This document shows positions 1 through 64,000 of a stretch of 64,000 nt of DNA, piece after piece. The notes below the pieces were generated by a model. That model was given only the letters and a program-made list of their open reading frames with translations. It had not been told where the DNA came from and made no database searches. The stretch lies in the NCBI RefSeq assembly GCF_056712565.1, contig NZ_CM160072.1; one strand, 5' to 3'. How positions within the stretch are numbered: the stretch's first letter is position 1; each line of letters opens with the position of its first letter. Made by a program: the position numbers and the translations under genes.

Positions 1-29226: not shown

Positions 29227-29780
29227 CAGCAGCCTCCTGGAGACAGCGGATTTGCCAGCCAGTCACCGTAGGCTCTGGCGTGGCTCGCCAGCTCCTGTGC
29301 GCTTTGCCGTCTCGCCCAGTAAATAATGATGGGGCTTAACCAATGCATCCGGCACATGCCCGCCGCCAGTTCAAAGGGGCGCAGAACATCGCTCATCGGA
29401 TAGCGATTCAACGCGTCATAACGGTAAGCACTTTCCGGCTCCCCGGTGGTAATCACGCTACGCCAGTACTTTCCCGCCAGTTGGTTTCCCCCCGGTCCGC
29501 TGGCAAAACCACGGCTTAATACCCGGTCCAGCCACTCTTTCAGTAGCGCCGGGCAGCTATAGGTATAAAGAGGATGCTGAAAGACAATCACCTCGTGCTC
29601 GCGCAGTAATGCCTGCTCACGAGGGATATCAATAAAAAAGTCGGGATAGTGCGCGTAAAGGTCGTGCACGGTAACATTGCTGAGCTGCGTGGCCGGTTTA
29701 AGCAGAACCCGGTTTGCCACCGAGTCCTGAGATTCCGGATGGGCATACAGCAGCAAAACTTTCGCTGGCTGAGACATCAT
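29226..29780 (-). CDS. kefG: KefB ancillary protein KefG (flavodoxin-like oxidoreductase)
   Basis: 184-aa ORF immediately upstream of and overlapping kefB. Confidence 0.9.
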
Positions 29781-29907
29781 CCCCCTCCCGGTATGGTTTT
29801 TGTGTATAGTCGCTGTTTTGGGCTACCATTGCGCCCGGTGCGGCAGCTCGCCCATACATTACATTATCATAATGATAAGTTAACATAGTCTGAACATACG
29901 GCGCCTT

Positions 29908-31821
29908 ATGATTGTTTTTTCCTCGTTACAAATTCGTCGCGGCGTGCGCATCCTGCTGGATAATGCCACCGCCACCATCAACCCTGGGCAGAAAGTCGGC
30001 CTGGTGGGTAAAAACGGCTGTGGTAAATCTACTCTGCTGGCATTGCTGAAAAATGAAATCAGCGCCGACGGCGGCAGCTACACCTTTCCGGTAAGCTGGC
30101 AACTGGCGTGGGTGAATCAGGAAACACCGGCGTTACCGCAAGCGGCGCTGGAATATGTCATTGACGGCGACCGTGAATATCGTCAACTGGAAGCGCAGCT
30201 ACACGACGCCAACGAACGTAACGACGGGCACGCCATTGCGACCATTCATGGCAAGCTGGATGCTATTGACGCATGGAGTATTCGCTCCCGTGCCGCCAGC
30301 CTGCTGCACGGCCTCGGTTTCAGCAATGAACAACTGGAGCGCCCGGTAAGTGATTTCTCCGGTGGCTGGCGTATGCGTCTTAACCTTGCCCAGGCGCTGA
30401 TTTGCCGTTCAGACTTGCTGCTGCTCGACGAACCGACTAACCACCTCGATCTCGATGCCGTTATCTGGCTGGAAAAATGGCTGAAGAGCTATCAGGGCAC
30501 GCTGATCCTGATCTCTCACGATCGCGATTTCCTCGATCCGATCGTTGATAAAATTATTCATATCGAACAACAAAGCATGTTCGAGTACACCGGCAACTAC
30601 AGTTCGTTTGAAGTACAGCGCGCCACCCGTCTGGCGCAGCAACAAGCGATGTATGAAAGCCAGCAGGAACGCGTAGCGCATCTGCAAAGTTATATCGACC
30701 GTTTCCGTGCCAAAGCCACCAAAGCGAAGCAGGCCCAGAGCCGCATTAAGATGCTTGAGCGTATGGAGCTGATTGCCCCCGCGCACGTCGACAACCCGTT
30801 CCGCTTTAGCTTCCGCGCGCCGGAAAGCCTGCCAAATCCGTTACTGAAGATGGCAAAAGTCAGCGCAGGCTATGGCGATCGCATTATTCTCGACTCGATT
30901 AAACTGAATCTGGTCCCCGGCTCGCGCATTGGTCTGCTAGGCCGCAACGGCGCGGGTAAATCGACATTAATCAAACTGTTAGCCGGCGAACTTGCGCCAG
31001 TCAGCGGTGAAATTGGTCTGGCGAAAGGGATCAAGCTCGGCTACTTCGCCCAGCATCAACTGGAATACCTGCGCGCCGACGAATCGCCTATTCAACATCT
31101 GGCACGTTTAGCGCCGCAGGAGCTGGAGCAAAAACTGCGTGACTACCTCGGCGGCTTTGGTTTCCAGGGCGATAAAGTAACCGAAGAAACGCGCCGCTTC
31201 TCCGGTGGGGAAAAAGCCCGCCTGGTGCTGGCATTAATTGTCTGGCAGCGTCCGAATCTGCTGCTGCTCGACGAACCGACCAACCACCTTGACCTCGACA
31301 TGCGTCAGGCACTCACCGAAGCATTAATCGAGTTCGAAGGCGCGCTGGTTGTCGTCTCGCACGACCGTCATTTGCTGCGTTCCACCACTGACGATCTCTA
31401 CCTGGTTCACGATCGTAAAGTCGAACCGTTCGACGGCGATCTGGAAGATTATCAACAGTGGTTGAGCGACGTACAAAAGCAGGAAAACCAGACCGACGAA
31501 GCGCCAAAAGAGAACGCGAACAGCGCCCAGGCACGTAAAGATCAGAAGCGTCGGGAAGCGGAGCTGCGTGCGCAAACCCAGCCACTGCGTAAAGAGATTG
31601 CCCGTCTGGAAAAAGAGATGGAGAAGCTGAACGCGCAACTGGCGCAGGCGGAAGAGAAACTCGGCGACAGCGAACTGTACGATCAAAGCCGTAAAGCGGA
31701 GTTGACCGCCTGCCTGCAACAGCAAGCCAGCGCCAAATCCGGCCTGGAAGAGTGCGAAATGGCATGGCTGGAAGCCCAGGAGCAGCTTGAGCAGATGCTG
31801 CTGGAAGGCCAAAGCAACTGA
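29908..31821 (+). CDS. yheS: ABC-F family ATPase YheS
   Basis: 637-aa ORF with two ABC ATPase domains and coiled-coil C-terminus. Confidence 0.9.
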   Translation: MIVFSSLQIRRGVRILLDNATATINPGQKVGLVGKNGCGKSTLLALLKNEISADGGSYTFPVSWQLAWVNQETPALPQAALEYVIDGDREYRQLEAQLHDANERNDGHAIATIHGKLDAIDAWSIRSRAASLLHGLGFSNEQLERPVSDFSGGWRMRLNLAQALICRSDLLLLDEPTNHLDLDAVIWLEKWLKSYQGTLILISHDRDFLDPIVDKIIHIEQQSMFEYTGNYSSFEVQRATRLAQQQAMYESQQERVAHLQSYIDRFRAKATKAKQAQSRIKMLERMELIAPAHVDNPFRFSFRAPESLPNPLLKMAKVSAGYGDRIILDSIKLNLVPGSRIGLLGRNGAGKSTLIKLLAGELAPVSGEIGLAKGIKLGYFAQHQLEYLRADESPIQHLARLAPQELEQKLRDYLGGFGFQGDKVTEETRRFSGGEKARLVLALIVWQRPNLLLLDEPTNHLDLDMRQALTEALIEFEGALVVVSHDRHLLRSTTDDLYLVHDRKVEPFDGDLEDYQQWLSDVQKQENQTDEAPKENANSAQARKDQKRREAELRAQTQPLRKEIARLEKEMEKLNAQLAQAEEKLGDSELYDQSRKAELTACLQQQASAKSGLEECEMAWLEAQEQLEQMLLEGQSN

Positions 31822-32843
31822 TGGCGCAGATAACAACGACCGATGCCAATGAATTTAGCAGCAGTGCTAAATTCACCCCTATGCGCGGCTTTAGCAATTG
31901 TCATCTACAAACCATGCTGCCGCGTCTGTTCCGTCGCAAGGTGAAATTCACCCCGTACTGGCAGCGGCTGGAGTTGCCCGACGGCGATTTTGTCGATCTC
32001 GCGTGGAGTGAAGATCCTGCACAGGCGCGGCATAAACCGCGTTTAGTGGTATTTCACGGGCTGGAAGGCAGTCTCAATAGCCCTTACGCTCACGGTCTGG
32101 TTGAGGCGGCGCAAAAGCGCGGCTGGCTGGGCGTGGTGATGCATTTTCGCGGATGCAGCGGTGAACCAAACCGTATGCACCGCATTTACCATTCGGGCGA
32201 AACCGAAGACGCCAGTTGGTTTTTACGCTGGCTGCAACGCGAGTTTGGTCATGCGCCAACGGCTGCCGTCGGCTATTCGCTCGGCGGTAATATGCTGGCC
32301 TGTTTGCTGGCAAAAGAAGGCAATGATCTCCCGATTGATGCGGCAGTGATTGTCTCTGCGCCGTTTATGCTGGAGGCCTGTAGTTACCATATGGAAAAGG
32401 GCTTTTCCCGCATTTATCAGCGTTACTTGCTGAACCTGTTAAAAGCCAATGCCGCGCGCAAGCTGGCAGCCTACCCCGGAACACTGCCGATTAATCTCAC
32501 GCAGTTAAAATCGGTACGTCGCATCCGTGAATTTGACGATCTCATCACCGCCAGAATTCACGGCTACGCTGACGCTATCGACTATTATCGTCAGTGTAGC
32601 GCCATGCCGATGCTCAATCGGATAGCCAAACCGACACTGATTATTCACGCCAAAGACGATCCGTTTATGGATCATCAGGTGATCCCGAAACCGGAAAGTC
32701 TCCCCCCGCAGGTGGAGTATCAGCTGACTGAACATGGCGGTCATGTTGGCTTTATTGGCGGTACATTACTTCATCCGCAAATGTGGCTGGAGTCACGCAT
32801 TCCTGACTGGTTAACAACGTATCTGGAGGCGAAATCATGTTGA
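31821..32843 (+). CDS. yheT: Alpha/beta hydrolase YheT
   Basis: 340-aa ORF with GYSLGG nucleophile-elbow motif. Confidence 0.85.
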
Positions 32844-33055
32844 TTCCGTGGCAAGACCTCTCCCCCGAAACGCTGGAAAATTTAATTGAAAGCTTTGTGT
32901 TACGTGAAGGCACCGATTATGGTGAACATGAGCGTACACTTGAACAGAAAGTCTCCGACGTCAAACGCCAGCTACAGTGCGGAGAAGCGGTGCTGGTATG
33001 GTCGGAGCTGCACGAAACGGTCAATATCATGCCGCGCAGTCAGTTTCGCGAATAA
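32837..33055 (+). CDS. yheU: Uncharacterised protein YheU
   Basis: 72-aa ORF overlapping yheT stop. Confidence 0.75.
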
Positions 33056-33108
33056 CCTGCAACCGTCGGCGGACGAGATAATAATGATAGCTAAGTCATG
33101 GAGTTACT

Positions 33109-33978
33109 ATGTCTGCCAAACATCCGGTCATTGCGGTAACAGGATCCAGCGGCGCGGGGACCACCACCACCAGCCTCGCGTTTCGTAAAATATTCGCGCA
33201 GTTAAATCTGCATGCAGCCGAGGTGGAAGGCGACAGTTTTCACCGTTATACCCGCCCGGAAATGGACATGGCGATCCGCAAAGCGCGCGACGCCGGGCGG
33301 CATATCAGCTACTTCGGCCCCGAAGCGAACGACTTCGGCCTTCTGGAACAAACCTTCATTGAATACGGTCAGAGTGGCAAAGGGAAATCTCGCAAATATC
33401 TGCATACCTACGATGAAGCCGTACCGTGGAATCAGGTACCGGGGACATTCACCCCCTGGCAATCTTTACCGGAACCCACTGATGTACTGTTTTATGAAGG
33501 TTTACACGGCGGCGTAGTCACGCCACAGCATAACGTTGCGCAGCATGTGGACTTACTGGTCGGCGTGGTGCCTATCGTTAACCTTGAGTGGATTCAAAAA
33601 CTGATCCGCGACACCAGCGAGCGCGGGCACTCACGAGAAGCAGTGATGGACTCGGTAGTGCGTTCAATGGAAGACTATATCAACTACATCACACCGCAGT
33701 TTTCCCGCACCCATCTTAACTTCCAGCGCGTTCCCACCGTCGACACCTCAAACCCGTTCGCGGCAAAAGGTATCCCGTCGCTGGATGAAAGCTTTGTGGT
33801 GATCCATTTTCGTAATCTGGAAGGGATCGATTTCCCCTGGCTGCTGGCGATGTTGCAAGGCTCATTCATTTCCCACATCAATACGTTAGTGGTGCCTGGC
33901 GGCAAAATGGGTCTGGCAATGGAATTAATTATGCTGCCGCTGGTGCAACGATTGATGGAAGGAAAGAAAATCGAGTAA
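33109..33978 (+). CDS. prkB: Phosphoribulokinase homologue
   Basis: 289-aa ORF with P-loop GSSGAGTTT. Confidence 0.85.
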   Translation: MSAKHPVIAVTGSSGAGTTTTSLAFRKIFAQLNLHAAEVEGDSFHRYTRPEMDMAIRKARDAGRHISYFGPEANDFGLLEQTFIEYGQSGKGKSRKYLHTYDEAVPWNQVPGTFTPWQSLPEPTDVLFYEGLHGGVVTPQHNVAQHVDLLVGVVPIVNLEWIQKLIRDTSERGHSREAVMDSVVRSMEDYINYITPQFSRTHLNFQRVPTVDTSNPFAAKGIPSLDESFVVIHFRNLEGIDFPWLLAMLQGSFISHINTLVVPGGKMGLAMELIMLPLVQRLMEGKKIE

Positions 33979-34032
33979 CGCTGCTATTACGCCGGATAAA
34001 ATACTATCCGGCTTCACAACGGGATAGTTAAA

Positions 34033-34437
34033 TCACGCGGCAACCACTTCATACGAGTGAGTAATATTCACCGCTTTTTCCAGCATCAGCGCCACTGAAC
34101 AATATTTCTCGGCAGAAAGATCAACTGCACGCGCAACCGCTGCGTCTTTCAGGTCGCGACCGGTGACGATAAAATGCAGATTAATGTGCGTAAACAGGCG
34201 TGGTGCCTCTTCGCGGCGCTCAGAGGTCAATTTTACTTCACAATCGACCACATCCTGACGCCCTTTTTGCAGGATAGAAACCACATCGATGGCACTGCAA
34301 CCACCCGCTGCCATCAACACCATTTCCATCGGGCTTGGTGCTTTATCGCCTGAGTTGCCGTCCATTAAAATCTGGTGACCAGAGGCGGATTCGCCCAGAA
34401 AAGTTAACCCTTCGACCCACTTCACTCGCGCTTGCAT
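34033..34437 (-). CDS. yhfA: OsmC-family protein YhfA
   Basis: 134-aa ORF. Confidence 0.85.
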   Translation of the reverse strand: MQARVKWVEGLTFLGESASGHQILMDGNSGDKAPSPMEMVLMAAGGCSAIDVVSILQKGRQDVVDCEVKLTSERREEAPRLFTHINLHFIVTGRDLKDAAVARAVDLSAEKYCSVALMLEKAVNITHSYEVVAA

Positions 34438-34738
34438 TTTTGCTACTCCACTGCGTCAATTTTCCTGACAGAGTACGCGTACTAACCAAATCGCGCAACG
34501 GAAGGCGACCTGGGTCATGCTGAAGCGAGACACCAGGAGACACAAAGCGAAAGCTATGCTAAAACAGTCAGGATGCTACAGTAATATATTGATGTACTGC
34601 ATGTATGCAAAGGACGCCACATTACCGTGCAGTACAGTTGATAGCCCCTTCCCAGGTAGCGGGAAGCATATTTCGGCAATCCAGAGACAGCGGCGTTATC
34701 TGGCTCTGGAGAAAGCTTATAACAGAGGATAACCGCGC

Positions 34739-35371
34739 ATGGTGCTTGGCAAACCGCAAACAGACCCGACTCTCGAATGGTTCTTGTCTCATTGCCACAT
34801 TCATAAGTACCCATCCAAGAGCACGCTTATTCACCAGGGTGAAAAAGCGGAAACGCTGTACTACATCGTTAAAGGCTCTGTGGCAGTGCTGATCAAAGAC
34901 GAAGAGGGTAAAGAAATGATCCTCTCCTATCTGAATCAGGGTGATTTTATTGGCGAACTGGGCCTGTTTGAAGAGGGCCAGGAACGTAGCGCATGGGTAC
35001 GTGCGAAAACCGCCTGTGAAGTGGCTGAAATTTCGTACAAAAAATTTCGCCAATTGATTCAGGTAAACCCGGACATTCTGATGCGTCTGTCTGCACAGAT
35101 GGCGCGTCGTCTGCAAGTCACTTCAGAGAAAGTGGGCAACCTGGCGTTCCTCGACGTGACGGGCCGCATTGCACAGACTCTGCTGAATCTGGCAAAACAA
35201 CCGGATGCTATGACTCACCCGGACGGTATGCAAATCAAAATTACCCGTCAGGAAATCGGTCAGATTGTCGGCTGTTCTCGTGAAACCGTGGGACGCATTC
35301 TGAAGATGCTGGAAGATCAGAACCTGATCTCCGCACACGGTAAAACCATCGTCGTTTACGGCACTCGTTAA
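34739..35371 (+). CDS. crp: cAMP receptor protein (catabolite activator protein)
   Basis: 210-aa [53 protein letters not shown]... Confidence 0.98.
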
Positions 35372-35421
35372 TCCCGTCAGAGTGGCGCGTTACCTGGTAG
35401 CGCGCCATTTTGTTTCCCCCG

Positions 35422-37512
35422 ATGTGGCGCAGACTGATTTATCACCCCGATATCAACTATGCACTTCGACAAACGCTGGTGCTATGTTTGCCCGTGGCCG
35501 TTGGGTTAATGCTTGGCGAATTACGATTCGGCCTGCTCTTCTCCCTCGTTCCTGCCTGTTGCAATATTGCGGGCCTTGATACGCCTCATAAACGTTTTTT
35601 CAAACGCTTAATCATTGGTGCGTCGCTGTTTGCCACCTGTAGCTTGCTGACACAGGTGCTACTGGCAAAAGATGTTCCCCTGCCCTTTTTGCTGACCGGA
35701 TTAACGCTGGTACTTGGCGTCACTGCTGAACTGGGGCCATTGCACGCAAAATTGCTTCCCGCATCGCTGCTCGCTGCCATTTTTACCCTCAGTCTGGCGG
35801 GATACATGCCGGTCTGGGAACCGTTGCTCATCTATGCGCTGGGCACTTTGTGGTACGGATTGTTTAACTGGTTTTGGTTCTGGATCTGGCGCGAACAACC
35901 GCTACGCGAGTCACTAAGTCTGCTGTACCGTGAACTGGCAGATTACTGTGAAGCCAAATACAGCCTGCTTACCCAGCACACCGACCCTGATAAAGCGCTG
36001 CCGCCGCTGCTGGTGCGCCAGCAAAAAGCGGTCGATCTAATTACCCAGTGCTATCAGCAAATGCATATGCTTTCCGCGCAAAATAATACCGATTACAAGC
36101 GGATGCTGCGTATTTTCCAGGAGGCGCTGGATTTGCAGGAACATATTTCGGTCAGTTTGCATCAGCCGGAAGAGGTGCAAAAGCTGGTCGAGCGTAGCCA
36201 TGCGGAAGAAGTTATCCGCTGGAATGCGCAAACCGTCGCCGCTCGCCTGCGCGTGCTGGCTGATGACATTCTTTACCATCGCCTGCCAACGCGTTTTACG
36301 ATGGAAAAGCAAATTGGCGCACTGGAAAAAATCGCCCGCCAACACCCGGATAATCCGGTTGGGCAATTCTGCTACTGGCATTTCAGCCGCATTGCTCGTG
36401 TGCTGCGCACCCAAAAACCGCTCTATGCCCGTGACTTACTGGCCGATAAACAGCGGCGAATGCCATTACTTCCGGCGCTGAAAAGTTATCTGTCACTAAA
36501 GTCTCCAGCGCTACGCAATGCCGGACGACTCAGTGTGATGTTAAGCGTTGCCAGCCTGATGGGCACCGCGCTTCATCTGCCGAAGTCGTACTGGATCCTG
36601 ATGACAGTATTGCTGGTGACGCAAAATGGCTATGGCGCAACCCGTCTGAGGATTGTAAATCGCTCCGTGGGAACCGTGGTCGGGTTAATCATTGCAGGCG
36701 TGACGCTACACTTTAAAATTCCCGAAGGTTACACCCTGACCTTGATGCTGATTACCACCCTCGCCAGCTACCTGATATTGCGCAAAAACTACGGCTGGGC
36801 GACGGTCGGTTTTACTATTACCGCAGTGTATACCCTGCAACTGTTGTGGCTGAACGGTGAGCAGTACATCCTTCCGCGTCTTATCGATACCATTATTGGT
36901 TGTTTAATTGCTTTCGGCGGTACTGTCTGGCTGTGGCCGCAGTGGCAGAGCGGGTTATTGCGTAAGAACGCCCATGACGCTTTAGAAGCCTATCAGGACG
37001 CGATTCGCTTGATTCTGAGCGAGGACCCGCAACCTACGCCACTGGCCTGGCAGCGAATGCGGGTGAATCAGGCGCATAACACTCTGTATAACTCATTGAA
37101 TCAGGCGATGCAGGAACCGGCGTTTAACAGCCATTATCTGGCAGATATGAAACTGTGGGTAACGCACAGCCAGTTCATTGTTGAGCATATTAATGCCATG
37201 ACCACGCTGGCGCGGGAACACCGGGCATTGCCACCGGAACTGGCACAAGAGTATTTACAGTCTTGTGAAATCGCCATTCAGCGTTGTCAGCAGCGACTGG
37301 AGTATGACGAACCGGGTAGTTCTGGCGATGCCAATATCATGGATGCGCCGGAGATGCAGCCGCACGAAGGCGCGGCAGGTACGCTGGAGCAGCATTTACA
37401 ACGGGTTATTGGTCATCTGAACACCATGCACACCATTTCGTCGATGGCATGGCGGCAGCGACCGCATCACGGGATTTGGCTGAGTCGCAAGTTGCGGGAT
37501 TCGAAGGCGTAA
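35422..37512 (+). CDS. yhfK: FUSC-family inner-membrane protein YhfK
   Basis: ~696-aa polytopic ORF from MWRRLIYHPD... Confidence 0.85.
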   Translation: MWRRLIYHPDINYALRQTLVLCLPVAVGLMLGELRFGLLFSLVPACCNIAGLDTPHKRFFKRLIIGASLFATCSLLTQVLLAKDVPLPFLLTGLTLVLGVTAELGPLHAKLLPASLLAAIFTLSLAGYMPVWEPLLIYALGTLWYGLFNWFWFWIWREQPLRESLSLLYRELADYCEAKYSLLTQHTDPDKALPPLLVRQQKAVDLITQCYQQMHMLSAQNNTDYKRMLRIFQEALDLQEHISVSLHQPEEVQKLVERSHAEEVIRWNAQTVAARLRVLADDILYHRLPTRFTMEKQIGALEKIARQHPDNPVGQFCYWHFSRIARVLRTQKPLYARDLLADKQRRMPLLPALKSYLSLKSPALRNAGRLSVMLSVASLMGTALHLPKSYWILMTVLLVTQNGYGATRLRIVNRSVGTVVGLIIAGVTLHFKIPEGYTLTLMLITTLASYLILRKNYGWATVGFTITAVYTLQLLWLNGEQYILPRLIDTIIGCLIAFGGTVWLWPQWQSGLLRKNAHDALEAYQDAIRLILSEDPQPTPLAWQRMRVNQAHNTLYNSLNQAMQEPAFNSHYLADMKLWVTHSQFIVEHINAMTTLAREHRALPPELAQEYLQSCEIAIQRCQQRLEYDEPGSSGDANIMDAPEMQPHEGAAGTLEQHLQRVIGHLNTMHTISSMAWRQRPHHGIWLSRKLRDSKA

Positions 37513-37525
37513 TACAGGCTAAACC

Positions 37526-37556
37526 ATCGGATGAGGTGTTCACGCCGCATCCGACA
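37526..37556. repeat. REP-like palindromic element between yhfK and argD
   Basis: tcggatg-aggtgttcacgc-cgcatccga inverted repeat resembling the REP consensus (GCCGGATGCGGCGTGAAC...). Confidence 0.5.
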
Positions 37557-37578
37557 TCTTTTGCCTGATGCGTCTTAT

Positions 37579-38813
<1,235 letters not shown>

Positions 38814-38883
38814 TTACGCATAAATAAATATGAAATTATAATCACAAAATATGCATAAAAAATCACTGAATGGCAATCAGAAA

Positions 38884-39447
38884 TCAGCGATGCAGAAAAT
38901 TAGCCAGCAGTTGATGTCCTTGTTCGCTAAGAATACTTTCTGGATGGAATTGCACACCTTCCAGATCCCACTGGCGATGGCGAATCCCCATAATCTCGCG
39001 GGTTTCGCTCCAGGCCGTCACTTCAAAGCACTCCGGTAATGAGTCAGGTTCCACCACCAGCGAATGGTAGCGTGTCACGGTGAGTGGATTTGCCAGCCCC
39101 TTAAATACGCCCACACCATTATGTGTAATCGGCGAGGTTTTGCCGTGCATGACCTTTGCGGCGCGCACAACTTTGCCGCCAAATGCCTGCGCCATTGCCT
39201 GATGACCGAGGCAGACGCCAAGAATCGGCAAGCGTCCGGCATAGTGACGAATAACGTCAAGGGAGATCCCGGCTTCATCTGGCGTACAGGGGCCGGGTGA
39301 GATGACAATTTTTTGTGGTTTAAGGGCGTCGATATCCGCCAACGTCAACGCATCGTTGCGCTTAACCAACACATCCGCCCCCAGTTCACAAAAGTACTGG
39401 TAGAGGTTCCAGGTAAAAGAATCGTAGTTATCAATAAGCAGGATCAT
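38884..39447 (-). CDS. pabA: Aminodeoxychorismate synthase component II (glutamine amidotransferase)
   Basis: 187-aa [22 protein letters not shown]... Confidence 0.95.
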
Positions 39448-39478
39448 GGCGGCTCCGGTACGAAAGAACCGCGCTATT

Positions 39479-40081
39479 TTACTCAGATTCCCCGGCTTCG
39501 CTTACCACTTTGCTAAATATCATCTGCAGCGCGGTGAGATCCCCCATTGCCCCATTCTGATTTGCCTGATTCCAGGCCTCTTTTTCGATACCCTGCCAGC
39601 TCAGTTGATATCCGGCATGAATCGCCAGTTGCTCGAAGAAGATCCGCTGTGCCAAACCACTTCCCACCCGGAAGGGATGCAGCACGTTGATTTCACAATA
39701 GTAATGCGCCAGCCGCTCGACGAATTTATCTTTCTCAAGGCTAGTCAGATACTTCTCTTCCTCCAAATCCTGCATCAGGGCATTGCCCTCTTTTTCGAGA
39801 TAGGCAAAGTGGCAGAACGGCGTATCTCCCTGATAAATATCGACTTCGCGCAGTTGCCCCGCCCAGTCGAAAATATCCTGATACAACTGGCGATGAAGAG
39901 TACGCAAATGCGGTAAACCCCGAACCAACGGGCCAAGTTCAATGGTCGCAGCACGCAGCGCCGTCATTTCGTAAGCGGCCTGTTCCAGCCGCTGCTGCTG
40001 GCGGATGTTCAGCCGGTTACGCATGATATCAAGGCCTGGATAAAGATACGGATCGCGCCCTTCGCCGAATTTATCGCTCAT
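39479..40081 (-). CDS. fic: Fic-family protein (adenylyltransferase)
   Basis: 200-aa ORF with Fic motif region HPFRVGSG. Confidence 0.9.
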
Positions 40082-40238
40082 AGTGCCTCCTCAGCGCTTC
40101 AAGGCGCGCTAAAGCCTCTGCGGCAGTAAGAGTGACTAAAGGCATCTCGACGCCTTCAAGACGGCGACTGGCCTGGAAATTACGATTACGCTGAAGCTCC
40201 CAGAGACGGGACTTTTGCTTATCGGTGAGTTTCTTCAC
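40071..40238 (-). CDS. yhfG: Small protein YhfG (Fic partner / antitoxin-like)
   Basis: 55-codon ORF from a GTG start ([21 protein letters not shown]...), overlapping the fic start; below the ORF-track size cutoff. Confidence 0.7.
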
Positions 40239-40342
40239 TTGATGCCTCCCTGAACGTGTCCATTTGCCACAAGTATAAGCGGCAAATCCGGGTTACGCCG
40301 GGAGAGCAGAAGCGCGGGCAAGATTGCCCGCGCGAGAAATCA

Positions 40343-40924
<582 letters not shown>

Positions 40925-41184
40925 TTAACAAACAGAGCAGAAAAAAAGCAAGTGAAGAGATTCTAAATAGCCTTCAAGAACAAGGCCATCCCTTTACCTA
41001 ATTTTACGTATCTGAAATATATGTAACCTGAGGATAACTTTTATTCCGTGATCAAAATCACCTCTTAAAATGCAATTTAGCAACCGATTGCAATAAAACA
41101 TTTAATCAGATCACAAAATCGCCTAAAATCGCCCGCTCGCGGCATAGCCCGCTATGCCATTTTATTTTTGAACGCAGGCCAATC

Positions 41185-42366
41185 ATGACTAACAGCAATC
41201 GCATCAAGCTCACATGGATTAGCTTTCTTTCCTACGCACTGACCGGTGCGTTGGTTATTGTCACCGGGATGGTGATGGGAAATATCGCCGATTATTTCAA
41301 TCTGCCTGTTTCCAGCATGAGTAACACCTTCACCTTCCTCAATGCCGGCATTTTAATCTCTATCTTCCTCAACGCCTGGCTGATGGAAATCGTCCCGTTG
41401 AAAACGCAGTTACGTTTTGGCTTTCTCCTGATGGTGCTGGCGGTTGCCGGTTTGATGTTCAGCCACAGCCTGGCGCTGTTCTCGGCGGCGATGTTCATTC
41501 TCGGGGTGGTCAGCGGCATCACCATGTCGATTGGTACATTCCTGGTAACACAAATGTATGAAGGACGTCAGCGCGGTTCACGCCTGTTATTTACCGACTC
41601 CTTCTTCAGTATGGCCGGGATGATTTTCCCAATGATCGCCGCGTTTCTGCTGGCACGTAGCATTGAGTGGTACTGGGTTTATGCCTGCATCGGGCTGGTG
41701 TATGTCGCTATTTTTATTCTGACCTTCGGCTGTGAATTCCCGGCACTGGGCAAACATGCGCCAAAAACAGATGCTCCGGTAGAGAAAGAAAAGTGGGGGA
41801 TCGGCGTACTGTTTCTCTCTGTTGCGGCGCTGTGCTACATCCTCGGTCAGTTAGGTTTTATCTCCTGGGTGCCAGAATATGCCAAAGGCCTGGGCATGAG
41901 CCTGAATGACGCTGGCACGCTGGTAAGTAACTTCTGGATGTCGTACATGGTCGGCATGTGGGCGTTCAGCTTTATTCTTCGCTTCTTTGATTTGCAACGT
42001 ATCCTGACCGTACTGGCTGGTCTGGCTGCGATTCTGATGTACGTCTTTAACACCGGAACACCGGCACATATGGCGTGGTCAATTCTCGCCCTGGGCTTCT
42101 TCTCCAGCGCGATCTATACCACCATCATCACCCTGGGTTCACAGCAGACCAAAGTACCGTCGCCAAAACTGGTTAACTTTGTCCTGACCTGCGGGACCAT
42201 CGGTACTATGTTGACCTTTGTGGTTACCGGCCCGATTGTTGAACATAGTGGTCCGCAGGCGGCGCTGCTGACGGCAAACGGTCTGTACGCTGTCGTCTTT
42301 GTGATGTGCTTCCTGTTAGGTTTCGTCAGCCGTCACCGTCAGCATAACACCCTGACCTCTCATTAA
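41185..42366 (+). CDS. tsgA: MFS transporter TsgA
   Basis: 393-aa 12-TM ORF. Confidence 0.9.
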
Positions 42367-42526
42367 TTGTTCATGCCGGGCGGCACTATCGTCGTCCGGC
42401 CTTTTCCTCTCTTACTCTGCTACGTACATCTATTTCTATAAATCCGTTCAATTTGTCTGTTTTTTGCACAAACATGAAATGTCAGACAATTCCGTGACTT
42501 AAGAAAATTTATACAAATCAGCAATA

Positions 42527-42542
42527 TACCCCTTAAGGAGTA
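42527..42542 (+). promoter_or_regulatory. Candidate NarL/NarP 7-2-7 site of the nirB promoter
   Basis: taccccttaaggagta, centred about 28 bp upstream of the FNR box, consistent with the known -69.5 site. Confidence 0.55.
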
Positions 42543-42555
42543 TATAAAGGTGAAT

Positions 42556-42569
42556 TTGATTTACATCAA
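42556..42569 (+). promoter_or_regulatory. FNR box of the nirB promoter
   Basis: ttgat-ttac-atcaa matches the FNR consensus TTGAT-N4-ATCAA, ~60 bp upstream of the nirB start. Confidence 0.75.
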
Positions 42570-42627
42570 TAAGCGGGGTTGCTGAATCGTTAAGGTAGGC
42601 GGTAATAGAAAAGAAATCGAGGCAAAA

Positions 42628-45171
42628 ATGAGCAAAGTCAGACTCGCAATTATCGGTAACGGTATGGTCGGCCATCGCTTTATCGAAGATCTTCTTGATA
42701 AATCTGATGCGGCCAACTTTGATATTACCGTTTTCTGTGAAGAACCGCGCATCGCTTATGACCGCGTACACCTCTCGTCTTACTTCTCTCACCACACCGC
42801 CGAAGAGCTGTCGCTGGTGCGCGAAGGCTTCTACGAGAAACACGGCATCAAAGTTCTGGTCGGCGAACGCGCTATCACCATCAACCGTCAGGAGAAGGTG
42901 ATTCACTCCAGCGCCGGACGTACCGTTTTTTATGACAAGCTGATCATGGCGACCGGTTCCTACCCGTGGATCCCGCCAATTAAAGGTTCTGATACTCAGG
43001 ACTGCTTTGTCTATCGCACCATTGAAGACCTCAACGCCATTGAATCCTGCGCTCGTCGCAGCAAGCGCGGTGCCGTTGTTGGTGGCGGCCTGTTAGGTCT
43101 GGAAGCTGCTGGCGCGCTGAAAAACTTAGGCATTGAAACCCACGTTATCGAATTTGCCCCTATGCTGATGGCGGAACAGCTTGATCAGATGGGCGGCGAG
43201 CAGCTGCGTCGCAAAATCGAAAGTATGGGCGTGCGCGTTCACACCAGCAAAAACACTCTTGAGATTGTGCAGGAAGGTGTTGAAGCGCGTAAAACCATGC
43301 GTTTTGCCGACGGCAGCGAACTGGAAGTCGACTTTATCGTCTTCTCTACCGGTATCCGTCCGCGCGATAAGCTGGCAACCCAGTGTGGTCTGGACGTTGC
43401 TCCGCGTGGGGGTATCGTCATAAATGATTCCTGCCAGACTTCCGATCCGGATATCTACGCCATCGGTGAATGCGCAAGCTGGAACAACCGTGTATTTGGT
43501 CTGGTAGCACCAGGCTACAAAATGGCGCAGGTCGCCGTTGACCATATTCTTGGTAGCGAAAACGCCTTTGAAGGTGCAGACCTTAGCGCCAAGCTGAAAC
43601 TGCTGGGCGTAGACGTAGGCGGTATTGGTGATGCGCACGGTCGCACGCCTGGCGCACGTAGCTACGTTTACCTCGACGAAAGCAAAGAGATCTACAAACG
43701 CCTGATTGTCAGCGAAGACAACAAAACCCTGCTCGGTGCGGTACTGGTGGGCGATACCAGCGACTACGGCAACCTGCTGCAACTGGTGCTGAACGCTATC
43801 GAGCTGCCGGAAAACCCGGATTCCCTGATCCTGCCAGCGCACTCGGGTAGCGGTAAGCCGTCTATCGGTGTTGATAAACTGCCGGACAGCGCGCAAATCT
43901 GCTCCTGCTTCGACGTCACCAAAGGCGACCTGATTGCTGCTATCAACAAAGGCTGCCACACCGTTGCGGCGCTGAAAGCCGAAACCAAAGCCGGTACGGG
44001 CTGCGGCGGTTGTATTCCGCTGGTCACTCAGGTACTGAACGCGGAACTGGCGAAACAGGGTATCGAAGTTAACAACAACCTGTGTGAACACTTTGCTTAT
44101 TCGCGTCAGGAACTGTTCCATTTGATCCGCGTTGAAGGCATTAAAACCTTCGAAGAACTGCTGGCGAAACACGGCAAAGGTTACGGTTGTGAAGTTTGTA
44201 AACCGACCGTCGGTTCGCTGCTGGCCTCCTGCTGGAACGAATACATTCTGAAGCCGGAACATACTCCGCTGCAGGATTCTAACGACAACTTCCTCGCGAA
44301 CATCCAGAAAGACGGCACCTACTCGGTGATCCCGCGTTCTCCGGGCGGTGAAATCACCCCGGAAGGGCTGATGGCAGTGGGTCGTATCGCGCGTGAATTT
44401 AATCTCTACACCAAAATCACCGGCTCTCAGCGCCTGGCGATGTTTGGCGCACAGAAAGACGATCTGCCGGAGATCTGGCGTCAACTGATTGAAGCCGGCT
44501 TCGAAACCGGTCATGCCTATGCGAAAGCACTGCGTATGGCGAAAACCTGCGTGGGAAGCACCTGGTGCCGCTACGGTGTTGGCGACAGCGTCGGCCTCGG
44601 CGTGGAACTGGAAAACCGTTACAAAGGCATCCGTACGCCGCACAAAATGAAGTTCGGTGTCTCCGGCTGTACCCGTGAATGTTCAGAAGCTCAGGGTAAA
44701 GACGTGGGTATTATCGCCACCGAAAAAGGCTGGAACCTGTATGTTTGCGGTAACGGCGGCATGAAACCGCGTCATGCGGATCTGCTGGCAGCGGATATCG
44801 ATCGCGAAACGCTGATTAAATATCTTGACCGCTTCATGATGTTCTACATCCGTACTGCCGACAAACTGACGCGTACCGCGCCGTGGTTAGAAAACCTCGA
44901 AGGTGGCATCGATTACCTGAAAGCGGTGATCATTGACGACAAACTGGGGCTGAACGCACATCTGGAAGAAGAGATGGCGCGCCTGCGTGAAGCGGTAGTG
45001 TGTGAGTGGACTGAAACGGTCAATACCCCGTCTGCGCAGACTCGCTTCAAACACTTCATCAACAGCGATAAGCGTGACCCGAACGTGCAGATGGTGCCAG
45101 AGCGCGAACAGCACCGTCCGGCAACGCCGTATGAACGTATCCCGGTAACTCTGGTGGAGGACAACGCATGA
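42628..45171 (+). CDS. nirB: NADH-dependent nitrite reductase large subunit
   Basis: 847-aa ORF MSKVRLAIIGNGMVGHRFIEDLL... Confidence 0.97.
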   Translation: MSKVRLAIIGNGMVGHRFIEDLLDKSDAANFDITVFCEEPRIAYDRVHLSSYFSHHTAEELSLVREGFYEKHGIKVLVGERAITINRQEKVIHSSAGRTVFYDKLIMATGSYPWIPPIKGSDTQDCFVYRTIEDLNAIESCARRSKRGAVVGGGLLGLEAAGALKNLGIETHVIEFAPMLMAEQLDQMGGEQLRRKIESMGVRVHTSKNTLEIVQEGVEARKTMRFADGSELEVDFIVFSTGIRPRDKLATQCGLDVAPRGGIVINDSCQTSDPDIYAIGECASWNNRVFGLVAPGYKMAQVAVDHILGSENAFEGADLSAKLKLLGVDVGGIGDAHGRTPGARSYVYLDESKEIYKRLIVSEDNKTLLGAVLVGDTSDYGNLLQLVLNAIELPENPDSLILPAHSGSGKPSIGVDKLPDSAQICSCFDVTKGDLIAAINKGCHTVAALKAETKAGTGCGGCIPLVTQVLNAELAKQGIEVNNNLCEHFAYSRQELFHLIRVEGIKTFEELLAKHGKGYGCEVCKPTVGSLLASCWNEYILKPEHTPLQDSNDNFLANIQKDGTYSVIPRSPGGEITPEGLMAVGRIAREFNLYTKITGSQRLAMFGAQKDDLPEIWRQLIEAGFETGHAYAKALRMAKTCVGSTWCRYGVGDSVGLGVELENRYKGIRTPHKMKFGVSGCTRECSEAQGKDVGIIATEKGWNLYVCGNGGMKPRHADLLAADIDRETLIKYLDRFMMFYIRTADKLTRTAPWLENLEGGIDYLKAVIIDDKLGLNAHLEEEMARLREAVVCEWTETVNTPSAQTRFKHFINSDKRDPNVQMVPEREQHRPATPYERIPVTLVEDNA

Positions 45172-45494
45172 GCCAGTGGAAAGACATCTGCAAAATCGAT
45201 GACATCCTGCCTGAAACCGGCGTCTGCGCGCTGTTAGGTGACGAACAAGTAGCAATTTTCCGCCCGTATCACAGCGATCAGGTGTTTGCGATCAGCAACA
45301 TCGACCCGTTCTTCGAGTCCAGCGTGCTGTCACGCGGGTTGATTGCGGAACACCAGGGCGAGCTGTGGGTCGCCAGTCCGCTGAAAAAGCAGCGTTTTCG
45401 CTTAAGCGACGGCTTGTGCATGGAAGACGAACAGTTTTCCGTCAAGCATTACGACGCGCGAGTGAAAGACGGCGTGGTACAGCTGCGCGGTTAA
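45168..45494 (+). CDS. nirD: Nitrite reductase small subunit
   Basis: 108-aa Rieske-like ORF overlapping nirB stop. Confidence 0.95.
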   Translation: MSQWKDICKIDDILPETGVCALLGDEQVAIFRPYHSDQVFAISNIDPFFESSVLSRGLIAEHQGELWVASPLKKQRFRLSDGLCMEDEQFSVKHYDARVKDGVVQLRG

Positions 45495-45504
45495 TATTTT
45501 AACG

Positions 45505-45530
45505 GGAGGCGCAATGCCTCCCCTTTTTGC
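45505..45530 (+). terminator. Hairpin plus T-run after nirD (partial terminator/attenuator before nirC)
   Basis: gggaggc-gcaat-gcctccc followed by ctttttg. Confidence 0.55.
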
Positions 45531-45619
45531 ATGGTCCTGTAATAACCTTCGGTATATTGCAGGACATTTTTTAAACTTTTTGTTTTATTTTTTGTTTTTA
45601 TTTTTTAAAGGATAATCAA

Positions 45620-46426
45620 ATGTTTACAGACACTATTACTAAGTGTGCGGCTAACGCTGCGCGCATTGCACGCCTGTCGGCAAATAACCCGCTCGGCTTT
45701 TGGGTCAGCTCCGCCATGGCGGGCGCGTATGTGGGTCTTGGGATCATCCTGATTTTCACGCTCGGTAATTTGCTCGACCCGTCCGTACGTCCTCTGGTGA
45801 TGGGCGCGACCTTTGGTATCGCCTTAACGCTGGTCATTATTGCTGGTTCTGAACTGTTCACCGGACACACCATGTTCCTCACCTTTGGGGTGAAAGCGGG
45901 CACTATCAGCCACGGGCAAATGTGGGCAATCCTGCCGCAAACCTGGCTGGGTAACCTGGTCGGTTCCGTCTTCGTTGCCATGCTTTATAGCTGGGGCGGC
46001 GGTAGCCTGCTGCCGGTCGATACCAGCATCGTTCACTCCGTTGCGCTGGCTAAAACCACTGCACCGGCAATGGTACTGTTCTTCAAAGGTGCATTGTGTA
46101 ACTGGCTGGTTTGCCTGGCTATCTGGATGGCATTGCGTACAGAAGGGGCGGCGAAATTTATCGCTATCTGGTGGTGTCTGCTGGCATTTATCGCGTCCGG
46201 CTACGAGCACTCCATCGCTAACATGACGCTGTTCGCCCTCTCCTGGTTCGGCAACCACAGCGAAGCCTACACGCTGGCGGGTATTGGTCATAACCTGCTG
46301 TGGGTGACGCTGGGTAATACTTTATCAGGTGCCGTATTCATGGGATTGGGTTATTGGTATGCTACGCCGAAAGCGAATCGTCCGGTTGCGGACAAATTTA
46401 ATCAAACTGAAACGGCTGCCGGTTAA
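45620..46426 (+). CDS. nirC: Nitrite transporter NirC (formate/nitrite transporter family)
   Basis: 268-aa membrane ORF. Confidence 0.95.
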   Translation: MFTDTITKCAANAARIARLSANNPLGFWVSSAMAGAYVGLGIILIFTLGNLLDPSVRPLVMGATFGIALTLVIIAGSELFTGHTMFLTFGVKAGTISHGQMWAILPQTWLGNLVGSVFVAMLYSWGGGSLLPVDTSIVHSVALAKTTAPAMVLFFKGALCNWLVCLAIWMALRTEGAAKFIAIWWCLLAFIASGYEHSIANMTLFALSWFGNHSEAYTLAGIGHNLLWVTLGNTLSGAVFMGLGYWYATPKANRPVADKFNQTETAAG

Positions 46427-46444
46427 TTACTAAGGGGTTTTTAC

Positions 46445-47818
46445 GTGGATCATTTGCCTATATTTTGCCAATTACGCGATCGCGACTGTCTGATTGTCGG
46501 CGGTGGTGATGTCGCGGAACGCAAAGCAAGGTTGCTGTTAGACGCAGGCGCTCGCTTAACGGTGAATGCATTAGCGTTTATTCCACAGTTCACCGCATGG
46601 GCAGATGCAGGCATGTTAACCCTCGTCGAAGGGCCATTTGATGAAAGCCTTCTCGACACCTGCTGGCTGGCGATTGCAGCGACAGATGATGACGCGCTTA
46701 ACCAGCGCGTCAGCGAAGCCGCTGAATCTCGTCGTATCTTCTGTAACGTGGTCGATGCGCCGAAAGCCGCCAGCTTTATTATGCCGTCGATTATTGACCG
46801 CTCACCGCTCATGGTAGCGGTATCCTCTGGCGGTACTTCTCCGGTTCTGGCGCGCCTGTTGCGCGAAAAACTCGAATCACTGCTGCCGTTACATCTGGGC
46901 CAGGTAGCGAAATACGCCGGGCAATTACGCGGGCGAGTAAAACAGCAGTTCGCCACGATGGGTGAGCGTCGCCGTTTCTGGGAGAAATTGTTCGTTAACG
47001 ACCGCCTGGCGCAGTCGCTGGCCAACAACGATCAGAAAGCCATTACTGAAACCACCGAACAGTTAATCAATGAACCGCTCGACCATCGCGGTGAAGTGGT
47101 GCTGGTTGGTGCAGGTCCGGGCGATGCCGGGCTGCTGACACTGAAAGGTCTGCAACAAATTCAGCAGGCAGATGTGGTGGTCTACGACCGTCTGGTTTCT
47201 GACGATATTATGAATCTGATACGCCGCGATGCTGATCGCGTTTTCGTCGGCAAACGCGCGGGATACCACTGCGTACCGCAGGAAGAGATTAACCAGATCT
47301 TGCTGCGGGAAGCGCAAAAAGGTAAACGCGTGGTGCGTCTGAAAGGCGGCGATCCGTTTATTTTCGGGCGTGGCGGAGAAGAGCTGGAAACACTGTGCAA
47401 CGCGGGTATTCCGTTCTCGGTGGTTCCGGGTATTACCGCAGCTTCTGGTTGCTCTGCCTATTCGGGTATTCCGCTCACGCATCGCGATTATGCCCAGAGC
47501 GTACGCTTAATTACCGGACACTTAAAAACCGGTGGCGAGCTGGACTGGGAAAACCTGGCGGCAGAAAAACAGACGCTGGTGTTCTATATGGGGCTGAATC
47601 AGGCTGCAACTATTCAGCAAAAGCTGATTGAATACGGTATGCCTGGTGAAATGCCGGTGGCAATTGTCGAAAACGGAACGGCAGTCACGCAGCGCGTGAT
47701 TGACGGTACGCTCACGCAGCTGGGCGAACTGGCGCAGCAAATGAACAGTCCATCGCTAATTATTATTGGTCGGGTTGTTGGCCTGCGCGATAAATTGAAC
47801 TGGTTCTCTAACCATTAA
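46445..47818 (+). CDS. cysG: Siroheme synthase (uroporphyrinogen-III methyltransferase / precorrin-2 dehydrogenase / ferrochelatase)
   Basis: 457-aa ORF with N-terminal NAD-binding domain and C-terminal methyltransferase domain. Confidence 0.97.
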
Positions 47819-47827
47819 TTTAACCAG

Positions 47828-47852
47828 GGCCAGAGAAGTCTGGCCTTTTTCG
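47828..47852 (+). terminator. Rho-independent terminator of cysG
   Basis: ggccaga-gaag-tctggcc followed by ttttt, 10 bp past the stop. Confidence 0.7.
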
Positions 47853-48069
47853 TTTACAACTCTCTTTATATATTCAGCAGATAAAAACATAACCCCTTAA
47901 TAAATATTGTCTGCTAATGGGTTATATTCACCGTTACAGCGACTTACAAAATTAAGTCAATCGCTTACTGACGCTAATTGAATATTCCTGTATCGTTCTT
48001 AATGAGCAGTCTGCTTATATTCATATAATCAATGAATATTAATTAATATATAATACATAGGGAATGTAA

Positions 48070-48237
48070 ATGAACAAATTTATTAAAGTTGCACTGGTAG
48101 GCGCAGTACTGGCTACGTTAACTGCATGTACTGGTCATATTGAAAACCGTGATAAGAACTGCTCTTACGACTACCTGCTGCACCCGGCTATTTCTATTTC
48201 TAAAATCATTGGCGGTTGCGGTCCGACTGCACAGTAA
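48070..48237 (+). CDS. yhfL: Small lipoprotein YhfL
   Basis: 55-aa ORF MNKFIKVALVGAVLATLTAC... with lipobox LTAC; below the ORF-track size cutoff. Confidence 0.7.
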   Translation: MNKFIKVALVGAVLATLTACTGHIENRDKNCSYDYLLHPAISISKIIGGCGPTAQ

Positions 48238-48279
48238 GTCTCTGACAGAAATCGGCTAACGCCGGTTTAATTGCCTGAC

Positions 48280-48315
48280 GCCCTCGGAGTTATCCGAGGG
48301 CGTATTTGTTTCTGC
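48280..48315 (+). terminator. Rho-independent terminator of yhfL
   Basis: cgccctcgga-gtta-tccgagggcg followed by a T-rich run. Confidence 0.65.
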
Positions 48316-48344
48316 ATTCTTTTCAAAAATATCGTTTACAACGA

Positions 48345-49430
48345 TTAAATGCTGGCAATACTTTCACGCAAGATCCGCAATATCGTCTCTTCACCGCTGC
48401 GATTTGGGTTAATGCGAATCGCGCAATGTTCTAACTGCGGATTCGCCTGGCGAAACGTTCCGGAAAGTCGATAAAAGAGCGGCGGGATTTCATATTTTGA
48501 CTCTGCACCAACCGGGTAAGGCAAGGCACCGAGTTTCTGCGCCTCTTCCAGCACTCTGGCGGCAATCGGCTGATGAAACTCCACAATCAATACCTTCGAC
48601 TGTGCATTGGCAATGACGGCGCTTTTCACTTCCACCACCGCGCCGCCGTTAAGCAAAGCCAGCAACCGTTCAGATACCCCCGCCTGCACCGCGTGCATCA
48701 CTGGCGCGAGCACCAGACCACGCAACACCTCTAATGCCTGCGCCCCCTGAATCTGACTGCCGCCGGAATAGAGCGTGGCGCGAATCCGGCTAATAACATC
48801 GGCATCGCCTACCACCGCACCAACGCCCTCTGGCCCAAATAGCTTGAAGCAGGAAAATGTCGACACATTCGCCCCGCATTCGCAGCCGATTCGCGCTACC
48901 TTCATCACCGCATAGTTGTCATCGGTTAACGCTGGAACACCTGCCGCGCGCAACGTTGCCAGCACGTCTGCCAGCACATAGCGGTCCTGCGGCTGCTGGC
49001 GCGTATGCTGCACCAGCGCTGCATCAGGTTGTTGCTCGTCAACAACCTGCTTCAGTGCCGACAGATCATTGAAATCAGCCGTAATGAGCGTTAGCCCCAT
49101 CTGCTCAATAATAACCCGTGTCGTCGGGTAAACAGGCGCGTCATGCACCAGAAGACGCTGCCCCGATTTGAGCAAAGCCGCCAGTGCCGCACGGATCGCG
49201 CCAGTACCCGCGCCCTGTACCAGCGCCGCGGCCTGTGCGTGAAACGCGTCAGCCAGCACCTGTTCCACACGCTGGGTAATGCGGGGCTGATTTAGCCCCG
49301 GCGTTAAGCCCAAATCACCGCAGGTAAGAAACTCGCAGCCAGGAAAATGACGGCAAATCGTGTCCACCAGCGCAAACTGCTTTTGCTGCGCCTCAATAAG
49401 CGTCAGGCTTTGCAGAGGAAACGTCTTCAT
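48345..49430 (-). CDS. yhfS: Putative PLP-dependent enzyme YhfS
   Basis: 361-aa ORF. Confidence 0.8.
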   Translation of the reverse strand: MKTFPLQSLTLIEAQQKQFALVDTICRHFPGCEFLTCGDLGLTPGLNQPRITQRVEQVLADAFHAQAAALVQGAGTGAIRAALAALLKSGQRLLVHDAPVYPTTRVIIEQMGLTLITADFNDLSALKQVVDEQQPDAALVQHTRQQPQDRYVLADVLATLRAAGVPALTDDNYAVMKVARIGCECGANVSTFSCFKLFGPEGVGAVVGDADVISRIRATLYSGGSQIQGAQALEVLRGLVLAPVMHAVQAGVSERLLALLNGGAVVEVKSAVIANAQSKVLIVEFHQPIAARVLEEAQKLGALPYPVGAESKYEIPPLFYRLSGTFRQANPQLEHCAIRINPNRSGEETILRILRESIASI

Positions 49431-49441
49431 AGGTGCCTTCC

Positions 49442-50746
49442 TTAAGCCGGAACGAACAGGCCAAGCCAGTAAAGAACATTCAGCAGGATGCCGGTGATCA
49501 TTACTGCTACGACCGGTGCCGCCATTTTCTGTACCGGACGGCCCAGGGATTCGTTGAGGAAGTAAATGGCAACCGCGATAGAGAATCCGGTATAGCCCGC
49601 CATTTTGATTGCTGCAAAGATCGAACCGACCAGCAACGCCACTTCCATCAGCATATTCATGGCGTTACGGATGTTATCCGACGCATTACGTACCGACGGG
49701 TAGCGCCCCAACCATTTGCCGATCGAACGAAGCAGCAAGACTTCCGCCGAAATAACCACTGCGCCTAATACCGCTGCAACCATCGGATTCGGCGAGAGAT
49801 AGCCCACCGCATAAACAAAGGTAAAGCCCGCAACTGCATACACACCGGTGGCTAACGCCGTGGTGGCAATCAACGGCACAAAACCCAGCCCGCGCATAAA
49901 TTCTGCCAGTGCCGCCTGGTTGATTAGTGTTTGCGATTGTTCCGGCGTTACGCCTGCGGAGTACGCTTTCTCCAGTGTGAAGATCGACACTTCACTACCG
50001 GCGAAAATCTTCATGCTGGCAACGGCAGCAATCAATGCACCCACGATGGCGATATACGGTAAGTTTTTGATAATCCGTGATGTACGCTCTTCAAACACCG
50101 ACATACCGCTGGCATCGATATCATTTTCATCACGATGACGCAGGTCATGAGTTATTGCGATCCCCAGCAGCATCACCATGCCAATAAAGATTTCGATGGA
50201 TTCAGGGTTAAGATGTGGGGAATAGCGCACTACCACCACACGAGTCATCAGTACCACCACGGCGGCGATCAGACTTTGCTTCCAGCCAAACTGGTAGAAA
50301 ATCGCCACCAACGGGAACAGTGCAAAAGCTGAAACCACCGGCGAGCTTAATTCCCCCAGGCTACCTAATACATCCACCGGTAGCGCGGTCAGCAGCTGGT
50401 TTACTGGCAACAGACAGGTGAGGATCAATATTCCCCAGATAGCACCAAGACCAAACGCCATCAGGCTGTTTATCGCCAGTACGCCGAGGATATCGGTAGG
50501 AAGAAAGAGTAACCATGCGTTGAGCAGCCCGTTTTTCAGGGTAAAAGAGATCCCCACCGAGGCCACAAAACCAATGCTCAGACCAAAAGCGATACTCCCC
50601 GCCTCGCGACGGTTCATATAGCCTTCAATCAGTTGTGGCAGGATCGGGCGGATACCGTCATGAAAAACGGCCGCCGAGCGATGCGCCAGAAGCGATGTCA
50701 TACCCGTCAGGCACGCCACCACGATAATCTGAATATACAGATCCAT
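49442..50746 (-). CDS. yhfT: Polytopic inner-membrane protein YhfT (putative transporter)
   Basis: 434-aa multi-TM ORF. Confidence 0.8.
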   Translation of the reverse strand: MDLYIQIIVVACLTGMTSLLAHRSAAVFHDGIRPILPQLIEGYMNRREAGSIAFGLSIGFVASVGISFTLKNGLLNAWLLFLPTDILGVLAINSLMAFGLGAIWGILILTCLLPVNQLLTALPVDVLGSLGELSSPVVSAFALFPLVAIFYQFGWKQSLIAAVVVLMTRVVVVRYSPHLNPESIEIFIGMVMLLGIAITHDLRHRDENDIDASGMSVFEERTSRIIKNLPYIAIVGALIAAVASMKIFAGSEVSIFTLEKAYSAGVTPEQSQTLINQAALAEFMRGLGFVPLIATTALATGVYAVAGFTFVYAVGYLSPNPMVAAVLGAVVISAEVLLLRSIGKWLGRYPSVRNASDNIRNAMNMLMEVALLVGSIFAAIKMAGYTGFSIAVAIYFLNESLGRPVQKMAAPVVAVMITGILLNVLYWLGLFVPA

Positions 50747-50757
50747 AGTCGTGCCTT

Positions 50758-51111
50758 TTATTTCAGATGGTTAATCAGCATCGGAATCGCGTGTTCAACG
50801 TGCTCAACGGAAAGGCCAAACGCCACTTTTCCTTCAGCGATCATTTTGGCGATATGTTCGTCTTTCGCTTTAATGCCCGGCTTGGCAATGGTGCAACTTT
50901 TGTTATAGCCAATCACCGCGATAGCAATCGACAATGCCGCGCCCGCACCGGTATTACACGCACCGATGTAGTAATCCAGTTGCCCGGATTTCACTTTCAT
51001 TGCCGCTTCCATGTCGTTGTGAATGAAAACTTCAAAACAGCCAGGAGCCGTCGCTTCAATGGTTTTTTTAATCTGCTCACGCTGTAAGCCTGCAACGCCA
51101 ATCTTTTTCAT
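50758..51111 (-). CDS. yhfU: Uncharacterised protein YhfU
   Basis: ~117-aa ORF from MKKIGVAGLQ... Confidence 0.75.
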   Translation of the reverse strand: MKKIGVAGLQREQIKKTIEATAPGCFEVFIHNDMEAAMKVKSGQLDYYIGACNTGAGAALSIAIAVIGYNKSCTIAKPGIKAKDEHIAKMIAEGKVAFGLSVEHVEHAIPMLINHLK

Positions 51112-51121
51112 GAGTCTGTCC

Positions 51122-51998
51122 TTATTGGAAAAATTGAGAGGGATTTTCACGTAACATCACATCCACATCGGCCTGACTGAATCCTGACTGGCGCAATTGC
51201 GGAATAAAGGTGGTCAATAAAAAGTCATAGCCATAACCACCGTTGGCTTTTAAATGAGAGCGCCGCGTAATATCCATCGACAGCATGACGCGGTTCAGCA
51301 ACCCACGGTCACGTAGCGCATGGAGCATCGCAATGCGCTTTTCGTCCGGGTAGTAACTGTTCTTGCCGATGGTGTCGAACTGCACATACGCGCCGAGATC
51401 GATCATCTTCAAAATGTTGTCGAGATTGTCTTTCAGATCGCAGTGGCCGACGGTGACGCGCGAAAGATCAACTCCGTGGGCTTGCAACAGAGCCAGTTGC
51501 TCCAGCCCCATCGTGCTGAACGACGTATGCGTGGAGATCGGGCGTCCGGTCTGGTTATGTGCCAGCGCGGCGGCAATAAACACCTTCTCTTCCAGCGGCG
51601 TAATCTTCCCTTCGCTGGAGCCAATCTCCGCGATGATCCCGGCTTTCAGGTCAGTGCCATCGATACCCTGCTCAATTTCATCGACCATCTCCTGCGCCAG
51701 TTCCTGCACGCTGCGGGTCGCCACATGTTCCGGGAAAAACGCGTCCTGGTAATAACCGGTACAGGCCACCACGTTGATCCCGGTTTCGCGCATTACATCG
51801 AGCATAAATTGCACATTGCGCCCCATGTAACGGTTGGTCATCTCAATCACATTACGCACGCCCCGGGCCATCAGGTCGTTCATCTCCTGGCAAATGAACG
51901 CATACTGATCAAGGCGGCAGTCCGTTGTTTTTAAAGCCGGAAAGATCAATATGCAGATGCTCATGGGCAAGGGTGTAGCCCGTCGGATCAAAACTCAT
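51122..51998 (-). pseudogene. php: Phosphotriesterase homology protein Php, frameshifted near 51922
   Basis: ATG at 51998 (overlapping the yhfW stop) encodes [29 protein letters not shown] ending at 51909; the rest of the protein (DCRLDQYAFICQEMNDL...) is in another frame. Confidence 0.85.
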
Positions 51999-53221
51999 AG
52001 GGTGTCTCCTGCAAACCGGAAGGAGGAAAGAAAAGAGCGACCATTTTGTGGCGGTGGCGCACGGAAAAATTCACACACTGTAGCCCCCACATCAGAAAGC
52101 GTGGTGCGCACACCGAGCTGCGTAGCGACCAGTCCTTGCTGATAAACCAGCACTGGCACCACTTCGCGGGTATGGTGGCTGTGACCAATGGTCGGATCGT
52201 TACCGTGATCCGCCATCACGACCAGGCAATCATCTGGCTGCATCGCCTCAACAAGCCGGGCAAGGTTACGGTCAACGACCTGCAAACGTTCGGCATAACG
52301 TGCGACGTCTTCTGCATGACCAGCGAGGTCGGTTTCCTGGATATTGGTACAAATAAACGCCGTCGGATAGGTGTTAAATTCGTTGAGGGTGATATCCATA
52401 ATCCGCTGGCTATCCACCAGGTTTTGCCAGCTCACGCCATAAGGATTGCTGACGATATCTGCCACCTTACCCACCAGCACGGTTGGCACGCCCGCTTCAT
52501 ACAGTTTTTGCGGCACCTGCACTTTTTCATCAACACCGTAGCCCATATGTACGACCTGGAAACCGTTGTCATAGGCGCCAGAACGCGGCGCATTGATGCC
52601 AATAAAGCGCCCTTCTTTGCTTTCTGCGGCATCGAGAATGCGTTGACTGTCGGGTAACAGGCCGCCAAATGTAATGACCCGACCGACCTGTACCTGCTCA
52701 CGCACAATACGACCCATTTTGATTGCGTCGTCAAAAGAGATCACAGAGAGATTGGCGGTGATGTTATAGACCTGGCCTAAATCCGCCTCGAGATTATCGC
52801 CAATCGCAACCGCCTGATTGACCCACAGAAATTGCAGATCATCGCCACGACGCTCCACCTGCCAACCGGCGGATACTAATGCCTGCTCAACACGGTCAAT
52901 CACATCACGAAAGGGCATCCGCAGCGGCGGTAATGGGCGCGTACCTAAAATCTCCTGATGCCCCATAAAGGTATCGCCACCTTCATGTTGCAGTTCCGCC
53001 ACGCCCCAGGTGGAGGAGTCTGACGGCTGCATATCGCCAGGCGCATAACCCAATGCGTTGATTAGCCCCAGCGTCTCCAGCGTTGGTAGCTGCAAATGCG
53101 GCAACTGGCTCAGGATGTGACCACAGGTATTCGCCCCGGCATCCTGCGGACGCACCAACGTGACATCTTTCATTGCCCCTACGCCAAAGCTATCAATCAC
53201 TAACACCACAAATCGCGCCAT
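51995..53221 (-). CDS. yhfW: Phosphopentomutase-like metalloenzyme YhfW
   Basis: 408-aa ORF. Confidence 0.8.

Positions 53222-64000: not shown

What the first reader, a model, noticed from the sequence alone, without database searches (positions are those of the whole stretch)
45576..45610. Reiterated T-rich motif between nirD and nirC
After the nirD hairpin, the sequence tttttgttttattttttgtttttattttttaaagg repeats a ttttgtttt(t)a unit directly before the nirC ribosome-binding site. This could modulate termination or readthrough into nirC-cysG, or simply be a slippage-prone tract.
Basis: seen in the sequence. Interest (0 to 1): 0.2.

Follow-up and report, generated by a model that had tools for sequence, protein, structure and literature searches.

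The report
Slippage-prone U-rich leader before nirC
The T-rich repeat between nirD and nirC of E. coli is real and changes length between strains by slippage, but it is an ordinary feature: the end of a conserved U-rich linker joining the nirD terminator to the nirC ribosome-binding site, which the small RNA NarS targets.

Summary
The window is E. coli chromosome and carries nirB-nirD-nirC-cysG. The tract lies at 45577-45606, one base off the given coordinates. It reads TTTTTG TTTTA TTTTTTG TTTTTA TTTTTT, 26 of 30 bases T, the most T-rich 30-mer in the window.

It ends at the nirC Shine-Dalgarno (45608-45612) and starts 11 nt after a second, Escherichia-specific hairpin. It is 55 nt past the conserved nirD terminator hairpin, so it is not that terminator's U-tract.

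Length polymorphism is confirmed in 5,427 E. coli records:
- 63% carry this allele and 26.5% a +1 (T7) allele.
- About 10% carry other alleles, from -12 to +36 nt, including a stepwise (TTTTTA)n series.
- T7 is almost confined to one flanking haplotype, so change is slow.

T-richness with T far above A upstream of the nirC SD holds in 55 of 71 related species, although the sequence does not align.

The tract abuts a 20-bp complement to NarS. Published data show strong, partly Rho-dependent polarity at this junction in K-12. In Salmonella, a deletion removing the nirD terminator hairpin together with its U-track impairs NarS control.

Best reading: a U-rich leader used as a platform for Hfq, RNase E or ribosomes, tolerant of length change. 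Low interest.

The parts
45168..45494 (+). nirD coding sequence (108 aa); overlaps the end of nirB by 4 nt
   Evidence: ORF list; RefSeq annotation of matching E. coli records
45504..45528 (+). Hairpin 1, the nirD intrinsic-terminator-like stem-loop GGGAGGC-GCAAU-GCCUCCC (45504-45522), plus its U-run CUUUUU (to 45528)
   Evidence: Terminator scan. Fold -14.7 kcal/mol, z -3.6. Conserved across genera, with compensatory changes at 3 of 7 pairs. Corresponds to the Salmonella intra-operonic terminator, -14.9 kcal/mol, in PMC7038943.
45534..45572 (+). Hairpin 2 (45534-45565, 14 pairs with one bulge) followed by AUUUUUU (to 45572). It is an Escherichia-specific insertion into the ancestral T-rich linker and looks like a second terminator.
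   Evidence: Fold -17.5 kcal/mol, z -5.8, 0 of 200 shuffles as stable. Absent from Salmonella, Citrobacter, Klebsiella and Enterobacter spacers. Not reported by the simple terminator scan, probably because its stem has a bulge.
45577..45606 (+). The reiterated T-rich tract TTTTTG TTTTA TTTTTTG TTTTTA TTTTTT: an imperfect (T4-6 R)n microsatellite in DNA and a U-rich nirC leader in RNA
   Evidence: sequence, repeat, rarity; alleles; T-richness with T above A across species
45606..45625 (+). NarS sRNA target: 20 contiguous pairs (15 Watson-Crick at 45607-45621, extended with two G-U pairs). It covers the Shine-Dalgarno AAGGA (45608-45612) and the nirC AUG (45620-45622).
   Evidence: K-12 narS (b4813) fetched. 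Complementarity read directly and by RNAduplex, -28.1 kcal/mol. NarS-nirC pairing was shown experimentally in Salmonella and, according to Wang et al., is supported by E. coli RIL-seq data (PMC7038943).
45620..46426 (+). nirC coding sequence (268 aa, nitrite transporter)
45514..45615 (+). 33-codon ORF (the historical 'nirE'), MPPLFAWSCNNLRYIAGHFLNFLFYFLFLFFKG, which reads through the tract; judged spurious
   Evidence: Natural 1- and 2-nt indels break or shift the frame, including the T7 allele in 26.5% of records. Its ATG lies in the loop of hairpin 1 and is ACG in Salmonella, Citrobacter and some Klebsiella.
45648..45648 (+). Peak coordinate of a published Rho-termination region (K-12 3,497,031), 28 nt into nirC. 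Resolution is coarse because scores use 800-nt windows.
   Evidence: Adams et al. 2021, eLife, supplementary file 2. Mapped with the offset window = NC_000913.3 minus 3,451,383, taken.

Best explanation
The tract is the Shine-Dalgarno-proximal part of a conserved U-rich linker. The linker joins the intrinsic terminator after nirD to the nirC ribosome-binding site in the nirBDC-cysG mRNA. In DNA the tract is an imperfect (T4-6 R)n microsatellite that gains and loses 1-nt, 6-nt and 12-14-nt blocks by replication slippage. In RNA it is a U-rich segment with at most weak structure, lying between hairpin 2 and the SD/NarS site. Its most likely job is to be a single-stranded U-rich platform. Three uses are plausible: a binding site for Hfq that helps NarS anneal to the adjacent SD, an entry and cleavage region for RNase E that separates nirBD from nirC-cysG, and a landing site for S1/30S so that nirC, which is not translationally coupled to nirD, can initiate on its own. 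Composition and strand matter; exact sequence and length do not. It is not the U-tract of either terminator hairpin. Shown here: the sequence, rarity, repeat structure and allelic series; T-richness with T above A across species; abutment to a 20-bp NarS complement; the two hairpins. Taken from the literature: the Salmonella data on the hairpin-plus-U-track deletion, RNase E and 5' ends, and the K-12 polarity data. Inferred: that the E. coli tract does what the Salmonella U-track is proposed to do, and which protein binds it.
For: 1. The tract is an extreme outlier. It has 26 of 30 T. The 40 nt at -52..-13 of nirC hold 31 T, against a mean of 10.9 (sd 4.7) for 61 crudely called genes in the window.
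2. The composition is conserved although the sequence is not alignable. In 55 of 71 related species this 40-nt region has at least 19 T, with median T 22 and A 8, and T exceeds A in 61 of 71. Such strand asymmetry points to an RNA-level or otherwise strand-specific role rather than plain AT-richness.
3. Alignment shows a conserved hairpin 1, then a T-rich linker, then the conserved AGGATAATCAA block. E. coli hairpin 2 is an insertion into that linker.
4. The tract abuts a 20-bp NarS duplex of -28.1 kcal/mol.
5. In Salmonella (PMC7038943), nirC 5' ends map in the uridine-rich region, and the nirC-cysG species depends on RNase E. Deleting the terminator together with its U-track cut NarS repression from about 30-fold to about 5-fold. 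The authors propose that the uridines bind Hfq.
6. The stretch 45566-45606 holds 6 matches to the RNase E consensus RN|WUU, about 7 times the window density.
7. All 17 sampled E. coli alleles keep the T-rich character and the SD/NarS block; the flanks are near-invariant (ws5-3 and AR_0017 differ by one A next to the SD). The tract itself varies from -12 to +36 nt, which fits a composition-dependent element.
8. In a Salmonella enterica variant with a REP insertion, a T-rich run again sits directly before the SD.
Against: No experiment addresses this tract in E. coli. The Salmonella deletion removed hairpin and U-track together, so their roles are not separated. Wang et al. saw no Hfq-CLIP peak in the spacer, though the cells were grown aerobically. 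In 10 of 71 species, and in one Salmonella enterica variant, an ERIC element separates the T-rich linker from the SD. That leaves a purine-rich sequence before the SD, so adjacency of U-rich RNA to the SD is dispensable. Hfq's usual mRNA motif, (ARN)n, is absent from the tract. T-richness could partly be a by-product of terminator U-runs plus self-propagating slippage. Folding predicts that the tract pairs weakly with the SD rather than staying fully single-stranded. The RNase E motif enrichment follows almost automatically from the U-rich composition.
Confidence: 0.5

Rival explanations
1. Neutral spacer. The tract has no function of its own. It is T-rich because it descends from terminator U-runs in an AT-rich untranslated spacer, and because low-complexity T-runs expand by slippage once seeded.
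For: Many length alleles are tolerated, from -12 to +36 nt. ERIC insertions replace it next to the SD in 10 of 71 species. There is no sequence-level conservation. The expansion series starts after a G-to-A change that created perfect TTTTTA units, a classic loss of a repeat interruption.
Against: T exceeds A by about 3 to 1 in this position across many genera with spacers of very different length and content. The tract is never lost in E. coli; the shortest allele sampled still has 18 nt of T-rich tract. Deleting the homologous Salmonella hairpin plus U-track has phenotypes.
Confidence: 0.28
2. Weak anti-Shine-Dalgarno. The U-run pairs through A-U and G-U pairs with the purine-rich UAAAGGAUAA, throttling nirC translation until the structure is opened.
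For: The minimum-free-energy and ensemble folds pair 45585-45594 with 45606-45615. The predicted probability that AAAGGA is unpaired is 0.01 in this allele, against 0.26-0.36 in the -11 and -12 alleles.
Against: The local structure is only -5 to -8 kcal/mol and no better than shuffles: z -1.6 to -1.7, with 15 of 200 shuffles as stable. Any U-rich run will be predicted to pair with a purine-rich SD. No covariation test is possible in low-complexity sequence. Species with an ERIC insertion lack this pairing.
Confidence: 0.12
3. Termination or readthrough modulator. The tract tunes how many polymerases pass from nirD into nirC-cysG.
For: The junction is a strong polarity point. K-12 DirectRNA-seq gives 586 reads upstream and 24 downstream without bicyclomycin, and 920 and 149 with it. 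Two terminator-like hairpins lie just upstream. In Salmonella, deleting the hairpin plus U-track reduced nirBD transcripts and raised nirC-cysG transcripts.
Against: The geometry is wrong. The tract begins 11 nt after hairpin 2 and 55 nt after hairpin 1, and each hairpin has its own U-run outside the finding's interval. The tract is C-poor, which by established knowledge of Rho loading sites makes it a poor one. The Term-seq tables I searched list no discrete 3' end in the junction under the authors' growth conditions.
Confidence: 0.08
4. DNA-level element: curved DNA, a nucleoid-protein site, or a promoter or UP element for nirC or for an antisense transcript.
For: A/T-tracts can bend DNA. 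A Rho-terminated antisense transcript crosses this region in K-12: peak at 3,496,855 on the minus strand, 262 reads upstream and 12 downstream.
Against: No sigma-70-like promoter was found on either strand in 45100-46500. T-runs recur every 5-8 nt rather than every 10-11 nt, so bends would not add up in phase. The strand asymmetry across genera argues for an RNA-level role. In Salmonella no primary 5' end was reported for nirC; the mapped 5' ends look like processing products.
Confidence: 0.04
5. Coding sequence. The tract encodes the Phe/Leu-rich C-terminus of a 33-aa peptide ('nirE') whose stop lies 4 nt before the nirC AUG, coupling nirC translation to it.
For: The ORF 45514-45615 exists. 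It has a GGAGG 4 nt before its ATG and ends 4 nt before the nirC ATG.
Against: The T7 allele, in 26.5% of records, along with T8 and other 1-nt indels, shifts or truncates the frame. The ATG and its SD are locked in hairpin 1. The ATG is ACG in Salmonella, Citrobacter and some Klebsiella. As I recall it (paper not held), Harborne et al. 1992 found no translation of nirE.
Confidence: 0.02

Closest known systems
Uridine-rich region after the intra-operonic nirD terminator of Salmonella nirBDC-cysG (Wang et al. 2020, Nucleic Acids Res, PMC7038943)
   Same: It lies in the same spacer of the same operon and has the homologous hairpin 1, followed by a T-rich linker that leads to the conserved AGGATAATCAA block targeted by NarS. 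It is proposed there as an Hfq site and holds the RNase E-dependent 5' ends of nirC-cysG.
   Different: In E. coli an extra hairpin splits the linker, and the reiterated tract sits directly against the SD. In Salmonella enterica subsp. enterica a REP or ERIC insertion of about 100-120 nt lies between the U-track and the SD, giving spacers of 182-194 nt against 125 nt here. The E. coli tract itself has not been tested.
U-rich or AU-rich S1-dependent translational enhancers and ribosome standby sites (for example the U-rich element of rnd mRNA, the manY enhancer silenced by SgrS, and the tisB standby site); cited from my own knowledge
   Same: A U-rich, weakly structured segment within about 40 nt upstream of an SD, next to a stable hairpin, on a cistron that must initiate independently.
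   Different: There are no binding or activity data here. Folding predicts weak pairing with the SD rather than a free strand.
Bacterial simple-sequence repeats, VNTRs and contingency loci
   Same: Head-to-tail short units with copy-number alleles differing by whole units, and an expansion series after loss of an interrupting base.
   Different: The tract is not in a coding frame or a promoter spacer, so it offers no obvious ON/OFF switch. The common T6 and T7 alleles track flanking haplotypes (T7 on other haplotypes in only 1 and 3 records), so mutation is slow.
U-tract of intrinsic (Rho-independent) terminators
   Same: A U-rich run downstream of GC-rich hairpins at the end of nirD.
   Different: Terminator U-tracts directly follow the stem. 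This tract is 11 and 55 nt away, and each hairpin has its own U-run.

Membership tests
Simple-sequence repeat / VNTR changing by slippage | Tandem head-to-tail short units | tested here: met
   TRF finds period 6 (4.8 copies) and period 13 (2.4 copies, 94% matches, score 53).
Simple-sequence repeat / VNTR changing by slippage | Copy-number alleles among strains that differ by whole units | tested here: met
   Alleles of -12, -11, +1, +2, +6, +7, +12 (two kinds), +15, +18, +24, +30 and +36 nt were seen. The (TTTTTA)n series runs stepwise on one haplotype. 63% of records carry the window allele and 26.5% the T7 allele.
Phase-variable contingency locus | Repeat placed in an ORF or between -35 and -10 so that unit changes switch expression | tested here: not met
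   The tract lies in an untranslated spacer upstream of the SD. No promoter was found on either strand, and the overlapping 'nirE' ORF is not conserved.
Phase-variable contingency locus | High mutation rate, so that alleles scatter within clones | tested here: not met
   T7 is almost confined to the AATGAC haplotype, with only 1 and 3 records on the other two haplotypes. The hexamer series does vary within one haplotype but is rare: 72 of 5,427 records are below 95% identity to the window allele.
Intrinsic terminator U-tract | U-run starting within about 2 nt of the 3' end of a GC-rich stem | tested here: not met
   The tract starts 11 nt after hairpin 2 and 55 nt after hairpin 1. The hairpins' own U-runs are 45524-45528 and 45567-45572.
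Hfq-binding site of an sRNA-regulated mRNA | Lies close to the sRNA pairing site | tested here: met
   The tract ends at 45606, which is the first base of the 20-bp NarS duplex.
Hfq-binding site of an sRNA-regulated mRNA | Hfq-binding motif: (ARN)n for the distal face, or U-rich / UA-rich for the proximal face or rim | tested here: inconclusive
   There is no ARN repeat, but the tract is U-rich with UA steps. Which face, if any, would bind cannot be decided from sequence.
Hfq-binding site of an sRNA-regulated mRNA | Physical Hfq binding (CLIP or gel shift) | not testable with these tools
   Wang et al. report no Hfq-CLIP peak in the Salmonella spacer under aerobic growth, when the operon is barely expressed.
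RNase E cleavage region | Single-stranded AU-rich RNA with RN|WUU consensus sites | tested here: met
   Six consensus matches in 45566-45606, a density of 0.13 per nt against 0.019 per nt in the window. The enrichment follows from the composition.
RNase E cleavage region | Mapped RNase E-dependent 5' ends | not testable with these tools
   Shown for the Salmonella U-rich region only.
S1-dependent U-rich translational enhancer / standby site | U-rich unstructured segment just upstream of the SD | tested here: inconclusive
   The composition fits, but folding predicts weak pairing with the SD, with z not significant.
Small protein gene ('nirE') | Start codon and reading frame conserved among strains and relatives | tested here: not met
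   The frame is broken by T7, T8 and other indels. The ATG is replaced by ACG in other genera.
sroE RNA (Rfam RF00371) | Covariance-model score at or above the gathering threshold (51 bits) | tested here: not met
   24.3 bits at 45494-45573, covering the two hairpins upstream and not the tract.
Phased A-tract curved DNA | A/T-tracts repeated in phase with the helix (about 10-11 bp) | tested here: not met
   T-runs recur every 5-8 bp.

The most novel reading that the evidence does not exclude
The copy number of the (T4-6 R)n units acts as a heritable rheostat. By changing the length of U-rich RNA between hairpin 2 and the SD (18 to 66 nt of tract in the sampled alleles), it would set basal NirC translation and the strength of NarS/Hfq repression. 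Gut E. coli lineages, such as the NC101-like lineage with expanded TTTTTA arrays, would then differ heritably in nitrite import.
Probability: 0.1. Interest if true: 0.45.

Novelty: new member of a known kind. Interest (0 to 1): 0.18.

Why it matters
The stakes are modest. The nirD-nirC junction is where E. coli and Salmonella uncouple the nitrite importer NirC from nitrite reductase NirBD. How the U-rich region enables NarS control was left open by Wang et al. (2020).

The natural E. coli allelic series, with U-tract changes from -12 to +36 nt placed directly against the NarS site, is a ready-made set of variants for testing three things:
- whether U-rich RNA recruits Hfq;
- whether it recruits RNase E;
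- whether it serves as a ribosome landing site.

The hexamer array could also serve as a minor typing marker. Otherwise this is an ordinary low-complexity leader.

Tried and rejected
- **Terminator U-tract:** rejected on geometry.
- **'nirE' small ORF:** rejected because natural frameshift alleles break the frame and the ATG is absent in other genera.
- **Known RNA family:** the Rfam scan gave only sub-threshold hits. The best was sroE at 24.3 bits against a threshold of 51, on the hairpins and not the tract.
- **Promoter on either strand:** none found in 45100-46500.
- **Fast contingency switch:** rejected because T7 is nearly confined to one haplotype.
- **Significant anti-SD structure:** the folding z-score is only -1.6 to -1.7, so it is kept as a low-confidence rival.
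- **Literature that led nowhere:**
  - Harborne et al. 1992 is not held.
  - No supplementary files are held for Wang et al..
  - The search for 'nirE' found nothing relevant.
  - The search combining VNTR/MLVA terms with nirC or nirD was badly specified, and none of the 12 papers it listed contained nirC or nirD.
  - A bioRxiv paper on the phage sRNA HnrS mentions nir genes only as indirect targets.
- **Term-seq tables of Adams et al.:** they list no discrete 3' end in the junction.
- **First NarS duplex attempt:** RNAduplex with the full 184-nt NarS gave an uninformative long pairing. Repeating it with the 3' 75 nt gave the clean duplex.

Full report
**Where we are.** The window is E. coli chromosome. 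A 241-nt stretch around the finding is 100% identical to strain FDAARGOS_536 and is present in 5,425 of 5,426 complete E. coli genomes, annotated there as nirD and nirC. The gene order is nirB 42628-45171, nirD 45168-45494, nirC 45620-46426 and cysG 46445-47818. The nirD-nirC spacer is 125 nt.

**Checking the observation.**
- The quoted string is present but starts at 45577, not 45576.
- Its T-rich core, 45577-45606, reads TTTTTG TTTTA TTTTTTG TTTTTA TTTTTT, with 26 T of 30.
- No other 30-mer in the 64-kb window exceeds 19 T.
- Tandem Repeats Finder reports period 13 (2.4 copies, 94% matches, score 53) and period 6.
- The tract runs into AAAGGA, the nirC Shine-Dalgarno (45608-45612), seven bases before the ATG at 45620.
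- There are two hairpins after nirD, not one. Hairpin 1 (45504-45522, -14.7 kcal/mol) is followed by CUUUUU. Hairpin 2 (45534-45565, -17.5 kcal/mol, z -5.8) is followed by AUUUUUU.
- The tract begins 11 nt after hairpin 2.

I searched all E. coli genome records with an 88-nt query spanning the tract and its invariant flanks.
- 3,433 of 5,427 records (63%) are at least 99% identical. At this query length that means an exact match over the aligned part; a few of these alignments are trimmed by one or two bases at an end.
- The allele with one extra T in the third run (T7) is matched in the same way in 1,440 records (26.5%).
- About 10% carry something else.
- Fetching 16 further examples gave spacers of 113 to 161 nt. 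The alleles include:
  - deletion of one TTTTA-TTTTTTG block (-12);
  - duplications of 12-14 nt blocks;
  - T8;
  - a stepwise series with three to seven extra TTTTTA units (+12, +18, +24, +30, +36).
- The stepwise series sits on one flanking haplotype, in which the interrupting G had first changed to A.
- So the repeat is a real slippage unit.
- Change is slow, however. T7 sits almost only on one hairpin-2 haplotype (AATGAC). That haplotype also carries T6 in 169 records. T7 occurs on the other two haplotypes in only 1 and 3 records.
- This is a stable polymorphism with a rare expansion lineage, not a fast phase-variation switch.

**What the region is in relatives.** I took 80 loci from other species that encode close NirC relatives.
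- Hairpin 1, directly after the nirD stop, is conserved across genera. Three of its seven pairs show compensatory changes.
- In short spacers (S. enterica subsp. diarizonae 81 nt, Klebsiella 67 nt, Enterobacter 72 nt) hairpin 1 is followed by a T-rich linker. The linker runs to a conserved AGGATAATCAA block before the ATG.
- E. coli hairpin 2 is an Escherichia-specific insertion into this linker. REP elements occupy the same place in Citrobacter and in one S. enterica variant. In both, a T-rich run again lies directly before the SD.
- In 10 of 71 species, and in another S. enterica variant, an ERIC element sits between the linker and the SD.
- Leaving those aside, the 40 nt at -52..-13 of nirC are T-rich almost everywhere: at least 19 T in 55 of 71 species, with median T 22 against A 8.
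- In the window, the same measure over 61 crudely called genes has mean 10.9 (sd 4.7), and nirC is the top value at 31.
- The sequence is not alignable, but the composition and its strand bias are kept.

**Link to NarS.**
- K-12 annotates the sRNA narS (b4813) at the 3' end of narK.
- It contains ATTTGATTATCCTTT, a perfect 15-nt complement of 45607-45621. With two G-U pairs the duplex extends to 20 contiguous pairs (45606-45625, -28.1 kcal/mol).
- The last bases of the finding's interval are therefore the NarS target and the SD, and the T-tract abuts it.
- Wang et al. (2020, PMC7038943) reported for Salmonella:
  - NarS with Hfq represses nirC selectively within nirBDC-cysG.
  - nirC 5' ends map in the uridine-rich region after nirD.
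  - The nirC-cysG species depends on RNase E.
  - Deleting the nirD terminator together with its U-track lowers nirBD transcripts, raises nirC-cysG transcripts, and cuts NarS repression from about 30-fold to about 5-fold.
  - The authors suggest that the uridines bind Hfq.
- The 182-194 nt spacers I found in S. enterica subsp. enterica fit their statement that the NarS site lies about 200 nt from the U-track.

**Readthrough in E. coli.**
- Adams et al. (2021, eLife, supplementary file 2) list a Rho-termination region peaking at K-12 3,497,031 (+). That is window 45648, 28 nt into nirC.
- Coverage in the 800-nt windows is 586 reads upstream and 24 downstream without bicyclomycin, and 920 and 149 with it.
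- The junction is thus a strong polarity point with both a Rho-dependent and a Rho-independent part.
- Their tables list no discrete Term-seq 3' end in the junction.
- None of this singles out the tract. The terminators' own U-runs (45524-45528, 45567-45572) lie outside it.

**Other readings tested.**
- *The 'nirE' ORF.* A 33-codon ORF (45514-45615) reads through the tract and stops 4 nt before the nirC ATG. Its frame is broken or shifted by the T7 and T8 alleles and by indels in the hairpins. Its ATG lies in the loop of hairpin 1 and is ACG in other genera. I consider it spurious.
- *Anti-SD pairing.* Folding pairs the first half of the tract with the purine-rich SD. The predicted probability that the SD is unpaired is 0.01 here and 0.26-0.36 in the short alleles. 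The structure is only -5 to -8 kcal/mol and no better than shuffles.
- *Promoters and RNA families.* No promoter-like site was found on either strand, and no Rfam family reaches threshold.

**Verdict.**
- The 'terminator modulator' reading does not fit the geometry.
- The best-supported account is that the tract is the SD-proximal part of a conserved U-rich linker in the nirC leader. It would serve as a composition-dependent, length-tolerant single-stranded platform for Hfq and NarS, RNase E, or ribosome loading.
- Which protein uses it is inferred, not shown.
- A purely neutral spacer remains a serious rival.
- The feature is of a known kind and of low interest. Its one useful aspect is the natural allelic series next to a characterised sRNA target.

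Noticed in passing
window 45534-45572: A second strong hairpin (-17.5 kcal/mol, z -5.8, loop region CCUUCGG) followed by AUUUUUU. It is Escherichia-specific. E. albertii and related clades carry a variant stem (GATCCTGCA...TGCAGGATC) with a different loop. The simple terminator scan missed it, probably because its stem has a bulge. It may be a second terminator or an RNA-stabilising element.
   Followed up: partly
window 45494-45573: Weak Rfam match to sroE, an sRNA family (24.3 bits against a threshold of 51; E about 1e-3 in a small search). Both have two hairpins with the second followed by U-runs. This raises the untested idea that the nirD 3' UTR yields a stable small RNA ending at hairpin 2.
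   Followed up: partly
window about 45472, minus strand (K-12 3,496,855): Adams et al. 2021 list a Rho-termination region for an antisense transcript that crosses the nirC 5' end and the spacer and stops near the nirD stop codon (262 reads upstream and 12 downstream; 405 and 66 with bicyclomycin). I found no consensus promoter for it in 45560-46500.
   Followed up: partly
L016, L018, L021, L026, L046, L057, L064, L071, L073, L108; L013-L015, L017, L106; L067: The nirD-nirC spacer is a hotspot for repeat-element insertion. ERIC copies sit just before the SD in several Citrobacter, Klebsiella, Phytobacter and Pseudescherichia species and in one Salmonella variant. REP/BIME-like elements occur in other Citrobacter and Salmonella. 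One uncultured Enterobacteriaceae genome (L067) has a 432-nt array of CCCTCTCCC...GGGAGAGGG palindromes.
   Followed up: partly
L003 (strain CE0026f), spacer allele T8: With two extra T, the 'nirE' ATG in hairpin 1 comes into frame with nirC. If that ATG were ever used, the result would be an N-terminally extended NirC.
   Followed up: no
L004 (strain IMT16316): RefSeq annotates nirC as a frameshifted pseudogene in this wild-bird isolate. The same strain has lost one C in the loop of hairpin 2 and carries a G-to-A change next to the 5' arm of hairpin 1.
   Followed up: no
window 45168-45171: nirB and nirD overlap by 4 nt, which fits translational coupling. nirC, in contrast, stands 125 nt away from nirD and must initiate independently.
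   Followed up: no
E. coli genome collection: Three matches to the nirD-nirC junction lie on records labelled as plasmids, and one of the 5,426 genomes has no match at all.
   Followed up: no

What the first reader, a model, noticed from the sequence alone, without database searches (positions are those of the whole stretch)
48238..48345. The frl operon (frlABCDR) is apparently absent between yhfL and yhfS
From memory of the K-12 map, the ~5-6 kb frlABCDR operon lies between yhfL and yhfS. Here the yhfL terminator is followed within about 30 bp by the 3' end of yhfS, with no intervening genes. This is either an ancestral state (frl being an insertion in K-12-like lineages) or a clean deletion; no mobile-element scars are visible.
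Basis: partly seen in the sequence, partly recalled or inferred. Interest (0 to 1): 0.35.

Follow-up and report, generated by a model that had tools for sequence, protein, structure and literature searches.

The report
Ancestral empty site lacking frl operon
This E. coli strain has no fructoselysine-utilisation (frl) operon between yhfL and yhfS because it keeps the original, never-interrupted junction; this is a common and already published trait of B2-type E. coli, so it is ordinary.

Summary
In the window, yhfL (48070-48237, +) and yhfS (48345-49430, -) converge across 107 bp. That gap holds only the yhfL terminator hairpin and a 30-bp spacer. K-12 carries 5,242 bp here (frlABCDR plus REP and boxC-like repeats) in place of the 30-bp spacer.

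The frl-less junction is the ancestral state, not a deletion scar.
- The same adjacency, including the 30-bp spacer, is found in E. albertii, a divergent Escherichia genome and several unrelated frl-less E. coli.
- Citrobacter, Superficieibacter, Buttiauxella and Enterobacter also have yhfL directly next to yhfS.
- All three frl-carrying genomes examined share one left breakpoint immediately after the terminator T-tract. There is no target duplication, integrase or IS, so this was a single old insertion/replacement.

Among 5,426 complete E. coli genomes, 2,105 (39%) have the empty junction. 3,300 carry frlBCD, almost always as a single copy and always on the chromosome.

The window junction is 100% identical to that of ST95 (B2) strain SF-468. 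Published work already calls absence of fructoselysine degradation a hallmark of phylogroup B2.

Verdict: real, explained, already known, low interest. Side observations: a private 2-bp frameshift in php, and unusually high divergence of yhfS.

The parts
46445..47818 (+). cysG (siroheme synthase), left-flank anchor gene
   Evidence: NCBIfam NF007922 equivalog, 628 bits; 99% aa identity to K-12 CysG
47826..47857 (+). cysG intrinsic terminator-like hairpin plus T-tract
   Evidence: terminator scan
48070..48237 (+). yhfL (55-aa YhfL-family small lipoprotein), 100% identical to K-12 YhfL
48278..48313 (+). yhfL Rho-independent terminator: 11-bp perfect stem, 4-nt loop, tail ATTTGTTTCT. Its last base (48313) is the left breakpoint of the frl insertion seen in K-12-like strains
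   Evidence: the sequence is retained in both the frl-carrying and the frl-less alleles
48314..48343 (.). 30-bp ancestral spacer GCATTCTTTTCAAAAATATCGTTTACAACG. This is the only sequence that K-12-like strains have replaced with the 5,242-bp frlABCDR segment
   Evidence: Homologous spacer present in E. albertii, L017 and the frl-less E. coli O145, ZF8-1, HB42 and Yu5. No significant counterpart in the K-12 insert
48345..49430 (-). yhfS (PLP-dependent aminotransferase-fold enzyme). Homology to K-12 resumes one base outside its stop codon (48344). The gene is unusually divergent (91.3% nt, 96% aa to K-12)
49442..50746 (-). yhfT, the next gene of the yhfS-yhfZ cluster

Best explanation
The window carries the ancestral, uninterrupted yhfL-yhfS junction of Escherichia. 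In this allele the fructoselysine/psicoselysine operon frlABCDR was never inserted. Less likely, the empty allele was regained by homologous recombination with another empty-site strain. In a different, old Escherichia lineage a 5.2-kb frl cassette replaced the 30-bp spacer between the yhfL terminator and the yhfS stop codon, in a single event with no site-specific machinery. That insertion allele is now found in about 61% of sequenced complete E. coli genomes (K-12, BL21, O157 and others). The empty allele persists in about 39%, including the B2/ST95 lineage that this window matches. The inferred consequence is that the strain cannot take up and catabolise the Amadori products fructoselysine and psicoselysine through FrlA, FrlD, FrlB and FrlC. 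In the empty allele the yhfL terminator hairpin is the only structured element between the two convergent genes.
For: Shown here. (1) Gene identities and the 30 bp versus 5,242 bp difference. (2) Outgroups with direct yhfL/yhfS adjacency and no frl: E. albertii L004, divergent Escherichia L017, Citrobacter werkmanii L008, Citrobacter sp. L009, Superficieibacter electus L005, Buttiauxella agrestis L034 and Enterobacter sp. L038. (3) The spacer is conserved in E. albertii, L017 and four divergent frl-less E. coli. It has no significant match in the K-12 insert (385 of 2,000 shuffles score as well), so the empty allele cannot be derived from the occupied one by simple deletion. (4) K-12, O157:H7 and the divergent genome E69 share the identical left breakpoint, and K-12 and E69 share the right one, so the insertion was one event. 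(5) The E69 frl region is 93.5% identical to K-12, the same as flanking cysG (94.5%), so the insertion is old. (6) Population counts: empty junction in 2,105 of 5,426 genomes; frlBCD in 3,300 of 5,426 genomes, 3,301 places in all, none on plasmids, all at least 95% identical; frl-less genomes match the K-12 segment only at REP/boxC-like repeats. (7) No direct repeats, IS or integrase at the junction. (8) The junction is 100% identical to ST95 strain SF-468. From the literature: B2 strains lack the frl operon and are predicted not to grow on fructoselysine or psicoselysine (PMC5996543; bioRxiv 10.1101/2025.09.14.675865). The metabolic consequence for this particular strain is inferred.
Against: E. 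fergusonii, E. marmotae and E. ruysiae were not sampled by name. Because the insertion predates the radiation of E. coli proper (E69 result), I cannot tell whether B2 retained the empty allele continuously or regained it by recombination. The whole genome of the window's strain was not available, so 'frl nowhere else' rests on the 64-kb window, on near-complementary population counts and on the literature. The mechanism of the original insertion is not identified: it left no signature.
Confidence: 0.88

Rival explanations
1. A clean de novo deletion of frlABCDR from a K-12-like ancestor in the lineage of this strain.
For: frl is present in most sequenced E. coli. One paper describes its absence in O145:H28 as a 'loss' (PMC3893438). 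The frl-carrying allele is old.
Against: The empty allele contains a 30-bp spacer that is absent from the occupied allele but conserved in E. albertii and a divergent Escherichia genome. A deletion cannot create that sequence. All sampled empty junctions, from haplotypes 91-100% identical to the window, have the same structure. Five other genera show the same adjacency.
Confidence: 0.03
2. Secondary loss by allelic replacement. An frl-carrying ancestor of this lineage regained the ancestral empty allele by homologous recombination across cysG-yhfL and yhfS-yhfT with an frl-less donor.
For: The insertion predates E. coli diversification (E69). O145:H28, a close relative of frl-carrying O157:H7, has the ancestral-type empty junction, so empty alleles do seem to move or persist patchily. 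The flanks are highly polymorphic.
Against: No recombination breakpoints were mapped. B2 is usually placed as an early-branching phylogroup (my background knowledge), so simple retention is more parsimonious. The resulting sequence is indistinguishable from retention.
Confidence: 0.09

Closest known systems
Absence of the frlABCDR (fructoselysine/psicoselysine) operon in phylogroup B2 / ExPEC E. coli, as reported from pan-genome and genome-scale metabolic model studies (PMC5996543; bioRxiv 10.1101/2025.09.14.675865)
   Same: Same locus and same gene set missing. The window junction is identical to that of a B2/ST95 bloodstream isolate. The metabolic consequence predicted in those papers applies.
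   Different: Those papers report gene presence or absence and predicted phenotype. In the passages I read they give neither the base-level junction nor its polarity. Here the junction is resolved (30 bp versus 5,242 bp) and the empty state is shown to be ancestral.
K-12 MG1655 yhfL-frlABCDR-yhfS arrangement
   Same: The flanking genes, the yhfL terminator and the yhfS stop codon are collinear and homologous up to window 48313 and from 48344 onwards.
   Different: K-12 has 5,242 bp (a promoter region, five genes, a REP element and a boxC-like repeat) where the window has 30 bp.
O157:H7 EDL933 haplotype (yhfL-frlABCDR-trpS)
   Same: Same left breakpoint of the frl insert.
   Different: O157 carries frl (frlD is a pseudogene) but lacks the whole yhfS-yhfZ cluster, which the window retains. 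About 353 of 5,426 genomes lack the php/yhfW segment.
Plasmid-borne frl clusters of Pantoea (for example pPSP-057 and LPP-1-type megaplasmids)
   Same: FrlB is 87-88% identical in protein sequence. The frlA-frlB DNA is 78.6% identical and frlD-frlR 70.9% identical to K-12. This shows that the cassette occurs on mobile replicons in Enterobacterales.
   Different: They have no frlC and a different genomic context. They are not shown to be the donor.

Membership tests
Empty-site (ancestral) allele of an accessory-operon insertion/deletion polymorphism | The flanking genes are orthologous and collinear with those of the occupied allele | tested here: met
   cysG, yhfL, yhfS, yhfT, yhfU and php are 96-100% identical in protein sequence to K-12 and in the same order and orientation
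Empty-site (ancestral) allele of an accessory-operon insertion/deletion polymorphism | The same junction is present in outgroup species | tested here: met
   E. albertii and L017 share the junction, including the 30-bp spacer. Citrobacter, Superficieibacter, Buttiauxella and Enterobacter have yhfL adjacent to yhfS
Empty-site (ancestral) allele of an accessory-operon insertion/deletion polymorphism | The accessory genes are absent from the rest of the genome | tested here: inconclusive
   None in the 64-kb window. Across 5,426 genomes frlBCD occurs in 3,300 genomes, almost always as a single copy (3,301 places), and the empty junction in 2,105, which is nearly complementary. The strain's own full genome was not available
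Deletion scar | The junction sequence can be derived from the occupied allele (remnants of the deleted segment, or microhomology at the breakpoints) | tested here: not met
   The 30-bp spacer has no significant match in the K-12 insert and there are no frl remnants
Genomic island or mobile element insertion site (site-specific) | Integrase or transposase, tRNA/tmRNA target, flanking direct repeats or target-site duplication | tested here: not met
   The K-12 insert contains only frlABCDR plus REP and boxC-like repeats. There is no duplication at the breakpoints. GC content is 53.8% against 54% in the flanks. The window junction has no repeats apart from the terminator
Rho-independent terminator (yhfL) | GC-rich hairpin followed by a T-rich tract directly downstream of a stop codon | tested here: met
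   11-bp perfect stem with 8 GC pairs and tail ATTTGTTTCT, starting 40 nt after the yhfL stop; -23.4 kcal/mol, z = -4.8. Termination activity itself was not tested

The most novel reading that the evidence does not exclude
The frl/empty polymorphism may be an ancient polymorphism that spans lineages. It predates the split between E. coli proper and the E69-like lineage, and the ancestral empty allele has been kept or repeatedly re-imported by homologous recombination. On this reading, reported 'losses' such as that in O145:H28 are allelic replacements rather than deletions. The adjacent, unusually divergent yhfS (9-11% nucleotide divergence between phylogroups, close to the divergence between Escherichia clades) could mark a deep-coalescing region under niche-dependent balancing selection.
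Probability: 0.25. Interest if true: 0.35.

Novelty: already known. Interest (0 to 1): 0.1.

Why it matters
It matters little. Absence of frl is a documented marker of B2/ExPEC-type E. coli, with a predicted inability to use dietary Amadori products, so it mainly helps to place the window's strain. The small addition here is polarity. At base resolution the frl-less junction is the ancestral Escherichia state, and frl in K-12 is an old, single insertion with no mechanistic signature. So 'loss of frl' in the literature is better described as non-acquisition, or as allelic replacement.

Tried and rejected
(1) I looked for homology between the 30-bp spacer and either edge of the K-12 insert, or anywhere inside it, as a test for a target-site duplication or a shifted breakpoint. 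The AAAAATAT...TTAAAT resemblance at the left edge is not significant (385 of 2,000 shuffles score as well), and the TTAAAT motif is not conserved in the O157 or E69 inserts. (2) An Rfam scan of 47700-48500 at E <= 1 found no RNA family. (3) A repeat search at the junction found only the terminator hairpin and chance-level short repeats. (4) I tested whether yhfS alleles partition by frl status. They do not: K-12 is closer to the frl-less O145, ZF8-1 and HB42 (about 94%) than to the frl-carrying E69 (90%). Linkage to the indel therefore does not explain the yhfS divergence. (5) A plasmid search for FrlB found Pantoea plasmids at 87-88% protein identity. There was no E. coli plasmid copy apart from one mis-filed chromosome-sized record, so no donor could be named. 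(6) One pangenome paper (PMC11774025) appears to list Amadori-product degradation among genes exclusive to the B2/D-side phylons. This conflicts with the other papers and with my counts, and I did not resolve it.

Full report
**Observation.** The window carries nirB, nirD, nirC and cysG (46445-47818, +), then yhfL (48070-48237, +). These are followed on the opposite strand by yhfS (48345-49430), yhfT (49442-50746), yhfU, php and yhfW. The RefSeq annotation of a genome whose junction is 100% identical (E. coli SF-468) gives the same gene names.

The gap between the yhfL stop and the yhfS stop codon is 107 bp. It contains a perfect 11-bp-stem hairpin at 48278-48303 with the tail ATTTGTTTCT ending at 48313. 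The hairpin folds at -23.4 kcal/mol with z = -4.8 against shuffles. After it come 30 bp, GCATTCTTTTCAAAAATATCGTTTACAACG (48314-48343).

**Comparison with K-12.** In MG1655 the order is yhfL, frlA, frlB, frlC, frlD, frlR, then yhfS on the opposite strand.
- Homology with the window runs up to window 48313 (K-12 locus L001 position 9490).
- It resumes at window 48344 (L001 14733), one base outside the yhfS stop codon.
- So 30 bp in the window correspond to 5,242 bp in K-12. The K-12 segment holds the frlA upstream region, five genes, a REP-type palindrome and a boxC-like repeat after frlR (the names of the two repeats are from my own knowledge of E. coli repeat families).
- The breakpoints carry no target-site duplication, IS, integrase or tRNA.
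- The insert has 53.8% GC, like the neighbouring genes.
- The 30-bp spacer has no significant counterpart at either edge of the K-12 insert or inside it.

**Polarity.** A scan of one genome per GTDB species with YhfL returned 39 loci. I screened them by tblastn with the K-12 proteins.
- Wherever the yhfS cluster lies next to yhfL, the two genes are directly adjacent with no frl. This holds for Escherichia albertii (L004), a divergent genome labelled E. coli (L017, cysG 93.5% identical to E. coli), Citrobacter werkmanii, Citrobacter sp. FP75, Superficieibacter electus, Buttiauxella agrestis and Enterobacter sp. ENT03.
- The only fetched locus with frl downstream of yhfL, besides K-12 and O157, was another divergent genome labelled E. 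coli (E69, L003).
- In an alignment of empty junctions, the terminator and a homologue of the 30-bp spacer are present in E. albertii, in L017 and in four frl-less E. coli whose junctions are 91-95% identical to the window (O145 RM12367-C1, ZF8-1, HB42, Yu5).
- K-12, O157:H7 EDL933 and E69 all break at exactly the same base after the terminator T-tract. K-12 and E69 also share the right breakpoint.

The empty junction is therefore ancestral. The frl-carrying allele arose once, by replacement of the spacer. A simple deletion from an frl-carrying allele cannot regenerate the conserved spacer.

**Age of the insertion.** The E69 frl region is 93.5% identical to K-12, matching the divergence of the flanking cysG (94.5%). 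The insertion is thus at least as old as that split. It follows that both alleles have coexisted for a long time. I cannot tell whether a given frl-less lineage retained the empty allele or regained it by homologous recombination.

**Population frequency.**
- The contiguous yhfL-yhfS junction covers at least 80% of the query in 2,105 of 5,426 complete E. coli genomes.
- At least 80% of the 5.2-kb K-12 segment is present in 3,297 genomes. The remaining genomes match it only at the REP and boxC-like repeats.
- A sensitive blastn with frlBCD finds it in 3,300 genomes at 3,301 places, never on plasmids, always at 95% identity or more.
- The two classes are essentially complementary, so frl-less strains do not carry the operon elsewhere.
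- No Frl homologue is present in the 64-kb window.

**Literature.**
- SF-468 is an ST95 bloodstream isolate (PMC4645194). ST95 belongs to phylogroup B2 (my own knowledge).
- Fang et al. 2018 report that the fructoselysine transporter and the frl operon are missing from B2 strains. Predicted growth on fructoselysine is 0-3% in B2 classes and 69-91% in the others (PMC5996543).
- A 2025 preprint calls the absence of fructoselysine and psicoselysine degradation 'a hallmark of B2 strains'.
- Cooper et al. 2014 noted frl absence in O145:H28 and called it a loss (PMC3893438).
- The finding is therefore already known at the level of gene content. The base-level junction and its polarity are a modest refinement.

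**Mobility of the cassette.** FrlB is 87-88% identical in protein sequence to FrlB encoded on Pantoea plasmids. One such plasmid carries frlB, a kinase and a regulator with no frlC. Its DNA is 71-79% identical to K-12. This shows that frl-type cassettes travel on replicons in Enterobacterales. It does not identify a donor.

**Consequence (inferred).** The strain lacks FrlA (transport), FrlD (kinase), FrlB (deglycase), FrlC (epimerase) and FrlR. It should not use fructoselysine or psicoselysine by this route. This rests on the established pathway of Wiame and Van Schaftingen, as cited. The yhfL terminator is the only structured element between the convergent genes. No terminator-like site was found on the minus strand for yhfS.

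**Side observations.**
- php in the window has a 2-bp deletion near codon 26 that shifts the frame. No complete E. coli genome shares it: the best matches are 99.0% identical, 201 bases against 203.
- yhfS is far more divergent between the window and K-12 (91.3% nt overall; 89-93% in 300-bp windows) than the left flank (about 97%). yhfS alleles differ by 5-9% between every pair of E. coli sampled, regardless of frl status.
- O157:H7 represents a third haplotype: it carries frl, with frlD a pseudogene, but lacks yhfS-yhfZ. About 353 genomes lack the php/yhfW segment.

**Verdict.** The feature is ordinary and already described. Interest 0.1.

Noticed in passing
window 51122-51998 (minus strand), deletion at about 51921-51922: php (phosphotriesterase-related protein) has a 2-bp deletion (GT after AAAAACAAC, near codon 26) relative to K-12, which shifts the reading frame. 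None of the 5,073 complete E. coli genomes that match this stretch shares it (best identity 99.0%, 201 against 203 bases). It is either a private pseudogenisation or a sequencing error.
   Followed up: partly
window 48345-49430 (yhfS) and into yhfT up to about 50300: yhfS is unusually divergent. It is 91.3% identical in nucleotides (96% in protein) to K-12, against about 97% for cysG and nirB. Every pair of E. coli haplotypes sampled differs by 5-9%, which is close to the distance to a divergent Escherichia clade (about 90%). The divergence does not partition by frl status. It may be a region of deep coalescence or frequent import.
   Followed up: partly
L042 (E. coli O157:H7 EDL933, NZ_CP124740.1 3152906-3164111): A third haplotype at this locus. 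frlABCDR is present (frlD annotated as a pseudogene with an internal stop) but the whole yhfS-yhfZ cluster is missing, and frlR is followed directly by trpS. The php/yhfW segment is absent from about 353 of 5,426 genomes.
   Followed up: partly
L043 (E. coli O145 RM12367-C1): This frl-less strain has the ancestral-type junction, including the spacer, although the literature calls its state a 'loss'. Its yhfT is annotated as frameshifted.
   Followed up: partly
window 47819-48069 (cysG-yhfL intergenic region): An AT-rich 250-bp intergenic region: the K-12 counterpart together with yhfL is 38% GC. At about 93% identity to K-12 it is more divergent than the neighbouring coding sequence. It matches no Rfam family.
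   Followed up: partly
L003 (CP089930.1, 'E. coli strain E69'): This genome is labelled E. coli, but its cysG is only 93.6-94.5% identical to that of ordinary E. coli. It carries frl at the same site with matching divergence. It probably belongs to a divergent Escherichia lineage. Its identity was not checked.
   Followed up: no
literature (PMC11774025): One pangenome paper appears to list fructoselysine/psicoselysine degradation among genes exclusive to the phylons that contain B2 and D. This conflicts with the other papers and with the counts obtained here.
   Followed up: no

Follow-up and report, generated by a model that had tools for sequence, protein, structure and literature searches.

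The window, by which we mean the whole 64,000-nucleotide stretch of DNA that was analysed (NCBI RefSeq assembly GCF_056712565.1, contig NZ_CM160072.1), holds the cluster yhfZ-yhfY-yhfX-yhfW-php-yhfU-yhfT-yhfS between trpS and cysG/nirBDC, and within this cluster the php gene is interrupted. The best matches to the window include UTI89, NU14, APEC O1, S88, IHE3034 and ATCC 11775, which belong to phylogroup B2 and are of the ST95 type. In the best-matching genomes, intact php is an uninterrupted gene of 292 codons (WP_000006993.1), the length at which the original prediction had put it, and the intact or reconstructed product matches PDB 4LEF/1BF6 over all 292 residues (E~1e-195). Apart from a gap of 2 bp, the php of the window is 100% identical to that of UTI89 and of Z0117EC0054. 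The locus comprises the following features, all on the minus strand:

51122..51998, minus strand: php (phosphotriesterase homology protein; YhfV) locus, interrupted, 877 nt here versus 879 nt in intact genomes
51995..51998, minus strand: ATGA, in which the start of php overlaps the stop of yhfW, a layout typical of translationally coupled genes
51909..51998, minus strand: open reading frame of the N-terminal fragment, with 25 native codons, then GLPP and a TGA at 51909-51911
51957..51965, minus strand: His12-Glu13-His14 (HxH), codons CAT GAG CAT, presumably the strand-1 metal ligands
51922..51924, minus strand: deletion junction, AAC GTG GAC changed to AAC G GAC, with GT (equivalently TG) of the Val26 codon GTG lost
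51869..51871, minus strand: internal ATG (native Met44), with AGGAG 12 nt upstream, used by gene callers as the start of a 249-aa remnant in other php alleles that carry a lesion
51125..51922, minus strand: rest of the PTE domain, Asp27 to Gln292, 266 codons in the +1 frame, followed by the stop TAA at 51122-51124
51626-51628 (Glu125), 51527-51529 (His158), 51443-51445 (His186) and 51272-51274 (Asp243), minus strand: four residues encoded in the +1-frame remainder
50758..51111, minus strand: yhfU, the next gene of the cluster, which starts 10 nt past the php stop

Alignment with the php of a reference genome, the check for which the original prediction had called, gives AACAACGTGGACTG in UTI89 and AACAAC--GGACTG in the window. 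Of the two events that had been proposed near position 51922, a 2-bp loss or a 1-bp gain, this alignment retains the loss and discards the gain. The sequence context had been described as non-homopolymeric, and indeed neither a homopolymer nor a tandem (dinucleotide) repeat lies at the junction, where microhomology is limited to 1 nt (G-T-G). From 51998 to 51909 the minus strand reads ATG AGT TTT ... CAT GAG CAT ... AAA AAC AAC GGA CTG CCG CCT TGA; the fragment thus has the predicted length of 29 aa from the ATG at 51998, with 25 rather than 24 native residues ahead of the shift. The overlapping open reading frame in the +1 frame (51122..51991, minus strand) reads ...DCRLDQYAFICQEMNDLMARG... 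and continues to the native C-terminus, ...ENPSQFFQ.

The metal ligands of the PTE family comprise the HxH motif of strand 1, a Glu of strand 4, a His of strand 5, a His of strand 6 and an Asp of strand 8. In PHP the ligands of the binuclear metal are reported to be H12, H14, E125, H158, H186 and D243 (1BF6 structure; Buchbinder et al. 1998). The codons for all six of these residues are intact in the DNA of the window, and the frameshift divides them two from four, in agreement with the earlier claim that it parts the HxH motif from the rest of the enzyme. When compared with the Pfam profile PF02126 (PTE), the 29-aa piece matches profile positions 1-25 (E=3e-7, 30.5 bits) and positions 25-298 are covered by the long piece (E=1.6e-133, 445.2 bits), each scoring above the curated cutoff of 22.4 bits, so that together the two pieces represent one PTE domain cut in two. 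No continuous open reading frame holds all of the ligands, as the loss of 2 bp after codon 25 brings a stop into frame at codon 30, and any product begun at Met44 is devoid of the HxH. As written, therefore, the php locus is a pseudogene and not a functional member of the PTE family.

The distribution of this allele was surveyed with a 100-nt probe centred on the junction, which was searched against 5,426 complete E. coli genomes. The probe matched 4,914 of them, all at 98.0%, the value that corresponds to the 2-base gap, and none of the 4,914 matched at 99% or above as the php allele of the window would; about 6% of complete E. coli genomes are without any php match. An exact 34-mer of the deletion junction was found in 0 metagenome contigs, and the control, an exact 36-mer of the intact junction, in 91. 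Exact look-ups in a collection of 15 billion proteins, made for the 29-aa peptide and for five plausible remnants, found only the 249-aa remnant, and this remnant gives no support to the allele of the window because every informative contig that encodes it has another lesion. The suggestion that the allele is common to other genomes was rejected, the junction probe, the 34-mer scan and the remnant look-ups having each returned no match for it, and, to judge from the sequence collections covered, the GT-deletion allele of php is so far private to this genome.

Public assemblies (Logan/ENA) show at least four more early php lesions of independent origin, on contigs that encode the 249-aa remnant:

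L004: Q32*, CAG>TAG
L005: Q38*, CAG>TAG
L006, L012 and L013 (three samples): 1-bp deletion in a TTT run
L008: 1-bp deletion in a CCC run

On L008, yhfU is apparently split as well, into open reading frames of 37 aa and 80 aa. Four further contigs with the 249-aa remnant are cut at their ends and hence uninformative as to the lesion, and some of the contigs with php lesions are low-coverage metagenome contigs that may themselves hold errors. The occurrence of lesions elsewhere suggests that selection on the yhf operon has been relaxed in some strains.

Comparison of the whole 64,000-base window with its nearest complete genome, Z0117EC0054 (B2/ST95-like), yielded four differences, namely two SNPs and two deletions, none of which occurs in any RefSeq complete genome. 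In addition to the php deletion these are:

3998, in gspA (2594-4063, minus strand): synonymous SNP, G>A, that is, C>T at nucleotide 66 of the gene, shared with L014 and L016, two contigs that carry gspL Q277*
13433, in gspL (12605-13768, plus strand): nonsense SNP, C>T, Q277* (CAG>TAG), leaving a 276-aa product
~37934, in argD (37579-38798, minus strand; acetylornithine/succinyl-diaminopimelate aminotransferase): 1-bp deletion, a frameshift

The two lineage SNPs are both G:C>A:T transitions. L014 is 100% identical to window positions 2605-19122 (16.5 kb) and L016 to positions 2605-13684 (11 kb), both SNPs included in each case, and the exact 276-aa GspL product is present on at least 24 Logan/ENA contigs, many of them from metagenomes. 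On the strength of such sequence matches, both SNPs are taken as genuine markers of a sublineage and gspL Q277* as a genuine pseudogene. The type II secretion cluster that holds gspL already has a pseudogene in gspE. In the nearest reference, hofN (L002, 1-3) and gspE (L003, 21305-22786) are both annotated as pseudogenes interrupted by stop codons; over gspE the window does not differ from that reference and so has the same gspE lesion, while hofN lies beyond the window end.

In argD, one C of a CC is lost from the coding (minus) strand, where AATCCTCTGG becomes AATCTCTGG, and the frame shifts at about codon 288 of 406, altering ...STYGGNP. None of the 5,422 complete E. coli genomes that match here has the deletion, and no truncated ArgD (293 aa, counted from the native start) occurs in the 15-billion-protein collection, which includes assemblies of the same lineage. 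Relative to its own sublineage, then, the window has 0 private SNPs and 2 private deletions, those of php and argD, both of which frameshift coding sequences, and no lineage-specific SNP is present between window positions 28730 and 64000, so that contigs bearing php offered no marker by which to tie them to the gspL Q277* sublineage. Like the php lesion, the argD deletion may be either real or a consensus error.

The chances are about even, in our assessment, that php is a null allele in this strain, a strain-specific pseudogene that arose through a private 2-bp deletion. The 2-bp gap is the sole difference from the intact php of ST95-like genomes, php is dispensable and has been broken independently elsewhere, and the same lineage already holds a genuine pseudogene in gspL Q277*. 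All three inactivated genes (gspL, argD and php) are plausibly dispensable; argD, for its part, has backup transaminases. A 2-bp deletion outside any repeat is, moreover, not a typical platform error. A census of homopolymers in the window counted 252 runs of at least 5 bases (78 of at least 6, 13 of at least 7 and 2 of at least 8) with 0 length differences from the reference, and an assembly with none of 252 runs miscalled is one without the usual long-read or 454 error profile. An assembly of the homopolymer-error type was rejected on the basis of this census and of the C-GT-G junction, a rejection that leaves room for consensus errors of other kinds. Against a real null allele, the php allele has no independent confirmation in 4,914 genomes or in any metagenome contig, and two private frameshifts per 64-kb window would extrapolate to ~150 per genome. 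Natural divergence normally brings about ten substitutions per indel, as estimated in E. coli mutation-accumulation studies.

The contrary reading, to which we give somewhat less than an even chance, is that the deletion is an assembly or consensus error and that php is intact in the organism, the php and argD gaps both stemming from consensus calling or polishing of an imperfect, for example long-read, assembly. It would account for the fact that both substitutions are confirmed in independent assemblies and both deletions nowhere, the truncated ArgD being missing even from a collection with same-lineage assemblies, and 2 deletions against 0 SNPs is unlike natural divergence and fits a deletion-biased consensus error of ~Q45. 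The window also runs unbroken through tufA (18837-20021), while the 41.6-kb ENA contig from which L014 comes breaks off within tuf, which indicates that the source was a repeat-resolving assembly, probably long-read or finished, yet none of the 5,426 RefSeq complete E. coli genomes has its exact sequence. However, both gaps are outside homopolymers of 3 or more bases, and 252 of the 252 runs of at least 5 bases are correct, the opposite of the usual profile of ONT, PacBio CLR, 454 and Ion Torrent data, and a 2-bp loss in unique, non-repetitive sequence is uncommon. Neither junction has a Dam (GATC) or Dcm (CCWGG) site, and the php and argD sites share no significant motif, which argues against a systematic error linked to a motif or to methylation. 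To the eye the two sites are alike (GGCGGNANTCC), with 10 of 14 positions matching, but this likeness is equalled by 730 of 5,000 random site pairs (15%), and a motif-linked systematic error was rejected on that ground.

Three further explanations carry little weight. If both private deletions are genuine, they would point to an unusual deletion-only process acting at non-repeat sites without substitutions, with ~150 frameshifts genome-wide and rapid reductive evolution of an ExPEC lineage, which we regard as improbable. A deliberate or experimental change, in which the lesions would be real in the clone and absent in nature (a mutagenised, engineered or long-passaged laboratory derivative), is more doubtful still; of the four differences from Z0117EC0054, three do inactivate genes, but the nonsense SNP marks a natural lineage and recurs across many metagenomes and isolates, the window has no scars, cassettes or private substitutions, and chemical or mismatch-repair mutagenesis would give mostly substitutions. 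The least credible of the explanations is programmed or tolerated recoding, whereby ribosomes slipping by +1 (or -2) after codon 25 and before the TGA, for instance at CCG CCU UGA, would yield full-length Php of ~291 aa. A +1 shift anywhere in codons 24-29 would restore a protein of 291 aa in which all six ligands are present and no more than 4 residues are altered, with a predicted trans-frame peptide of ...KNNGLPPDQYAF... or similar, and a proline codon in the P site before a stop can give low-level +1 slippage. The arrangement is, however, not conserved, and because every other genome has the plain, uninterrupted reading frame, nothing has selected for recoding. Neither a prfB-like CUU UGA (CTTTGA) nor a Shine-Dalgarno-like stimulator is present in the 80 nt around the site, the longest A/T run at the site, an A5, is too short for transcriptional slippage, and the shifted codon CUU pairs poorly with tRNA-Pro. 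The lone heptamer, TTTAAAA, is out of phase (TTT AAA A), and slipping by -1 would leave the frame broken, as +1 or -2 is needed; the php site accordingly has neither the in-phase X XXY YYZ heptamer nor the frame-restoring -1 shift of programmed -1 frameshifting. With all of the +1 and -2 shift products listed and slippery and stimulatory motifs searched, no signal and no conservation emerged, and recoding was rejected. As a rough weighting, half of our belief rests with a real lesion and a little less than that with an artefact, and a small remainder is left to recoding or other causes.

If the null allele is real, a small deletion would have arisen spontaneously at a site with 1 nt of microhomology, in a gene that is dispensable. 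Read from its native ATG, php gives a 29-residue peptide that bears the strand-1 HxH ligands and ends at the TGA at 51909-51911, and the 266 remaining codons lie in the +1 frame; these would be either left untranslated or translated from an internal start such as Met44 into a product without the HxH. This Met44 product, a barrel minus strand 1 and two of the six ligands, would presumably be inactive. As neither piece could assemble the binuclear metal centre or fold into a complete (beta/alpha)8 barrel, Php activity would be lost, and the ~790 nt of ribosome-free mRNA may also expose yhfU, yhfT and yhfS to Rho-dependent polarity and so lower their expression. The strain would then be without Php, the function of its yhf operon may be weakened too, and the allele would count as one more slight sign that the yhf operon is dispensable in extraintestinal E. 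coli. To our knowledge the natural substrate of Php is not known, though the structure has been solved, and a full-text literature search for the physiological role of php or the yhf operon returned nothing. If the lesion is instead an artefact, the assembly would be flagged for indel errors, with argD as the second case, and pseudogene calls from this record would be untrustworthy without polishing. Under either outcome our understanding of phosphotriesterase-family enzymes and of recoding is unchanged: php is a known gene, its lesion is either a commonplace loss-of-function change or a commonplace error of assembly, no new element or mechanism is involved, and the allele itself is unrecorded and of little consequence.

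Among known systems, the +1 frameshifting of prfB (RF2) resembles the window in that most of the protein is encoded in the +1 frame, behind a short 0-frame reading frame that ends at a UGA, whereas the window is without the CUU UGA and the upstream Shine-Dalgarno stimulator of that system and its arrangement is unique to one genome. In comparison with E. coli Php (PDB 1BF6 / 4LEF; PF02126; amidohydrolase superfamily subtype II), for whose subtype 1BF6 is used as the representative (PMC12753220), the window holds the same gene with the six ligands encoded and has the identical operon order, yhfZ-Y-X-W-php-yhfU-T-S, but its frame is broken after codon 25 and no single polypeptide carries all six ligands. 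The other php pseudogene alleles of B2-type E. coli (L004-L013) differ from the window in that none has the GT deletion at codon 26, and resemble it in being disrupted in the first 40 codons, in their sequence downstream and in the 249-aa remnant open reading frame that is left.
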